Position numbers and translations under genes: made by a program. DNA of 64,000 bases from Acutalibacteraceae bacterium (GTDB lineage Bacteria; Bacillota; Clostridia; Oscillospirales; Acutalibacteraceae). Location of the stretch: contig JAZNGU010000055.1 of NCBI GenBank assembly GCA_045576615.1, positions 1,415-65,414 of the forward strand, read 5' to 3'. Shown here in pieces: positions 1-64,000 of this stretch (its first letter is position 1; each line of letters starts with the position of its first letter). The notes under the pieces were generated by a model. It was not told the DNA's origin. It ran no database searches and worked only from the letters and a program-made list of their open reading frames with translations.

Positions 1-586
1 GCGTATAGCAGAAATAAAAAGAAAAACTGCAGAAACTGATATATATGTAAAGCTTAACCTTGACGGAACGGGTCAATGCGATATTGATACAGGTATTGGT
101 TTTTTTGACCATATGCTTATTCTTTTTGCAAAGCATTCAAGGTTCGATTTAACTGTTAAATGTTGTGGTGATATCTGGGTTGACGGTCATCACACAACTG
201 AAGATATCGGTATTGCTCTCGGTCAGGCTTTTAAAGAGGCAATAGGAGAAAAGAGAGGTATTCACCGATACGGCAGTACAATTCTTCCTATGGATGAAGC
301 ACTCATTCTTTCTGCGGTTGATATTTCGGGAAGAGCATATCTTCAGTATTATATGAATATTCCTGCACCAACGGTAGGGGATTTTGATACTGAACTTTTA
401 AGAGAATTTTTTGTGGCATTTGCATTTAACAGTGCAATCACTCTTCACATTAAACAGCTTGACGGAGTGAATTCTCACCATTTGATTGAGGGTGCATTCA
501 AATCTGTTGCACGTACTCTTAAAAAGGCAGTTGCTATTGACGAAACAATGAAAAACGAGATTCCCTCTTCCAAAGGAGTTTTATAA
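1..586 (+). CDS. hisB: Imidazoleglycerol-phosphate dehydratase; start codon at or just off the window edge
   Basis: The frame of track ORF 113..586 stays open back to nt 2 (RIAEIKRKTAETDIYVKLNLDGTGQCDIDTGIGFFDHML...), a canonical IGPD N-terminus. Nt 1 (g) could be the last base of the ATG. TAATG overlap with hisH. Confidence 0.92.
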   Translation, partial: RIAEIKRKTAETDIYVKLNLDGTGQCDIDTGIGFFDHMLILFAKHSRFDLTVKCCGDIWVDGHHTTEDIGIALGQAFKEAIGEKRGIHRYGSTILPMDEALILSAVDISGRAYLQYYMNIPAPTVGDFDTELLREFFVAFAFNSAITLHIKQLDGVNSHHLIEGAFKSVARTLKKAVAIDETMKNEIPSSKGVL

Positions 587-1197
587 TGGTTGCAATAATT
601 GACTATGGTGTTGGAAACTTGTTCTCTCTTCAATGCTCTCTTAAGAAAATCGGTGTTGAAGCAGTTGTAACAAGTGATGAAAATGTAATAAAAGAGGCAG
701 ACAGAATAATTCTTCCCGGTGTTGGTGCATTTGGTGATGCGGCAAAAAAACTTTGTTCATCGGGTCTTGTAAAACTTATTACAGAAGAAGCCAAAAACGG
801 AAAACCGTTTTTGGGTATCTGCCTTGGTATGCAGTTGCTTTTTGAAAAAGGCTTTGAATATGGTGAGCATGAGGGTTTGGGTTTCCTTAAAGGTAACGTA
901 ATTCCTTTGGAAAATAAAATTCCCGAAAACCTGAATATTCCACATATGGGTTGGAATGCGCTTGATTTTGCAGGGGAGAAAAGCCCGATTTTTAAATATA
1001 TAAATGATGGCGACTTCGTTTATTTTGTTCATTCGTATTATGCAACTGATTGTGACGACTCCGTTATTGCCACTTCCGAATATGGTATTCCCGTGACTGC
1101 GGCAGTGGGCAAAGGCAATATTTTTGGTTGTCAATTCCACCCCGAGAAAAGCGGAGAGGTAGGATTAAAAATACTTAAGGCTTTCGCCGAAATATGA
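586..1197 (+). CDS. hisH: Imidazole glycerol phosphate synthase, glutamine amidotransferase subunit
   Basis: 203 aa. Class-I GATase motifs (LPGVGAFG, GICLGMQLL, FVHSY, QFHPEKS). Sits in the his operon. Confidence 0.95.
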   Translation: MVAIIDYGVGNLFSLQCSLKKIGVEAVVTSDENVIKEADRIILPGVGAFGDAAKKLCSSGLVKLITEEAKNGKPFLGICLGMQLLFEKGFEYGEHEGLGFLKGNVIPLENKIPENLNIPHMGWNALDFAGEKSPIFKYINDGDFVYFVHSYYATDCDDSVIATSEYGIPVTAAVGKGNIFGCQFHPEKSGEVGLKILKAFAEI

Positions 1198-1206
1198 GGT
1201 AATACA

Positions 1207-1920
1207 ATGAAAATTTTTCCCGCGATAGATTTATATGAGGGTAAAGCTGTCAGACTTTTAAAAGGTAACTATAACGATTTAACAGTTTATTCCGAAAACC
1301 CTATTGAAATAGCAAAGGATTTTGAAAGTCAGGGCGCAACCGAGCTCCACACTGTTGACCTTGAGGGTGCTCGTGATGGCGGAACACCTAATATTGATAT
1401 AATTAAAAGCTTTGTCGAAAACACAACCTTGAATGTTGAGGTCGGCGGCGGTATTCGTTCAATGGAAACCGTTAAAGCCTATCTTGATGCAGGTGTAAGA
1501 CGTGTTATTTTAGGGACAGCGGCAGTAACCGATGAAGAATTTCTGAAAACTGCCGTTACAACATACGGTGACAAAATTGCCGTTGGTGCAGATATTAAAG
1601 ACGGAAAAGTTGCCATTAAAGGCTGGGTTGAAAAATCCGAATACGGTACATTCGAGTTCTTTGAAAAACTCCAGAAAATCGGAGTTTCAACTGTAATTTG
1701 CACTGATATTTCCAAAGATGGCGCAATGCAGGGCACAAACAGAGAGCTTTATAAAGAGCTTTCAGAGAGATTCAGCGTTAATATAATTGCATCGGGTGGA
1801 GTTTCAACTCTTGATGATATTACTGCTCTTAACCAAATGAACCTTTATGGCGCAATTATCGGTAAAGCCTATTACACAGGTGCAATTAAAATAAGTGATG
1901 CATTGGAGGCGGTTAAATGA
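1207..1920 (+). CDS. hisA: ProFAR isomerase (1-(5-phosphoribosyl)-5-[(5-phosphoribosylamino)methylideneamino]imidazole-4-carboxamide isomerase)
   Basis: 237 aa. MKIFPAIDL...GKAVRL, VGGGIRS, GGVS motifs. ATGA overlap with hisF. Confidence 0.95.
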   Translation: MKIFPAIDLYEGKAVRLLKGNYNDLTVYSENPIEIAKDFESQGATELHTVDLEGARDGGTPNIDIIKSFVENTTLNVEVGGGIRSMETVKAYLDAGVRRVILGTAAVTDEEFLKTAVTTYGDKIAVGADIKDGKVAIKGWVEKSEYGTFEFFEKLQKIGVSTVICTDISKDGAMQGTNRELYKELSERFSVNIIASGGVSTLDDITALNQMNLYGAIIGKAYYTGAIKISDALEAVK

Positions 1921-2675
1921 TTACAAAAAGGATTATACCCTGTCTCGATGTGAGAAACGGAACAGTTGTAAAAGGTACAAATTTTAAAGACCTTAACGAA
2001 ATTTCTTCACCTGTTCAGTTGGCGGAATATTATAGCTCCCATGGCGCAGATGAGCTCGTTTTCTATGACATAACCGCATCTTCTGACGGACGCAAACTTT
2101 TTACGGATATTCTTACTCAAACCGCTTCAAAGGTTTTTATTCCTTTGACTGTTGGCGGTGGTATAAATACACTTGATGATTTTGACAGAGTTTTAAAATG
2201 CGGTGCAGATAAAGTCAGCGTTAACTCAGGTGCAATAAGAAATCCTGATTTGATTCACGCGGCGGCAGAAAAATACGGTGACCAATGTGTTGTACTTTCC
2301 GTAGATGTTAAAAGGGTTGACGGACAGTTTAAAGTCTTTGCCAAAGGCGGAAGAGAAAATACAGGACTCGATGCTCTTGAGTGGATTAAGCGCGGTGTTA
2401 ACAACGGTGCGGGCGAAATTGTTGTTAATTCAATTGATACTGATGGTGTTAAAAAGGGTTTCGATATCGAAATGCTTAAAGCAGTTTGTGATATTGTCAA
2501 TGTTCCCGTAATTGCATCAGGTGGTGCAGGTGGTAAGCAGGATTTTGTTGATTTATTCAATACGGTACCACAGGTGAGCGCAGGTCTTGCGGCATCCATT
2601 TTCCACTATGGCGAAGTAACAATTGACGATTTAAAGAAAACTCTTAATGAGAATAACATAACAGTGAGGTTATAA
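1917..2675 (+). CDS. hisF: Imidazole glycerol phosphate synthase, cyclase subunit
   Basis: 252 aa. [28 protein letters not shown] motifs. Confidence 0.95.
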
Positions 2676-2676
2676 T

Positions 2677-3327
2677 ATGTTTGATATAGAAAAGCTTAAA
2701 TTTGATGATAAAGGTCTTATTCCTGCAATTGTTGTGGATGATGAAACTAATCAGGTTCTTACCCTTGCATATATGAATAAGGAAAGCCTTGGTATTTCTC
2801 TTGAAAAGAAAAAAACTTGTTTCTGGAGCCGTTCAAGGCAGGAGCTCTGGCTCAAAGGTGAAATAAGCGGAAACTATCAGCATATTGTAAGTATTACTGC
2901 TGATTGCGATATGGATGCTCTTACAGTAAGAGTGAAAAAAGATGGTCCCGCTTGTCACACAGGTGAAGAAAGCTGCTTCTTTAATACAGTTTTTGAAAAT
3001 GAAGAGATAGCACCTGCATTCAGCGTTCAGAGCCTTGTTGAAACAATTGAAGGCAGAAAGCTTGACCCCAAAGAAGGTTCATACACAACCTACCTTTTTG
3101 AGAAGGGTATTGATAAAATTCTCAAAAAAGTTGGTGAAGAGTGTACAGAAGTTATTATCGCAGGTAAAGCTGACGATAAAGCAGAAACAATTTATGAAAT
3201 TTCTGACCTTATGTATCATGTTCTTGTTCTTATGATTGAAATGGGTATTTCAGTTGATGATATAATGAATGAGCTTAAATCCCGTCACGTTATTGATAAG
3301 AAAATCAAACAAGAGAAAATGGTTTAA
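2677..3327 (+). CDS. hisI: Bifunctional phosphoribosyl-AMP cyclohydrolase / phosphoribosyl-ATP pyrophosphatase
   Basis: 216 aa. N-terminal HisI (LIPAIVVD...WSRSR..LW.KGE.SGN) fused to C-terminal HisE (SYT..L......KK.GEE..E). Last gene of the his cluster. Confidence 0.93.
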
Positions 3328-3335
3328 AAATAATG

Positions 3336-3371
3336 ACACCCTACTGAATTTTTGAAAATTCAGTAGGGTGT
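3336..3371. terminator. Bidirectional intrinsic terminator (perfect 17 bp inverted repeat)
   Basis: ACACCCTACTGAATTTT / AAAATTCAGTAGGGTGT lies between convergent hisI (+) and the S-component gene (-). Confidence 0.8.
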
Positions 3372-3376
3372 TACTT

Positions 3377-3898
3377 TTAACTTTTTCGTGCTGCTTTTTC
3401 TGCAACTTTCAGTATTGAAATAATCGGGACAATCAAAAGTAAACCGCTTATGAAATTGCTCACTCCATGGATTAAATCATAGGGGAGACCTGCTACAATC
3501 CAGGCAACCATTCCTTTGAAATCAAGTCCAAACATAATGGCTTGTGCGGGGGCATAGATAACGCCATATAAAAATCCGTGCAAAGAGCAGAGTGTTGCAT
3601 ATATAATGGGGGTTGCTTTTATGGGTAAGTTCTTTGGTAAAAGCATTGTTGCTCCCCAAAGAATTGTCCAGATATATAAATATGGAATCCACCACATTGA
3701 AAAACCACCCAGAAGCCCTGTAAGAAACACAAAAATGTAAATAGGGTAGAGTGCTTTTTTTCTGTAAACAACCGTCATTGCTACTATGAAAGTTCCTATT
3801 AAGTGAATGTTGGGTAAAATATCAAGCAGTATCTTTGATGCATACATAACTGCGCCAAGCATACCGAAAATAACGGATTCTTTAAGTGTCAGTTTCAT
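3377..3898 (-). CDS. ECF-type S-component-like polytopic membrane protein (putative corrinoid-related substrate-capture subunit)
   Basis: 173 aa with about 6 hydrophobic helices, the size and topology of ECF S components. ATGA-coupled to the upstream DUF4430 gene and downstream of a cobalamin riboswitch. Confidence 0.6.
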   Translation of the reverse strand: MKLTLKESVIFGMLGAVMYASKILLDILPNIHLIGTFIVAMTVVYRKKALYPIYIFVFLTGLLGGFSMWWIPYLYIWTILWGATMLLPKNLPIKATPIIYATLCSLHGFLYGVIYAPAQAIMFGLDFKGMVAWIVAGLPYDLIHGVSNFISGLLLIVPIISILKVAEKAARKS

Positions 3899-4362
3899 CC
3901 TTTTTCAGCCTTGAAAGCGTAAGAGTTTCCTGCAACGATATCTGTTGTGTCAACACCGCTTGTTGCATATTCACCATTAGCATAGAATGCCCAATAAGCT
4001 CCGTCTTTGTCATAGTCAAGAGTTATTCCGTTTACGGTTTTAACATATAAACCGTATTGACCGTCCTCGCCCTCAATGAGTTTAAGATCTAAAAGTGCTT
4101 CGCCAACAGTTTTCTTATCTGTATTGATTTCAAAAACTGTTTCGTTGCCCTCAAGGTCAGTTACAGTGAAATTGAATTTGGTTTCACCTTCACCGAGAAC
4201 AGTCGCTTTCGGACTTTCGGTTGTTGATACTGCACTGTTTGTTGTTGTGGTAGTATCGTCTGCTTTGTTGTCGTTACATGCAGTTGTAAAAAGTGCAATA
4301 GCCGCAATAAGCACAATACAAAGGATGAACGACAACGCTTTTTTACTGCGTGTCATTTTCAT
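3895..4362 (-). CDS. Lipoprotein with DUF4430 (transcobalamin/intrinsic-factor beta-domain-like) C-terminal domain
   Basis: 155 aa. Signal peptide plus lipobox (LFTTAC), Thr-rich linker, then a GEALLDL..YGLYV.TVNG...YWAFYANGEYA.SG pattern typical of DUF4430. RBS AAAGGAG lies 9 nt upstream of the ATG. Confidence 0.7.
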   Translation of the reverse strand: MKMTRSKKALSFILCIVLIAAIALFTTACNDNKADDTTTTTNSAVSTTESPKATVLGEGETKFNFTVTDLEGNETVFEINTDKKTVGEALLDLKLIEGEDGQYGLYVKTVNGITLDYDKDGAYWAFYANGEYATSGVDTTDIVAGNSYAFKAEKG

Positions 4363-4404
4363 TTTTGAAAACTCCTTTATTAATTATTCCTCTTTTATAT
4401 AAAC

Positions 4405-4605
4405 CGGCACTCGCAGTCAAGACAATGTCTTTAAAAGAGTTGTTGTTAACGGGTATTTCGACTTAGTGCATCATTTATCGCCTTCTCAAAGGTATAACCT
4501 TCAATGGCGTTTCACTATTTTGCGGCAATAGTATAGATAAATAATATAAAAGCACCTCACGGCGACGGGCTCGTACAGGATTTGCACCTGTTTCCCCTGA
4601 TAACA
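4405..4605 (-). promoter_or_regulatory. Cobalamin (B12) riboswitch in the leader of the DUF4430 / S-component operon
   Basis: The minus strand reads ...TATCAGGGGAAACAGGTGCAAATCCTGTACGAGCCCGTCGCCGTGAGG...GAAACGCCATTGAAGG..CCTTTGAGAAGGCG...AAGTCGAAATACCCGTTAACAACAAC. These match the conserved AGGGAA / GGTGNNAATCC / GCCACTG-like B12 box / AGTCAGGAnACCTGCC-like blocks. P1 can form between GTTGCTTGTTA and TAACAACAAC. Confidence 0.8.
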
Positions 4606-4611
4606 AGCAAC

Positions 4612-4639
4612 ATTATAACACAATTCTTTTTTTATTCAA
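4612..4639 (-). promoter_or_regulatory. Sigma-A-type promoter for the riboswitch operon
   Basis: The minus strand reads TTGAAT, 16 nt, TATAAT (preceded by TGT), immediately upstream of the riboswitch. Confidence 0.55.
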
Positions 4640-4669
4640 TATTTTGTGATATACCAAATTCCCTTTTTC

Positions 4670-4698
4670 TTGACAAAAACAGGGAATTAGAATACAAT
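4670..4698 (+). promoter_or_regulatory. Sigma-A-type promoter for the tagF-like / tagD genes
   Basis: TTGACA (4670..4675), 17 nt, TACAAT (4693..4698). Confidence 0.6.
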
Positions 4699-4730
4699 AT
4701 GATTTAATAAAAAGTCACTTGAGGTGGCGT

Positions 4731-5828
4731 ATGAAAATATTAATAATTAAGATTTTTGTTGTTTTTATAAAGGTTCTTTATTCCTTTATGAAACTGCGAA
4801 AAACAGAAAATAAAATAGTCTGGCTTTCAAGGCAAAGTAATGAAAAATCCGAAGATATGAAAATGCTTTCGGAAGAAATTTCAAAAATATCTCCTGAAAC
4901 CAAACAGGTCTTCAGACTTTGTCGTCTCGAAAATGAAAGTGGTTTATTTGTTTCGTACATTTCCTTTATTTTAAGAGATATGTGGGAAATTGCTTCTGCA
5001 AAAATAGCGGTTACAGATACTTACTCAATTCCCGTTTCCTGTCTTAATCATAAATCGGATTTGACAATTTTTCAGATTTGGCACGCTTTAGGTGCAATTA
5101 AAAAATTTAGTTTGCAGTCAGCAGGTAAGGCGCAGGGAAGAGATTTAGGCGTAGCAAAAGCAATGTCTATGCATAAAAATTATGATTTTGTTATTGCGCC
5201 ATCCGAAAAAACAGCAGAGTTTTATTGTGAGGCATTTGGTTGCAGTAAAGACAAGATAATTATAGCATCTCTTCCAAGAGTTGATGTTATTTCAGATGGT
5301 AAATCACGTTACGAAGAGTTTATTGACCTTAACCCACAATTTAAAGATAAAAAAATAATTGCATATCTTCCCACATTCAGAGAAAATGACAGCGTTTATA
5401 TTAAACAGCTTTTTGATGTGTTTAAAAATGATGAGGAATATGCTTTGGTGGTATCACTCCATCCTGCTACCGAAAAATCAGAAGAATATATAATCAATGG
5501 TGATTTCACAACCTACGATTTAGCAAAACTCTCTTATGGTATAATTTCTGATTATTCTGCAACTGCTTTGGAATGTTCGTTGTTAAATAAACCTTTGTGG
5601 TTTTATGTTCCCGATTATGAACAGTATAAAACTGAAAAAGGTCTCAATATTGATGTTAAAGCAGAGTTTTCAGAGGTTTGTTTTGAGAAAGCAGAAGAGT
5701 TGTTACAGGGAATAAAAAACAACGTTTATGATTTTGATAACCTGAAAAGGTTTTCAGATAAATATATTGAAAATAAAGGTACAAATAATACAGAAAATCT
5801 AGCGGGTATTATTTGTAACCAATTGTGA
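4731..5828 (+). CDS. CDP-glycerol glycerophosphotransferase family protein (TagB/TagF-like)
   Basis: N-terminal membrane-associated helix. Family-typical QIWHA.G..K, YLPTFR and SDYSA...E motifs. Start moved from the track TTG 4719 to ATG 4731, which follows RBS GAGGTGG (4721..4727). Confidence 0.85.
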   Translation: MKILIIKIFVVFIKVLYSFMKLRKTENKIVWLSRQSNEKSEDMKMLSEEISKISPETKQVFRLCRLENESGLFVSYISFILRDMWEIASAKIAVTDTYSIPVSCLNHKSDLTIFQIWHALGAIKKFSLQSAGKAQGRDLGVAKAMSMHKNYDFVIAPSEKTAEFYCEAFGCSKDKIIIASLPRVDVISDGKSRYEEFIDLNPQFKDKKIIAYLPTFRENDSVYIKQLFDVFKNDEEYALVVSLHPATEKSEEYIINGDFTTYDLAKLSYGIISDYSATALECSLLNKPLWFYVPDYEQYKTEKGLNIDVKAEFSEVCFEKAEELLQGIKNNVYDFDNLKRFSDKYIENKGTNNTENLAGIICNQL

Positions 5829-5843
5829 TAAGGAGCATGAGAA

Positions 5844-6275
5844 ATGAAAAGAATTTTAACCTATGGTACATTTGATTTGTTACATTATGGTCACATTCGC
5901 ATTTTAAAAAGAGCAAAAGAATTAGGTGATTACCTTGTTGTTGCGCTTTCAACCGATGAGTTTAATGCCACAAAAGGTAAAAAAGCATATCACAGTTACG
6001 AAACACGTAAAAAAATGCTTGAAGCTATAAGATATGTTGACCTTGTTATTCCTGAAAACAATTGGGAACAGAAAATTCAGGATATTAAAGATTATAAAAT
6101 TGATGTTGTTGTAATGGGGGACGACTGGGCAGGTAGCGATAAATTTGACTACCTTAAAGAGTATTGTGAGGTTAAATTCCTTGAAAGAACACCCGGTGTT
6201 TCTACAACAATGATTAAAAATGACCTTCAACTTCAGGAAACCGTTGATGGTGTTGATCAGGTTCCCAGAACATAA
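5844..6275 (+). CDS. tagD: Glycerol-3-phosphate cytidylyltransferase
   Basis: 143 aa. MKRILTYGTFDLLHYGHIRILKRAKELGDYLVV... is the TagD/TarD signature, including the HxGH motif. Confidence 0.93.
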   Translation: MKRILTYGTFDLLHYGHIRILKRAKELGDYLVVALSTDEFNATKGKKAYHSYETRKKMLEAIRYVDLVIPENNWEQKIQDIKDYKIDVVVMGDDWAGSDKFDYLKEYCEVKFLERTPGVSTTMIKNDLQLQETVDGVDQVPRT

Positions 6276-6290
6276 AATTCAACAAAAGTA

Positions 6291-6328
6291 AAAGCTATCG
6301 ACTCGATTGTCGATAGCTTTATTTTTTT
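6291..6328. terminator. Intrinsic terminator between convergent tagD and the TagF-GT4 fusion gene
   Basis: AAAGCTATCGAC-tcgatt-GTCGATAGCTTT followed by a T-run. Confidence 0.8.
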
Positions 6329-8771
6329 ATTGTAACAAAGACAAAAATTCGTTTACGGCATTCCCGTTGTATGCTTTGTAATCGGTTGTGAGCAAGGGTG
6401 CTTTTTCTTCAAGAAGAAGTCTGAATCCTTTTTCAACACCATCAAGTGTGTTTTCAACAAGAGTTCCGTTGTTCTTGTTCATAAAGGTTCTTGGTCCTAC
6501 AATGTCTGTTGAAACAACGGGTAAACCAAGAATATCCGCTTCTGCAAGAACAAGACCAAAGCCTTCGTAATGAGATGCCAGAATGAATCCGTCACACTGC
6601 TTTACAACTGGTAATGGATTTTTCATGGTCATAATAAGAATTATGTTATCACAACAGGGCAGTTCTTTTATATATTCTTTAAGTATATTGTAATGGTTGT
6701 TGTATTGGTTACCGCCAATGATAATGAAATAAGAGTTTTTGTTATCCTGCCACACTTTATTGAAAGCATTTACCATTCTTTTGTGGTCTTTTTCGGGGGA
6801 AAATCTGCCTACACTTACAATCTTCTTGGTGTCACTGTTCAGAATTTCTTTTATCTCATCCAATGTTTTATTGCTTTGAGTTATGCCATCCTCAAAACAA
6901 ATATCTTGTTCACCTCGTCTGAGTATTTCTTCATAAGCAATAACATTGTGTGCTGTTTTGAAATTATGAGTGCTTTCCACAAAAGTTGAAATAGGTTCAA
7001 AAATGTCTTCGGTTACAAGGGCAACATTGTCATAATTTTTATAGGCATATCTAAGAACATCTTCTCTTTGATTGCCTCTTGTTTCAATTTCTTTTCGCAT
7101 ATCGCTGTGAACATATATGGTTTTTTTGCAGTCAAAATTAGCAAAAAGAAGAATCATTTTAGGTCCGTAACCTGTAAATTGTATTGCGTGGTCGAATTTT
7201 GCTCCGCCAAACAATCTTGTTATTTCGTATTTCCATTCATTTTCTAAAAGCTTAGCTATGAAATCAACTTTTATAAATTTTTTCTTTATAAAGCACATTG
7301 CAAGAAAAGCATACCAGAATATGTTTTTGAAAAGACCAAGGTTTAATTTATCGTGCATGGGGAAATAGCCGACCCCATCGGGTAAATCTGCAATCGTGCT
7401 TTGGTGAGCTTTTGCTTTTGTAGCAGGGAAACAAATAAAGTAATTGTTTTCTTTGGTATCAATGTTTTTTAAAAGATTATAAAGAGAAGCCGTAACACCG
7501 TTCTGGTCAAGGTTACCGGCGTGAATAAGGATATTCTTTTTGTTGTTATAAGGTATTTCTTTTAATTCAATTTTGTCAGATGTCCTTTTATTGAATACCA
7601 GGTCAAGAATGTTTTTTGTAGCGCCTTTGCAGTCATAAGCACAATACTCTTTTAAGAACTCTGTATCATCGTATTGCTTTTCTGAACGGATTTCTTTGAT
7701 AAGCTCTTCAACTGTTTTTACTTGTGGGAAGGGGAGTTCATTGATTGATTTATAAACGCCTCGGTCTGCAAAATACTCTTCTGCATCATAGGTGAAAAGT
7801 ACGCATTTGCTTCTTGTTACTGCATAATCGTAAAAAACACTTGAATAGTCAGTTATAAGACAATCTGTGCAGTTAAGAAAATCATAGGTCTCAAGATTCT
7901 GCGGAAATTTTTTGATGTGTTTAAATCCGCTGAAATCAACATTTTTTACTGCAATAGGGTGGAGGTTTACATATAAAATTTCATCTTCGGTTAAAAGGTT
8001 GTCAATTTCATTAAGATACTCTGTCATTTGGGCGTTTGCGTTTTTGTTTATGTCGCCTATGGCACCGCGCCAGGTGGGCATATAGGCATATATTTTTGTG
8101 CTTTCTCCGCCAAATTGTTTTCGCAATTCTTCTCTTCTTTCGGAGTTGAAGAAAATGGTGTTACGAGGATAACCCGAAAGAACACAAGTACCTTTAGCAA
8201 GATTCTTGAGCATATAATCGTCTGTCATGTGCTCCATTGTGTAGGTGTTGGGATAAAGCAGGTAATCAGCACCAACAAAGTTCTTTTGTGTGTTTCCGAT
8301 ATTGTGCATAGCATTTTTTATGCCCTTGCCCAACGTTTTGAGCGGTGTTCCGTGCCAGGTGTTAAGGTAAATCTGTTCTTCTCTTTTGGTGAAAAAGGGA
8401 AGAAAAGTGTTATCGTTAAAAAGATATTTGGCAGTAGCAACAACCTGCATATATTTAAGCGAATAAACTGTAACGAATTTAAAGTTCTTGATACCATAAG
8501 TATCAAGAATGTTTTTTATTTTTTGTTTACTGTTTGCTTTACAACTTAAGAAGATTTTATAGGTTTTGTATTCCTGGTTTGTTGAAAGTTCTTTTAAAAT
8601 ATAAAAGATGTTGCCGCTTATTTCTCCGCCGTGTTGTGCTTCAAGAAGTATTGTTTTGTTGTCAACAGGTGATTTTTTTAAACACCTTGAATACATTGCA
8701 CAAGGCAAAAGAGTTAAAGCCCATTTTAAAATTTTGTTGTTTTTTATTTGTGAGAGAACTTTTTTTATCAT
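6327..8771 (-). CDS. Bifunctional CDP-glycerol glycerophosphotransferase (N-terminal) / GT4-type glycosyltransferase (C-terminal)
   Basis: The N-terminal half has TagF-family motifs (NTWHGTPLK, YMPTWR, TDYSSVFYDY). The C-terminal half has a GT-B/GT4 EX7E-type end (SHYEGFGLVLAEADILGLPVVSTD). Start set at ATG 8771, behind RBS GGAGGA; track ORF 8801 has no RBS. Confidence 0.85.
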   Translation of the reverse strand: MIKKVLSQIKNNKILKWALTLLPCAMYSRCLKKSPVDNKTILLEAQHGGEISGNIFYILKELSTNQEYKTYKIFLSCKANSKQKIKNILDTYGIKNFKFVTVYSLKYMQVVATAKYLFNDNTFLPFFTKREEQIYLNTWHGTPLKTLGKGIKNAMHNIGNTQKNFVGADYLLYPNTYTMEHMTDDYMLKNLAKGTCVLSGYPRNTIFFNSERREELRKQFGGESTKIYAYMPTWRGAIGDINKNANAQMTEYLNEIDNLLTEDEILYVNLHPIAVKNVDFSGFKHIKKFPQNLETYDFLNCTDCLITDYSSVFYDYAVTRSKCVLFTYDAEEYFADRGVYKSINELPFPQVKTVEELIKEIRSEKQYDDTEFLKEYCAYDCKGATKNILDLVFNKRTSDKIELKEIPYNNKKNILIHAGNLDQNGVTASLYNLLKNIDTKENNYFICFPATKAKAHQSTIADLPDGVGYFPMHDKLNLGLFKNIFWYAFLAMCFIKKKFIKVDFIAKLLENEWKYEITRLFGGAKFDHAIQFTGYGPKMILLFANFDCKKTIYVHSDMRKEIETRGNQREDVLRYAYKNYDNVALVTEDIFEPISTFVESTHNFKTAHNVIAYEEILRRGEQDICFEDGITQSNKTLDEIKEILNSDTKKIVSVGRFSPEKDHKRMVNAFNKVWQDNKNSYFIIIGGNQYNNHYNILKEYIKELPCCDNIILIMTMKNPLPVVKQCDGFILASHYEGFGLVLAEADILGLPVVSTDIVGPRTFMNKNNGTLVENTLDGVEKGFRLLLEEKAPLLTTDYKAYNGNAVNEFLSLLQ

Positions 8772-8958
8772 TTTAAATCCTCCGAAATTGCAATATATCA
8801 ATAATATAACACATAACGGTATGAATTTCCATAACTATTTTGAGTAGTGTAGAGTTTAATATGTGTTTTTTAAATACTTTGTTTTTTTCGCCTTTATGTG
8901 ACGTTTTTTTCGTAAGAGAAAATGTAAACTCAAATTATATTCAAAAGGAGGAATAAAT

Positions 8959-9288
8959 ATGCCTGTAACTTTAAAAAACAGAAACGGCACATTAACTGCA
9001 TTTATTAAAGGGGAGATAGATCACCATACTGTTCCTGAAATAAGAGATACTATTGATGATGCGTTTGTCAGTATTGAAAATATTAATACTCTGGTGCTTG
9101 ATTTTTATGATGTAACTTTTATGGATAGCTCGGGCGTTGGTCTTGTTATGGGGCGGTATCGTCTTGTTTCAGGTAAGGGTAAAAAACTTAAAGTCAACAA
9201 CCTTTCAAAACGTGATTACACAATTATGAAGATGTCCGGAATAGAAAAACTTGCAGAGATAAATCAAAAAAATGAGGTGTATATATGA
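8959..9288 (+). CDS. spoIIAA: Anti-sigma-F factor antagonist (STAS domain)
   Basis: 109 aa. FMDSSGVGLV phospho-serine motif. First gene of the spoIIA-type operon. RBS AAAGGAGGA. Confidence 0.92.
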   Translation: MPVTLKNRNGTLTAFIKGEIDHHTVPEIRDTIDDAFVSIENINTLVLDFYDVTFMDSSGVGLVMGRYRLVSGKGKKLKVNNLSKRDYTIMKMSGIEKLAEINQKNEVYI

Positions 9289-9719
9289 AAAAAATTAATG
9301 AATTGAAAATGGTGTTTGACAGCCGTTCTGTTAATGAAAGCTTTTCGCGTATGGCTGTTTCTGCTTTTTCTTCTCAACTTGATATGACAGTTGAGGAATT
9401 GGGCGATATTAAAACAGTTGTAAGTGAGGCGGTAACCAATTGCATTGTTCACGCTTATAAAAATACAATCGGTAAAATTTACATAACCTGTTCAGTTTTT
9501 GAAGAGGGAATTGTCCGCATAACAGTAAAGGACAGAGGTTGCGGCATTGAAGATGTTAATAAAGCGAGAGAACCTCTTTATACAAGCGTTGGCGGTGACC
9601 GCTCGGGGTTAGGTTTTTCTGTTATGGAAAGTTTTTCTGATAAACTCCGTGTTCGCTCAAAGGTTGGTGTTGGCACAACAGTTACTATCGAAAAAAGAAT
9701 TTGCGGTAAAACAAAATGA
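9285..9719 (+). CDS. spoIIAB: Anti-sigma-F factor (serine kinase, GHKL fold)
   Basis: 144 aa. EAVTNCIVHAY (N-box), DRGCGIED (G1), SGLGF (G2). ATGA overlaps on both sides. Confidence 0.92.
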   Translation: MKKINELKMVFDSRSVNESFSRMAVSAFSSQLDMTVEELGDIKTVVSEAVTNCIVHAYKNTIGKIYITCSVFEEGIVRITVKDRGCGIEDVNKAREPLYTSVGGDRSGLGFSVMESFSDKLRVRSKVGVGTTVTIEKRICGKTK

Positions 9720-10375
9720 CCCAAAGAGAAAAAAGAATAAATGATAATCTGGGGCTTGTTCACTCCTGTGCTCAAAGGTTTAAAAACAGGGGTGTGGAAT
9801 ATGAGGATTTGTTTCAGGCGGGGTGCGTGGGTCTTATAAAGGCGGCAGACGGCTTCGATGAAAGTCGTGGTTATGTTTTTTCAACTTATGCTGTACCTGC
9901 TATATTGGGCGAAATTAAGCGGATTTTTCGTGATGGCGGAGCTGTTAAGGTGAGTCGTTCAATGAAAGAACGCTCAAAAGAAATCTGGTCAGAAAAAGAA
10001 AAACTTGAAAATGAAAAAGGCTATGAGCCCACTTTGACGGAAATTGCAGAAAGAGTAGGTTTGAGCGTATATGAAACAAGTGAACTTTTACTCGCTTCGC
10101 AACCTGTTGTTTCACTTACTTCGGGTGATAGTGAAAGCGACGAAAAACAGTTCGATATACCCATAGATAGTGAGGAAGAAAAAATCAATGAAAAACTTAG
10201 CCTTGATAAATGCATTGAAGAGCTTCCTGAGAAAGACAGGAAATTAATAGAATTGAGATATTTTATGTCCAAAACTCAAACAGAGGTTGCAAAAAAAATG
10301 GGAATGTCGCAGGTTCAGGTTTCAAGGCGGGAAAAGAAAATTTTAAAAGAAATCAGAGAAAAAATGACTGTTTAG
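9716..10375 (+). CDS. sigF: Sporulation sigma factor F
   Basis: 219 aa. Region 2 (DLFQAGCVGLIKA...FSTYAVPAILGEIKR) and region 4 (TQTEVAKKMGMSQVQVSRREKK). Third gene after spoIIAA and spoIIAB. The N-terminus is shorter than B. subtilis SigF. Confidence 0.88.
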   Translation: MTQREKRINDNLGLVHSCAQRFKNRGVEYEDLFQAGCVGLIKAADGFDESRGYVFSTYAVPAILGEIKRIFRDGGAVKVSRSMKERSKEIWSEKEKLENEKGYEPTLTEIAERVGLSVYETSELLLASQPVVSLTSGDSESDEKQFDIPIDSEEEKINEKLSLDKCIEELPEKDRKLIELRYFMSKTQTEVAKKMGMSQVQVSRREKKILKEIREKMTV

Positions 10376-10532
10376 CTTAACATAACAAAAATATCGTTTT
10401 AACATAATAAAAGAATGTTGAAAATGATAAGTCAAAAAATGTGAAATATACTTGAAAAAAGAGGGGAGTTAGTATAAAATATATTCGGTAAAAAATTAAC
10501 AATATAAAAAATGTTAAAAGGAGTAATCAAAA

Positions 10533-11744
10533 ATGGGTCTTTTAAACAAGAAAACAGTTGATGATATCAACGCAAAAGGCAAAAAGGTGCTTGTTCGTTG
10601 CGATTTTAACGTTCCGCTTAAAGATGGCGTTATCACAGACGAAAACCGTATCACAGCCGCTCTTCCCACAATCAAGAAACTTCTCGATGATGGTGCACAG
10701 GTTATCCTTTGCTCTCACCTTGGTAAAGTTAAAAACGGCCCCAACGAAAAAGAAAGCCTTGCTCCCGTAGCAAAAAGACTTTCCGAAGTTCTCAATAAAG
10801 ATGTTGTTTTCGCAGCAGACGATGTAGTTGTTGGCGAAAATGCTAAAAAAGCAGTTGCAGAAATGAAAGATGGCGATGTTGTTCTTCTTCAGAACACTCG
10901 TTTCCGTCCCGAAGAAACAAAGAACGGCGAAGCTTTCTCAAAAGAACTTGCTTCTCTTTGCGATATCTATGTAAATGATGCTTTCGGTGCAGCTCACAGA
11001 GCACATTGCTCAACAGTTGGTGTTGCTTCTTTCGTTGAAGAAGCTGCAGTTGGTTACCTTATGGGAAAAGAACTTAAATACCTTGGCAACGCTGTTGAAG
11101 ACCCCCAGAGACCTTTCGTTACAATTCTCGGTGGTGCAAAAGTTGCTGACAAGCTTAATGTTATTGAAAATCTTCTTAACAAAGCAGATACTCTTATCAT
11201 CGGTGGTGGTATGGCTTACACATTCCTTGCAGCTAAAGGTTATAGTGTAGGTACATCTCTCCTTGATGAAACAAAGATTGATTACTGCAAAGATATGCTC
11301 GCAAAGGCTGAAGAAAAAGGCGTTAAGATTCTTCTTCCTGTTGATGTTACAATCACAAAAGAATTCCCTGATCCCATTGATGCAGAAATCGAAGTTCAGG
11401 TTTGCGATGCAGACAAAATCCCTGCAGATATGATGAGCCTTGATATCGGTCCCAAAACAGCAGAGCTTTATGCAGAAGCAGTTAAATCTGCAAAAACAGT
11501 TGTTTGGAACGGTCCTATGGGCGTTTTCGAAAACCCAATCCTTGCAAAAGGTACAATTGCAGTTGCTAAATCTCTTGCTGAAACTGATGCAGTTACAATC
11601 ATCGGTGGTGGCGACTCTGCAGCGGCAGTTAACACTCTTGGCTTCGGTGCAAAAATGACTCACATCTCAACAGGTGGCGGTGCTTCACTTGAATTCCTCG
11701 AAGGTAAAGCACTTCCCGGCATTGAAGCAGTTAACGATAAATAA
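10533..11744 (+). CDS. pgk: Phosphoglycerate kinase
   Basis: 403 aa. RCDFNVP, SHLG, NTRF, GGGD motifs with full-length similarity. Confidence 0.96.
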
Positions 11745-11763
11745 TATAGTACGCGCATTTGTG

Positions 11764-11814
11764 GAGTTACTGACCCAAACTCGCGTATCTCATACGCTTC
11801 GGGGTCACTAACTC
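11764..11814 (+). other. GC-rich nested stem-loop in the pgk-tpiA intergenic spacer
   Basis: GAGTTACTGACCC (11764..11776) pairs with GGGTCACTAACTC (11802..11814) at 12 of 13 positions. It encloses GCGTAT-ctc-ATACGC (11783..11797). No U-tract follows. Confidence 0.5.
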
Positions 11815-11909
11815 ACCGACTGCACGCACGCTATTCTTTATCGTAATCGTTGTAAGTAAGTTATAGAATAGAGAAATAATAAATAAAATGGTTGAAAGGA
11901 TTTATAGAT

Positions 11910-12677
11910 ATGGATAAATCACTTCGTAAAGCAGTTATCGCAGGTAACTGGAAAATGAATAAAACTCCCGATGAAGCAAAAGCTATCATCAACGAAATGA
12001 AACCCCTTGTTGCAAATGCTGATTGTGACGTAGTTCTCTGCGTTCCTTATATCGACATTTTTGCAGCGCAGGAAGCAGCTGCAGGCTCCAACATCAAAAT
12101 TGGCGCGGAAAACTGCCACTGGGCAGAAAGTGGTGCTTTCACAGGCGAAGTTTCAGCTCCTATGCTTAAAGCTATCGGTGTTGAATATGTTATTATCGGT
12201 CACTCCGAAAGAAGACAGTATTTCGGTGAAACTGACGAAACAGTTAACAAGAGGGTAAGAGCTGCTCTTGACAGCGGTCTTACAGTAATCCTTTGCGTTG
12301 GCGAACTTCTCGACGAACGTAAAAAAGGCGTTACAATGGAAGTTGTTCGTTCACAGACTAAAATTGCTCTTCAGGGCGTTTCTAACGAAGAACTTGACAG
12401 AATTATTATCGCTTACGAACCCGTTTGGGCTATCGGTACAGGCGAAACTGCAACTGCAGAGCAGGCAAATGAAGTTAACCATGCAATCCGTGAGGTTCTT
12501 GGTGAAATCTATTGCCCCAAATGTGCAAGCCGCGTAACAATTCAGTATGGCGGTTCAATGAATGCAGGTAATGCAGCAGAGCTTCTCGCTCAGGTTGATG
12601 TTGACGGCGGTCTTATCGGCGGTGCATCTCTTAAAGCAGCAGATTTCTCTGTAATCGTTAAAGCAGCAAGCGTTTAA
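11910..12677 (+). CDS. tpiA: Triosephosphate isomerase
   Basis: AGNWKMNKT, IGHSERR, AYEPVWAIGTG motifs. Start moved to ATG 11910 (MDKSLRK...), which follows GAAAGGA; track TTG 11892 has no RBS. Confidence 0.95.
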   Translation: MDKSLRKAVIAGNWKMNKTPDEAKAIINEMKPLVANADCDVVLCVPYIDIFAAQEAAAGSNIKIGAENCHWAESGAFTGEVSAPMLKAIGVEYVIIGHSERRQYFGETDETVNKRVRAALDSGLTVILCVGELLDERKKGVTMEVVRSQTKIALQGVSNEELDRIIIAYEPVWAIGTGETATAEQANEVNHAIREVLGEIYCPKCASRVTIQYGGSMNAGNAAELLAQVDVDGGLIGGASLKAADFSVIVKAASV

Positions 12678-12688
12678 TGTGAATAAAA

Positions 12689-12717
12689 GGGCAGACAAAA
12701 TGTCTGCCCAAATTTTC
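12689..12717 (+). terminator. Stem-loop between tpiA and gpmI (weak or partial terminator, or an RNA-stability element)
   Basis: GGGCAGACA-aaa-TGTCTGCCC followed by AAATTTTC. Confidence 0.45.
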
Positions 12718-12734
12718 TGTAAAGGTGATATAAA

Positions 12735-14306
12735 ATGTCTGAAAAAGTACTTCTTGTTGTTATGGACGGTGTTGGTTACTCTAAAACAGGTCTTGGTGAC
12801 GCTGTTACTCTTGCAAACACACCCGTTCTTGACAAACTTCTTAAAGAATGCCCCAACGTTCGCTTAAAAGCTCATGGTTCAGCAGTAGGTCTTCCCTCTG
12901 ATGACGATATGGGTAACAGCGAAGTTGGTCACAATGCTCTCGGTTGCGGTCAGGTTTATTCTCAGGGTGCAAAACTTGTTAATGAATCTATCGAATCAGG
13001 CAAAATTTATGAATCAACTGCATGGAAAGAAATCGCAGGTAACTGTGTTGAGAAAAACTCAACTCTTCATTTTATCGGTCTTCTTTCCGATGGTAATGTT
13101 CACTCAAATATTTCTCACCTTATTGCAATGCTCAAGCAGGCAAAAGCAGAGGGTGTAAAGAGTGTTCGTGCTCATATTCTTCTTGATGGTCGTGATGTTC
13201 CTGCAACATCAGGTCTTCAGTATGTTGCAGAGCTTGAAAATGCTCTCAACGAGCTTAATGACGATACATTCTGCGGTAAAATCGCATCAGGCGGCGGCAG
13301 AATGGTTATCACAATGGACCGTTACGAAGCAAACTGGAATATGGTAAAACTCGGTTGGGACACTCATGTTAAAGGCATCGGCAGACAGTTTGCAAGTGCA
13401 ACTGAAGCAATCGAAACCTATCGTGCAGAAAACGATGGTGTTATCGACCAGGATTTGCCTCCTTTTGTTATTGCTGAAAATGGCGAGCCCGTTGGCGCAA
13501 TTAAAGATGGTGACAGTGTAGTTCTTTTCAACTTCCGTGGTGACCGTGCAATTGAGCTTTCAATGGCGTTTGATAATGATGAGTTCACTGCATTTGACAG
13601 AGGTGCAAAGCCCGATGTTTGCTATGCAGGTATGCTTCAGTATGATGGCGACCTTAAACTTCCTGCTCGTTTCCTTGTTAATCCTCCCGAAATCAAAGAT
13701 ACTCTTTCAGAGCTTCTTGTTTCAAAGGGTATGAATCAGTTTGCAGTTTCCGAAACTCAGAAATACGGTCACGTAACATATTTCTGGAATGGTAACAAGA
13801 GCGATAAATTCTCAGAAGAACTTGAAACATATATGGAAATTCCTTCCGATAAGGTTTCATTTGACGAAAGACCCTGGATGAAATCCGCAGAGGTTACAGA
13901 TGCAGTTATTGAAGCTATGGAAAGCGGTAAATATGACTTCATCCGTTGCAACTATCCTAATGGTGATATGGTTGGCCACACAGGTAACCTTGATGCAACA
14001 ATTACAGCTGTTGAAGCAGTTGACCTTGGTCTTGCAAGAGTTCTTAAAGCAGCAGATAAATGCGGTGTAACAGTTCTTATTACTGCTGACCACGGTAACG
14101 CTGACGAAATGCTTGAAAAGGACAAAAAGGGTAATGTTGCTCCCAGAACAGCACACTCTCTCAATGAAGTTCCTTTCATTGTTTACAGCAAAAATGCTTA
14201 CGAACTTAAAGACGGTGCATTCGGTCTTGCAAACGTTGCTCCCACAGTAGCAACAATTTTCGGTATCGAACCCTATGCTTCATGGGAAGAATCAATGATT
14301 AAATAA
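12735..14306 (+). CDS. gpmI: 2,3-bisphosphoglycerate-independent phosphoglycerate mutase
   Basis: 523 aa. VMDG.G, GNSEVGH, ADHGNAD motifs. Confidence 0.95.
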   Translation: MSEKVLLVVMDGVGYSKTGLGDAVTLANTPVLDKLLKECPNVRLKAHGSAVGLPSDDDMGNSEVGHNALGCGQVYSQGAKLVNESIESGKIYESTAWKEIAGNCVEKNSTLHFIGLLSDGNVHSNISHLIAMLKQAKAEGVKSVRAHILLDGRDVPATSGLQYVAELENALNELNDDTFCGKIASGGGRMVITMDRYEANWNMVKLGWDTHVKGIGRQFASATEAIETYRAENDGVIDQDLPPFVIAENGEPVGAIKDGDSVVLFNFRGDRAIELSMAFDNDEFTAFDRGAKPDVCYAGMLQYDGDLKLPARFLVNPPEIKDTLSELLVSKGMNQFAVSETQKYGHVTYFWNGNKSDKFSEELETYMEIPSDKVSFDERPWMKSAEVTDAVIEAMESGKYDFIRCNYPNGDMVGHTGNLDATITAVEAVDLGLARVLKAADKCGVTVLITADHGNADEMLEKDKKGNVAPRTAHSLNEVPFIVYSKNAYELKDGAFGLANVAPTVATIFGIEPYASWEESMIK

Positions 14307-14320
14307 TTTGTTTAAATATA

Positions 14321-14360
14321 AACACCATTTCTCACTAATTGTAAGAAATGGTGTTTTGTT
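14321..14360. terminator. Intrinsic terminator after gpmI
   Basis: AACACCATTTCT ... AGAAATGGTGTT followed by TTTGTT. Lies between convergent genes. Confidence 0.75.
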
Positions 14361-15030
14361 ATTTCTGGTTTCTTATTAATTTATAATTCCCGCTTTTGAG
14401 GATTCTTAATAAATCATCATTTGTTTTGAGTGGCTCTTCTGTGATTATTCCGCCTAAGCCAACTCCTGCTTCTCTGTGGCAGTCGCTACCGCTTGTTTTG
14501 ATTTTAGCGTTTATTTCTTCTGCCCATTTAAGTGAATTATCGTTTGCTTCTTTATCGGCTTTGCCGTTAAAAACCTCAATTCCGTCAAGGTATTTGGGAT
14601 TAGCTCTTCTTATAAATTGCCTGAAAGGGTGTGCCTGAATAAAAACGCAACCTCTATCCCTGAATAATTTACTTACTTTTTTTATATAAAGAGGAAGTAA
14701 AAAGGGGAGTTCATAAAGCATTTCTTCTGTTACACCATAGATTAAATAGTCATTAACAGTTGCATAGAATCTTAATTCAACGCCAAGAAGAACGGAAAAA
14801 TCTTCTGTTTCAGTTTTCTTTGCTTTTCTGTACCCTTGAAGAAAATGGTCAACTGCCTTATTCTTGTTGAAAAATTCAGAGAGGTGAAATGTCATAGGGG
14901 AGTAGTGGTCTGTTATCACAATTCCCGAATAACCTGCTTCTTTATATTTTTTTACAAGCTCTTCTGCATCAAGCTGACCGCAAAGACTTGTGTTTTTTGT
15001 ATGGGCGTGTATCTCGTATTTATATTCCAT
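14359..15030 (-). CDS. PHP-domain metal-dependent phosphoesterase
   Basis: YEIHAHT...ITDH...AHP...GSDCH histidine/aspartate pattern of the PHP family. Start set to the second ATG (MEYKYEIHAHT), behind AAAGGTG. Confidence 0.75.
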   Translation of the reverse strand: MEYKYEIHAHTKNTSLCGQLDAEELVKKYKEAGYSGIVITDHYSPMTFHLSEFFNKNKAVDHFLQGYRKAKKTETEDFSVLLGVELRFYATVNDYLIYGVTEEMLYELPFLLPLYIKKVSKLFRDRGCVFIQAHPFRQFIRRANPKYLDGIEVFNGKADKEANDNSLKWAEEINAKIKTSGSDCHREAGVGLGGIITEEPLKTNDDLLRILKSGNYKLIRNQK

Positions 15031-15167
15031 ATCTGCACCTTTGTTGTAAATTCTTTTGATATTATACATTTTATATTTTTAATAATCAATGCATAAAAAT
15101 AAAAACACTTGAAAAAAGGTAAAATTTAGTATATTCTATTTGTATATTGAATTAAGGAGTAGATAAA

Positions 15168-16031
15168 ATGACAGGAATACATTTTATTGACGCTTTTTTA
15201 AGCATTTTAATTAGCATTTGTATGCTTTTTACAGGCTTTATGGATTCGGGGGATGCTTCATCAACTCCTGAGGTCGAACTTGTAAGAGAAGATAAGCTTG
15301 TCTTCCTTGATGCTTTTAAATCCGGGCAGGGCGTAACAACTGATGGTAAATATTATTATACATCAGGTTCTCTTACCGCTTTTGGTATGACAAGTCTTAC
15401 AAAATGGGATGCAGAAACTATGGAAGTTCTCGTGAAAAATGATTCTCCCATTCCTCAGGAATATATTGATAATTATGGCAGTGACCATGTTGGCGGTATC
15501 AGCTACTATGATGGCAAAATCTATGCGTCAGTTGAAAATGAAGCAGAGGATTTACCTCTTGTTATAACCTACGATGCACGCACACTTCACATTGTGGATA
15601 TTTTCGAATTACCAAATGATAATCTTCCTGATGGTATTCCGTGGTGCTGTGTTGATGGTGAAAATGGCTATCTCTATTGCTCACAGTTTAACGAGGTAAA
15701 TGAAATTCTTGCATTCGACCTTGAAACAATGGAATTTTCACATGTAATTCCTTTGTCAGAACAGGTTGTTCGTATTCAGGGTGGAGAGGTTTATGATGGA
15801 ATACTTTACCTATCTTCCGATATTGCAGACAGCAACGATGATAAGATTATGACCGTTGATGTGAAAACAGGTGCTGTTGATGAGCTCTGCACCCGCTCTC
15901 TTCCCTCTATGGCAGGTAATGAGGCAGAAGGCGTAACAGTTTATCCTATGGAAGACGGCACTTTCATTCACGTTCTTGACTACGATAAAACAGTTGGTGT
16001 TTACTTAAGACACTATAAATTAGCTGAATAA
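15168..16031 (+). CDS. Membrane-anchored hypothetical protein with beta-propeller-like repeats
   Basis: 287 aa. N-terminal hydrophobic helix. Repeated DGKYYY / YYDGKIY / NGYLY / DGILY strand-like motifs. No family recognised by eye. Confidence 0.6.
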   Translation: MTGIHFIDAFLSILISICMLFTGFMDSGDASSTPEVELVREDKLVFLDAFKSGQGVTTDGKYYYTSGSLTAFGMTSLTKWDAETMEVLVKNDSPIPQEYIDNYGSDHVGGISYYDGKIYASVENEAEDLPLVITYDARTLHIVDIFELPNDNLPDGIPWCCVDGENGYLYCSQFNEVNEILAFDLETMEFSHVIPLSEQVVRIQGGEVYDGILYLSSDIADSNDDKIMTVDVKTGAVDELCTRSLPSMAGNEAEGVTVYPMEDGTFIHVLDYDKTVGVYLRHYKLAE

Positions 16032-16036
16032 AATTT

Positions 16037-16075
16037 TGAGCCCCTTAAAACTTTCAATCAGTTTTAAGGGGCTCA
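16037..16075. terminator. Bidirectional terminator
   Basis: TGAGCCCCTTAAAAC ... GTTTTAAGGGGCTCA between convergent genes. Confidence 0.8.
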
Positions 16076-16087
16076 GTTGTTTGTAAA

Positions 16088-17182
16088 TTAAACATTAAAT
16101 CTGAAGAGAACGATATCTCCGTCCTGCATTACATATTCCTTACCTTCGGAACGAACAAGACCTTTTTCCTTTGCAACTGCCATTGAACCGCATTCCATAA
16201 GTACATCAAAGGAAACAACCTCTGCACGAATAAAGCCTCTTTCAAAGTCGGAGTGGATTTTACCTGCTGCCTGAGGTGCTTTTGTACCTTTTTTGATTGT
16301 CCAGGCTCTTACTTCGGGTTGACCTGCAGTAAGGTAGCTCATAAGACCAAGAAGGTCATAGCTACGTTCAATAAGTAAATCAAGCCCGCCTGTTGAAACG
16401 CCAAGTTCAGAAAGAAACATTTCTTTTTCTTCTGCGTCAAGCTCTGCAATCTGTGCTTCAAGCTCTGCACAAATAGGAAGCACCTGACTGCCTTCCTCTT
16501 CTGCAAGAGCTTTAACTGCATTATAACGAGCGTTTGACTCAATTTTAGATGCGAAATCCTCTTCGCTCATATTACAAGCGTAAATAACGGGTTTTGATGT
16601 AAGCAAAGCAACTGAATCAAGAATTTCTTTTTCATCGTCTGTAAGGTCAATCGCGCGTGCACAAATACCGTTATCAAGTGCTTCCCTTACCTTTTCAAGA
16701 ATTGCAAGTTCTGCAGCAAGAGTTTTATCACCTTTCATAGCTTTGGTTGTTCTGTCAATTCTTCTTTGGAGAATTTCTGCATCAGAGAGAATAAGCTCAA
16801 GGTTTATAGTTTCGATATCTCTCTGAGGGTCAACAGAGCCGTCAACGTGCATAATATCGTCATTATCAAAGCAACGAACAACGTGAATTATAGCGTCAAC
16901 CTCACGGATGTGAGAAAGGAATTTATTTCCGAGACCTTCGCCCTTTGAAGCACCTTTAACAAGACCTGCAATATCAACAAATTCAATTGTTGCAGGGGTA
17001 ACTTTAACGGGGTTATACATTTCACAAAGTGCATCAAGGCGTTTATCGGGAACTGCAACAACACCCACATTGGGTTCAATTGTGCAGAAAGCGTAGTTCG
17101 CTGCCTGAGCACCTGCATTTGTGAGTGCGTTAAAAAGTGTACTTTTACCAACGTTTGGAAGACCAACAATACCAAGTTTCAT
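16088..17182 (-). CDS. ychF: Redox-regulated ribosome-binding ATPase YchF
   Basis: 364 aa. [33 protein letters not shown], and a C-terminal TGS-like domain ending DGDI..FRFNV. Confidence 0.96.
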
Positions 17183-17282
17183 ATAATAACTTCCTTTAAA
17201 AACATTCTTTTCAAATTGTCGCCAAGTATTTTAACATATTATAAAATGTATTTCAACATTTTACCGATAAATATTATTCTTT

Positions 17283-17312
17283 GTATAGGTAACAACGTAA
17301 CCTCCAATAATA
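17283..17312 (+). promoter_or_regulatory. Possible forespore (sigma-F/G-type) promoter upstream of gpr
   Basis: GTATA, 17 nt, CAATAATA resembles the GHATR-17/18-CATnnTA consensus. A weak match judged by eye. Confidence 0.3.
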
Positions 17313-17328
17313 GTTTAGAGGTGATTTT

Positions 17329-18207
17329 TTGAATTTCAGAACAGATCTTGCTCTTGAACGCAGGGAAATGATTAACGAAGATATTGATGGCGTTGATGTT
17401 TCAAAAACTGAAAATGACGAATGCAAAACAACCATAATTGATATTAAAACAGAAAACGCGGCGAAACGATTGGGTAAAGGTGTTGGGAAATATATCACTC
17501 TTGAAATGAATCCGTTCTCAAACGAAGCAGCAGTAAGTGACGGAAGATTAAAAGCTTTAACTGAAAGCATAAAACAGCTTTTGCCTGAAGGTGATGGCAC
17601 TGTTCTTGTGGCTGGGGTAGGGAATGAAGATATTACTTCCGATGCACTCGGTCCTGAAACCGCTTCACTGGTTTTTGCTACTCGGCATATTAACAGAGAA
17701 ATACAAAAAGCCGCAGGGTTCTCGGAAGAATTGCGACCGGTAGCAGTTGTTTCTGCAGGTGTTTTGGGTAAAACGGGAATAGAGTCGGGGGAATATATAA
17801 AAAGCATCTGTGAGGCGGTTAAGCCACAATGTATTATAACTATTGATGCGCTTGCTGCAGGTAGCGTTGAAAGGCTTGGTACAACAGTACAGATGTCAGA
17901 TACAGGAATTGCACCCGGTTCGGGGATAGGTAACGCAAGAGCAAGAATTGACAAGGATTTTATTGGTGTGCCCGTAGTTGCTATTGGCATTCCTACTGTG
18001 GTAGATGCGATTTCTTTGTCTTCTGAGCTTTCGGGTGTTTCTCCTGAAAAACTTGACAAGACCAAGCTCTTGAATGGAGAGAGAATGATTGTTGCCCCGA
18101 AAGATATTGATTTATTAATAAAAAATGCCTCGTATCTTTTGGCTCTTTCCATTAATTGTGCTTTGCAACCCACCTTGACACCCAAAGAACTCTATGCGTT
18201 AATGTAA
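17329..18207 (+). CDS. gpr: Germination protease (spore endopeptidase)
   Basis: 292 aa. N-terminal RTDLALE, and a GNEDITSDALGP... pattern of the GPR family. TTG start behind GAGGTGA. Confidence 0.88.
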   Translation: MNFRTDLALERREMINEDIDGVDVSKTENDECKTTIIDIKTENAAKRLGKGVGKYITLEMNPFSNEAAVSDGRLKALTESIKQLLPEGDGTVLVAGVGNEDITSDALGPETASLVFATRHINREIQKAAGFSEELRPVAVVSAGVLGKTGIESGEYIKSICEAVKPQCIITIDALAAGSVERLGTTVQMSDTGIAPGSGIGNARARIDKDFIGVPVVAIGIPTVVDAISLSSELSGVSPEKLDKTKLLNGERMIVAPKDIDLLIKNASYLLALSINCALQPTLTPKELYALM

Positions 18208-18252
18208 TAACAAGAAAACACTTTTCATATTTTATATTTGGGAGGTGTTTTG

Positions 18253-19365
18253 TTGAAGCGTAAAAATGTTTTAATTTATAAACTACTTTGTTTGATAATC
18301 TGTGCTGCTCTTGTTTCTTCCGTGCTTTATGGCGGAGATTATATAAGTGGAAAGATGATTGGTGCTGTAACTGATTTGTTTTCTCTGAAAAGCGATTTCC
18401 AAAGTGCCGATTTATCTGTTAATAACTCTTTTAATAATGAAAGCGATACAACATTTTCGCCATCAGGATTTGGTGGTGGCGGATATAATGTGGTCACTTA
18501 TAGAAATGGTACGCCTACTGATGTGCTTTTGCTCATGGAAGAAGCGAAAAAAATATATAAAGATTTAAAGAAAACAGGAGATATAAAAGAGCAACAGTTC
18601 TGCACAAGCGGAACGGGTACCTCCTATGGTTCGGTTTCTGTAAACAACAAAACTGATGAAAATATAAGTATTAAGAATCTTTTGAATGAGACTCCGGAAT
18701 ATGAAACAATAACAAAAGACGAGCCGTATATTCTGGTTTATCATACCCACACAACAGAGGGCTATGAACTTCTTGATCTGGGTTGGTATTCAAATCAGTT
18801 CAACTCGCGTACCAAAGACGCGCGGAAAAATATGGTAAGGGTGGGGGAGGAACTTGTAAAAGAACTTGAAGAGGCGGGATACAAGGTTATTCACGATAAA
18901 ACTATTTATGACAATAGCTATAATGGTGCTTATTCCCGTTCGCTTGTGAGTGTTGAAAAATATCTGAAAAAATATCCCTCAATTGTATTAACTCTTGATG
19001 TTCACAGGGATGCAATTCATTACGATGACGGAACCAAAAGTAAACCGACCGCAGAAATAAACGGAAAAAAAGCCGCGCAAGTTATGATTATAAGCGGTTG
19101 CGAAGGTGATGGGGTTGAAGATTTTCCAAAATGGAAAGATAACCTTATATTTGCACTTCATTTGCAAAACACAGTTGAAGAAAAATATGATGGCTTAATG
19201 CGACCTGTTTTCTTTTGCAACAGAAAGTATAATATGAATGTTACACCTTGCTCGCTTTTGCTCGAATTCGGCACAGATGCGAACACCTTGGAAGAGGCGG
19301 TTTATTCAGCGTCTTTAATCGGAAAATCTATTTCGGAAATGTTAGATAAGGAATTGGAAAAATGA
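18253..19365 (+). CDS. spoIIP: Stage II sporulation protein P
   Basis: N-terminal TM helix, YHTHTTEGY and LDVHRD motifs. Adjacent to gpr, as in B. subtilis. Start is ambiguous (TTG 18250 or 18253, behind GGAGGTG 18241..18247). Confidence 0.88.
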   Translation: MKRKNVLIYKLLCLIICAALVSSVLYGGDYISGKMIGAVTDLFSLKSDFQSADLSVNNSFNNESDTTFSPSGFGGGGYNVVTYRNGTPTDVLLLMEEAKKIYKDLKKTGDIKEQQFCTSGTGTSYGSVSVNNKTDENISIKNLLNETPEYETITKDEPYILVYHTHTTEGYELLDLGWYSNQFNSRTKDARKNMVRVGEELVKELEEAGYKVIHDKTIYDNSYNGAYSRSLVSVEKYLKKYPSIVLTLDVHRDAIHYDDGTKSKPTAEINGKKAAQVMIISGCEGDGVEDFPKWKDNLIFALHLQNTVEEKYDGLMRPVFFCNRKYNMNVTPCSLLLEFGTDANTLEEAVYSASLIGKSISEMLDKELEK

Positions 19366-19541
19366 AAGAATTTGATAAATTATTTAATTTTTTCACTGTT
19401 CTTGCAATTGTGTTAATGCTTCTCACAACTGTGGTTGCTGCGAGTATAACGGTAATTGAAAAAGGCAAGAGCAATTTGTATTCGGTAAATGCAACAAGAA
19501 ATGAGAATGTAATTAGTGAATATTGCATTAACCTTCTCTGA
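19362..19541 (+). CDS. 59-aa single-pass membrane protein, ATGA-coupled to spoIIP (below the ORF-track cutoff)
   Basis: Hand translation: MKEFDKLFNFFTVLAIVLMLLTTVVAASITVIEKGKSNLYSVNATRNENVISEYCINLL*. Its ATG (19362) overlaps the spoIIP TGA (19363..19365). One clear TM helix. Confidence 0.5.
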   Translation: MKEFDKLFNFFTVLAIVLMLLTTVVAASITVIEKGKSNLYSVNATRNENVISEYCINLL

Positions 19542-19576
19542 AATCAAGAAATTTTTGTAAAAATCTTAAAATTCTA

Positions 19577-19605
19577 TTGAAAACGGTGGCGTTTTATTGT
19601 AGAAT
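19577..19605 (+). promoter_or_regulatory. Sigma-A-type promoter for pgi
   Basis: TTGAAA (19577..19582), 17 nt, TAGAAT (19600..19605). Confidence 0.55.
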
Positions 19606-19660
19606 ATTAGCAAATATAACTATTGTTTGGTACACTAATGCAATAGTTAATTTTTAGGAG

Positions 19661-21001
19661 ATGAAACATTTGTCAGTAAAACTCAACACACGCTATCTTG
19701 AGGGCTTTGTTAACGAAAACGATGTCCAGGGTATTGCTCCCGAGGTAAAGTTGGCTGTTGAACTTCTTAACTCGCGCACGGGCGCAGGGAATGACTTCCT
19801 TGGCTGGTTAGATTTACCTGTAGATTATGATAAGGAAGAGTTCACACGTATCAAAAAAGCCGCAGAGAAAATCCGTAGCGACAGTGATGTTCTTGTTGTT
19901 ATCGGTATCGGAGGTTCTTATTTAGGCGCCAGAGCGGCAATCGAATTTTGCAAATCCCAAAACCGTAACTTGCTTGAAAAACCCCAGATTATTTTTGCAG
20001 GAAACACTCTTTCCTCATCAGCACTTGCAGAAGCAATTGCACTTTGCGAAGGCAAGGATTTTTCAGTAAACGTTATTTCCAAATCGGGCACTACTACTGA
20101 ACCCACAATCGCATTCAGAGTATTCAAAGAAATGCTCGAGAAAAAGTACGGCAAAGAAGAAGCCGCAAAAAGAATTTACGCCACAACAGATAAAGCAAGA
20201 GGAACTCTTAAAGAGCTTTCTGACCGCGAAGGTTATGAAACATTTGTTATTCCCGATGATGTTGGCGGTAGATATTCAGTTCTCACAGCAGTTGGTCTTC
20301 TTCCTATCGCAGTTGCAGGAATCAATATTGATTCAATGATGCAAGGTGCAGCAGATGCCCGTGAAAAATTCGCAGAAGGTGATGTTTATACAAATGATTG
20401 TTATAAGTATGCCGCAATGCGAAACATTCTTTATCGTAAAGGTAAATCTGTGGAAATGATGATTTCCTATGAACCTGACTATACGATGATGAACGAATGG
20501 TTCAAACAGCTTTATGGTGAAAGTGAAGGTAAAAACGGAAAAGGTCTTTATCCTTCATCCGCAGTTTTCTCAACAGATCTTCATTCTCTCGGTCAATATG
20601 TTCAAGAGGGTGAGAGGGTAATGTTCGAAACGGTTGTTACCTTTGATAAACCTAAAAAAGAGCTTGTTATAGGGTTTGACCCGGAAAATGGCGACGGATT
20701 CAATTTCGTTGCAGGTAAATCAGTTGACTATGTTAACCAGAAAGCCTTCCTGGGAACAATCCTTGCTCATACAGACGGCAAAGTTCCCAATATGGTTCTT
20801 GAAATTTCAGAAATGAATGAATATGATTTCGGTTATCTCGTTTATTTCCTTGAAAAAGCTTGTGCAGTATCCGGTTATATTTTAGGTATTAATCCTTTCG
20901 ACCAACCCGGTGTTGAAAGCTATAAGAAAAATATGTTCGCTCTTCTCGGTAAACCCGGTTATGAGGATCATAAGAAAGCTCTTGAAGAAAGGCTTTCATA
21001 A
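19661..21001 (+). CDS. pgi: Glucose-6-phosphate isomerase
   Basis: 446 aa. [23 protein letters not shown], and FDQPGVE near the C-terminus. The start could instead be TTG 19670, which has better spacing from AGGAG. Confidence 0.94.
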
Positions 21002-21091
21002 ATAATTTGCAGGTTTTCGGACTTGCATACATAAAATAAATTTGTAAAAGTCGCCGTTTGGCGAGATTATAAACAACGGAGGTAAATCATT

Positions 21092-21508
21092 ATGATTAAA
21101 CTTATTATCGGCAACAAAGGTTCCGGCAAAACCAAAAGACTCATCAATCTCATCAACGAGGCAGTTGAAAATTCAAACGGAACAGTAGTTTGCATTGAAA
21201 AATCTCCCTTACTTACTTATGAAGTAACTCACAAAGCAAGACTTATCGAAACCGAAAGATTCGGTGTAGAGGGTTGCGACGCTTTCTATGGTATGGTATG
21301 TGGCGTTATCGCTCAGGACCACGATATTACAGAAATTTTCGTTGATGCAACTTTCAAAATTGTTGGCAGAGATTATGATGCTTTTGCAGCTCTTATCAAC
21401 AAGCTTAGCAAAGTATCTGCAGAAAATGAAATCGATATCGTTTTCACTGTTTCTGAAGATGAAGCAAATCTTCCTGCAGCCCTCTTTGAGAATGCACAGA
21501 AAATCTGA
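21092..21508 (+). CDS. Minimal stand-alone P-loop protein (138 aa), function unknown
   Basis: Walker A GNKGSGKT at residues 7..14. Walker-B-like EIFVDA. Good RBS (GGAGGT). Own terminator. Confidence 0.7.
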   Translation: MIKLIIGNKGSGKTKRLINLINEAVENSNGTVVCIEKSPLLTYEVTHKARLIETERFGVEGCDAFYGMVCGVIAQDHDITEIFVDATFKIVGRDYDAFAALINKLSKVSAENEIDIVFTVSEDEANLPAALFENAQKI

Positions 21509-21518
21509 CGAGATTTTT

Positions 21519-21548
21519 AATCCCCTCTGTCAAGAGGGGATTATTTTA
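21519..21548 (+). terminator. Intrinsic terminator
   Basis: AATCCCCTCT-gtca-AGAGGGGATT followed by ATTTTAT. Confidence 0.8.
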
Positions 21549-21627
21549 TACAGAAATTTTGACTTTTCTTATTGACAAAATACGATTTAGATAATATAAT
21601 ACTTGGGTATGTTGAGAGGTATAGTAT

Positions 21628-22122
21628 ATGATTATCGAACTTGAATCTGTTTTTAATACCGATGGGTTGAAAATTCCTTTTGATTATGAGCTTTCTTTAA
21701 GTTCAATTGAGGTATCCGGTTTTTCTCCTATCACCGCTCCTGTAAAGGTAAGCGGATGTGTTGAAAATAAGGCAGGCATCGTTAACCTCAAGGCAAGTGC
21801 CGCACTTGAATACGAAGCACCTTGTGATCGTTGTGCGGAGAATGTAATTTCGCAGTTCTCATTCCCTGTTGAGCATACTCTCGTCGTTACCCTGGAAAGT
21901 GGCGATAATGACGATTTCCTCGAGGTGCCCAATATGCGACTTAACCTTGACGAACTTGTTGAGGAAGATGTTAATCTCGCTCTTCCCACAAAATACCTTT
22001 GCAGCGAAAATTGTAAAGGCCTTTGCCCAATCTGTGGCAAAAACCTTAACAAATTCCAATGCGAATGTAAAGCTCCAATCGACCCGCGAATGGAAGTGCT
22101 TTTACAGCTTTTGGATGATTAA
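21628..22122 (+). CDS. yceD: YceD/DUF177 family protein (23S rRNA accumulation protein)
   Basis: 164 aa. CDRC ... CSENCKGLCPICGKNLN zinc-ribbon-like end. Immediately upstream of rpmF, the conserved arrangement. Confidence 0.85.
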   Translation: MIIELESVFNTDGLKIPFDYELSLSSIEVSGFSPITAPVKVSGCVENKAGIVNLKASAALEYEAPCDRCAENVISQFSFPVEHTLVVTLESGDNDDFLEVPNMRLNLDELVEEDVNLALPTKYLCSENCKGLCPICGKNLNKFQCECKAPIDPRMEVLLQLLDD

Positions 22123-22159
22123 GTTAGTAATTATTTAAATTCTATAGGAGGTAGTACTA

Positions 22160-22342
22160 ATGGCAGTACCTAAGAGAAGAGTTTCTAAAGCAAGACGTGA
22201 CAAAAGAAGATCCAACGTTTGGAAAATGGACGCAGCAGCACTTGTAAAGTGCCCCAAATGCGGTGAGTTCAAAAGACCTCACAGACTTTGCACAGCATGT
22301 GGCTATTACAACGGCAAACAGGTTATCGAAGTAGCAGAATAA
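22160..22342 (+). CDS. rpmF: 50S ribosomal protein L32
   Basis: 60 aa. MAVPKRRVSKARRDKRR...CPKCGE...H..C..CGYY. Confidence 0.96.
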   Translation: MAVPKRRVSKARRDKRRSNVWKMDAAALVKCPKCGEFKRPHRLCTACGYYNGKQVIEVAE

Positions 22343-22372
22343 TCTGTAAGTGCAATAGTATTCTGAATTGAA

Positions 22373-22400
22373 AGGGCGGTGGGAAAATTCTCCCCGCCCT
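22373..22400 (+). terminator. Probable terminator after rpmF (GC-rich hairpin, poor U-tract)
   Basis: AGGGCGGTGGGAA / TTCTCCCCGCCCT. Confidence 0.5.
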
Positions 22401-22448
22401 ATTGGACTGTTATGATTAAAAAAATAAAATAATAAAGGTGGTGAAAGA

Positions 22449-23762
22449 ATGTCTGTTACTGTGGAAATGGTTTGTCCTGAATCCTATGGTGAAAAAGCAG
22501 GCGTTATAGCTGGAGACGAACTTGTAAAAATCAATAACCACGAAATATTTGATGTTCTGGATTACCGCTTTTATATTCAAAGCCGTAAATTAAGATTAGA
22601 AATTTTAAGAAATGGTGAAAGCATCGTTACCAATATAAGAAAAAGTGATGAATACGCGGATATTGGTCTTGAATTTAAAACATACCTTATGGATAAGCAA
22701 CATTCCTGCAAAAACAAATGTGTTTTCTGCTTTGTTGACCAGATGCCCAAAGGTATGCGAGAAACACTTTATTTTAAAGATGACGATTCAAGAATGTCTT
22801 TTCTTTTCGGTAACTATATTACTTTAACAGGGCTTTGCGAAAGAGAAGTGCAGAGAATTATTGATATGCATATTTCTCCCATTAACATTTCAGTTCATAC
22901 AATGAACCCTGAACTTCGAGTTGAAATGATGAAAAATCGTTTCGCTGGGGAAAGCCTTAAAATTCTTGACAGGTTTTCAGAAAACGGCATTGATATGAAC
23001 ACTCAGCTTGTTCTTTGTCCCGGTATAAACGATGGTGATGAACTTCGTTTTTCATTGGAAGAACTTTCAAAACTCTCACCAAGTGTTAAAAGTATTGCCG
23101 CAGTTCCCGTAGGTCTAACAAAATTCCGTGACGGTCTTTATCCTTTGAGACCTTATACCAAAGAGGAAGCAGCGAATGTTATTGATATAATTGATGAATT
23201 CAATGCCCATTATTCTTTCTATAATGGTGGAAAAATACTTGCTTATGCATCCGATGAATTTTATCTCTTGGCAGAGAGGGAACTTCCCGATGCAGAGTAT
23301 TACGGTGAATTTTCACAGCTTGATAACGGCGTTGGTATGTGTGCTTTATTAAAAGAAGAGTTTATTGATGCTCTTGAAAGTACTGAAAGCAGATACGTTA
23401 ACCGCAAAATTACCGTTGCAACGGGCTATGCGGCGCATAGGCTTCTTTCTGAGCTTTGTAAAAAAGCAGAAGAAAAGTTTCAGGGCTTAAAAATCCATGT
23501 AGTAAAAATTAAAAATGACTTTTTCGGTGATACTGTTACTGTTGCAGGTTTGATAACAGGTGCAGATTTTAAAGCACAGTTAAAAAATCTGGATTTAGGT
23601 GAAGAGCTTTTAATTCCCCGAGTTTCTTTGCGAAACGAGGGAGATAAATTTCTTGATGATGTAACAATTGAGGCTCTTTCAGAAGAATTAAAAGTAAAAA
23701 TTACACCTACTGAAAACGATGGAGCAATATTTTTAGATATGATATTAAACGGAGGTGTTTAA
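22449..23762 (+). CDS. DUF512 radical-SAM protein with N-terminal PDZ-like domain
   Basis: 437 aa. CKNKCVFCFVDQMPKGMRETLYFKDDDSRMSFLFGNYITLT is the DUF512-family signature. Lies upstream of der, as in many Clostridia. Confidence 0.85.
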   Translation: MSVTVEMVCPESYGEKAGVIAGDELVKINNHEIFDVLDYRFYIQSRKLRLEILRNGESIVTNIRKSDEYADIGLEFKTYLMDKQHSCKNKCVFCFVDQMPKGMRETLYFKDDDSRMSFLFGNYITLTGLCEREVQRIIDMHISPINISVHTMNPELRVEMMKNRFAGESLKILDRFSENGIDMNTQLVLCPGINDGDELRFSLEELSKLSPSVKSIAAVPVGLTKFRDGLYPLRPYTKEEAANVIDIIDEFNAHYSFYNGGKILAYASDEFYLLAERELPDAEYYGEFSQLDNGVGMCALLKEEFIDALESTESRYVNRKITVATGYAAHRLLSELCKKAEEKFQGLKIHVVKIKNDFFGDTVTVAGLITGADFKAQLKNLDLGEELLIPRVSLRNEGDKFLDDVTIEALSEELKVKITPTENDGAIFLDMILNGGV

Positions 23763-23764
23763 AT

Positions 23765-25102
23765 ATGGCAAGACCGGTTGTTGCCATTGTCGGCAGACCT
23801 AATGTTGGTAAATCTACACTTTTCAACAAGCTTACAGGCACTCGCCTTGCGATTGTTGATAATACTCCCGGTGTTACCCGTGACCGCCTTTTTGGTGATT
23901 GCGAATGGTTGGGACACAATATGCTTCTTGTTGATACAGGTGGTATTGAGCCTTATTCAAATGATGTTATTCTTTCCCAGATGCGTCGTCAGGCTCAGCT
24001 TGCCATTGATAGTGCCAATGTGATTATTTTGGTTACCGATGTTCGTGACGGTGTTGTGGCAACTGATGAAGAGGTTGCAACTATGCTTCAGAAAAGCGGT
24101 AAACCCATTGTTTTAGCAGTTAATAAATGCGATGGCTTAGGTGCACCACCACCCGAGCTTTACGAATTCTATAATCTCGGTCTTGGTGACCCGTTTCCAG
24201 TGTCTTCCGTTCACGGTCATGGTACAGGCGACCTTCTTGATGAGGTTCTGAAGCATCTTCCTGAAGAATATCTTACTGAAGATAATGATGAAGATGATTA
24301 CATTAAGGTTGCGGTTATAGGTAAACCCAATGTTGGTAAATCCTCACTTGTTAACAAAATTATCGGTGAAGAAAGAATGATTGTTTCCAATATTGCGGGA
24401 ACAACCCGTGATGCTACCGATAGCTTTGTTGAGAATGAGCATGGTAAGTTTATGTTCATTGATACTGCAGGACTTCGCCGTAAATCTAAGATTGACGATG
24501 CAGTTGAAAAGTACAGCGTTTTAAGAACAGATATGGCAGTAGAAAGAGCCAATGTCTGCGTTATTATGATAGATGCCCTTGAAGGCTTTACCGAGCAGGA
24601 CAGTAAGGTTGCCGGCCGTGCCTTAGAGCAGGGAAAGGGTTGTATTATTGCGGTTAATAAATGGGATGCCTATGCTAAAGACGGCAAGACAATGGATTCC
24701 TACCGCAAACAGTTAATGAAGGACTTTTCCTTTATGTCCTTTGCACCTATCATATTTATTTCTGCAAAAACAGGTCAAAGAGTTGACAGACTTTATGAAC
24801 TTATTAAATTTGTTGACACTCAGAATGCAATGCGAATTAAAACAGGTCAGCTTAATGAAATTCTTGCGGCGGCAACGCTTCGAGTTCAACCACCAACAGA
24901 TAAAGGTAAACGCCTTAAGATTTATTATATGACGCAAGCCTCAACTAGACCGCCAACATTCGTTTGCTTTGTTAATAGTGCAGATTTGTTCCATTACAGT
25001 TACCAGCGTTACCTTGAAAACCAGATTCGTGAGGTTTACGGCCTTGAGGGAACACCTGTAAGATTCGTAATCCGTGAGCGTGACGATAAGAGTAAGCACT
25101 AA
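23765..25102 (+). CDS. der: Ribosome-biogenesis GTPase Der (EngA), tandem G domains
   Basis: 445 aa. Two GxxNVGKS P-loops (GRPNVGKST, GKPNVGKSS), two DTGG/DTAG and NKxD motifs, and a KH-like C-terminus. Confidence 0.96.
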   Translation: MARPVVAIVGRPNVGKSTLFNKLTGTRLAIVDNTPGVTRDRLFGDCEWLGHNMLLVDTGGIEPYSNDVILSQMRRQAQLAIDSANVIILVTDVRDGVVATDEEVATMLQKSGKPIVLAVNKCDGLGAPPPELYEFYNLGLGDPFPVSSVHGHGTGDLLDEVLKHLPEEYLTEDNDEDDYIKVAVIGKPNVGKSSLVNKIIGEERMIVSNIAGTTRDATDSFVENEHGKFMFIDTAGLRRKSKIDDAVEKYSVLRTDMAVERANVCVIMIDALEGFTEQDSKVAGRALEQGKGCIIAVNKWDAYAKDGKTMDSYRKQLMKDFSFMSFAPIIFISAKTGQRVDRLYELIKFVDTQNAMRIKTGQLNEILAAATLRVQPPTDKGKRLKIYYMTQASTRPPTFVCFVNSADLFHYSYQRYLENQIREVYGLEGTPVRFVIRERDDKSKH

Positions 25103-25130
25103 AATTACAAAAAAATACCCAAAAGTTACA

Positions 25131-25168
25131 AAAAACTGCCCGAAAGTTACATTCAGGCAGTTTTTTTC
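25131..25168 (+). terminator. Intrinsic terminator after der
   Basis: AAAAACTGCCCGAA ... TTCAGGCAGTTTTT with a T7 run. Confidence 0.8.
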
Positions 25169-25290
25169 TTTTGTGGAGTTATACTAAAGTCAAGAAAAAC
25201 GGAGTGCAACAAATTGTAGCAAAATTGTTTTTCTGAAAAGTAATGACATTTTTTTATTAAAGTGTTTATATGGTTATAGAGGTGATGAAA

Positions 25291-26745
25291 ATGACTAAAA
25301 TTTCAAAAAACATCAAACGCTTACGAATGTTACAGAATATGAGTCAGGAGGAGCTGGCGCAGAAGCTCTTCGTTTCCCGTCAGGCAGTTTCGTCCTGGGA
25401 AAATAACCGGACTCAACCGGATTTGGAAATGATTCAAAAGATTTCCGAATTGTTCGGTATTCAGGTTGAAGAACTGCTTTATGGAGAAAAACGTAACACT
25501 CAATTAGAAGAAAGTGTCAGAACAAGTAAAACCTTGTTCATGGTATTCTCTATTTTAGGCTCGTTGTTTGTTGGTGCAGGCGTAATAATTCTTATGGTTG
25601 CTCTTTGGGACAAATTTCCTAATATTATAAAAGCAACAGTTTCATTTTTGCCTTTGCTTTTAGGTCAGGCAGGAGCAGTTTATACTTATAAGAAAAAATT
25701 CGATAATATCGCCTGGCGAGAGGGAGCATCAATTCTCTGGTCCGCAGGTGTTACTGCAACAGTGGGACTTTTGAGTATGGTTTTAGAGCTTCATTTAGGT
25801 GCTCTGATGTGCTTACTTATTGATGCAGTTTTAATACTTCCTATATTGTGTTTCTTTAAGGTTGCTTCACCTTTGGTATTCTACTACGGTTTTTCAATTG
25901 CAGGTTCAATAGGTGTTATGGAGTACACAAGGAGCGAGATATTAACAACAATTATAATGGTTGTTTTAGTTGGTGCAGGACTTCTTTTCACATTCTTCAA
26001 CAGAAAGAATGTAGCCGATGCAAGATATGAATATTCAACCTGGATTTCAGTTTTAGCGTCCTGTGCTATGGTAATCGCAATAAGCTTGTTTATTCTTGAT
26101 TGGGGTTATTTCTCCTTGCCACTGGCTCTTGCGGTTTGTATTTACGCATTAAATAAAAATGATGGCTGGTCAATGCCGTTTTACCCAATAGGTATTTTAG
26201 GAACAGCTTTAGCTTCAATAGCTTCAACCTATTTCCATTTGCAGGATGATGTCATTTATTCATACAGCGACATCAACAGATGGTTAAACTTGATTAAACC
26301 CGAAAGCATTATAACAATAATTTTAACAGTTGCAACTCTTGCAATCGGCTTTATTATAGGAGAAAAATCACTTGATAAGAACAAATATCAATCAATTTTC
26401 TGCTATTTTGGTGCAGCAAGTGCGGTAATTTCTTTAATCAGTTGTGGCTTTGAATCAGTAGAGTGGATAGGACTTGTTCTTTTCGCTATCACATTCGCAG
26501 AAGGTCTTATAATGCTAATTAAAGGCGCAAGTGAAAAGAACTACTTTAGTCTTAATGTTGGTTTGATAACACTTCTTGTATTGATGTTCTTTGTACTCTC
26601 CGCGTTCGATTGGAATATGGTAACAGTTGGTCTTATGTTCTTAATCAGTGGTTGCTCACTTTTCGGTGCAAACTTCTGCATCTCAAAGAAAATCAAAAAA
26701 GAACAGCTTGAATTGGAAAAGGCGGTGGAAGATGATGAAAAATAA
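25291..26745 (+). CDS. XRE-family HTH domain fused to a large polytopic membrane domain
   Basis: The N-terminal roughly 65 aa (IKRLRMLQNMSQEELAQKLFVSRQAVSSWENNRTQPDLEMIQKISELFG) is a Cro/C1-type HTH. About 10 to 12 hydrophobic helices follow. Start set to ATG 25291, behind AGAGGTG. Confidence 0.8.
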   Translation: MTKISKNIKRLRMLQNMSQEELAQKLFVSRQAVSSWENNRTQPDLEMIQKISELFGIQVEELLYGEKRNTQLEESVRTSKTLFMVFSILGSLFVGAGVIILMVALWDKFPNIIKATVSFLPLLLGQAGAVYTYKKKFDNIAWREGASILWSAGVTATVGLLSMVLELHLGALMCLLIDAVLILPILCFFKVASPLVFYYGFSIAGSIGVMEYTRSEILTTIIMVVLVGAGLLFTFFNRKNVADARYEYSTWISVLASCAMVIAISLFILDWGYFSLPLALAVCIYALNKNDGWSMPFYPIGILGTALASIASTYFHLQDDVIYSYSDINRWLNLIKPESIITIILTVATLAIGFIIGEKSLDKNKYQSIFCYFGAASAVISLISCGFESVEWIGLVLFAITFAEGLIMLIKGASEKNYFSLNVGLITLLVLMFFVLSAFDWNMVTVGLMFLISGCSLFGANFCISKKIKKEQLELEKAVEDDEK

Positions 26746-27433
26746 AAAAGCTACAATAATCCTTTCGATAATACTTGCAGTTCAGTTTATAATTCCTTTA
26801 GGTGTCTGGGGTTACGAAACTTATAAGAATAAGGAATTGGAAGAAAAAGGTCAGGAAATAAAACTGAATGTGGATTCCGTTTTCTGTGATCATCGGGGTA
26901 TTATATTCAGAAACGATGCTTTGGAAGAGTTTATTCATACGAGAAATATGCGCTATATTATTTTCGAAAATAACGAAAATGGATTTTCTACACCTACTGA
27001 AATTTCAGGCTTGCCTACAAATGATTTGTATATAAGTGCAAACAGATTGTATAGCTGGTATAGTGAGGATTGGGGTTTCAAATTTGAAAGCGAAAAAGCC
27101 ATGGATTTATATGATGATTACGGTTATCAGGAATTATATAACCGAGGAGTTGAACAAGCAAATATAAAACACGGCTTTTGTGAAGGTCCCGAAACTCAGG
27201 CTTATGCTGTCTTTAAGATTTATAAAAACAGATTTAAGGTAGTAAAAGTCTATATCGATGGAAAACCTGTTGATACAGTTATAGAAAAATATATGAATAA
27301 TGATTGGGATGATTCACGATATGAAGAAATCTATTATGATGATATTTACTATGACGATGGAATTGAAGATTATTATAAAGAATATTACGATGAAGAATTA
27401 GATGAATATGTAACTGAGCCTGTTTCGGCATAA
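26732..27433 (+). CDS. Single-pass membrane protein with an extracytoplasmic domain and a Tyr/Asp/Glu-rich C-terminal tail
   Basis: Starts MMKNKKATIILSIILAVQFIIPLGVWGY behind GGTGGA and overlaps the stop of the upstream gene. The track ORF 26648 extension has no RBS and lies inside the upstream CDS. Confidence 0.7.
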   Translation: MMKNKKATIILSIILAVQFIIPLGVWGYETYKNKELEEKGQEIKLNVDSVFCDHRGIIFRNDALEEFIHTRNMRYIIFENNENGFSTPTEISGLPTNDLYISANRLYSWYSEDWGFKFESEKAMDLYDDYGYQELYNRGVEQANIKHGFCEGPETQAYAVFKIYKNRFKVVKVYIDGKPVDTVIEKYMNNDWDDSRYEEIYYDDIYYDDGIEDYYKEYYDEELDEYVTEPVSA

Positions 27434-27435
27434 AA

Positions 27436-27468
27436 CAACACCCTGAACCATATTGGTTCGGGGTGTTG
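27436..27468. terminator. Bidirectional terminator (15 bp stem)
   Basis: CAACACCCTGAACCA-tat-TGGTTCGGGGTGTTG between convergent genes. Confidence 0.8.
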
Positions 27469-27471
27469 ACT

Positions 27472-28776
27472 TTATATTAGTTTTTCGAGTTCTTCTTCAA
27501 TCATCTTTTTCTCATATTCGCTTCTGTCGGAAAGCCTTGCAAAGCTTTCGCAACCGAAGGACATAAGAAATGTTGCAGAGCTTTTATTTAAAGTAATATT
27601 TGAAACAAAAATTTCAGTTTCGGGAGAGTTGCCGAATGCAGAAATCATAAACTCAACAACATTTGAAAGAGCATTTTGAACATCGGCAACATCGGTTTTT
27701 AGTTGCTCCATATCTCTCTTAACAGTTTCTCTCTCTTCTGCACTTGTTTCTTTATCCTTTAAAATTTTAAGTGCTTGTTTAATTAAATTGCTTTCGGTAA
27801 TAACTTCTTTTGCTTTAACTGTAATGCAGTCGCTTAAAATATTAATTAAGCCTAATTTTTCTGAAATACTTAAGTTTTTGACTTCCTCAATAATAGTGCT
27901 ATCAAAACAACCTTCAAGAATTTTTTTGGTATCAAAAATATCTTTAAGCTTTTTGAAAGCGAAATAATAGTTTGAAAAATCCTGCGCAACAGAAGGGTTC
28001 TGTATGTACTGTTCAATTAAAGATGCATCTATTTCAAGATTTTTCTTTTCATAAAGACACATTATTCTTGATAAATCTTCCCAACCACGAGCAGTAACAA
28101 AGCATTTAGCTGCAGGGGTGTTTTCAATTGAATAAAAACAGTCTTTTTTTATATCTAAAAAAGCAATTATTGCAGGATGAACATTGTTGTTGACAGCATA
28201 TTCTTTCCATACATCATAGCTTGCTTCAACATCAATTTTCTTTATTCTGTCAAGAGTTGCAATATCGTATTCTCTAACGGATTTGTTGTATTCAGGGGGA
28301 TTGCCTGCGGTAACAACAATCCAACCCTTCGGAACCTCGTGAGAGCCAAAGGTTTTATACTGCAAAAATCTTAACATTGATGGTGCAAGTGTTTCGGAAA
28401 CGCAGTTGATTTCGTCAAGAAATAAAATGCCTTCCTTTTTACCTGTAATTTCAATGTAGTTATAAACAGAAGCGAGAATTTCGCTCATAGTGTATTCTGA
28501 AACACTGTATTCTTTTTCATCAAAGGTTTTCTTTGCAATAAAAGGTAGACCTATTGCACTCTGCCTTGTGTGGTGGGTCATAGAATATGAAACAAGACCT
28601 ATGTTCAAATCGTTTGCAATCTGCTCCATAACTGCAGTTTTACCTATTCCGGGAGGGCCGTAAAGGAAAATAGGACGCTGTTTCTCCACGGGAATAAAAA
28701 ATGAACCGTCCTCGTTTTTTTCAAGGTATGCAATTACTGTGTTTTTAATATGTGTTGTTGCTTCTTTTATGTTCAT
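27472..28776 (-). CDS. MoxR/AAA_5-class AAA+ ATPase with an uncharacterised helical C-terminal half
   Basis: Walker A LYGPPGIGKTAV, Walker B ILFLDEIN, sensor/Arg-finger region VVTAGNPPEYN..V.E.D.ATLDRI. Start set to the second ATG (MNIKE...), 6 nt after AGGAGG. This ATG overlaps the TGA of the LRR gene (ATGA). Confidence 0.85.
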   Translation of the reverse strand: MNIKEATTHIKNTVIAYLEKNEDGSFFIPVEKQRPIFLYGPPGIGKTAVMEQIANDLNIGLVSYSMTHHTRQSAIGLPFIAKKTFDEKEYSVSEYTMSEILASVYNYIEITGKKEGILFLDEINCVSETLAPSMLRFLQYKTFGSHEVPKGWIVVTAGNPPEYNKSVREYDIATLDRIKKIDVEASYDVWKEYAVNNNVHPAIIAFLDIKKDCFYSIENTPAAKCFVTARGWEDLSRIMCLYEKKNLEIDASLIEQYIQNPSVAQDFSNYYFAFKKLKDIFDTKKILEGCFDSTIIEEVKNLSISEKLGLINILSDCITVKAKEVITESNLIKQALKILKDKETSAEERETVKRDMEQLKTDVADVQNALSNVVEFMISAFGNSPETEIFVSNITLNKSSATFLMSFGCESFARLSDRSEYEKKMIEEELEKLI

Positions 28777-30032
28777 AAGCATCCTCCTAAAATTTCTTCA
28801 TATAGGAAGTTGATTTCGTCAAATCCCGAGTTTTTCTTCTTTTGTGATAATATCTGTTGCAAATTTAAAAAGCCGTTTTTTGCTGATTTTTCATATAAAA
28901 ATGCACAATATTCAGTAGAAAGTTCAAAATTATCTATTATGTATTTTAAAACTTTTTCTTCGTTTTTCTCAGTGGCAAAGAGAGCGGCATATTCTACCGT
29001 TTCTGATAAATAACTTTTATAGTTAATTTCTTTTTGTTCGTTAAGCTCAATGGGAAAGGTGAGTCGAAATGCTGAAATTAAGGGCTTTTCTTTTTCTTCT
29101 GCTTTTTCGAATTGTGAATCATATTTTATAAAATCAAATTTACTGTTTTTAATTAGTGTGTCGTTTCTGTCATTATATGAATAAAAATGCTCGCTTATAA
29201 AAAGTCTGGCATTATATTTTTCTAAAGAAAGAATGTGGCGGTGGCAAGTTTTGTTTTCACAGGTTTGTTTGTATGTTAATGTGTTTTCAAAGCCTAAGCA
29301 TAATGTTTTTATGTCTTTTGGAACGGTAACTGTCGGGCATAGTTCATATCCACTTTTCTGAATAAAGCTGGAAGAAAACATTGTTCCGTTTATATTTGGC
29401 AAAATGCAAGGCGTTTCGGGAAATGCGGAAGCACCCACATATTCGGGCGTACCACTCCAGACAATGCTTGTAAGGGTTTTACAGCCTTCAAAAGCCATAT
29501 CGCCTATATGTTTGATGCCTTCCGGTAAAACAACGGATTTAAGACTTTGGCAACGCTTGAAAGCCTTGTTGTTTATTACTTTTAATGATTTCGGGAGAAC
29601 TATTTCTTTTAAATTAATGCATCCGCTGAAACACTCTTCTCCTATAATTTCAAGTTCCTCGGGTAAAACGATTGTTTCAAGCGAACGGCAGTTTTCAAAT
29701 AAATTGGGGGCTAATTCTTTTAATCCTTCGGGTAATTGAATTTTTTCAAGTTTAGTACAGCTTTTAAAAGCTCCCTCACCTAAATGTTTTATTGAAGGTG
29801 GGAGAGTAACACTTTTTAATGAGGAACAGTTCAAAAAAGCAAAATCCTGAATTTCTGTAAGCTTTTCTGAAAATATAATGTTCTTCAGAGAAGAGCAATT
29901 GCTGAACGCATAGCTTTTAACCGTTTTTACAGTATGAAACATCTCTACGTCTTCAATTTGTGAATTGAAGGCATATTTATCTGTTTTTATTACAGGCAAA
30001 AAGATTTTTAATGTTTTTTCTGCAGATTGCAA
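28773..30032 (-). CDS. Cytoplasmic BspA-type (LRR_5) leucine-rich-repeat protein with an unknown C-terminal domain
   Basis: 419 aa. About 7 to 8 tandem units of about 23 aa of the form F..C..L..I.LP..L..IG..AF. No signal peptide or TM helix. TTG start behind GAAAGGAAAG. Confidence 0.8.
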   Translation of the reverse strand: MQSAEKTLKIFLPVIKTDKYAFNSQIEDVEMFHTVKTVKSYAFSNCSSLKNIIFSEKLTEIQDFAFLNCSSLKSVTLPPSIKHLGEGAFKSCTKLEKIQLPEGLKELAPNLFENCRSLETIVLPEELEIIGEECFSGCINLKEIVLPKSLKVINNKAFKRCQSLKSVVLPEGIKHIGDMAFEGCKTLTSIVWSGTPEYVGASAFPETPCILPNINGTMFSSSFIQKSGYELCPTVTVPKDIKTLCLGFENTLTYKQTCENKTCHRHILSLEKYNARLFISEHFYSYNDRNDTLIKNSKFDFIKYDSQFEKAEEKEKPLISAFRLTFPIELNEQKEINYKSYLSETVEYAALFATEKNEEKVLKYIIDNFELSTEYCAFLYEKSAKNGFLNLQQILSQKKKNSGFDEINFLYEEILGGCL

Positions 30033-30051
30033 AATAACTTTCCTTTCGGAT

Positions 30052-31452
30052 TTATAAAGTGATTAGTTTGTTTTTATCTATGTATAGAGGGGTTGCCCAT
30101 AATGGTAAACGTTTTTTGGAAAAACCATTATCGTGAATTATAAAAACGTTTTTGTAAAGTGGTGTTTTTTCAGGGTAAATACCATCACCATCTGTGAAAT
30201 AAATAAGTCCGTTAAGCTCTTTCTTTGAGTTCTTTTCATAAAGCTCATCAACATATTGGAATACAGGGGTGAAGTTCGTTCCGCCAAAGCCGTGTAAAAC
30301 AAGATTATTGATGTAATCTTCAAGCTCTAACGGTGTTTTTATAATAACTACATCTTGTATGGTAGCATCACATTGTATAATATGTATTTCTGAACTTTTT
30401 TTAAAGAAATCAGTGGAGTTGAGTATTGAATAAGTTTTTCTTATAAACCCCTCAACAATTTCACCTTTTACAGAGCCGGATGTATCAATTGCTATAACAA
30501 GTTTGTTGATTTTTCCGCTTTCTGCATATTCAAGGGGTTCAATTAACGGAATGTTTTCGTAAAGCTTAAGACCATATGTGTAATAAATATAGTCGAATTC
30601 ATCATCGTTGATTTCAAGAGTTTCATCGGTTTCAATAAACCTTTTCAGTAAATCTGAATAATCATATTCTTCACGGGTTACGGATTCAAAAATCTGGATT
30701 CCTTCGCCAAAATTAGAACCCATTTGAGATGGGAAAACATCCAAATCACGAATGATTTGTTTTGTGATTTCACGCCATGCATCCTGTGAATTTTCTGCAT
30801 TGGCGTTTGAAAACTTGCTCAAGGTTTTTCCGCCGTTTTGAGATTCTCCGTTTCGGTCATCTTCCTGCTTGTAAATTGAACGAGCCTCAATCTCAGTGGG
30901 ATCATCGTCATCATTTATGCTGAAAAGAGCATTTTCATACCAAGTCTTATGATGGTCAACCAAAAACAAGTCTGCGTATAGTTCAATATCATTGGTTGAA
31001 AGTTTTTTCTCTGTTAAATAGTAATAAATATTTTCTGCAGTGAAGTTTTTAATTCCGTCAGAAAAATGTTTAATGACACTGTTCTGTGTGGCGGATTTCT
31101 CTGTTTGAGAGCAGGAAAGCTTTGCATCATTAATTATTTTTTCAACGCACATATCACAAGCTAAGTTCCAAAGTTTTTTGTTTCTAAAATCTGTGTTATA
31201 GATATGTAGCAGAGAGCAGTGTAATAAAGAATGTAGTAATAGTCTTGGGATATTGTTTTTGTTGGTTTTGTATTTCTTGCATATATCTTGGGGTGAGTAA
31301 TAAAAATCATTGCCGTTTGTGTAGTTGCATTCTCTTTCTGATAGCTTGAATTTTAAAGCATTTATTGCTCTTATAAATGGTGGGAGTTCACGGCAGACCG
31401 ATTTTTTGCCTTGGTTTATAATTTTTTCGGCAAGTTTATTTACATCGGACAC
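30052..31452 (-). CDS. DUF2201-like protein: degenerate metallopeptidase-like N-domain plus a VWA domain with an intact MIDAS
   Basis: HSLLHCSLLH at the position of the family HExxH. VIAIDTSGSV (DxSGS), GGTNF and FTDGDG MIDAS elements. The preferred start is GTG 31452, 7 nt after GGGGG. The track start ATG 31530 has no RBS, so the 5' end is uncertain. Confidence 0.8.
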   Translation of the reverse strand: MSDVNKLAEKIINQGKKSVCRELPPFIRAINALKFKLSERECNYTNGNDFYYSPQDICKKYKTNKNNIPRLLLHSLLHCSLLHIYNTDFRNKKLWNLACDMCVEKIINDAKLSCSQTEKSATQNSVIKHFSDGIKNFTAENIYYYLTEKKLSTNDIELYADLFLVDHHKTWYENALFSINDDDDPTEIEARSIYKQEDDRNGESQNGGKTLSKFSNANAENSQDAWREITKQIIRDLDVFPSQMGSNFGEGIQIFESVTREEYDYSDLLKRFIETDETLEINDDEFDYIYYTYGLKLYENIPLIEPLEYAESGKINKLVIAIDTSGSVKGEIVEGFIRKTYSILNSTDFFKKSSEIHIIQCDATIQDVVIIKTPLELEDYINNLVLHGFGGTNFTPVFQYVDELYEKNSKKELNGLIYFTDGDGIYPEKTPLYKNVFIIHDNGFSKKRLPLWATPLYIDKNKLITL

Positions 31453-31560
31453 AGTCAAGCCCCCTATTCTTTTAAAACACAGATAATTTAATGGGTATAG
31501 CCAATTTTCTTGAAATTTGACCATACCCATTAATTAAACAATATTAATATTAATTATTTG

Positions 31561-33030
31561 TTAAAACTCGATTTCTATTTCCTGTTCTCCGATACCGGTT
31601 TTGAATTCAATGTCGTAACCGATGTTACCGGGAAGTTCGATTATTTTATATTTACCGTCACACTTGATTTCTTTAGGCTTGCGGTCAACATAAACAACTG
31701 TGGGGACTTTGAATTTTTCTGTCTGATTGTATTTTAATTTGAACTCGCCATCATCGTGGTCGTATTTGTAGGAAATAATTTCACCTGTGACTGCCTTAGG
31801 ACGAGGACGGGTAAATACTTTCATAAAGTCTTGTTCTAAAATTCCGTCAAAATAGCACCAATATGTGTTGCTCCATTTGTAAGAATCAAATTTGTTCTGC
31901 AAGAATCTGATATGGGGATACCAACCGTCACCCTCTGCACAAGAACCCCATTCACCAACAATGCAAGGAACATCGAGTCTTACCTGGGTGTTTCTGTGCT
32001 CATCAAAAATCATTCCTACACGGGAGTTGTTGGCATATTTGTATGCGGGGGTATCAACCATAAGGTCATAAGCGTGAGGAGCGAAAACCTGCTGGCTTTC
32101 TCTTTCTCCGTTAACAGTAACGGGCTTGTTACAGCAAGGAATACCCATATTGGAATAATAGTTGTTTTCCATAATCATTACTCCGCGGTCGGTAACTTCT
32201 CTTACTGCAGTTGCCATTTTGCTGACAAAAGGTGAGTAGCGCTCGGCATCAAAACGTCTGACAAGATCGTTGCAGGAAGAAACGATTTTTCTGAATACAT
32301 CGGCTTCATATTGGTCAAGTGCTTTTGGTTTTTCATCGCTGAAAAGACCGATTTTCGCCATTTCTATAAGGTCAACTCGTTTGTCGGTGACGGAGTTTTT
32401 TACAAGACTTTTAATGAGTGTTCTGAAAATTTTTCCGCCATCTTCACCCGGGTGGGGTTCGTTGAAAAAGTCAAATCCGAAAAGAGCAGGCTTGTCTTTA
32501 ACCGCTTCTGCTACGTGCTTCCACATATCAGCAAAATAGTCCTGCAAACCTTTGCGGTTATATTTAGCATTGTCCCAGAAATTATCAAACGCTCTGAAAC
32601 AAGCCTTGCCGTAGAAATAGGGTTCTGCCCAAACGGCAATTTGTTTTCTGGGGACATATTTATCTGTTAAAGTTGCCCAACGGGGAGCACCGTCACCATA
32701 ACAATAAGGGGAATAAACATCCTGATGGCAATCAAGATAGGCGTAAATGCCGTATTCTTCGCATTTATCAAGAAATGCACAAAGGTCGGAAATGAGCTTT
32801 TCGTTGTAGTGTCCGGGTTTTGGTTCCATTGCACCCCAGGTAAAACCTAAACGAATTATATCATAACCTCTTGCTCGGAATTCTTCAAAAGGGAATTTAT
32901 CAACCTTGTAGCCGTAGCCTTGGTCTTTTTCATCAAAGTCTTTTTTATCAACTACATTCATACCGCTGAAAATTCTTTCTCTTCCGTATTGGTCAATAAA
33001 TCTCATTCCGGAAACTTTAATTTGGTCCAT
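31561..33030 (-). CDS. GH5 glycoside hydrolase, endoglycoceramidase/glucosylceramidase-like, no signal peptide
   Basis: 489 aa. IRLGFTWGAMEP, LDCHQDVYS, FDFFNEP (acid/base Glu) and VGEWG (nucleophile Glu). RBS AAAGGAGGA. Confidence 0.85.
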   Translation of the reverse strand: MDQIKVSGMRFIDQYGRERIFSGMNVVDKKDFDEKDQGYGYKVDKFPFEEFRARGYDIIRLGFTWGAMEPKPGHYNEKLISDLCAFLDKCEEYGIYAYLDCHQDVYSPYCYGDGAPRWATLTDKYVPRKQIAVWAEPYFYGKACFRAFDNFWDNAKYNRKGLQDYFADMWKHVAEAVKDKPALFGFDFFNEPHPGEDGGKIFRTLIKSLVKNSVTDKRVDLIEMAKIGLFSDEKPKALDQYEADVFRKIVSSCNDLVRRFDAERYSPFVSKMATAVREVTDRGVMIMENNYYSNMGIPCCNKPVTVNGERESQQVFAPHAYDLMVDTPAYKYANNSRVGMIFDEHRNTQVRLDVPCIVGEWGSCAEGDGWYPHIRFLQNKFDSYKWSNTYWCYFDGILEQDFMKVFTRPRPKAVTGEIISYKYDHDDGEFKLKYNQTEKFKVPTVVYVDRKPKEIKCDGKYKIIELPGNIGYDIEFKTGIGEQEIEIEF

Positions 33031-33063
33031 TGTGTATTCCTCCTTTATCTGAATAAAATTTGA

Positions 33064-34281
33064 TTATAAAGTTTTTATTTCTGCGCAAAGAGGTGCAGAT
33101 GTTGTTTTCCAGAAACTACCAGCATAAATCTTTACTTCGTATTCAGTATCGGGGTTTAAATCTGTGTAAGCAATTTCAAGATATTCTGGCATGTTGTAGA
33201 AATAATATTCCGACCACAACCCTGTCTGTTTAACAATTGTGTTGGTTGCTTTTTCAATAACAACAACCTTGTAGTCGTTAACATAGTCCTCATCAATTTT
33301 AGCCTGAGGGAATTTAACTCTGAAGCCGTCATCATCAAGGTCCTCGAATTCGATTTTTGCATCTTTAGCAAAATAGGGTGTAACCGCAGTTTTGAAGCGG
33401 ATGTCATCAGTGTATTTAAAACTTTCGGGATTCCAGGGTTCGTCAATTTCCCAAACATAAGGGAAGAAATTGTCTGTGAAGATATCATAAGGATAAATTC
33501 TTACTCTGCCGTCTTTGTCTGCTTCAACAATAAGGAATTGAGCAAAATTTGCTTTCATGGGAGGAACTGTGCCGTAGTACTTATCGAACTCGTCAAGCTC
33601 TGTGTATGAAAGTGAGCCGGTTCCCAGTGATGTGAAGTGCTTCTGATGAATTGAACGGGGATTGTTAATGGGAGCGTGGGAGTGACCTGAGAAGTTAATC
33701 ATCTGAGGATAGTCCATATATGTAGCATAAAGCTCGTCTTCACCCCAAAGCATACTGCCGTAGACTGTGTCTGTAATATGGGGGTGCTGGAAAACGAAAA
33801 TAGGCTTTTTAGGGTCTGCTTCTCTTGCCTTTTTAAGTTCTTTTGCCATATATGCAATTTTTTCACCATTAAAGTTTGTTCCGTGAGAACAGGTGAGGCT
33901 TATAAAGTGGAAACCGTTAATAACTCTGTGTTCATCAACGGGCAAATTAAATACTCTGGCAAACTTTTCGTGTGCCGCTTCAACACCTTCACTGTGGTAT
34001 TCGTGACTTGCCATTGTGAGGGCATATTGTGTTTCGGGTTTAAGATTTCTTTCAACAACTTCCTTAAACTTTCTCATTTGTGTTTCTGTTCCGCTGTTAG
34101 CAAAGTCACCAACGGAATAAAAAGCATCAAGTTTTTTATAAGTTTCGCTTTCTTCACAAAGCTGATAAACTCTTTTTATTGCCTTTTCGAGTCTTTCTTC
34201 TTCAATGCAATGCTCATCTTTTATATGGACATCACTTGTAACCATGAATCTGAGAACGGGTTTGAAATCTTTTTGAAGCAT
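33064..34281 (-). CDS. Calcineurin-like metallophosphoesterase with a C-terminal beta-sandwich (FN3-like) extension, no signal peptide
   Basis: 405 aa. SDVHI, GDFANSG, ASHEYH, FQHPH, GHSH motifs. RBS AGGAGGA. Ends 33 nt upstream of the GH5 gene. Confidence 0.85.
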   Translation of the reverse strand: MLQKDFKPVLRFMVTSDVHIKDEHCIEEERLEKAIKRVYQLCEESETYKKLDAFYSVGDFANSGTETQMRKFKEVVERNLKPETQYALTMASHEYHSEGVEAAHEKFARVFNLPVDEHRVINGFHFISLTCSHGTNFNGEKIAYMAKELKKAREADPKKPIFVFQHPHITDTVYGSMLWGEDELYATYMDYPQMINFSGHSHAPINNPRSIHQKHFTSLGTGSLSYTELDEFDKYYGTVPPMKANFAQFLIVEADKDGRVRIYPYDIFTDNFFPYVWEIDEPWNPESFKYTDDIRFKTAVTPYFAKDAKIEFEDLDDDGFRVKFPQAKIDEDYVNDYKVVVIEKATNTIVKQTGLWSEYYFYNMPEYLEIAYTDLNPDTEYEVKIYAGSFWKTTSAPLCAEIKTL

Positions 34282-34467
34282 ATTAACTCCTCCTGAATAG
34301 GTACAAAATTATACATATTAATTCTAACATTTACCATACCTTAATTCAATTGGAAAAACAAACAATTAGAAGTATTAAAATATGTTAAAAAGTTTCATAT
34401 TTATATTTATTTTTATGAAAAGTTATGATATACTATGGGGGAAAACAAAACAGAAGGAGTAATTAAA

Positions 34468-34668
34468 ATGACAATTAATAAAGATACAATAATCGGTTCA
34501 ATTCTTGATGTAGCTCCCGATACAGCACCTTTCTTTCTTGAAATGGGTATGCATTGTCTCGGTTGCCCTGCTTCACGTGGTGAAACTGTTGAACAGGCTT
34601 GCAGAGTTCACGGCGTAGATGCGGACGAGCTTATTGCGAAAATCAACGCATTTCTTGAGAATAAATGA
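34468..34668 (+). CDS. DUF1858 / hybrid-cluster-protein-associated redox disulfide domain protein
   Basis: 66 aa from ATG 34468, behind GAAGGAG. GMHCLGCPAS...ETVEQAC..HG.D is the family pattern. Confidence 0.8.
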   Translation: MTINKDTIIGSILDVAPDTAPFFLEMGMHCLGCPASRGETVEQACRVHGVDADELIAKINAFLENK

Positions 34669-35336
34669 TTATTAATTTATCCCCCAGGCTTTCTGCCGCC
34701 GCTTCTCTCGTAAAGGGCGGCGGCATTGTTGCTGATATAGGAACAGACCATGGGTATTTGCCTATATATTTAATACAGTCGGGAAAAAACGAAAGAGCAA
34801 TTGCGGCAGATATTGGCAAAATGCCTTTAGAAAATGCTGCAAAATCTGTTGCCGAATATGACCTCGCAGAAAAAATAGAACTTCGACTTTCCGATGGACT
34901 TAACTCATTCCGGGAAAACGAGGTTGATGAAATTGTTTTTGCAGGAATGGGCGGTACTCTTATTGCCGAAAAGCTGAATGAAACTCCTTGGATTAAAAAT
35001 AAAAATCTGCATTTTGTTTTTCAACCACAGAGCAGGGCAGAGGATTTGAGAGAATTCCTCTTTTTAAACGGATTTGAAATAGGTAAAGAAATTGCCACCC
35101 ACGAGGGAAACCGGTTTTATATAGCTTTTGATGCTTTCTATACGGGTGAAACTCGTGATTTTACAGTTGCAGATTGCTTTTTAGGAAAATTACCTGAAAC
35201 AGAAGATGCAAAAATACATATTAAAAAACAGGTTAACCGATTGCAGAAAAGGTACGATGCCACAAAAGAAGTCGGCAAAACCGATGATGGACTTTTCGAA
35301 ACAATACAGAAATTAAAGGAATTTTTAAATGATTAA
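34665..35336 (+). CDS. trmK: tRNA (adenine22-N1)-methyltransferase
   Basis: 223 aa. DIGTDHGYLPIYL, AADI...PL, AGMGG motifs. Followed two genes downstream by the Nif3 gene; trmK-yqfO are directly adjacent in Bacillus. Confidence 0.85.
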   Translation: MIINLSPRLSAAASLVKGGGIVADIGTDHGYLPIYLIQSGKNERAIAADIGKMPLENAAKSVAEYDLAEKIELRLSDGLNSFRENEVDEIVFAGMGGTLIAEKLNETPWIKNKNLHFVFQPQSRAEDLREFLFLNGFEIGKEIATHEGNRFYIAFDAFYTGETRDFTVADCFLGKLPETEDAKIHIKKQVNRLQKRYDATKEVGKTDDGLFETIQKLKEFLND

Positions 35337-35847
35337 AACAATAGCACAGATTGTTGGCTTCGGCGGTGCGGCACTTAACGGACTTTCATTTCAACAGAAA
35401 AAGAGAAAAGGAATTATAGGCGTACAGATTGGTGCGGCAGTACTTTTTATAATTCATTATATACTTTTAGGTGCGTACACAGGTGCGGCACTTAATTTTA
35501 TAGGACTTCTTCGTTCAATTGTGTTCATAAATAATGATAAAAAATGGGCGAAAAGTCCTGTTTGGTTGGGAGTTTTTGTTGTTATAAGCGCAGTTTCAAG
35601 TGCTTTAACCTGGGTGGATTGGTATTCAATACTTCCTGCTATGGCTATGATTTTAACAACTGTCAGTTATTGGCTTAAAAGTGAAACAAAGATTCGTCTT
35701 GTTACTTTCCCCAGCTCACCTTGTTGGCTTATTTATAACATAATAACAGGCTCAGTTGCAGGAATTATAACAGAATGTATTGTTATGAGCTCGCTTATAA
35801 TCGCAATCGTTAGATATGATATTTTGAAAAAGGAAAAGAAGAAATGA
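35329..35847 (+). CDS. YgjV-family inner membrane protein
   Basis: 172 aa, 5 to 6 TM helices, sequence pattern resembles the Imp-YgjV family. Confidence 0.6.
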   Translation: MIKTIAQIVGFGGAALNGLSFQQKKRKGIIGVQIGAAVLFIIHYILLGAYTGAALNFIGLLRSIVFINNDKKWAKSPVWLGVFVVISAVSSALTWVDWYSILPAMAMILTTVSYWLKSETKIRLVTFPSSPCWLIYNIITGSVAGIITECIVMSSLIIAIVRYDILKKEKKK

Positions 35848-36590
35848 CTGTTAAAGATATTTATGATTACCTGAATGAAATCGCACCTTTTGACACTGCT
35901 GAGGAATGGGACAATTGCGGTCTTACTGTAGGTTCTTTCCAAAAGGATGTTAAGAAAATATATATTGCTCTTGATGTAACAGATGATGTTTTAAAAGATG
36001 CAAAATCTTTTGGTGCAGACCTTGTGATTACCCATCATCCAATGATTTTTAACCCTGTATCTCAAATACTTTCCGATAGCCTTGTGTATAAAGCAGTAGT
36101 ATCGGAGATGAGTTTTATTGCATCCCATACCTGCCTTGATAAAGCCGAGGGTGGAGTTAACCATTGTCTTGCAAACAAGGTTGGTATTAAGAACTTGAAA
36201 ACATCTGAAAATAATGGGTTTCTCAAATACGGTGAAATAGGAGCTTGTACCGCAGAAGAATTTGCAAATAAAATCAAATTTGCTTTAGGCGGAGCGGTTT
36301 CTTTTACAGATGCAGGGAAACCTATTAAAACAATTGCTCTTTGCTCGGGTGCAGGTGGAGATTTGGTAGCAGAAGCTAAGAATATCGGTGCAGATGCTTT
36401 TCTGACAGGTGAAGCAAAGTACCACGAATATTTGCTTTCGAAAGATTCAGGCGTTTCTATGTTCGTTGCAGGACATTTTGAAACAGAAAACATTGTTTGT
36501 GATTGTTTATACAAATCTCTCAATGAAAAATTCGGTAATGAAATAGAAATCAAGGTTTCAGATTTAAAAAATTGTGTGAAATATATTTAA
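35844..36590 (+). CDS. Nif3-like dinuclear metal centre protein (YqfO/YbgI family)
   Basis: 248 aa. NCGL.VG, ITHHPMIF, and GHFETE at the C-terminus. Confidence 0.88.
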   Translation: MTVKDIYDYLNEIAPFDTAEEWDNCGLTVGSFQKDVKKIYIALDVTDDVLKDAKSFGADLVITHHPMIFNPVSQILSDSLVYKAVVSEMSFIASHTCLDKAEGGVNHCLANKVGIKNLKTSENNGFLKYGEIGACTAEEFANKIKFALGGAVSFTDAGKPIKTIALCSGAGGDLVAEAKNIGADAFLTGEAKYHEYLLSKDSGVSMFVAGHFETENIVCDCLYKSLNEKFGNEIEIKVSDLKNCVKYI

Positions 36591-36602
36591 AAGGTAAAAT
36601 TA

Positions 36603-38342
36603 ATGGCTTTAGATGGTATTTATTTGAACTTTCTGGTGTCAGAGGTAAATGAACTTCTGGCAGGGGCAAAGGTTGATAAAATTCACCAACCAACCAAAAA
36701 TGAGTTGGTTTTCATAATGCGAACAAGGGGCGGTATGCATAAGCTGTACTTTTCGGCAGATGCAAACAGCCCTCGTTTTGCTGTGGTGAATTCGGTGCCT
36801 GAAAACCCACAGACCCCACCAATGCTTTGTATGCTTTTCAGAAAGCGTCTTGTTGGTGCAACTCTTTTAAGTGTTGAGCAGTATGGTCTTGACAGAATTG
36901 CATTTTTCAATTTTGATGCAACCAATGAAATTGGTGACAGAGTAAAGCTTACTCTTGCAGTTGAAATAATGGCACAACACAGTAATGTTATTCTCTTTGA
37001 TGGCGAAAACAGAATTGTTGATGCTTTAAGACGTGTTGACAGTGAGAAATCTTCTTATCGTCTTGTTTTACCGGGCGCACAGTATAAATTACCACCACCG
37101 CAGGAGAAACTTGATATAAGAAATGTTGAACCCCGGGAAATTTGCCAAGGTGTTTTTTCGCTTCGCAATTCTAAACTTTCTTCAGCAATTCTTAAAACAA
37201 TGCAAGGTGTTTCTCCGCTTTTATCAAGAGAAATTGCTTACAGAGTTTGCGGTGATGATAAAGGTGTTGGGGAGCTTTCAACGGAAGAAAAAATGGCGCT
37301 TCTTTGTGAAATCAGTTCTCTTAAAACAATGGTTATAAGTGGCGAAGCAAAGCCCACAATGATTCTTGATGAATCAGAAAAACCAATGGAATTTTCCTTT
37401 ATGCCTATAACACAGTATGGTGGAGAGTATAAGGTTATTAAGAAAACAGATGTGTTTTCTCTTTTAGAAGGCTTTTATTCCGAGCGTGACAGAGTTCTGC
37501 GCACCCGCTCAAAAGGTGCAGAACTTTTCAAACTTCTTGATAATGCAATTGAAAGAACTTCTCGTAAACTTAATAATCAGCAAGAGGATTTGCGCAAATG
37601 TGCTGATAGAGAAGATTTGAGAATAAAAGCGGAATTAATAACAGCAGTTCAATATAAGTTGGAAAAAGGTGCAAGTGTTTACGAGGTTGAAAACTATTAC
37701 GATAACAATAATATCGTGAAAATATCAGTTGATCCAGCACTTTCACCCTCACAGAATTCTCAAAAGCTTTATAAGGAATACAGAAAAGCCTGTACTGCGG
37801 AAAATATGCTCATAAAACTCATTGAAGAGGGTGAGCAGGATTTAGAATACCTTAAAAGCGTTAAAGATTTGCTTGAACGTTCAACCCTTGAAAGAGAGTT
37901 TTCTGAAATTAAGGATGAGCTTATTTCCCAAGGCTTTGTGAAACCTAAAAAATCAGGCAAAAAACAAGTGAAAAAACAAGCACTTCCGCCCCTTGAATTT
38001 AAAACAAGTCAGGGTCTTACAGTGCTTGTAGGCAGAAATAATATTCAAAATGATAAGCTTACCTTTAAGGTAGGTAAAAAAGGCGATATGTGGCTTCACG
38101 CACAAAAATGCCCCGGTTCCCACGTTCTTCTTTTAAGTGATGGGGGAGAGATACCTGATGATGCAATTGTGGAAGCTGCAGAAATTGCTGCATATTATAG
38201 CTCTGCTAAAGACGGAACGGTTGTAACAGTTGATTATACGGATGTAAAAAACATAAAAAAGCCAAATGGCGCAAAGCCGGGTTTCGTAGTTTACTATACG
38301 TATTATTCTGTTAATGTAAAACCGAAAGATTACGAAATTTAA
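36603..38342 (+). CDS. rqcH: Ribosome quality-control factor RqcH (NFACT / FbpA family)
   Basis: 579 aa. N-terminal NFACT-N (MALDGIYL...KIHQP...), coiled-coil middle, C-terminal NFACT-R (DMWLHAQKCPGSHVLL). Confidence 0.9.
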   Translation: MALDGIYLNFLVSEVNELLAGAKVDKIHQPTKNELVFIMRTRGGMHKLYFSADANSPRFAVVNSVPENPQTPPMLCMLFRKRLVGATLLSVEQYGLDRIAFFNFDATNEIGDRVKLTLAVEIMAQHSNVILFDGENRIVDALRRVDSEKSSYRLVLPGAQYKLPPPQEKLDIRNVEPREICQGVFSLRNSKLSSAILKTMQGVSPLLSREIAYRVCGDDKGVGELSTEEKMALLCEISSLKTMVISGEAKPTMILDESEKPMEFSFMPITQYGGEYKVIKKTDVFSLLEGFYSERDRVLRTRSKGAELFKLLDNAIERTSRKLNNQQEDLRKCADREDLRIKAELITAVQYKLEKGASVYEVENYYDNNNIVKISVDPALSPSQNSQKLYKEYRKACTAENMLIKLIEEGEQDLEYLKSVKDLLERSTLEREFSEIKDELISQGFVKPKKSGKKQVKKQALPPLEFKTSQGLTVLVGRNNIQNDKLTFKVGKKGDMWLHAQKCPGSHVLLLSDGGEIPDDAIVEAAEIAAYYSSAKDGTVVTVDYTDVKNIKKPNGAKPGFVVYYTYYSVNVKPKDYEI

Positions 38343-38358
38343 CAAAATAGAGATAATG

Positions 38359-38387
38359 TTGACATCAGTCTAATCTATTGGTAAAAT
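38359..38387 (+). promoter_or_regulatory. Sigma-A-type promoter upstream of the FN3-array gene
   Basis: TTGACA (38359..38364), 17 nt, TAAAAT (38382..38387). Confidence 0.55.
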
Positions 38388-38403
38388 GATATTGACGGAT
38401 GTG

Positions 38404-38439
38404 AAAAAGTTCCGTCGTGTGCGGAACTTTTTGTTTTTT
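38404..38439 (+). terminator. Intrinsic terminator between the promoter above and the RBS of the FN3-array gene (leader attenuator, or the rqcH terminator)
   Basis: AAAAAGTTCCG-tcgtgtg-CGGAACTTTTT followed by GTTTTTT. The RBS AAAGGAGG starts 2 nt later. Confidence 0.7.
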
Positions 38440-38455
38440 CAAAGGAGGCAATATT

Positions 38456-41400
38456 ATGAAAAAAATATGTAAATCTGTTCTGTCATTTATGCTTGTTTTA
38501 GTAGTGGTTTTTGGCCTTGTGACGCCAATTGTTCCAAGTGTTTTGGCTTCAGAATTCTCTAATTTTTATACTGATAGTGATATGTGGTTAGTTGATAGTA
38601 ACACACATAAAACAGCCTCAACTATTTATCTTTACGGAAAGGCAGATTATATCTGTTTGAAATTAAAACAAACAGATAAATATAACGATATTTTTTGTTT
38701 TACACTTTATTCTAATTCAAAACGAACTAAAGAAGTTTTAAACTATTCTACCGAATACAGTAAAGTTGGAAAAAAATATATAACGTTCCCTATTGCTTTT
38801 GATGACTTGAAAAGTGGTACGTATTATGCTGAGACCTATGTATACAAAAGATGTAGGCGTCGTCCTTCAGGTGTTTGGTTACCTGACTCGTATGAGCCTC
38901 GTGAGGTCGATGAAGGAACCAGAAGAACCTATAAAATTAAAATTGTTAAAAAAGGCACTAATATTGATGAAATGAATACTGTTATGTATGGATTTGAGAA
39001 CACCGAAAAAGGTCCTAAAATCTATTGGTATTCAGTTCCTGGTGCAAAGGGGTATTATATTTATAGGAAAAATCCAAAAACTAAAAAATACGAGAAAATC
39101 AAAACTGTTAAAAATAGCGGTAAGAAATTTAAAAGTTATACGGACAAAACATATAAAGGGAAAAATGCTACAAGATATTATAAAGTTGTAGCATACAAAG
39201 GTTCTTCAAAAACATCTGCTTCGCTTATTTCTTTAAAAGTTAAATCGCTAAAAACACCTACTGTGAAAACTGAAATGATGTCGGATAATCGTATAAAAAT
39301 CAGTTGGTCAAAGGTATCAAAAAATGCTAAATATACAGTTTATTCAAGGCGTAATGATAGCGATGTTTGGGAAAAGGTTGCAACCGTTAATGGTAAATTA
39401 AATTATGTTACCAGTGACCAAAAATATTATAATAATAAAACATATTGTTTTACAGTTGTTGCGAATGTTGGGAGTGTGGATTCGGGTTATAATAAAAAAG
39501 GCGTTGCACTTCACTATCTTGAGTACCCAGAATTGAAACCTTGTACTTATCCTGAAAACGGTGGGATTACATTGAATTGGAAACCTGTTGTTGGTGCTGA
39601 TAGTTACAAGATTTATAGAAAACAAAAAACAAATGAAGAATGGTTGGAAGTTGGTGTAGTTAAAGGAAATTTAAACACGCAATATACAGATTTAACAGCC
39701 AATGATAAGGATTTTTACTATTACAACGTAAGAAGTGTGAGAAATGGTGTTAATGGTTCTATCGATAAAGATGGAGTAAGTGCAACAATTCTTCGCCAAC
39801 CTGAGTTGCTTGATATAAAGGATGTTGATGGTCAAAAAATTAAAATTTCTTGGAATAAGATTCCAAATAATTGCGAATATACTGTAATGAAGAAAACAAC
39901 CTCCGGTTGGAAGGAAGTTGCCAGTACGAAAGATAACTACTATGTATATGACATGAATTCTACAATTTCTACTGAAACATTCACCGTAAAAGCTGTTCGC
40001 AATCAGTTTACAAGTGATTTTGATAAAAATGGGCTTACATATTCTTTGTATCCACGAGTTGTAGTTTCAAATTTAGAAGTTTCTGAAGCAGGTGCTAAAC
40101 TTCAGTGGAAAAAACCCACCAATGCAGGACAAAGTGTGATATATAAAAAAATTGGCGATGGAAAATTTGTTCTTTTTGCAGAAACCGATGATGTTACTAT
40201 AGTTGATGATTCTGTAGAGATTGGTGTTAATTATACATATAGAATAGCATATAAATACAACAACGAGATTATTGAAAATGCTGCGGTTGAACAACCCTTG
40301 ACTGTTAATACTGAAATTGTAGAATTAGAAGATTTAACGTATAACACAACTTTTAGTAATGGTTATAAATCGTTTACAACCAAGATTAAAAATTATGATG
40401 CAGAATCAATTTACCAAGTATACAGAAAAACTGAAACAGGATGGATTAAGGTTGGCTCAACAGTAACACCCAAAGGTGAAATTACGGTAAAAAGCCAAAG
40501 TTTTGATAATGTTGAAAGTTTCGAAATTGCGAGAATTACACCACAAGGTGACTGCACAATAATTACTGAACCTACTTTTACTGTTGGGTTTGTTTCAGAT
40601 TATATACCATCAACATTAGTAACTGCAACTGTTGAAAAAGAATATCCTACAATAAGGTGGAGTGCTGATTCAACAAAAGCGGCTGACAAAATTCATATAT
40701 ACAGAAAAGCGCTCGCATCAAATAATGGGTATCAACTTGCCGGAATAGTTTCCGCTACACAAAATTTATTTGTTGATAAATCTGCAAAACCAAATTGTTT
40801 TTATGATTATCAACTGCGTGTAGAAAAAGATTGTTTTGTTAGCTATGGCGGTCCAAAGGCTCAAGTTAATTTTATGGGGAAACCCCAAATTAATTTTCAA
40901 AATGAAAACGGAAATGTTTGTTTGTCTTGGAATGGGATTTCCGGTGCAAAAAAATATGAGGTTTATAGGAAATTACCAAACGATGATAAATGGGGTGTGT
41001 TGACTACAACTGATGTAACATACTATAGGGATAAAACTGCCCAAAAGTTTGTTGGGTATCAATATATGGTAAAAGCAATTGATGCCAATGGGAATGAAAG
41101 CCCTTGTGGTATTTCCGATGTATGGAAATATGTTCCGTTAGTTACAGACTTTAAAGCTAAAAATAAGTCTAAAACAAATAAATTGACATGGAAAGCAGTT
41201 TCAGGTGCAGATGGTTACATCATAACATACAAAGATTATTCAGTATCCAAACGTAAGTGGAGCGCTGAAAGCCAACCTATAAAAATTTTAGGAGGAAGCA
41301 AAACCAGTTATACTGATAAAACAATATCCGCAAATGTTGTGAGAGAGTATTTGATATGTGCGTATTATGATGACTATAAAGGTATGGTTACAGGATATGA

Positions 41401-41698
41401 AGGTGCAGGATATCTTTCTAAGCAACCCAAAATCAAATCTCTATCTTCCACTAAAAAAGGTGTGAAAATAAAAATTGGCAAAGTATCAAATATTGAAGAA
41501 TATGTGGTGTACAAAAAGGGACCCAAAGATAAAAAATGGAAGAAACTAAAAACTACATATTCAAGAACCATAACTGATAAGAATGTTAAGGCAGGTAAGA
41601 AATATTCTTACACTGTAAAGTCAAGATGTAATAGTACCGGCTCACCCATTTATTCAACATATAAAAAAAGCGGCTGGTCGATAACTTACAAACCATGA
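38456..41698 (+). CDS. Large secreted protein of about 10 divergent FN3-like modules
   Basis: Start ATG 38456, behind AAAGGAGG. Signal peptide MKKICKSVLSFMLVLVVVFGLVTPIVPSVLA. A recurrent module of about 90 aa has the pattern (I/L).W..V.GA..Y.(I/V)YRK....W..(V/L). No LPxTG, dockerin or S-layer-homology signal seen. Confidence 0.85.
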   Translation: MKKICKSVLSFMLVLVVVFGLVTPIVPSVLASEFSNFYTDSDMWLVDSNTHKTASTIYLYGKADYICLKLKQTDKYNDIFCFTLYSNSKRTKEVLNYSTEYSKVGKKYITFPIAFDDLKSGTYYAETYVYKRCRRRPSGVWLPDSYEPREVDEGTRRTYKIKIVKKGTNIDEMNTVMYGFENTEKGPKIYWYSVPGAKGYYIYRKNPKTKKYEKIKTVKNSGKKFKSYTDKTYKGKNATRYYKVVAYKGSSKTSASLISLKVKSLKTPTVKTEMMSDNRIKISWSKVSKNAKYTVYSRRNDSDVWEKVATVNGKLNYVTSDQKYYNNKTYCFTVVANVGSVDSGYNKKGVALHYLEYPELKPCTYPENGGITLNWKPVVGADSYKIYRKQKTNEEWLEVGVVKGNLNTQYTDLTANDKDFYYYNVRSVRNGVNGSIDKDGVSATILRQPELLDIKDVDGQKIKISWNKIPNNCEYTVMKKTTSGWKEVASTKDNYYVYDMNSTISTETFTVKAVRNQFTSDFDKNGLTYSLYPRVVVSNLEVSEAGAKLQWKKPTNAGQSVIYKKIGDGKFVLFAETDDVTIVDDSVEIGVNYTYRIAYKYNNEIIENAAVEQPLTVNTEIVELEDLTYNTTFSNGYKSFTTKIKNYDAESIYQVYRKTETGWIKVGSTVTPKGEITVKSQSFDNVESFEIARITPQGDCTIITEPTFTVGFVSDYIPSTLVTATVEKEYPTIRWSADSTKAADKIHIYRKALASNNGYQLAGIVSATQNLFVDKSAKPNCFYDYQLRVEKDCFVSYGGPKAQVNFMGKPQINFQNENGNVCLSWNGISGAKKYEVYRKLPNDDKWGVLTTTDVTYYRDKTAQKFVGYQYMVKAIDANGNESPCGISDVWKYVPLVTDFKAKNKSKTNKLTWKAVSGADGYIITYKDYSVSKRKWSAESQPIKILGGSKTSYTDKTISANVVREYLICAYYDDYKGMVTGYEGAGYLSKQPKIKSLSSTKKGVKIKIGKVSNIEEYVVYKKGPKDKKWKKLKTTYSRTITDKNVKAGKKYSYTVKSRCNSTGSPIYSTYKKSGWSITYKP

Positions 41699-41700
41699 GA

Positions 41701-41730
41701 AAAAACAACGCCTGAAAAGGCGTTGTTTTT
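41701..41730. terminator. Bidirectional terminator
   Basis: AAAAACAACGCC-tgaaaa-GGCGTTGTTTTT. Confidence 0.85.
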
Positions 41731-41741
41731 GCTTTGTCTCT

Positions 41742-43919
41742 TTATTCTTCAGTTAAATGAATAAGATAAGAAATTCCATCACCTTTAGGTCTATGAGTGA
41801 GATTAAGACCTGCGTTCATAAGGAAAGCGCCGCTATAGGTTTCACCTGTGTCTTCAACTTCATAAAGTTTTTCAGGGTCAAGACCTTTTAACTTCAAGAT
41901 GAATAAATCATCATAGGGGAGTTTAATGTGAACAACAGTAACAAGGGCTTCTTTTTTGTCTTCACTTACAAATTCCCAGGCTACCTTAAATTCATTTTCA
42001 AAGGGTGTTATAAGTCTGTAAAGCTCGCCATAGTGAATAACATCATAATACTTGTGGTATTCTTTAACCTGCTCTTTAATTTCTGTCTTTTCTTCTTCTG
42101 TCAATTTATCGGGGTCAAGCTCATAACCAAATGAACCCCAAAGAGCAACATTCTTTTTGGTTTCATAATTTGCTCTTCTGCTTGCGGAAACGTGAGCTCC
42201 CATAGTGGATGCGGGATAACAAAGAGATGTGCCGAATTGAATTGTAAGTCTTTCAATTGGGTCAGTATTGTCACTTGTCCATATCTGAGGTGAATAGTAA
42301 AGCATACCGGGATCAAAGCGTCCGCCACCACCGGAGCAGTTTTCTAAAAGTAAATCAGGGAAGTCTTTTGTGAGTCTGCCCATAATCTCGTAGGTGCCGA
42401 GAACAAAGCGGTGGAATACTTCGCCCTGTCTTTCGGCAGGAAGTTCTGCACAGGAAACTTCTGTAAGGTTTCTGTTGAAATCCCATTTGAGATAAGCAAT
42501 GTTGTTTTCGGAAAGAATTTTATGCATCATTGAATAAATATGGTCACGCACTTCTTTCCTTGAAAAGTCAATAACATACTGTGTACGGGCGATAGATTTA
42601 TCTCTGCCTTCTGTGTGTAAGCACCAGTCGGGGTGGGCTCTGTATATTTCTGAATCGGGTGAAATCATTTCAGGTTCGAACCAGATACCAAATTTAAGCC
42701 CTAAATCATTAACCTCTTTAATAAGTCCTGAAAGACCATGTTTGAGTTTGTATTCTGCAACAAACCAGTCACCGAGAGAGGATTTGTCATCATCACGTTT
42801 GCCGAACCAACCATCATCCATAACAAGCATTTCAATGCCCATATCTTTTGCGTGACGGGCAAAGGAAACCAGCTTATCGTGGTCGAAGTTCATTCCTGTT
42901 CCTTCCCAGTTGTTTATAAGAAGAGGACGTTTTGCTTTTTTCCATTTACCACGAACAAGATTATTAGCATAAAGTCTGTGGAACATACGACTCATTTCGC
43001 CGATACCCTTGTTGGTGTAAATCATAACTGCTTCGGGAGAATAAAATTCTTCACCGGGATTAAGGAGCCAGCTGAAGCCTTCGGGATTGATACCCATAAC
43101 AAGACGGGATGAAGCAAATCCGTCAACCTCAACATCAATGGAGAAATTACTGCTATATACAAGGTTAAAGCCGTAGCAATCGCCGTAATCTTCGGTAGCG
43201 TTTTTGCTAACAAGTGCGGTAAAGGGATTGTGGTTGTGGCTTGAAGAACCACGTTTGCTCTTTATTGACTGAATACCTCTGTGTAATGGGTATCTGTCTA
43301 GAGCCCTTTCTTTTACCCATCTGCCGTAAAGTCCAAGCATATCGTAGTCGTAACCGGGCAAATCAACACAAAGAGAATGGATTGTGTCAATGTAGAAAGG
43401 TTTGTCTGTGGGGTTTTCAACCTTGACGCTTCGTGTGATTGCGCCTTTTTTCTCAAAAACCGTGTATATAAGTGTAGTTTTTACACCTGTTACCTTATCT
43501 TCTGTAAGGATTTCAAGAGTTTGAACTTCATTTTCTTCGTCTGCATAAAGAGAGGGGAGACCGGGCAAGTCTTTTTTGCCGTTAAAAATTTCGTGGCTTA
43601 CATATCTTAAATCTGTAACTTTGTTGCCGTTGCTGTTTTTTACTGCAAATGCAGAAAGGCGGAAATCACCTGCACCGAAAGTGGAATATTCCATGGGTGT
43701 TACATCGGGAGAAAAGTTGAAAACTCTTGCAGAGGGACTGTCGGGACAGAAGGATGCAAAACCGGGCCTTATCCGGAGTGCTTCAACATCAGTATCAGGA
43801 ATAGGTGCACCATAATAATAATGCACAAGGTAATTGCCTTCAAAGATTCCGAAAATATATGTTGAACTATATGTATCAAGCTTAAAAGTTTTTGATTCTT
43901 TGCTGAAATTAATTGCCAT
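41742..43919 (-). CDS. GH36 alpha-galactosidase
   Basis: 725 aa. NSWE-like NNWEGT, DDGWFGKRDDD, KWDFNR and CSGGGGRFD motifs of GH36 melibiases. Confidence 0.92.
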   Translation of the reverse strand: MAINFSKESKTFKLDTYSSTYIFGIFEGNYLVHYYYGAPIPDTDVEALRIRPGFASFCPDSPSARVFNFSPDVTPMEYSTFGAGDFRLSAFAVKNSNGNKVTDLRYVSHEIFNGKKDLPGLPSLYADEENEVQTLEILTEDKVTGVKTTLIYTVFEKKGAITRSVKVENPTDKPFYIDTIHSLCVDLPGYDYDMLGLYGRWVKERALDRYPLHRGIQSIKSKRGSSSHNHNPFTALVSKNATEDYGDCYGFNLVYSSNFSIDVEVDGFASSRLVMGINPEGFSWLLNPGEEFYSPEAVMIYTNKGIGEMSRMFHRLYANNLVRGKWKKAKRPLLINNWEGTGMNFDHDKLVSFARHAKDMGIEMLVMDDGWFGKRDDDKSSLGDWFVAEYKLKHGLSGLIKEVNDLGLKFGIWFEPEMISPDSEIYRAHPDWCLHTEGRDKSIARTQYVIDFSRKEVRDHIYSMMHKILSENNIAYLKWDFNRNLTEVSCAELPAERQGEVFHRFVLGTYEIMGRLTKDFPDLLLENCSGGGGRFDPGMLYYSPQIWTSDNTDPIERLTIQFGTSLCYPASTMGAHVSASRRANYETKKNVALWGSFGYELDPDKLTEEEKTEIKEQVKEYHKYYDVIHYGELYRLITPFENEFKVAWEFVSEDKKEALVTVVHIKLPYDDLFILKLKGLDPEKLYEVEDTGETYSGAFLMNAGLNLTHRPKGDGISYLIHLTEE

Positions 43920-43930
43920 TTTAAATCACC

Positions 43931-44374
43931 TTATTTTTCCTTAATGTTATATGCGCTGATGCCTTGAATAACAAAGTTGTCATTGCCGATATCGGTGTTA
44001 ACAATTTGAATTTTAATAGCAGTCGCGGTTGTTTCTTCAACGGGAATGTTTTCGTTTAAAATGAGTTTGCCTGTGTGAATGAGCTTAAAGCTTCCGTCAA
44101 CCTCGGCAAAAATATTGAACTGCCTTACTGTTGTGGACTTTTCATTAATGAAGACAGTATTGAAAGTCTGCTCTTCAGAAAATCTGAATTCTATGTAGTC
44201 GCCTTGTTTGCCTTGGAATGCCCCCATAGCTGCTTCTACTGTGTTAACCTCTTTACCGGTTATAAGAACACTTTCTGCAGTGTTGACAACATCCACAATT
44301 TTTTCACCGCCACAAGATGAGAAAAGAGATAATATAAGGATAATACCTACGATTGAAAATAAAAGTTTTTTCAT
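43931..44374 (-). CDS. Small lipoprotein with a discoidin/galactose-binding-like beta-sandwich
   Basis: 147 aa. Lipobox LFSSC. The remainder is beta-rich. The domain assignment is tentative. Confidence 0.6.
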   Translation of the reverse strand: MKKLLFSIVGIILILSLFSSCGGEKIVDVVNTAESVLITGKEVNTVEAAMGAFQGKQGDYIEFRFSEEQTFNTVFINEKSTTVRQFNIFAEVDGSFKLIHTGKLILNENIPVEETTATAIKIQIVNTDIGNDNFVIQGISAYNIKEK

Positions 44375-44383
44375 ATATTCACC

Positions 44384-45508
44384 TTATTCCGCAAGTTCGG
44401 TAACCTTTCTTAATTGGCGGGGAATATCAATTCTTTGAGGGCATTTTTCAATACATGCTTTGCAGTCCAAACAATTATTCGCCCTCTGTTCTGTGTTAAT
44501 TAATTCATAATTTTTGGAAAAATCTGCTGTGTCTCTTGTTTTGTTATATTCATTATATGCTTTAAAACAAGCAGGAATGTTGATTCCTGCGGGGCAGGTT
44601 TCAACACAGTATTTGCAGTCGGTGCAAGGTATTGCAAAATTCTTTCTGAAAAGAATATTAGCTTTTTCAATTGCTTCTTTTTCAATGTCTGAAAGTGGTT
44701 TGCATTCGTCAAAGGTTTTAAGGTTGTCCGCAACCTGCTCATAGGTGGACATACCACTGAGTGTTACAAGAACATTGGGAAGTTCTGCAACATATCTTAA
44801 AGCATAAGAAGCAGCTGAATTATCCCCAAGCTCTTCAAAAACTTTTCTTGCTTCATTATTAAGCGTATGTAAAGAACCGCCGCGGACAGGTTCCATAACA
44901 ATACAAGGAATGTTTCTTTCTTCAAGCGCTTCGTAATATGCTTTTGCATTCTGGTTTTCCCAGTCGTAGTAGTTAATCTGAAGCTGAACAAAATCCCATT
45001 TGTATTTATCAATAAGTTTAAGGAAAAATTCAAGGCTTCCATGATAAGAAAAGCCTAAATGCCTGATTTTTCCCAGTTCTTTTTGTTTTGTGAGGTATTC
45101 GTATGAATTATCCTCTTCAAATACCCACATATTATCCTCACTTACGGCATGAAGAAGATAAAAATCAAAATAATCAACACCGCATTTTTTTAGTTGACCA
45201 TTAAAAATTTCTTCGGTGTTTTTTTCTTTATCTTTAATAACACCGCTAGGGAGCTTTGTTGCAAGGCAGAAGGATTCTCGGGGGTATTTGCTTAATGCTT
45301 CTTTAACAAATTGTTCTGAATCACCACCGTGATAAAAATAAGCGGTGTCATAGTAATTAACTCCTGAGTTCATTGCAAGGTCAATAAGTCTGAATGCTTC
45401 ATCTCTGTCGATATTTTCGCTGTTTTCTTCTTTTTTCGGCAATCTCATAAGACCAAAGCCAAGTTTTGAAATGCTTCTTCCGATAGAATCAAAATTACTG
45501 TATTGCAT
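44384..45508 (-). CDS. Aldo/keto reductase fused to a C-terminal 2x[4Fe-4S] ferredoxin-like domain
   Basis: AKR motifs (GFGLMRLP, YYDTAYFYHGG). The C-terminus has CTDCKYCVETCP and CLDCKACIEKCP cysteine clusters. Start set to ATG 45508. Confidence 0.85.
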   Translation of the reverse strand: MQYSNFDSIGRSISKLGFGLMRLPKKEENSENIDRDEAFRLIDLAMNSGVNYYDTAYFYHGGDSEQFVKEALSKYPRESFCLATKLPSGVIKDKEKNTEEIFNGQLKKCGVDYFDFYLLHAVSEDNMWVFEEDNSYEYLTKQKELGKIRHLGFSYHGSLEFFLKLIDKYKWDFVQLQINYYDWENQNAKAYYEALEERNIPCIVMEPVRGGSLHTLNNEARKVFEELGDNSAASYALRYVAELPNVLVTLSGMSTYEQVADNLKTFDECKPLSDIEKEAIEKANILFRKNFAIPCTDCKYCVETCPAGINIPACFKAYNEYNKTRDTADFSKNYELINTEQRANNCLDCKACIEKCPQRIDIPRQLRKVTELAE

Positions 45509-45576
45509 AATAACACATCCTATCAAGGTAGTATGGCATAATTATACAATACAGTAACGCTTTATTTCAAGTGAAT

Positions 45577-46497
45577 TTAGAAGAATGTTTCTATAATTTT
45601 TTCGGAAAGATAGGGTGAATAACGGAAATAATCAAGATGCCCCTCTTTAATAAAATAATCCGGCTTTTTCTTGGGGTAGTCTGCGTCAAAAGAGTCAACA
45701 ATGATTAATTTTACTTTCATTTTTTCAGGAATTATGCTTTTGATGTAAACGCTTGTTTGTTGTCCGTCAAAAACTGTGGGGGTATATTCCGCTAATCCTG
45801 CAAGGTTGGGTGTGAGTTCAACAAAAATCCCGTAGTTTTCAACGCTTCGGACAATACCGCTGACTGTTTCTCCCACATGGAATTTTTCTGCATTCTCTTC
45901 CCAAGTGCCTAAAAGTTCTTTGTGCGAGAGGGTTGCTCTGCCGTTTTCGTCAAAACTTTTTATGATTACCTTTATATCGTCCCCAACGTCAAATCTTACA
46001 TCGGGGTGAGGGATTCTTGAAACAGAAATATTATCAATGGGCAAAAGTGCATTTATACCGCAACCAATATCACAAAAAGCACCGAAACTTTCAAGGTGAG
46101 TTATTCTTGCAGTAATGATATCTCCCGCAAAAATATTTTTGTTTATTTGGTTTTGAAATTCTTCTTGTACCTTTTTTCTGCTTAAAAATGCAATTTTTTT
46201 GTCCTCTGACAGCTTGATATCGTCAATAACAAATCTTACGGGTTTGTTTACCCTTGCTATAATTGCAATGTCTCGTGTTACGCCTTCTTTAATGCCGATT
46301 GCACATTCTTCTCGGGGAATTATTCCGTGTATAAAGCCGAAATCAATATGTAAATTATGTTCTCTGTCACAATAAATTGTTCTTGCTTCAAGTTGCTTTT
46401 TGTCTGTGAATGCTTTATGAAAAGCCTCATAAGATGAAAGTGCGTGAATATTCTCTTTTGTGTTAATTAAAAAGCCTTCGGGGAGGTAGTTTATCAT
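45577..46497 (-). CDS. S1 RNA-binding domain protein
   Basis: 306 aa. Two to three S1-like OB repeats (GDIITARITHLESFGAFCDIG..., GETVSGIVRSVENYGIFVEL). Confidence 0.75.
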   Translation of the reverse strand: MINYLPEGFLINTKENIHALSSYEAFHKAFTDKKQLEARTIYCDREHNLHIDFGFIHGIIPREECAIGIKEGVTRDIAIIARVNKPVRFVIDDIKLSEDKKIAFLSRKKVQEEFQNQINKNIFAGDIITARITHLESFGAFCDIGCGINALLPIDNISVSRIPHPDVRFDVGDDIKVIIKSFDENGRATLSHKELLGTWEENAEKFHVGETVSGIVRSVENYGIFVELTPNLAGLAEYTPTVFDGQQTSVYIKSIIPEKMKVKLIIVDSFDADYPKKKPDYFIKEGHLDYFRYSPYLSEKIIETFF

Positions 46498-46544
46498 TTT
46501 ATTATCACCTGATTCATTTATTTTTATTTTTCTTTAACCTACTC

Positions 46545-46573
46545 TTTAATTTTATGTAAAAGTGTGTTACAAT
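46545..46573 (+). promoter_or_regulatory. Extended -10 promoter upstream of the structured element and the DUF951-prfA genes
   Basis: TGTTACAAT (46565..46573) is a TGnTAnAAT extended -10. The -35 is weak (TTTAAT). Confidence 0.45.
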
Positions 46574-46588
46574 ATTTCAGAAAAATTT

Positions 46589-46866
46589 TAGAGTGGGTGT
46601 ATTTGAACTAAATATGGTTTAATACAGACACTTTTCCCTGTGACATCGTTAAAACTCTTGAAAGGGTAAAGCCATCCTGCGAGATTTGCCTTGTTACAGA
46701 AAAAATTGCCAAGTATTAAACTTCGCAGAACCTGAAATGTCCGAATTTGCATGCATTTGGGATTTCCTTTGGCGAAGCAATACTGACGTATTACAAGACA
46801 AAAAAATTACAAAGGTGCGTGAATTCGGGCATTTTAGGCATATTTGGTTCGAACACACTCACTCTA
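46589..46866 (+). ncRNA. Candidate structured RNA or 5' leader of about 278 nt, family not recognised (MITE-like element is the alternative)
   Basis: 46589..46616 pairs with 46839..46866 (28 positions, 1 mismatch, 3 G-U). 46731..46747 pairs with 46822..46838 (17 bp, 2 G-U). Local hairpins lie at 46631..46671, 46677..46728 and 46779..46792. Every non-Watson-Crick pair is G-U on the plus strand. Confidence 0.45.
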
Positions 46867-46880
46867 TAGGGGGAGTTTAG

Positions 46881-47072
46881 GTGGATATTCGAGTTGGCGA
46901 TATTCTTGAAATGAAAAAGCAACATCCTTGCGGTTCAAAAGAATTTACTGTTTTGCGCTCAGGAATGGATTTCCGTTTGCATTGTAACGGTTGCGGCAGA
47001 GAGTTTTTAATTCCCCGTTCAAAAGCAGAAAAGAATATAAAAAAGGTAACAAGGGAGAATACAGATGATTGA
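46881..47072 (+). CDS. DUF951 family protein
   Basis: 63 aa. GTG start behind [28 protein letters not shown] is the family pattern. Confidence 0.8.
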
Positions 47073-48135
47073 TAAACTCCAACAGGTAGAAGAGCGTTTT
47101 GAAAAGGTTAACGAATTGCTTTGTTTACCCGAAACAGTTTCCGACCAGAGTAAATATGCTTCTTTGATGAAAGAACTGAAAAATCTTACTCCTTTGGTTG
47201 AAACATACAGAGAATATAAAAAAGCAGTCAGTGATGGTGAAGCCGCCAAAGAAATGCTTTTTGAAAAGCCTGACAAAGACCTAAAGGAGCTTCTTGAACT
47301 TGAAATAGAAGAATGTAAAGAAAAGGTTGAAGAACTTAACGAAAAATTAAAGATTCTTCTTTTGCCCAAAGACCCTAATGACGACAAAAACGTTATTATC
47401 GAAATCCGTGCAGGTGCAGGTGGTGAGGAAGCTGCTCTTTTCGGTAATTCTCTTTTCAGAATGTATTCAATGTATTCCGAAAACAGAGGTTGGAAGCCCG
47501 AGGTTTTATCTGTTAATGAAACAGGCCTTGGTGGTATAAAAGAAATCAGCTTTATGATTACAGGTGAAGGTGCGTATTCCCGTTTTAAGTTCGAAAGCGG
47601 TGTTCATCGCGTTCAACGTGTGCCCGAAACCGAATCAGGCGGAAGAATTCATACTTCAACAGTAACAGTTGCGGTTCTTCCCGAAGCAGAAGAGGTTGAT
47701 ATTGCCATTGACCCCACAGATTTACAAATTGACACCTATCGCTCAAGCGGTGCAGGTGGTCAGCATGTTAATAAAACTGAGTCCGCAATTCGTATAACCC
47801 ATTTGCCTACGGGTACTGTTGTTGAATGTCAGGATGAAAGAAGTCAACACAAAAATCGCGAAAGAGCAATGAAAATTCTGCGTTCCCGTCTTCTTGAAGC
47901 AGAACGTGAAAAACAGAATGCAGAAATTGCAGACGAACGCCGTTCTCAAGTAGGAACAGGTGACAGAAGTGAAAGAATAAGAACCTATAATTTCCCCCAA
48001 GGGCGAGTAAGTGACCATAGAATAGGTCTTACGCTTTACAGAATTGAAGCAATTATGAACGGTGACCTTGACGAAATTATAGATGCACTTATTACTGCAG
48101 ATACTGCAGATAAATTGAAGGTTTCAGAAGAATAA
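47065..48135 (+). CDS. prfA: Peptide chain release factor 1
   Basis: 356 aa. PET tripeptide ([10 protein letters not shown]) and [11 protein letters not shown] motifs. Confidence 0.96.
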
Positions 48136-48149
48136 ATGAGGAATAAATT

Positions 48150-49181
48150 TTGAACACGGAGCTTGTTAAAATAACAATAGAAGATTGTGACGAAAAATAT
48201 AAAAAGGCAGTAGAACTTCTTCGGAAGGATGAGGTTGTCGGTATGCCTACGGAAACCGTTTACGGACTTGCAGGTAATGCTTTTTCACCTCTTGCAGTCA
48301 GCAGGATTTTTGAAGCAAAGGGCAGACCTACTGATAATCCGTTGATAGTTCATATTTCTGAATTTTCAGAAATTTATGATTTGGTAAAAGAGGTTCCGGA
48401 ATCTGCCAAAAAACTTGCAGAAAAATTCTGGCCCGGCCCTCTTACAATAATTCTTCCCAAAGCTGATCAAGTGCCTTATTGCACAACGGGAAATCTCGAT
48501 ACAGTCGCAGTTCGTTGCCCATCTCACGAAATTGCAAGAAAGCTTATAAAACTTTCGGGTCTTCCTTTAGCTGCACCATCCGCCAATTTGTCGGGTAAAC
48601 CAAGTCCCACAAAAGCAGAGCATGTTTTTGAGGATTTAAATGGCAGAATTCCTTTCATAATTGATGGTGGAGATTGCCAAGAGGGTGTTGAATCAACTGT
48701 CATTACCCTTGCAGGAGAAACGCCGAGGCTTTTAAGACCCGGTAATGTTACTCTTAAAGAACTTATAAGCGTTTTAGGTGATGTTGAGGTTGATGATGCG
48801 GTACTTAATCCGTTGAAAAAGGATGAAACTGCCGCTTCACCCGGTATGAAATACAAGCATTATTCACCCGATGCAAGAATTACTCTTGTTAAAGGCTCTT
48901 TTGATGCTTTTTGTGAGTATGTTAATGTTTTTGATAAAGGGACCACCTATGCTATGGTTTTCGATGACGATAAAGTCGAAAAACTTGAAATTCCATACAT
49001 AAAATACGGTTTTGCAGATTATAAAAATCTCTCCCATAATCTTTTTGATTCTCTTCGTGAGCTTGATAAAATCGGAGCAGAACAATGTTTTGTCAGATAC
49101 CCCGATGAAGAGAATAAAGATAATCTTGCGGTTCTTAATCGACTTTTAAGAGCAGCAGGATTCAATGTAATTGAGGTGTAG
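48150..49181 (+). CDS. tsaC: L-threonylcarbamoyladenylate synthase (Sua5/YwlC type, with C-terminal Sua5 domain)
   Basis: 343 aa. PTETVYGLAGNA, KGRP..NPLIVH, SAN.SG.PSPT. Confidence 0.9.
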   Translation: MNTELVKITIEDCDEKYKKAVELLRKDEVVGMPTETVYGLAGNAFSPLAVSRIFEAKGRPTDNPLIVHISEFSEIYDLVKEVPESAKKLAEKFWPGPLTIILPKADQVPYCTTGNLDTVAVRCPSHEIARKLIKLSGLPLAAPSANLSGKPSPTKAEHVFEDLNGRIPFIIDGGDCQEGVESTVITLAGETPRLLRPGNVTLKELISVLGDVEVDDAVLNPLKKDETAASPGMKYKHYSPDARITLVKGSFDAFCEYVNVFDKGTTYAMVFDDDKVEKLEIPYIKYGFADYKNLSHNLFDSLRELDKIGAEQCFVRYPDEENKDNLAVLNRLLRAAGFNVIEV

Positions 49182-49183
49182 TT

Positions 49184-49774
49184 TTGAAAAAACTTGTTGG
49201 TCTTACAGGTAAAACAGGAGCGGGGAAATCCACCGTTTCTGCACTTCTTAAAGAAAAAGGTGCATATATTATTGATGGGGACATTGTTGCAAGAGAAGTC
49301 CTTGTCGATAATATTGATTTGCTGGATAAGTTAAAGGAAGAGTTCGGTGATGGTATATTAAACGTCGACGGAACTCTCAACAGACGCGCTTTGGCAAAAG
49401 AAGCTTTCTCCACACCCGAAAAAACTGAAAAACTCAATTCTATAATGCATCCCGCAATAAATGATTTAATTTTTGATGAAGCGGAAAAAGCATTCATAGA
49501 TTATGATGTGGTAATTGTTGATGCGGCGGCAATAATAGAATCAGGGTTTACTGATAAATGTGATTACCTGATTGTTGTTCATGCACCGGTAGAAATCAGA
49601 AGAGAAAGAATTATAAAGCGTGATAAACTTACTCAAACAGATGCAGATGTAAGAATTAACGGGCAAAAGTCAGATGACTTCTACCTTTCGAAAGCGGATT
49701 TTGTGTTTAATAACTTTCAGCCCTACAATAATGAAGAACAATTTTTACAGCTTGAAAAGGAGCTTTTTAATTGA
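49184..49774 (+). CDS. coaE: Dephospho-CoA kinase
   Basis: 196 aa. GLTGKTGAGKST P-loop. TTG start behind GAGGTG. Confidence 0.9.
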   Translation: MKKLVGLTGKTGAGKSTVSALLKEKGAYIIDGDIVAREVLVDNIDLLDKLKEEFGDGILNVDGTLNRRALAKEAFSTPEKTEKLNSIMHPAINDLIFDEAEKAFIDYDVVIVDAAAIIESGFTDKCDYLIVVHAPVEIRRERIIKRDKLTQTDADVRINGQKSDDFYLSKADFVFNNFQPYNNEEQFLQLEKELFN

Positions 49775-50346
49775 GTGAAAATAGAAAAGTAAACAAATTA
49801 AAACTGATATCCCTGCTATTGATATTATCAGTGATTTTGATTATAATAATAGTTAATGCAGTTAAGTTAGGGGTGCAAACAGTTTATCCCAGGCAATATG
49901 CTAAACTTGTGGAAGAAAATGCAGAAGTGTTTGAAATTGATGAGTCTTTGCTATATGCTCTTATAAAAAGCGAAAGTGGGTTTGATAAAAACGCTGTTTC
50001 TTCCGTTGGTGCAAAGGGTCTTACGCAGATTACATCTGATACTTTTAGTTGGTTGCAGACCAAAACAGGTGAAGAATTTCCTGAAGATGCACTTTTTGAA
50101 CCCGAAATTTCTGTTTATTATGGCGCATATTTTTTAGATATGCTTTTAAAGGAATTTGGCAATACCGAAACTGCTCTAGCCGCATACCACGCAGGTAGAG
50201 GGAAGGTTAATGAATGGCTTGCAGATCCGAGAATTTCACCGGATGGTGTAGTGCTTGAAAACATTCCCTATGAAGATACAGCAGATTATGTTAAAAGAGT
50301 TATGAAAAATGCGAATAAGTATAAAAATATTTACGATATAGATTAA
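49771..50346 (+). CDS. Membrane-anchored lytic transglycosylase (SLT domain)
   Basis: 191 aa. N-terminal TM helix, ESGF....VS..GA.GLTQI catalytic-Glu motif, AYHAG. Confidence 0.85.
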   Translation: MSENRKVNKLKLISLLLILSVILIIIIVNAVKLGVQTVYPRQYAKLVEENAEVFEIDESLLYALIKSESGFDKNAVSSVGAKGLTQITSDTFSWLQTKTGEEFPEDALFEPEISVYYGAYFLDMLLKEFGNTETALAAYHAGRGKVNEWLADPRISPDGVVLENIPYEDTADYVKRVMKNANKYKNIYDID

Positions 50347-50366
50347 TATCGGAAAGGAAAATATAT

Positions 50367-51758
50367 ATGGCAACAGTTGAAGAACTTAAAAAAGAACTTT
50401 TTTATAATCCTCAGCATGCAAGTGCAGTTGTTGAGGATAGCGAAATTGCAAAAGCAGATGCTTTCGCAGAGGATTACAAGAAGTTTTTAGATAATGCAAA
50501 AACTGAAAGAGAGGCAGTTTCTGTTGTTTTAGATGATGCAAAGAACAGAGGTTTTGAAGTATTTAATCCCGAAAAGCAGTATAAAGCAGGGGATAAGGTT
50601 TACTATGTTAACCGCAATAAAGCAATAATTCTTGCAGTTATTGGTAAAAAGAGTCTTAAAGAGGGCGTTAAAATTGCCGCTGCTCATATTGACTCTCCAC
50701 GCCTTGACCTTAAACCCAATCCTCTTTATGAAAGTGACGAACTTGCACTTTTCAAAACCCACTATTACGGCGGTATAAAAAAATATCAATGGGTTGCAAT
50801 TCCTCTTGCCCTTCACGGTGTTATAGTTAAAGCGGACGGCTCAAAAGTTAGCGTTAAAATCGGTGAAGAAGCAGGAGAACCTAAATTTGTTATTTCCGAT
50901 ATTCTTCCTCACTTGGGTGCAGAGCAGGGTAAACGTACTCTTTCCGAGGGTATTCAGGGGGAAGAGCTTAATGTTATTGTTGGTAGTCGTCCTTTCAAGA
51001 GCGATGAGGGTAGTGAGCTTGTTAAGCTTAATATTCTCAAACTCTTGAATGAAAAGTATGGTATTGTTGAAAGCGATTTCTTAAGTGCTGAGCTTGAGGT
51101 TGTTCCTGCTTTCAAAGCAGATGACATTGGTTTTGACAGAGGTCTTATCGGTTCATATGGTCATGATGACCGAGTTTGTGCATATCCTGCAGAACAGGCA
51201 ATTTTCAGCATTGAAAATCCTGATTACACTGCAATTACAGTTCTTACTGATAAAGAAGAAACCGGTTCTGATGGTAATACAGGTCTTCAGTCCTCTTACC
51301 TTGAATATTTCATCGCTTACCTTGCAAAAGCAAATGGACTTGATGTATTTGAAGTGCTTTCAAAAAGTGAATGTCTTTCAGCAGACGTTAATTCTGCTTA
51401 TGACCCTACTTTCAATTCAGTTTTCGAAAAAAATAACACCTCTTATCTCAATAAGGGTGTTGTAATTACAAAGTATACAGGCGCAAGAGGTAAGGCTGGT
51501 ACAAGTGACGCTTCTGCAGAATATATGGGTAAAATCAGAAATATGCTTGATAAAGCAGGGGTTGTTTGGCAAATTGGTGAACTTGGTAAGGTTGATGCAG
51601 GCGGTGGCGGAACTGTTGCAAAATATATTGCAAATCTTGATGTTGATGTTGTTGACCTTGGCGTTCCTGTTCTTTCTATGCACGCACCTTATGAAGTTAT
51701 TTCAAAACTTGACTTGTATATGGCATATCGTGCCTTTACAGAATTCTTTAAACAATAA
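50367..51758 (+). CDS. M18-family aminopeptidase
   Basis: 463 aa. AAHIDSPRLDLKP, YGHDDR, EETGS and MHAPYE motifs. Confidence 0.88.
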   Translation: MATVEELKKELFYNPQHASAVVEDSEIAKADAFAEDYKKFLDNAKTEREAVSVVLDDAKNRGFEVFNPEKQYKAGDKVYYVNRNKAIILAVIGKKSLKEGVKIAAAHIDSPRLDLKPNPLYESDELALFKTHYYGGIKKYQWVAIPLALHGVIVKADGSKVSVKIGEEAGEPKFVISDILPHLGAEQGKRTLSEGIQGEELNVIVGSRPFKSDEGSELVKLNILKLLNEKYGIVESDFLSAELEVVPAFKADDIGFDRGLIGSYGHDDRVCAYPAEQAIFSIENPDYTAITVLTDKEETGSDGNTGLQSSYLEYFIAYLAKANGLDVFEVLSKSECLSADVNSAYDPTFNSVFEKNNTSYLNKGVVITKYTGARGKAGTSDASAEYMGKIRNMLDKAGVVWQIGELGKVDAGGGGTVAKYIANLDVDVVDLGVPVLSMHAPYEVISKLDLYMAYRAFTEFFKQ

Positions 51759-51776
51759 ACTAAGGATTATATAAAA

Positions 51777-52475
51777 ATGAAAAAGATATTTAAATTATCT
51801 TCTTATCTTCTCTGTTTAGTGCTTTTATTTAGTTCATTTTCAATAATTGCATTTGCAGAAGAGGGTGAGACAGAAAGTACAGATGAGCCAACCATTCTTT
51901 TAGGGGATATGGATTTAAACGGTAAGGTGGAAACAACTGATGCCCGTTTGATTCTCCGTCTTTCTGCCTCTATGGAAGAAAGAACTGAAGACGCACTTTT
52001 ACATGGTGATATGAACTCTGATGGAGTAATTTCCATTGAAGATGCTGTTCTTGCTCTCAGACAAGCTACAGACATATCAATTGGCGGAGTTGTTATTCCT
52101 GATAAAAATGGTGACAACTTCCTTTCGGATGACCCGAATAACGAGTTTATAAAGTTGATAGCAAATACTTATAACCTTGATCCTGCATCACTTGTTGCAA
52201 TTTACTCTGTCCCTGATTCAGGCACAAACTACGTTTTGCGTTTCAAAAAGAGTCTTATTGGTAACAAGTATGAAAAGAGTGTTGATAACCTTTCTTATGT
52301 TTACCATATAGGTGCAGCACCCGAAAGAGAAATCAGTTACACAAATGGTAAACTGGTATTGGGTGATCACCACAACTGTGAAGCCGCAGAAGGCGTAATG
52401 GTATATAATCTTGTTCAGACGATGGTTATGGAACAGTATCCTGATTATTTTGCAGGAACGGGCAAAAGCGAATAA
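51777..52475 (+). CDS. Secreted protein with an N-terminal type-I dockerin and an unknown C-terminal domain
   Basis: Signal peptide. Two Ca-binding repeats, GDMDLNGKVETTDARLILR and GDMNSDGVISIEDAVLALR. Then about 130 aa with no recognised family. Confidence 0.8.
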   Translation: MKKIFKLSSYLLCLVLLFSSFSIIAFAEEGETESTDEPTILLGDMDLNGKVETTDARLILRLSASMEERTEDALLHGDMNSDGVISIEDAVLALRQATDISIGGVVIPDKNGDNFLSDDPNNEFIKLIANTYNLDPASLVAIYSVPDSGTNYVLRFKKSLIGNKYEKSVDNLSYVYHIGAAPEREISYTNGKLVLGDHHNCEAAEGVMVYNLVQTMVMEQYPDYFAGTGKSE

Positions 52476-52485
52476 AATAAAAAAT

Positions 52486-52531
52486 CTCCCTTGATAACTT
52501 AGTTTTAAGCTATCAAGGGAGCATGTTTTTT
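52486..52531. terminator. Bidirectional terminator
   Basis: CTCCCTTGATA ... TATCAAGGGAG followed by a T-run. Confidence 0.8.
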
Positions 52532-52532
52532 A

Positions 52533-54071
52533 TTAACCTACCATCCAGTTAAAGAACTCTTCAAAGAATGTAACAAGGAGTTTCATTACCGACATAAAGC
52601 TGGGCATCTGCACTGCCTGAGCGGCAACGTTTTCAAGGTGTGTTCCTCTTAAGGGAAGAACCTCAACAAAGGTCTGATTAACTGTGTCGTTTTGCATGAA
52701 CTGAGGATATTCTTCCATATCAAAAACAGTAAGCTGTTCTTCGCTCTCATGTAGAATACGATAAAATTTATCGTGTCCGTCGTGAGTTGTAGAGTGAAGC
52801 ATATCTTTAACGAACCAGGTATTTTCAGGAAGAATGCAGGTTGAAGCATCAATCATTCTGTCAGGGGAAATATACCAAGTACCTTTGTGCTCTGCTTGTT
52901 TGTAATCTTCGGGAAGCTGTTCACCAATATTTGCACAGGTTGCTCCAAGAGAAGCGTATTTTGTATCAACAGTACCGTCAGATGTGTTAAGGTATGCAGT
53001 AACGAGAGGAGTTCTCTGCATATTATAACCTGCAATAATGTAGACATTTGTGCCGTCTGCTTTTGCTTGGTTGAGCAGTTCTTCTGCACTCTGCTGAACT
53101 TCGTAATGGTAGTAATCAAGCCTGTCAACAAGCACCTGATGTTTACCGTCGTTAATACCCATAAATTCTTTTGCAGTTTCATAATATTCGTGGGGAACAA
53201 AGCTCCAGATACCCGGCATTGTTCCAAAAATTGGAATAAGTGCTTCATCAAATACTCTGTCTTTAAGGTTCACAACAAGGTTATCTGCGATACCCACAAG
53301 GCCGCCTAAAACACCGCCTGCATCAAGCATTTCAAGTAGCATATAAAGGAATGCACCAAAGAAATCACTATCCATTGAGGGAAGTGCACATTCTGCATAT
53401 CTTAAAAGAGCATCTTTATCAATATGAACAAGACCGTTGTAAAGTTCACCTGCAACAGCAGTTCCTTGTAAGGGGCAGTTCTGGAAAATGATAGTTTCAA
53501 TATCTTTTGAACCATAAAGCCTTAAGTATGCCATAAATGTAACGCCACCCATACTTGAAGCTCTGCAACGTACTGTATCGTGACCGGTTATTTCCTTAAC
53601 CTCTTGAATATATTGATGAAGAAGTTTAGCATTTTCGATTGGGTCAACTCGAAAATCGTAACCGAAATAATAGCTGTAATCAATGCCGTGGTCGGCGGTT
53701 TCTGGGTGGAATTCTTCAGTTGTAACTCTTTCTTGTGAGTTACCATCGCTATCCATTGCAAGCATACCGAAAGCATTATTAACGCAAGGAATAAGCACAT
53801 CACCGAAGGCATCGTAGTTTTTTGTGTTAATAAGTTCAACCGCTGCAGGTATAAGGGGAGTGAATTCTCCGAGCATTTCACCAACATCGGGTCGGAAAAG
53901 TTGCTTTTGGTTTTCTGTTCCTTCGTCAAGGTAAACGGAACCGCTGCCAAGAGCCGCAACATAAATTATTGGTGTCTGACCGCAAGTACAACTGCTATCC
54001 GCTGCAAAGCAGGGGAGAACACCAATAGCAATTATAATAACCGCAAGAACTACTGATAATATTTTTTTCAT
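52533..54071 (-). CDS. Secreted alpha/beta-hydrolase (lipase / LCAT-like)
   Basis: Start ATG 54071, behind TAGGAGGA. Signal peptide MKKILSVVLAVIIIAIGVLPCFA. An ASSMGG nucleophile elbow of AxSxG type, as in the Bacillus LipA AHSMG. The fold assignment is tentative. Confidence 0.65.
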   Translation of the reverse strand: MKKILSVVLAVIIIAIGVLPCFAADSSCTCGQTPIIYVAALGSGSVYLDEGTENQKQLFRPDVGEMLGEFTPLIPAAVELINTKNYDAFGDVLIPCVNNAFGMLAMDSDGNSQERVTTEEFHPETADHGIDYSYYFGYDFRVDPIENAKLLHQYIQEVKEITGHDTVRCRASSMGGVTFMAYLRLYGSKDIETIIFQNCPLQGTAVAGELYNGLVHIDKDALLRYAECALPSMDSDFFGAFLYMLLEMLDAGGVLGGLVGIADNLVVNLKDRVFDEALIPIFGTMPGIWSFVPHEYYETAKEFMGINDGKHQVLVDRLDYYHYEVQQSAEELLNQAKADGTNVYIIAGYNMQRTPLVTAYLNTSDGTVDTKYASLGATCANIGEQLPEDYKQAEHKGTWYISPDRMIDASTCILPENTWFVKDMLHSTTHDGHDKFYRILHESEEQLTVFDMEEYPQFMQNDTVNQTFVEVLPLRGTHLENVAAQAVQMPSFMSVMKLLVTFFEEFFNWMVG

Positions 54072-54245
54072 AGGTTTTCCTCCTATCATAATTTCCATAC
54101 AATGTCATATTAACACATTATTAATATCTTTTAAAGTGTGCAATACTTATAAATTTATATATCACTTTTTAAACAATTCAACATAAATGGTATTATTTAC
54201 ATATTGTTATAACTATGTTAAAATAAAAATATATGAGGTGGTAAA

Positions 54246-54998
54246 ATGTCCTATTCGAGTTTTGCATCTGTTTATGACGAATTAACACAGAATGTAGATT
54301 ATAAAAAACGAGCAGAATATATTTCAAGTATTCTTGCAGACTTTGATATAAAAGACGGTCTTCTTCTTGACCTTGCTTGCGGAACGGGTTCACTTTCTGT
54401 TGAGTTTTCAAAAATGGGGTTTGAGGTTATCGGTACGGATGCTTCTCCTGATATGCTTATGGAAGCTCGTGAAAAAGCAATGGAAGCGGGAGTGAACATA
54501 CTTTTTCTGTGCCAGAAAATGCAAGAAACTGACCTTTACGGCACAGTAAGAGCAATTGTTTGCTCACTTGACAGTATTAATCACCTTTCTTCTGCCGATG
54601 AAATGCGAAAAACCTTTCAGGTTCTTAAAAATTTTATTGATGACGGCGGAATAATGATTTTTGATGTTAATACTATTTACAAGCACCAAGAGATTTTGGG
54701 AAATAATACTTTCATCTATGATGAAAAGAATGTTTATTGCGTTTGGCAGAACGGTCTTTACCCCGATGGTGTAACAGTTGGTATTAATCTTGATTTCTTT
54801 GTAAAGAATGATGATGGTAGTTATAACAGATTTACCGAGAATTTCAAGGAGATTGCCTTTAGTGATGAAGAAATAACGGCCGCAGTTGAAAATGCAGGGT
54901 TTAAGATAGTTAAACGTTACGCAGAATTCAGTTGCGAAAGACCTAAAGAAGATACTCAAAGAGCCTATTATGTAATCAGGAGAGAATATAATGGATAA
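54246..54998 (+). CDS. Class I SAM-dependent methyltransferase
   Basis: 250 aa. LLDLACGTGSLS (motif I), GTDASPDML. Confidence 0.85.
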   Translation: MSYSSFASVYDELTQNVDYKKRAEYISSILADFDIKDGLLLDLACGTGSLSVEFSKMGFEVIGTDASPDMLMEAREKAMEAGVNILFLCQKMQETDLYGTVRAIVCSLDSINHLSSADEMRKTFQVLKNFIDDGGIMIFDVNTIYKHQEILGNNTFIYDEKNVYCVWQNGLYPDGVTVGINLDFFVKNDDGSYNRFTENFKEIAFSDEEITAAVENAGFKIVKRYAEFSCERPKEDTQRAYYVIRREYNG

Positions 54999-56496
54999 TT
55001 TAATGTATTTAAAAAGCGGAACAGATATAAGAGGTACAGCTATTGAAAAAGATTGTAAGGGGATTGATTTAACAGATAACCGTTTAATGAGCATAACCGC
55101 AGCGTTTGTTGCATTTCTGAAAAAGAAATCAGGTAAAGATAACCTTACTGTTACAGTTGGTTATGATTCCCGTGTTTCATCGGAGCATATTTCAAGAACA
55201 GTCACAAGAACTCTTGCTTCTTTAGGGGTTAAGGTTTTGGATTGCGGTCTTTCTTCAACTCCATCAATGTTTATGTCAATTATCAACTTTGGTGTTGATG
55301 CGGCAATTGAAATTACCGCGAGTCATTTACCAATGGAAATGAACGGACTTAAATTCTTCACTAGAGAGGGCGGATTTTCGGGTAACGATATTAAAGAAAT
55401 TCTTGCTTTTGCACAGGAAAATCCCTATGAAATAAAAGAGGTCAAGCTTAATATTGAAAAGCTTGACAATATGAAAAAGTATTGTGCCGATTTGCAGGAA
55501 ATGATTAAAAAAGGTGTTAATGCCGAGAATTACGACAGACCCTTGAAAAATCTTCACATCGTTGTTGATGCAGGTAACGGTGTCGGTGCTTTTTATGCAG
55601 AAAATGTGCTTATGAGATTGGGTGCAGATATTAACGGAAGCCGTTATCTTGAGCCTGACGGAAGATTTCCAAACCACATTCCAAACCCGGAAAATAGAGA
55701 AGCAATGAAATCTATTTCCGAAGCAGTTGAAAAAAGTGGCGCAGATTTCGGTGTTATTTTTGATACGGACTGCGACAGAGCTGCTTGCGTTGACCGAAAT
55801 GGACAGGAAATTAACAGAAATAAACTTGTGGCTCTTGCTTCATATATTGCTCTTAAAGATAACAAAGGCGGTATTATTGTTACAGATTCCGTAACAAGTG
55901 ACGGACTCGCAAAGTTTATTGAAAAGGATTTGGGCGGTGTTCATCATCGCTTTAAGAGGGGTTATAAAAACGTAATTGATGAGGCAATCCGCCTTGAAAA
56001 AGAAGAAAATAAAAATGCTCCTCTTGCCATTGAAACTTCGGGTCATGCCGCATTTAAAGAGAATTATTACCTTGATGACGGTGCATATCTTATAACAAAA
56101 ATCATAATTGAACTTGCAAAACTCAATAAAGAAGGTAAGTCCATCGAAAGCCTTATTGAAAATCTTGAAACACCTCTTGAAGAAAAAGAGGTCAGATTTA
56201 CAATTAAATTGGATGATTTCAGAGATTATGGACTTTCTGTTATTGAGGATTTTAAAAATCTTTGCGAAAGTACGGATGGTATAACAGTTGCACCCGTAAA
56301 TCACGAGGGTGTGAGAGTGAATTTTAATGAAGCCCTCGGTGACGGGTGGCAGCTTTTAAGAATGAGTGTTCACGAACCCTTACTTGTTCTCAACTGTGAA
56401 AGCAATAAAGAGGGTGGAGTAGAAAAAATGCTTGAGTTCTTCAAAGCGTTTATAGAAAAATACGATAAACTTGATATTCATAGATTAACTATATAA
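54991..56496 (+). CDS. Phosphohexomutase (phosphoglucomutase/phosphomannomutase family)
   Basis: 501 aa. ITASHLP phosphoserine loop, FDTDCDR metal loop, ETSGH sugar loop. Confidence 0.9.
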   Translation: MDNLMYLKSGTDIRGTAIEKDCKGIDLTDNRLMSITAAFVAFLKKKSGKDNLTVTVGYDSRVSSEHISRTVTRTLASLGVKVLDCGLSSTPSMFMSIINFGVDAAIEITASHLPMEMNGLKFFTREGGFSGNDIKEILAFAQENPYEIKEVKLNIEKLDNMKKYCADLQEMIKKGVNAENYDRPLKNLHIVVDAGNGVGAFYAENVLMRLGADINGSRYLEPDGRFPNHIPNPENREAMKSISEAVEKSGADFGVIFDTDCDRAACVDRNGQEINRNKLVALASYIALKDNKGGIIVTDSVTSDGLAKFIEKDLGGVHHRFKRGYKNVIDEAIRLEKEENKNAPLAIETSGHAAFKENYYLDDGAYLITKIIIELAKLNKEGKSIESLIENLETPLEEKEVRFTIKLDDFRDYGLSVIEDFKNLCESTDGITVAPVNHEGVRVNFNEALGDGWQLLRMSVHEPLLVLNCESNKEGGVEKMLEFFKAFIEKYDKLDIHRLTI

Positions 56497-56501
56497 AAAT
56501 G

Positions 56502-56543
56502 ATGCTCCCACTCAAAACTTTATAAAGTTTTGAGTGGGAGCAT
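56502..56543. terminator. Bidirectional terminator (roughly 20 bp perfect palindrome)
   Basis: ATGCTCCCACTCAAAACTTTA / TAAAGTTTTGAGTGGGAGCAT. Confidence 0.85.
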
Positions 56544-56550
56544 ATATTAA

Positions 56551-58224
56551 TCATTTGAATAAATAAACTCTTGTTTCGTAAGGCTTAGTTGTAAAGCCGT
56601 TTGCGGAAACCGATGTATCATCATAGTTTGAAAGAACACATTCACCTTTGGAAAGGTCAATTCCATCAGGTGCTTTAAAATTAACCGCATTTTCTGTAAA
56701 TGAAGCAACAACAAGAATCTTAACACCATCAAGGTTTCTTTCATATACAAAAAGCTCTTTGCTGTTTTTATAATATTGCTTGAAATCACCGTAAATAGCA
56801 ACCTCGTTTTCCTTACGGAATTTAAGAAGCTTGCGGTAGTAGTGAAGAATAGAATTTTCATCTGCTTCTGCAGCTGCAACGTTAATTTCCTTGTAGTTCG
56901 GGTTGAGGTTGAACCAGGGCTCTGCAGTTGAGAAACCGGCATAAGGACCGTCGTTCCATTGAACAGGTGTACGTGAGTTTTCACGTGAGCCTGCATTTGC
57001 CATCTTTATAAACCTCTCGTCACTGATATGAAGTTTTTTGAACAAAATTTGATTGTTGAAGGTAATCATATCTTTGAACTCATCAATTGATTTGAGTTCA
57101 ATGTTTGTCATACCGATTTCCTGACCCTGATAAATGAAAACTGTTCCTCTTTGAAGGTAACACATTGTTGCAAGCATTTTTGCACTTTCAACTCTGTATT
57201 TAAGGCTACCATAACGGTCAACAATACGCGGATGGTCATGGTTCTCAAGGTAAAGTGTATGCCAACCCTTGCCATTCATGGCGTCGTACCATTTTTGGTA
57301 ACACTTTTTCATTTTTTTAAGGCTGAAAGGTATCTTAATCCAGTCGGTCATAAAGCAGTCTGCTTCAAGGTGGTCGAAGCTGAACATTGTTTTAAGAACC
57401 TGAGTTTCGTGTTCTGTAACAAAGCGAAGAACCTTTTCAGGAGTGATAAGGGGACCTTCACCAACAGTAAAGCAATCGTATTTTGACAGAACATCATCAT
57501 GGAATTCTTTAAGATATTCGTAAAGATGAGGTCCACAATTATAATGCTCCATACCGCATGCAACAGGAATCGGAATAGCATTCGGAAGGCCTTCTCTTTT
57601 AGAGATATATGTAATAACGTCTTCACGGAAGCCGTCAACACCCATATCAAGCCAGAACTTCATAATGTTTTTAACCTCTTGGCGTACCTTTGGGTTATCC
57701 ATATTTAAGTCAGGCTGCCCCTTTGTGAATACGTGAAGATAGTATTCGTCAACAGATTCAACATATTCCCAGGCGCCACCTTCAAAGGTTGAAAGCCAGT
57801 TGTTAGGTGGCTTCTTTCCGTTTTTACCTTTGCCTTTACGCCAGATATAGTAGTCGTGGTAGGGGTTGTCAACGCTCTTGCAAGCCTCTTTAAACCACAT
57901 ATGCTCAGTTGATGTATGGTTGATAACAAGGTCCATAAATACTCTTATTCCTCGTTCATGGCAACCTGCAAGAACTTTTTTGAAGGTGTCCATATCACCG
58001 TATTCAGGGTTGATATCCATATAGTCGGCAATATCGTAACCATAGTCAGCATTAGGTGATTTGAAAAGTGGTGAAAACCAGATAGCATCTACACCAAGAC
58101 TTTTGATATAGTCAAGCTTTGAAAATATACCTTCAAGATCACCGATTCCGTCGCCGTTACCGTCGCAGAATGAACGGGGCCATACTTGATATACCACCAT
58201 TTCTTTATACCAGGATTTTTGCAT
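56551..58224 (-). CDS. GH13 alpha-glucosidase / oligo-1,6-glucosidase-type enzyme (cytoplasmic)
   Basis: 557 aa. WWKE-like WYKEMVVYQVWPRSF, DLVINHTS, GFREDV, ENHD motifs. Confidence 0.92.
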   Translation of the reverse strand: MQKSWYKEMVVYQVWPRSFCDGNGDGIGDLEGIFSKLDYIKSLGVDAIWFSPLFKSPNADYGYDIADYMDINPEYGDMDTFKKVLAGCHERGIRVFMDLVINHTSTEHMWFKEACKSVDNPYHDYYIWRKGKGKNGKKPPNNWLSTFEGGAWEYVESVDEYYLHVFTKGQPDLNMDNPKVRQEVKNIMKFWLDMGVDGFREDVITYISKREGLPNAIPIPVACGMEHYNCGPHLYEYLKEFHDDVLSKYDCFTVGEGPLITPEKVLRFVTEHETQVLKTMFSFDHLEADCFMTDWIKIPFSLKKMKKCYQKWYDAMNGKGWHTLYLENHDHPRIVDRYGSLKYRVESAKMLATMCYLQRGTVFIYQGQEIGMTNIELKSIDEFKDMITFNNQILFKKLHISDERFIKMANAGSRENSRTPVQWNDGPYAGFSTAEPWFNLNPNYKEINVAAAEADENSILHYYRKLLKFRKENEVAIYGDFKQYYKNSKELFVYERNLDGVKILVVASFTENAVNFKAPDGIDLSKGECVLSNYDDTSVSANGFTTKPYETRVYLFK

Positions 58225-58468
58225 AATAAAACCTCACTTATTTTCATAATCAATATAATTTTATCAAATGTAAAAAGAAAAAACAATAAAAGTTTGAAAT
58301 ATCGTGAATTTGTAATAATTTAACCCCTTGTATTTGTGTAAAAATTCGAGTTTCAATGACAAAATAACAAAAAATTAACATATAAGTTAAAAAATGCTAT
58401 GTACTTTTTTGAAAATATAATGTATAATGACAAAGTATGAACAGAAATCATCCTTGCGAGGTTATTAT

Positions 58469-59419
58469 ATGAAAAACACAACTAAAATCATTATCTCACT
58501 TTGTGTTGCATTGCTTATTGTGGCAACTGTGCTTGTTGTAAGCCTTGTTCAGAATAGCAACTCAGGTAAAGAAACCACAACCAAACCCGGTTATTCATTG
58601 CAGGCAACAAAAGCACCGTCAACAACAGGTGAAACAGAATCATGGGTTGACCTTGAGCAAATGGCAAGTGAGCTTGCAACTGCAACTGATACGACCGACC
58701 CCGCTGATACCACAACAGATACAACTGTTGCACCGGTGATTCAAACAACAATTGTTTACATAGTTTATTCAGAAACAAATGTAGCACCGCAACCTACCGT
58801 AAGCGCTACTAAAGATAACAATGCACCTGAAATGTCTGAGTATAAATATACTATTGATAAGAGTACCGGCAGCGCAGTAATCAATAAATATCTGGGCGAC
58901 GATTCTGTTGTTTGGATTCCTGAAAAAATCAGTGGTTATACTGTATCAGGGATTGGTAGTAAATGCTTTGAAAAGCAAAGCTTAAAAGGTGTAGTTATTC
59001 CTGAAACAGTAACAAGTGTCGGAAATAATGCATTCCAGGGTTGCACCAATTTAACCTCAGTTACTTTTAAGGGGGCACCTTCCACAATAACGGTTGGTAA
59101 TAATGCTTTCCAGAATTGTGTTAATCTCAAATCTATTAATCTTCCTGCGGCTAAGACAATCGGTAGCCTTGCTTTTGATAGCTGTACTTCTTTGGAAAAA
59201 ATCTCTCTTGAGTTTGGCACAGAGCAAATCGGTGATTGGTGTTTCCGTAACTGCACCAATCTTAAAGAGGTTGAAATTCCCGAAAGTGTAACTGTTATTG
59301 GTCAGGGTGCTTTCAGTGGTGAGCACAGAGAAGATATGGTTATTTACTGTGTTGAGGGTTCTGCCGGTCACGAGGCGGCTGACAGATACGGCATTAAAGC
59401 CGAATTTGTGGCATATTAA
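58469..59419 (+). CDS. Membrane-anchored surface protein with a Thr-rich linker and BspA-type LRR_5 repeats
   Basis: Start ATG 58469, behind GAGGT. N-terminal TM helix, T/P/A-rich spacer, then repeated F..C..L..V.. units. Confidence 0.8.
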   Translation: MKNTTKIIISLCVALLIVATVLVVSLVQNSNSGKETTTKPGYSLQATKAPSTTGETESWVDLEQMASELATATDTTDPADTTTDTTVAPVIQTTIVYIVYSETNVAPQPTVSATKDNNAPEMSEYKYTIDKSTGSAVINKYLGDDSVVWIPEKISGYTVSGIGSKCFEKQSLKGVVIPETVTSVGNNAFQGCTNLTSVTFKGAPSTITVGNNAFQNCVNLKSINLPAAKTIGSLAFDSCTSLEKISLEFGTEQIGDWCFRNCTNLKEVEIPESVTVIGQGAFSGEHREDMVIYCVEGSAGHEAADRYGIKAEFVAY

Positions 59420-59424
59420 ATATA

Positions 59425-59460
59425 AAAACTGTTACTTCTTTCGGGGTAACAGTTTTCTTT
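59425..59460 (+). terminator. Intrinsic terminator
   Basis: AAAACTGTTAC ... GTAACAGTTTT followed by CTTTTT. Confidence 0.8.
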
Positions 59461-59597
59461 TTAACACTTTGGACAACGTCTGTATATACTGTTATTGGAA
59501 TGAAAATAAGAATTAATTTTCCTTTCACTGATTATTTTTATTACCGTTGGGCAAAAATATGGTTGTAACAAATTTTGCCTTTTCGGAGAGTGATAGT

Positions 59598-59945
59598 TTG
59601 AACATTAAAAGAGGGGACATATATTATGCTGACCTTAGTCCTGTGGTTGGCTCAGAACAAGGCGGAGTCCGTCCCGTACTTATCGTTCAGAATGATATCG
59701 GCAATAAATACAGTCCCACTGTCATTGCTGCCGCCATAACCAGTCAGCAGTTCAAAACGAAATTGCCGACACACATAAGTGTTGATGCGGCAGTTTGCGG
59801 CCTTTCAAAAGATTCTGTGGTATTGCTTGAACAAATAAGAACGCTGGACAAACAACGCCTGAGAGAAAAAATGGGTAATCTTCCCGAAACAGATATGTCA
59901 AGAATAAACGATGCCCTGTCAGTCAGTGTAGGGCTTGATAAATAA
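59598..59945 (+). CDS. mazF: MazF/EndoA (PemK-family) mRNA interferase toxin
   Basis: Near-collinear with B. subtilis EndoA/NdoA: (I)KRGD(I/V)Y(Y/F)[18 protein letters not shown](I/V)(V/I)QNDIGN...KLPTH...DSV(V/I)LLEQIRT(L/I)DKQRL. Start set to TTG 59598, behind GGAGAG. The 17-aa track extension is not seen in EndoA. Confidence 0.88.
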
Positions 59946-59983
59946 CAACACAGCGTATCTCTGATATGAGATACGCTGTTGTT
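59944..59983. terminator. Bidirectional terminator
   Basis: ACAGCGTATCTC-tgatat-GAGATACGCTGT with flanking AACAAC/GTTGTT. Confidence 0.8.
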
Positions 59984-60960
59984 TATATGCCGAACTTTTT
60001 TAATATTCGGTGTGGTTTTGAAAGCATATGTGTATTATATTCTTTCAGGTAAGTTTCGTGCCAACCTGCTCTGTAAAATCTTGGTCGTCTGTATGCTTCT
60101 TCTTTGTCTTGGTCAAAAATATGATATAAATACTCTTCTAATTTTTTGAACATAATGTTTTCATAGTCGGCTACATTATATCTGTATTCACATAACATTT
60201 CGATGAACAATTCATCGTTGTTATCTATTTCAATTACCTTTTCAACGGCTTTCTCGATAGAGGGATAAGAATAACAATTTATAAAAGCCTTTTCGTTGAA
60301 TTCAGTGTGAACTAACGGGTCTCCATAGTAAATCGGGATTGTGTGGCAACGGAATGCATCGCCCAATTTTTCGGAGGTGTATCCCGGGTAACATACACTC
60401 TCAGCCGAAATTGAGAACTTGCATTTTTTCATTAACTCTTTTTTAGTTCGGATTGTGTAAATTTCCCCATTGGGCATATTGTTGAATTGTTTACCCGCGC
60501 ATTCAACGCGTTTGTATTGTGATAAAACATTTAGAATTTCTTCACGTTTGCCGATAGCAGTGTCGTGTCCGAAAACATAATTGCAGAAGTATTCTTTATT
60601 TTTTAATTCTGCAACAGCTTCATCGCGAGTCAGTGGGGTAGAGGGTGCAAAACTGCCGTTATCACTCCAAAGATGTAAGGGAAAACGAAAACTTCTGTCA
60701 CCGAAGTCTATATAATCATAACCGATAAAATAATCGATAGCGTTGAAATCTGCACTCAAAAACTCACCAGTGTACATAATTCTGGGACAGTCATATTTAA
60801 TGTATTCGTATGCATCTCCCAAAGGAGAGCAAATTAAAAAATCAGGAGAAACCGAATCTAATACAACATTATAACGTTTCTTTAAAATGTACATAAACAT
60901 ATTGTTGTTATAGTCGAACGATTTCCAAAAGCCTGTGAAATATATTTTTATAGTTTTCAA
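59983..60960 (-). CDS. GT10-family glycosyltransferase (alpha-1,3/4-fucosyltransferase-like)
   Basis: 325 aa. N-terminal IKIYFTGFWKSFD. C-terminal KFSISAES...GYTSEKLGDAF..HTIPIYYG matches the FucT motif KF.(L/I)(A/S)FEN....GY.TEK..DA.....IPIYWG. Confidence 0.8.
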   Translation of the reverse strand: MKTIKIYFTGFWKSFDYNNNMFMYILKKRYNVVLDSVSPDFLICSPLGDAYEYIKYDCPRIMYTGEFLSADFNAIDYFIGYDYIDFGDRSFRFPLHLWSDNGSFAPSTPLTRDEAVAELKNKEYFCNYVFGHDTAIGKREEILNVLSQYKRVECAGKQFNNMPNGEIYTIRTKKELMKKCKFSISAESVCYPGYTSEKLGDAFRCHTIPIYYGDPLVHTEFNEKAFINCYSYPSIEKAVEKVIEIDNNDELFIEMLCEYRYNVADYENIMFKKLEEYLYHIFDQDKEEAYRRPRFYRAGWHETYLKEYNTHMLSKPHRILKKFGI

Positions 60961-61099
60961 TATGGTTCACCCCACTGTTCAGGTGCTCTTATTATAGCAC
61001 AAGTATTGGCGGTTTTCAATAACAAACATTTTAGTTGAAATACAAATGATATTAAGATATAATTATTGTTAGACAATGTATAAGGAAAGGTTGTTGACT

Positions 61100-62260
61100 A
61101 TGACACTTTCTTCTTTAAAGAAAAAAGAATTAATACCCAATGTTACTTTTTTTAAAGGGATAGCAATTTTTATGGTTTTGTTTGTGCATTCTACGCAAAG
61201 ATTTGCACTTCCTGTGTGGTTGAAAATGGTGGGCGGTTTTGGTCAAATGGGATGTCAGATTTTTTTCGTTTTGTCTGCTTTTACTCTGTGTTTGTCTTTT
61301 GATAGGAAGCAAACTAAATATTTTGAGTTCCTTAAGAAACGCGCTTCAAAATTTGCTGTGCCATATTGGACAATGCTTGCTGTATATGCGATTATAAGAG
61401 TTTTGGTTGCATATCGTGACAATGAGAGCATTATGCAAGCTTTGAATTTGCCCGGGATACTTATCAATGCACTGTTTCTTCACGGTTTTGTACCTGACAA
61501 ATTTATTATGAATGGTTTTGTTGCTGGCGGTTGGTTTTTGGGTACAGTGTTTGTGTTGTATGTTCTTTTTCCGTTAATGTACAAAATTTTCAATATCAGA
61601 AATCAAAAATGGCAAAAGCATAGAATATGGATTTTTCCTATGATTGCATTTTTGCCGGCTTCAACGATTTTGTTGGTTGCAGGTTCTTTGAATGAGGGTT
61701 TTTGTTGCGTCTCAAACAGCTTTACCTATTTTTCTTTTTTGAATCAATTAACTTGTTTTTGTTTAGGCTTTTCATTGTTTGAACTTCATAAGAAAGATTT
61801 GTTTTCAAAAATACGTTGCTCCGGCATAATAGGTTGTATTCTTTTAGTGCTTTCATTCGTATTGTTTTACTCAAATATAGAAAACATTTTTATTTTATTA
61901 CCAACTTTGGTTGGAATAGCATTTTTGTTTATTTATACTTTTTTTCAAAGTAATAAGAAATGCACATCTTTTGTTGAGAAAGATGGAAATATTATTGTTA
62001 AATTCTTTAACATGTTTGGTAAAAATAATCTGTATCTGTATCTTTCTCATCCGATGATTATGAGTAGGCTTGCAAAGATAGTTGTAAAAATTCTGAGAGA
62101 AATAGATGGTAACGAGTTGCTATGGTACATATTATTAGCTCCCGTAATGTTTGGCTTATCGTATTTGTTGGCTGTTATTTTCCGAAACTACATTAATTTT
62201 ATTGAAGATTTTATAAGGGTTATTACATCAAAAATCACAAAAAAAATTCAGAGAAACTAA
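61100..62260 (+). CDS. Acyltransferase family 3 (membrane O-acyltransferase)
   Basis: About 10 TM helices. N-terminal F.KGIAIF.V...H motif. Start set to ATG 61100, 9 nt after AAGGAAAGG; ATG 61076 is the alternative. Confidence 0.8.
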   Translation: MTLSSLKKKELIPNVTFFKGIAIFMVLFVHSTQRFALPVWLKMVGGFGQMGCQIFFVLSAFTLCLSFDRKQTKYFEFLKKRASKFAVPYWTMLAVYAIIRVLVAYRDNESIMQALNLPGILINALFLHGFVPDKFIMNGFVAGGWFLGTVFVLYVLFPLMYKIFNIRNQKWQKHRIWIFPMIAFLPASTILLVAGSLNEGFCCVSNSFTYFSFLNQLTCFCLGFSLFELHKKDLFSKIRCSGIIGCILLVLSFVLFYSNIENIFILLPTLVGIAFLFIYTFFQSNKKCTSFVEKDGNIIVKFFNMFGKNNLYLYLSHPMIMSRLAKIVVKILREIDGNELLWYILLAPVMFGLSYLLAVIFRNYINFIEDFIRVITSKITKKIQRN

Positions 62261-62304
62261 TTTCTTTTTATATGTTAACCTTTTGTTAAAACCCTCGACA
62301 TAAC

Positions 62305-62333
62305 TTGACAAGATACCTTTTGTAGTGTAATAT
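62305..62333 (+). promoter_or_regulatory. Sigma-A-type promoter for metK
   Basis: TTGACA (62305..62310), 17 nt, TAATAT (62328..62333). Confidence 0.6.
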
Positions 62334-62369
62334 TATTCTGTTATTTTGTGTACGTAGCGGAGGCTTATT

Positions 62370-63557
62370 ATGTCTAAAAGATACTTTACATCCGAATCTG
62401 TAACAGAAGGTCATCCCGATAAAGTTTGTGATCAGGTTTCTGACGCCATTCTTGATGCGATGCTCGCTCAGGATAAATATTCCCGTGTTGCTTGCGAAAC
62501 AACCTGCACAACAGGTATGGTAATGGTAATGGGTGAAATCACAACTAATGCTCAGGTTAATATTCCCGAAATTGTCCGCGAAGTTGTTTGCGACATTGGT
62601 TTTGATAACAATGAATGCGGTTTTGATGGTAACACCTGTGCAGTTTTCACTACTATTGACAAACAGTCTGCAGATATAGCCATGGGCGTTGATAAATCCT
62701 TTGAGCTTAAAGATGGTCAGGAAGATACATACAACCTTCACGGTGCAGGCGATCAGGGTATGATGTTCGGCTTTGCTTGTAATGATACAGAAGAACTTAT
62801 GCCCCTTCCTATTTCACTTGCTCATAAACTTGCCCTTCGTCTTACAGAAGTAAGAAAGAACGGAATTCTTTCATATCTTCGTCCCGACGGCAAAAGCCAG
62901 GTTACAATTGAATATGACGATAACGATAAACCCGTAAGAGTTGAAGCAGTTGTTGTTTCTTCTCAGCATGACCCTATTGATATTGAAATTCTTCGTAAGG
63001 ATATTATAGAGAATGTTATTAAACCTATTATTCCCGAAAAATATCTTGATGAGAATACAAAGTTCTACGTAAATCCCACAGGTAACTTTGTTATTGGAGG
63101 TCCTGTTGGTGATAGTGGTCTTACAGGTAGAAAAATCATTGTTGATACTTACGGTGGTTATTCCCGTCACGGTGGCGGTGCTTTCTCGGGTAAAGACCCA
63201 ACAAAAGTTGACAGAAGTGCTGCTTATGCCGCAAGATATGTTGCTAAAAATATAGTTGCTGCCGGTCTTGCTGATAAATGTGAACTTCAGCTTGCTTATG
63301 CTATCGGTGTTGCTCGTCCGCTTTCAGTTCGTGTTGATACTTTCGGAACAGGTAAGCTTTCTGATGCACAGCTCGAAGACCTTGTAAATAAATATTTTGA
63401 CCTTCGTCCTGCTGCAATTATTGAAAAGCTTGAATTGAGAAAGCCTCAGTACAGAGCGCTTGCTGCGTATGGTCATATGGGCAGAATTGACCTTGATGTT
63501 AAATGGGAGGAAACCGATATGGCAGAAACTCTCAAAAATGCGGCTGCCGCATTATAA
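62370..63557 (+). CDS. metK: S-adenosylmethionine synthase
   Basis: 395 aa. [43 protein letters not shown]. Confidence 0.97.
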
Positions 63558-63574
63558 AAAGATTTTTAGGTGAA

Positions 63575-64000
63575 ATGGCAGAGAAAAACATACATTCAGG
63601 ACATAGAAAACGCGTAAAAGCTAATGTAATAAAGAACGGTTTTTCACAGCTTGAGGAGCATAAACTCCTCGAGCTGGTGCTATTTTATTCCATACCTCGT
63701 GAAGATACAAACGAATTAGCCCACAAGCTCATAAATCATTTCGGTTCCTTTGAGGATGTCTTCAAAGCCAATATAGAGCAATTGAAAAAGGTTGATGGAG
63801 TTGGAGATAATACTGCGGTAATGCTTGCTTCCATGGGCGAAACATTTTACAGGCTGGCGAAAGCTAAACCGCCAAAGAAAAAAGTTTATAAAACTACCGA
63901 GGATTTGAAAGAGCTTGTAGTTTCGCTTTTACATGGTGAAAATAATGAAAAAGTTATTCTTATGTGTTTTGACGAAACTAAAAAGTTGAAAAGATATACA
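63575..64000 (+). CDS. radC: RadC-family (UPF0758, JAB/MPN) protein, 3' end beyond the window
   Basis: Hand translation from ATG 63575: MAEKNIHSGHRKRVKANVIKNGFSQLEEHKLLELVLFYSIPREDTNELAHKLINHFGSFEDVFKANIEQLKKVDGVGDNTAVML... This is the typical RadC HhH N-region. The ORF runs off the window, so it is absent from the track. Confidence 0.8.
   Translation, partial: MAEKNIHSGHRKRVKANVIKNGFSQLEEHKLLELVLFYSIPREDTNELAHKLINHFGSFEDVFKANIEQLKKVDGVGDNTAVMLASMGETFYRLAKAKPPKKKVYKTTEDLKELVVSLLHGENNEKVILMCFDETKKLKRYT

Follow-up and report, generated by a model that had tools for sequence, protein, structure and literature searches.

A compact operon in the window (the whole stretch of 64,000 nucleotides that was analysed) encodes a VWA protein, an LRR protein and an ATPase (Table 1). 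It is probable, at roughly 55%, that the trio represents a novel form of MoxR-vWA remodelling system with an added LRR component, in which the LRR protein serves as an exchangeable recognition subunit. The three-gene operon is widespread in gut Clostridia, and its third gene almost always codes for a leaderless repeat or binding protein, usually a BspA-type LRR and otherwise an Ank, DUF6273 or DUF4132 protein.

Table 1. Coordinates of the operon and its features within the window
Feature	Position	Strand	Basis
VWA gene (gene 1), DUF2201-type, zincin-like N-domain and C-terminal VWA	30052..31530	minus	ORF 492 aa; Pfam
LRR gene (gene 2), leaderless BspA-type	28773..30032	minus	ORF 419 aa, TTG start, AAAGGAAAG upstream
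ATPase gene (gene 3), MoxR-class AAA+	27472..28776	minus	ORF 434 aa; Pfam
LRR/ATPase translational-coupling junction (predicted)	28773..28788	minus	AGGAGG 28783..28788, 6-nt spacer, ATGA 28773..28776
Shared terminator hairpin, 15-bp stem, between convergent genes	27436..27468		Directly after ATPase stop; minus-strand T-run
Zincin-like (DUF2201_N) domain, aa 69-216	30883..31326	minus	Pfam; H100, H104, H109, D126 invariant (65-sequence alignment)
Degenerate zincin motif H100-S-L-L-H104-C-S-L-L-H109	31204..31233	minus	His ligands kept, HExxH Glu replaced
VWA domain, aa 344-467	30130..30501	minus	Pfam; MIDAS D349-T-S351-G-S353 (30472..30486), T418, D447
LRR_5 solenoid, aa 19-220, about 9-10 repeats, 23-residue period	29373..29978	minus	DSSP strands in AF2 model; Pfam stretches
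C-terminal helical module of LRR protein, aa 301-416, paired short helices then long last helix	28785..29132	minus	AF2
Flexible C-terminal tail of LRR protein, aa 400-419 (KKNSGFDEINFLYEEILGGCL)	28776..28835	minus	pLDDT 55-58
Walker A G40-PPGIGK-T47	28636..28659	minus	P41-A48 invariant, G40 >=90% (41 homologues)
Walker B I117-LFLDEI-N124	28405..28428	minus	Invariant in homologues
ATPase insert after strand 2, S63-YSMTHHTRQSAIGLP-F79	28540..28590	minus	Nearly all invariant (41-sequence alignment)
ATPase C-terminal helical extension, about aa 250-434	27475..28029	minus	AF2 model

All three ORFs of the sequence-only reading were found, co-directional and tightly packed. The LRR gene starts 19 nt after the VWA stop, and its own stop overlaps the ATPase start as ATGA behind an AGGAGG at 6 nt, just as had been read; -4 overlaps between the cassette genes also occur in many homologous loci. 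From these overlaps and the ribosome-binding site, the cassette genes are predicted to be translationally coupled. The LRR and ATPase proteins agree in length with NCBI-derived proteins, P0123 (419 aa) and P0001 (434 aa), respectively, at 100% identity and coverage. The VWA protein may start at the GTG at 31452, which would give 466 aa; AGGGGG lies 7 nt before this codon, and the VWA homologues are 464-482 aa long. The shared bidirectional terminator that the cassette was said to adjoin is present as a hairpin, and the suspected AT-richness relative to the flanks proved real but modest (GC 0.337 vs 0.371 for the window, which places the cassette at the 3.7th percentile among windows of equal size; GC3 0.28-0.31 vs 0.36-0.39 in two upstream genes).

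The homologous ATPase and VWA pairs were then inspected for the LRR gene in the best 80 of at least 573 matching loci, taken as species representatives. A co-directional LRR_5 gene directly adjoined the pair in 58/80 loci, and an adjacent LRR was not found by a crude BLAST criterion in 22/80. LRR_5 occupied 71/136 adjacent slots vs 30/400 other genes (odds ratio 13.5, p=4e-27). The LRR gene was located between the pair, downstream or upstream of it, and the association held over ATPase identities of 43-86% and spanned MAGs of Oscillospiraceae, Acutalibacteraceae, Lachnospiraceae and Erysipelotrichaceae. Some loci (L023, L025, L027, L037, L051) carried arrays of 2-6 LRR paralogues, and a signal peptide was present in only 2 of about 100 associated LRR proteins. 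Where LRR_5 was missing, the slot was filled by ankyrin, DUF6273 or DUF4132 proteins, and this alternation in one slot fits a variable recognition subunit. In the closest clade (L001-L005) the cassette was syntenic and vertically inherited. Among L001-L012, the LRR protein, the VWA N-domain and the ATPase C-domain shared 42-79% identity vs 74-94% for the ATPase core. The genes flanking the homologous loci were mostly of housekeeping type and did not form a defence island; a few encoded Cas1, Cas6, methyltransferases and WYL proteins. A match of the trio to a characterised operon was not found in PADLOC, NCBIfam or the searched literature, the PADLOC match being confined to the P-loop. Together with the recurrence of the LRR gene, this bears out the initial view of an uncharacterised MoxR-VWA three-component system.

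The LRR protein matched Pfam LRR_5 at 1.3e-55, its AF2 model had a pLDDT of 86.8, and its top Foldseek matches were the BspA-type LRRs 4fs7, 6mlx and 4cp6. The sequence-only reading was thus right about the BspA type but not about the count of 7-8 repeats, as the model shows about 9-10 strands. The unknown domain of about 200 aa that it proposed is actually a continuation of the LRR, with an irregular beta/alpha cap extending the solenoid to about aa 300, followed by the helical module. Neither a signal peptide nor a TM segment was found in the protein, as had been stated, and the second LRR_5 protein within the window (58427..59419), described as clearly exported, has an N-terminal TM anchor.

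By inspection of the model, the helical module of the LRR protein appears ankyrin-like. At the plain sequence level it was found in only 12 representative clusters among 1.84 billion, and hhalign matched it to modules at the C-terminus of other third components with a probability of 79% (E=1.6e-5). Many third components have an ankyrin-like helical module ending in a Gly/acidic/hydrophobic C-terminal tail; some of those at L023, L027 and L032 have an N-terminal helical module and no terminal tail. An HMM of the 24-residue tail matched 23 proteins, 22 of them in ATPase operons and one just past the gap cutoff, and none of roughly 1000 other ORFs. The tail of the LRR protein in the window was missed by this short HMM and is linked to the others only through the 79%-probability profile match; its G403 and E406 are near-invariant, with a conservation of 90% or more across 37 orthologues. 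The shared module and the operon-specific tail of the third components are a new point.

The VWA protein matched PF13203 (DUF2201_N) at 7e-9 and PF09967 (DUF2201) at 6e-12, in line with the proposed combination of a DUF2201_N-like domain and a VWA domain with a complete MIDAS. In 62-64 of the 65 family members the MIDAS residues D349, S351, S353, T418 and D447 are kept. Since the zincin motif reads HSLLH, the catalytic Glu has been lost; in 65/65 aligned members the motif is H[S/A/M/T/I/V/L]xxH, with the Glu absent and the histidines invariant. The putative peptidase domain is thus predicted to be catalytically dead with its metal ligands retained.

The ATPase matched AAA_5 over the whole Pfam profile (9.3e-9; 35.8 bits vs a cutoff of 22), AAA (5e-9) and phrog_1297 (9e-42), and blastp retrieved annotated MoxR ATPases adjoining DUF2201 VWA genes at E ~1e-24. 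Foldseek recognised only a generic AAA+ fold, with FtsH, Vps4, RFC and NorQ scoring alike, and the bpMoxR profile matched below its cutoff. Walker A and Walker B, which had been read as intact together with an Arg-finger region, are present, and N159, R177 and R230 are invariant in an alignment of 41 sequences with a mean identity of 68%. Judged from its sequence, the ATPase lacks none of the catalytic motifs expected of an active AAA+ protein of the MoxR/AAA_5 class. The insert at residues 63-79 (Y64-A74 and G76-F79 invariant, S63 at least 90% conserved, I75 less so) could represent a helix-2-insert or a pore loop; its residues 70-79 form a flexible loop, because their pLDDT is below 50. The C-terminal half without a recognised family is helical as had been claimed, whereas its unassigned part amounts to about 185 aa and not to about 230 aa. 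In the AF2 model, H304-341 and H346-381 form a long helical hairpin within it, the length of which varies across homologues of 419-525 aa, and the extension ends in a conserved bundle, SPE..IF.SNITLNK..A.FL..FGC. An assignment of the ATPase to the STAND NTPases was rejected, as the NB-ARC, NACHT and nSTAND matches covered the P-loop only and were below the cutoffs.

In the reading that we prefer, the operon would be a self-contained unit of inheritance that codes for an AAA+ remodelling machine of three parts. If CbbQ/CbbO, NorQ/NorD and Rea1 are taken as analogues, the ATPase would form a ring and exert a pull on its VWA adaptor. The LRR protein would act as the exchangeable target-recognition subunit and may dock via its helical module and Gly/acidic/hydrophobic tail, either at the MIDAS metal or in the Glu-less zincin cleft, which could be a natural substrate trap. 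The LRR face would hold a cytoplasmic protein target, and ATP hydrolysis would remodel, release or disassemble it. The NLR likeness suggested earlier for the split into LRR sensor, NTPase and MIDAS adaptor is an analogy only, the ATPase not being a STAND protein. The paralogue arrays and the exchange of domains in the third subunit lean to recognition of variable, possibly invader-derived, targets, and the housekeeping-type context leans to a dedicated assembly or quality-control function.

It is conceivable, if rather doubtful, that the LRR, Ank, DUF6273 and DUF4132 proteins are instead substrates of a dedicated MoxR-VWA chaperone for folding, assembly or metallation, with the tail as a client tag. 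Those MoxR-VWA pairs that have been characterised serve to mature or reactivate a protein whose gene lies close by (CbbQO for Rubisco, NorQD for cNOR, CoxDE for CODH), which is in favour of such a role. A chaperone or assembly role was also proposed for phage MoxR and peptidase-vWA pairs (Iyer 2021). The restriction of the tail to operon-encoded proteins, the mostly housekeeping context and the metal ligands kept in the zincin domain would fit as well. However, the clients would be unrelated scaffolds (beta-solenoid, alpha-repeats, lectin-like domain) that normally fold unaided, and BspA LRR relatives, among them the exported protein of the window, occur without such a system. Moreover, arrays in which a single ATPase/VWA pair is accompanied by as many as six paralogues resemble a set of interchangeable adaptors more than they do one cognate client.

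An unlikely alternative is a split-NLR-like anti-phage or anti-invader trio, in which the LRR would bind an invader protein and the MoxR-VWA core would set a threshold and either bring about growth arrest or neutralise the target itself. Conflict systems with MoxR-vWA cores and variable third components were predicted by Kaur et al. (2020, 2021), and the swapping of third components and their expansion into arrays, the much faster evolution of the LRR protein, the VWA N-domain and the ATPase C-domain than of the ATPase core, the mild AT-richness and the few Cas1, Cas6, methyltransferase and WYL genes in the flanks are consistent with this theme. A phage MoxR ATPase is needed to overcome host defence, and the protein class thus takes part in conflicts. 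Against this stands the absence of an effector domain from the trio (no nuclease, TIR, protease or pore-forming domain), as the sole candidate, the zincin domain, is predicted to be dead. The P-loop-only PADLOC match, the sub-cutoff bpMoxR match, the overwhelmingly housekeeping-type immediate flanks and the syntenic, vertical inheritance in L001-L005 also argue against it, and the hosts are unicellular Clostridia, whereas a multicellular bias was reported for the Kaur systems.

We regard it as very improbable that the tail is a targeting signal and that the MoxR-VWA pair carries leaderless BspA-type proteins, independently of Sec, to a destination such as the surface of the spore or of the cell. 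Classically, BspA-type LRR_5 proteins are found at the surface, the top Foldseek matches are annotated as cell-surface and an NCBIfam adhesin profile matched; the associated LRR proteins lack signal peptides yet have a conserved C-terminal peptide, and most hosts are, as inferred from their taxa, spore-forming Clostridia. Nevertheless, the trio comes without a membrane channel or any conserved TM component (only 2-3 loci have small TM ORFs), the non-spore-forming Adlercreutzia has the pair, and a precedent was not found in the searched literature. Insertion of an abundant LRR_5 gene into an ordinary MoxR-VWA pair without a functional link, for which the sheer number of LRR_5 genes (2577 matches at E<=1e-10) and the second copy in the window might speak, has a negligible probability, because most homologous pairs carry an adjoining LRR_5 gene; it is further contradicted by the slot enrichment, the breadth over ATPase identities and families, the start/stop overlaps, the operon-specific tail and the lack of signal peptides in the associated LRRs, unlike the exported kind.

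Canonical MoxR partners (about 340 aa) are without the C-terminal extension found in the operon ATPase, and this coiled-coil extension is a new point. The zincin Glu is still in place in canonical DUF2201 partners from Synechocystis and Thermus plasmids (LHELLH, LHEALH), unlike in the operon family, in which the loss of this residue with retention of the His ligands and the MIDAS is likewise new.

Calling of open reading frames recovered the three minus-strand genes described by the sequence-only reading (table), and the encoded LRR protein and ATPase are identical, with the same lengths, to the public protein records P0123 and P0001, respectively. The raw sequence bore out both of the junctions that had been read: the VWA stop codon lies 19 nt from the TTG start of the LRR gene, with AAAGGAAAG upstream of this start, and the LRR stop codon overlaps the ATPase start codon as ATGA at 28776..28773, with AGGAGG 6 nt upstream. 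Across the homologous loci, neighbouring cassette genes commonly share a 4-nt overlap of start and stop codons, and the operon is, as judged from sequence, conserved with its genes translationally coupled. GTG 31452 is the probable start codon of the VWA gene, because AGGGGG precedes it and homologues are 464-482 aa long. The 492-aa ORF, in which 31452..31530 is extra, begins 30 nt (31531..31560) past the stop codon of a GH5 gene and is without a ribosome-binding site; with a start at GTG 31452, the spacer would be ~108 nt long, and a promoter of the cassette could lie in it. Between the cassette and the two upstream genes, which encode GH5 cellulase-family and metallophosphoesterase-fn3 proteins, no terminator was found. 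On the downstream side, the terminator that had been noticed is present as a hairpin. The cassette had also been judged by eye to be AT-rich, which computation confirmed, but the deviation is modest only: the GC content is 0.337 vs 0.371 for the window, at the 3.7th percentile among windows of the same size, and GC3 is 0.28-0.31 vs 0.36-0.39 in the two upstream genes.

Coordinates of the cassette genes and of other features of the window
Feature	Position	Strand	Remarks
VWA protein, DUF2201-type	30052..31530	-	492 aa as ORF
LRR protein	28773..30032	-	419 aa, TTG start
ATPase	27472..28776	-	434 aa from ATG overlapping LRR stop
Terminator hairpin	27436..27468		15-bp stem, between ATPase stop and convergent gene
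HTH_3 plus DUF2157 multi-pass membrane protein	25270..26745	+	overlaps next ORF
ORF without Pfam match	26648..27433	+	Tyr/Asp/Glu-rich C-terminus; convergent on cassette terminator
Second BspA-type LRR_5 protein	58427..59419	+	N-terminal TM anchor (KIIISLCVALLIVATVLVVSLV), Thr-rich stalk

The ATPase matched PF07728 (AAA_5) at 35.8 bits (cutoff 22) over profile positions 2-138 of 139, and Pfam AAA was also assigned. Genes annotated as 'MoxR family ATPase' were matched at E values of 1e-17 to 1e-25 by tblastn and blastp, and no MoxR-type model of NCBIfam scored above its cutoff. Walker A (GPPGIGKT), Walker B (ILFLDEIN), the sensor-1 Asn N159, and R177 and R230, for the Arg finger and the sensor-2 Arg, were invariant in 41 homologues, apart from G40 of Walker A, which was conserved in at least 90%. 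The protein is predicted from these features to be an active MoxR-class AAA+ ATPase. A 17-residue insert at residues 63-79, SYSMTHHTRQSAIGLPF, was strikingly conserved. In the AF2 model, which is of moderate confidence (pLDDT 77.9), this insert occupies the helix-2-insert position as a flexible loop, and the strand 152-158 is preceded by a short hairpin at ~142-147. Foldseek searches with the model returned generic AAA+ proteins, among which MoxR was not separated from other AAA+ clades, and NorQ was one of the better-superposing matches (TM 0.45-0.48 normalised to the target; 9qh4 and 9qh8). The C-terminal extension, which Foldseek did not identify, is a coiled-coil or helical hairpin plus bundle of ~100-180 aa whose length varies among homologues.

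The VWA protein contains PF13203 (DUF2201_N; 36.1 bits, cutoff 23.2) and PF09967 (DUF2201; 46.2 bits, cutoff 26.4) in the usual order, and the VWA domain is C-terminal, ending at aa 467/492. The MIDAS is complete, D349, S351, S353, T418, and D447 being kept in 62-64/65 family sequences. Thus a DUF2201_N-like domain and a complete MIDAS are both present as had been proposed, but the zincin motif requires a correction, as it is without the catalytic Glu. The name 'putative metallopeptidase' is based on a catalytic HExxH, but the Glu of this motif was replaced in 65/65 aligned VWA proteins, which all carry H[S/A/M/T/I/V/L]xxH (HSLLH in the window protein), while H100, H104, H109, and D126 were invariant. 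Canonical DUF2201 members retain HELLH or HEALH. Judged by these residues, the Clostridial VWA family is a pseudo-peptidase subfamily in which the zincin is predicted to be dead with its metal ligands kept. Long VWA proteins in three loci (L059, L016, and L073) were considered as Rosetta-stone fusions and rejected, as they merely have longer linkers or N-termini.

The LRR protein matched PF13306 (LRR_5) at 1.3e-55, and its AF2 model (pLDDT 86.8) was assigned by Foldseek to the BspA/TpLRR/PcpA fold (4fs7, 6mlx (TpLRR), 4gt6, and 4cp6; E values of 1e-10 to 1e-8). The model revised the earlier description of this protein, which had counted 7-8 repeats followed by an unknown domain of about 200 aa: ~9-10 LRR strands were seen instead, and the C-terminal 200 aa consist of a continuation of the LRR and a helical module. 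The solenoid extends to around residue 220 and is followed by an irregular cap to around residue 300. Residues 301-386 form three to four short-helix pairs, which are ankyrin-like by inspection, and a long final helix follows, the last 20 residues of which have low confidence, as would be expected for a docking peptide. Neither a hydrophobic segment at the N-terminus nor a TM helix is present in the protein, although an export signal or surface anchor is typical of BspA-type LRR proteins without strictly defining them. The two LRR_5 proteins of the window differ in export as had been supposed, the cassette protein being leaderless and the other membrane-anchored. The latter is of the classical exported kind because of its TM anchor and Thr-rich stalk, and lacks both the helical module and the tail with which the cassette protein ends.

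The ATPase family search yielded at least 8000 relatives at E<=0.001. One genome per GTDB species was then scanned, which gave at least 573 homologous loci, and the best 80 of these (L001-L080) were compared. The 80 loci came from Oscillospiraceae, Acutalibacteraceae, Lachnospiraceae, and Erysipelotrichaceae MAGs, a few isolates, and Adlercreutzia. Pseudoflavonifractor capillosus and Blautia isolates were among the carriers in the scan. Within the set of 80, the VWA gene was found in the co-directional block of the ATPase in 67/80, most exceptions being at contig ends, and tblastn combined with ORF chaining placed an LRR_5 gene directly beside the VWA/ATPase pair in 58/80. LRR genes occupied 71/136 adjacent slots vs 30/400 of the remaining genes (odds ratio 13.5, Fisher's p 4e-27), and several of the 30 'background' genes were further members of the same arrays. 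These counts are lower bounds because genes were called as simple ORFs and LRR genes were detected by BLAST against the window protein. The LRR gene lay only between the VWA and ATPase genes in 23 loci, only downstream in 15, only upstream in 11, and in mixed positions in 9, and arrays of 2-6 LRR paralogues were present in five loci (L023, L025, L027, L037, and L051). If homologous pairs hardly ever had the LRR gene, its position in the window could have been a chance insertion; the direct adjacency in 58 of the 80 loci and the odds ratio clearly show that this is not the case.

The third gene is not always an LRR gene. Pfam searches of the adjacent genes without LRR_5 identified ankyrin repeats in L016 and L021, DUF6273 in L028 and L054, with L058 and L069 alike, and DUF4132 in the third slot of L053. 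DUF4132 was also found within the L025 and L037 LRR arrays, and the DUF4132 proteins of the three loci (L025 12213..13733, L037 10787..12307, and L053 4142..5500) share the same 'LLLNYKN...DPMAEFTLD' tail. In a hydrophobicity scan of 162 associated proteins, a signal-peptide-like N-terminus was detected in just 2 of ~100 LRR proteins (L018|580 and L077|4004), and most associated LRR proteins start with a cytosolic-looking LRR cap, 'MSDFVIENGVLxKYxG...'. As far as these sequence features define it, the third component varies in kind but is a binding protein without a leader. Additional genes were observed in some loci. Just upstream of the ATPase gene and overlapping it, L025 (6474..7004), L062 (1902..2351), and L037 (5373..5843) encode a small protein, which has a single TM helix and 149-176 aa in two loci and is helical with 156 aa in one; in some variants, these small proteins could have an accessory or effector-like part. 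In L006-L012, the second-closest clade, the ATPase is always followed at a distance of 21-75 nt by a co-directional gene for a 204-224 aa protein, of which the L006 member (8460..9074) has a single recorded match, Cytidylate_kin2 (cytidylate-kinase-like). This may reflect simple synteny or a clade-specific fourth component.

The C-termini of the third components often end alike, with an '..A[LF]L[LM]xYK[NE]' helix followed 10-20 residues later by a terminal Gly/acidic/hydrophobic peptide, as in ...ALLLNYKNENFGDFDPMAEFTLD, ...YLIRYKQEHFGDEDIFAGFEL, and ...AILLEYRDKHLGYFHADDEFEL. We built an HMM of 24 residues from 12 seeds and iterated it against 1345 ORFs, which were taken from the loci (on the plus strand with a minimum of 90 aa, on the minus strand as called ORFs with a minimum of 80 aa) and from the window in six frames. 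It was revealed that 22 of the 23 matched proteins were in ATPase blocks, one was just past the gap cutoff, and none was elsewhere. The matches span LRR, Ank, and DUF4132 proteins. Thus the tail motif is specific to ATPase operons. A loose regular expression was enriched but unspecific (20/162 vs 4/301); the HMM is the better evidence because the expression also matches a GH5 C-terminus. In L023, L027, and L032, some third components have the helical module at the N-terminus with the LRR after it, and these have no terminal tail.

The window LRR protein was too divergent to be matched by the 24-residue HMM, and at 42-79% aa identity its orthologues lie beyond the range of reliable dS estimates. 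A profile of its C-terminal 215 aa matched the other C-terminal modules with 79% probability (E=1.6e-5) over '...YEKSAKNGFLNLQQILSQKK', its orthologues keep a 'TG[FLI]xE[IT][DNE]xΦΦ' tail with at least 90% conservation of both G403 and E406, and longer relatives carry a 'D.F..F.F[DE]' peptide after every domain copy. By these three sequence links, the C-terminus of the window protein appears to belong with the common module. In plain sequence, this domain is clade-specific, as an exhaustive phmmer search found 12 representative clusters among 1.84 billion proteins. In P0245, P0247, and P0248 (872-909 aa), which are relatives of the window LRR protein, the whole unit of LRR, helical module, and acidic-aromatic peptide is tandemly duplicated in one polypeptide. 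The LRR relatives of 870-909 aa, which were examined as possible fusions to the ATPase, are such internal duplications.

The surroundings of the cassette were examined through its 87 immediate neighbours across species. These are mostly housekeeping genes, with a handful encoding Cas, methyltransferase, or WYL proteins, so that a defence-island setting is not convincing, the defence genes being sporadic. The cassette keeps a syntenic place in the closest clade, where the GH5/metallophosphoesterase pair and der flank it; among the best 80 of at least 573 loci, the synteny of this pair with the cassette is limited to L001-L005. The HTH_3/DUF2157 gene and the ORF overlapping it, which stand on the other side of the cassette, are kept beside it in L001-L003. 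A phage origin was rejected: the seven best 'phage' matches were unannotated virome contigs, and the one examined, L081, is plainly bacterial chromosome. This contig (GenBank MT835935.1) and six similar 'UNVERIFIED: Bacteriophage sp.' records were deposited as phage and appear to be fragments of bacterial chromosomes. L081 encodes an ABC exporter, a radical SAM enzyme, a NUDIX protein, an M18 aminopeptidase, DegV, and a Mur ligase-family protein (Mur_ligase_M/C), next to which come LRR_5, VWA, ATPase, and a class IV aminotransferase. A plasmid origin was likewise rejected, as no close matches were found on plasmids and only distant MoxR genes were. A pair of this kind is also found in large lytic phages: the ATPase matched phrog_1297 (9e-42), the VWA protein matched phrog_1314 (9e-36), and 572 phage records were matched. 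Large phages of Escherichia, Pseudomonas, and Vibrio commonly carry the MoxR plus peptidase-vWA pair that the two families together represent. The label of phrog_1314, 'HNH endonuclease', looks like a mis-annotation, since this family matches the whole zincin-VWA (DUF2201) protein.

By analogy with CbbQO, NorQD, and Rea1, the MoxR-class ring would work through a VWA/MIDAS adaptor. The LRR protein would dock on the VWA protein through its C-terminal module and tail, either at the MIDAS or at the Glu-less zincin cleft, the latter being akin to a classical E-to-X substrate-trap mutant, and would present a bound target to the ATPase. We give this reading, in which the LRR protein acts as an adaptor, a probability of about 55%. 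Its main rival, which takes the repeat proteins themselves to be the clients of the ATPase/VWA machine, is conceivable but seems doubtful. A role in defence, which would be compatible with the adaptor model, is also unlikely, and the lack of an effector and of an island setting argues against it. It is highly improbable that the system serves sorting or export. Chance juxtaposition is excluded for practical purposes. Extending the adaptor reading, we tentatively propose that leaderless BspA-type LRR proteins and the Ank, DUF6273, and DUF4132 proteins are interchangeable cytoplasmic receptors, each plugged by the common C-terminal tail, held at the MIDAS or the 'trap-mutant' zincin cleft, into a dedicated MoxR-VWA engine; the outcome would be modular NLR-like innate recognition or target-directed disassembly without a conventional effector. 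This broader proposal is speculative and has rather low odds of being correct as a whole.

Few AAA+ systems are as widespread, or as poorly understood, as MoxR-VWA pairs, and how they select targets is a long-standing question. The present family offers a tractable route to it through a fixed engine, a swappable repeat-protein subunit, a short conserved tail, and, as candidate receptor sites, the MIDAS and the Glu-less zincin, all of them open to mutation and testing. Leaderless BspA-type LRR proteins form a very large and neglected class in gut Clostridia and are usually annotated as 'surface antigens'. Those linked to the operon are predicted to reside in the cytoplasm as ATPase partners, and the annotations of this large gut-bacterial class would have to be reread. 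At least 573 species-level genomes of Clostridia from human and animal guts carry the system, so that its function bears on the gut microbiome whether it concerns defence or assembly. The component families are known, and combining a MoxR-vWA core with varying third components is a published theme. The trio itself is new in that it is not described in the sources searched, including full-text literature on DUF2201, DUF4132, MoxR+vWA+LRR, BspA+AAA+VWA, and MoxR+anti-phage. It is distinguished by a DUF2201 pseudo-peptidase-VWA partner, a MoxR ATPase with a coiled-coil extension, and a leaderless BspA-LRR/Ank/DUF6273/DUF4132 subunit with a common tail, and by its wide occurrence in gut Clostridia.

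A check against defence HMMs agreed with the view that the trio is uncharacterised: in PADLOC-DB v2, the ATPase gave only P-loop alignments of ~30 residues (IetA and DolB), and the LRR and VWA proteins had no match. Assignment to a known defence system or named family was rejected accordingly, as the PADLOC and NCBIfam matches were at the P-loop level only and none was above the NCBIfam cutoffs. NLR/STAND receptors share with the cassette the combination of LRR and P-loop NTPase in one functional unit, from which the sequence-only reading had drawn its analogy of a split NLR. This likeness did not hold at the level of families: NB-ARC (15.7 bits, cutoff 23.5), NACHT (13.9 bits, cutoff 26.7), and nSTAND3/6 matched the P-loop only and below cutoffs. 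In NLR/STAND proteins the sensor repeats are fused to a STAND NTPase, whereas the cassette has a separate BspA/LRR_5 polypeptide and a MoxR AAA+ NTPase, and no effector or death-fold domain was found in it.

The E. coli yehF-yehQ cluster (L084), itself uncharacterised, encodes WGR, DUF4132, the MoxR protein YehL, YehM, the VWA protein YehP, and the SWIM protein YehQ, and thus combines MoxR, VWA, and DUF4132 as L053, L025, and L037 do. The DUF4132 proteins suggested kinship to YehL/YehP, but these have no detectable similarity to the window ATPase or VWA protein (E>1). The yeh proteins have no tail motif and the cluster is without an LRR_5 protein; it serves as an analogue only, and possibly as a deeper functional parallel.

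CbbQ/CbbO, NorQ/NorD, and Rea1 combine an AAA_5-class ring ATPase with a VWA adaptor, and the MIDAS of this adaptor binds the target at an acidic residue. They are mechanistic analogues of the cassette, for which the AF2 model places a conserved loop in the helix-2-insert position. No sequence match to the CbbQ, NorQ, and GvpN families was obtained, NCBIfam included, except for GvpN at E=0.037 over the P-loop. Systems of this type have a single fixed metabolic client and VWA partners without a zincin domain, in contrast to the variable repeat-protein partner and zincin-VWA protein of the cassette.

Both the ATPase and the VWA protein are homologous to the canonical MoxR + DUF2201 (chaperone/co-chaperone) pairs of bacteria, plasmids, and large phages. 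The Synechocystis pSYSA pair was matched by blastp at E ~1e-24 (ATPase) and E=1e-14 over the full length (VWA protein), and the closest annotated relatives of the ATPase are 'MoxR family ATPase' genes (~340 aa) beside 'VWA-like domain-containing protein' genes on plasmids of Synechocystis and Thermus. The canonical pairs share the two-domain architecture of zincin and VWA with a MIDAS. However, the ATPase gene precedes the VWA gene in them, whereas the order is reversed in the Clostridial cassette, and they retain the Glu of HExxH that is absent from the whole Clostridial family. Their ATPase of ~340 aa lacks the coiled-coil C-terminal extension of ~100-180 aa, and they are without the third, repeat-protein gene. 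For the function of the canonical pairs there are proposals only. A role in virion assembly and processing was proposed for the MoxR + metallopeptidase-vWA pair of jumbo phages (Iyer et al. 2021, PMC7824862), and a 2025 preprint describes a phage MoxR ATPase as required to overcome host defence.

A further parallel is offered by the ternary MoxR-vWA conflict systems of Kaur, Burroughs, Iyer, and Aravind, above all by their beta-propeller-containing subtype (eLife 2020, PMC7159879; eLife 2021, PMC8195603). Neither LRR_5 nor a Clostridial version appears in these papers; that of 2020 contains 'LRR' once, 'leucine-rich' never, and 'Firmicutes' four times, with a passage on GAP1-N2 GTPase systems. 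The third components described there are VMAP, iSTAND, iSTAND2, TERNS3, FtsH, or a beta-propeller (PMC7159879, PMC8195603). None of these modules was found in the trio, the slot of which is filled by LRR_5, Ank, DUF6273, or DUF4132. The ATPase matched bpMoxR weakly (E=3e-4, 20.4 bits, cutoff 27; residues 32-85 only), and some of its homologues carry a precomputed PF20030 match. In the published systems the vWA protein carries fused effectors, and multicellular bacteria are the main hosts of most of them (PMC7159879, PMC8195603). The effectors stand on the C-terminal side of the vWA or on a vWA-L protein and are joined by EAD/Death-like adaptors, which the cassette is without: Pfam and PADLOC detected no effector or adaptor domain in the three proteins, and no effector is fused C-terminally to the cassette vWA because this domain is itself C-terminal. 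The hosts of the Kaur et al. systems are multicellular cyanobacteria, actinobacteria, and others, whereas those of the cassette are unicellular gut Clostridia. Both nevertheless share the same plan, a constant MoxR + vWA core with a variable third component made of interaction repeats.
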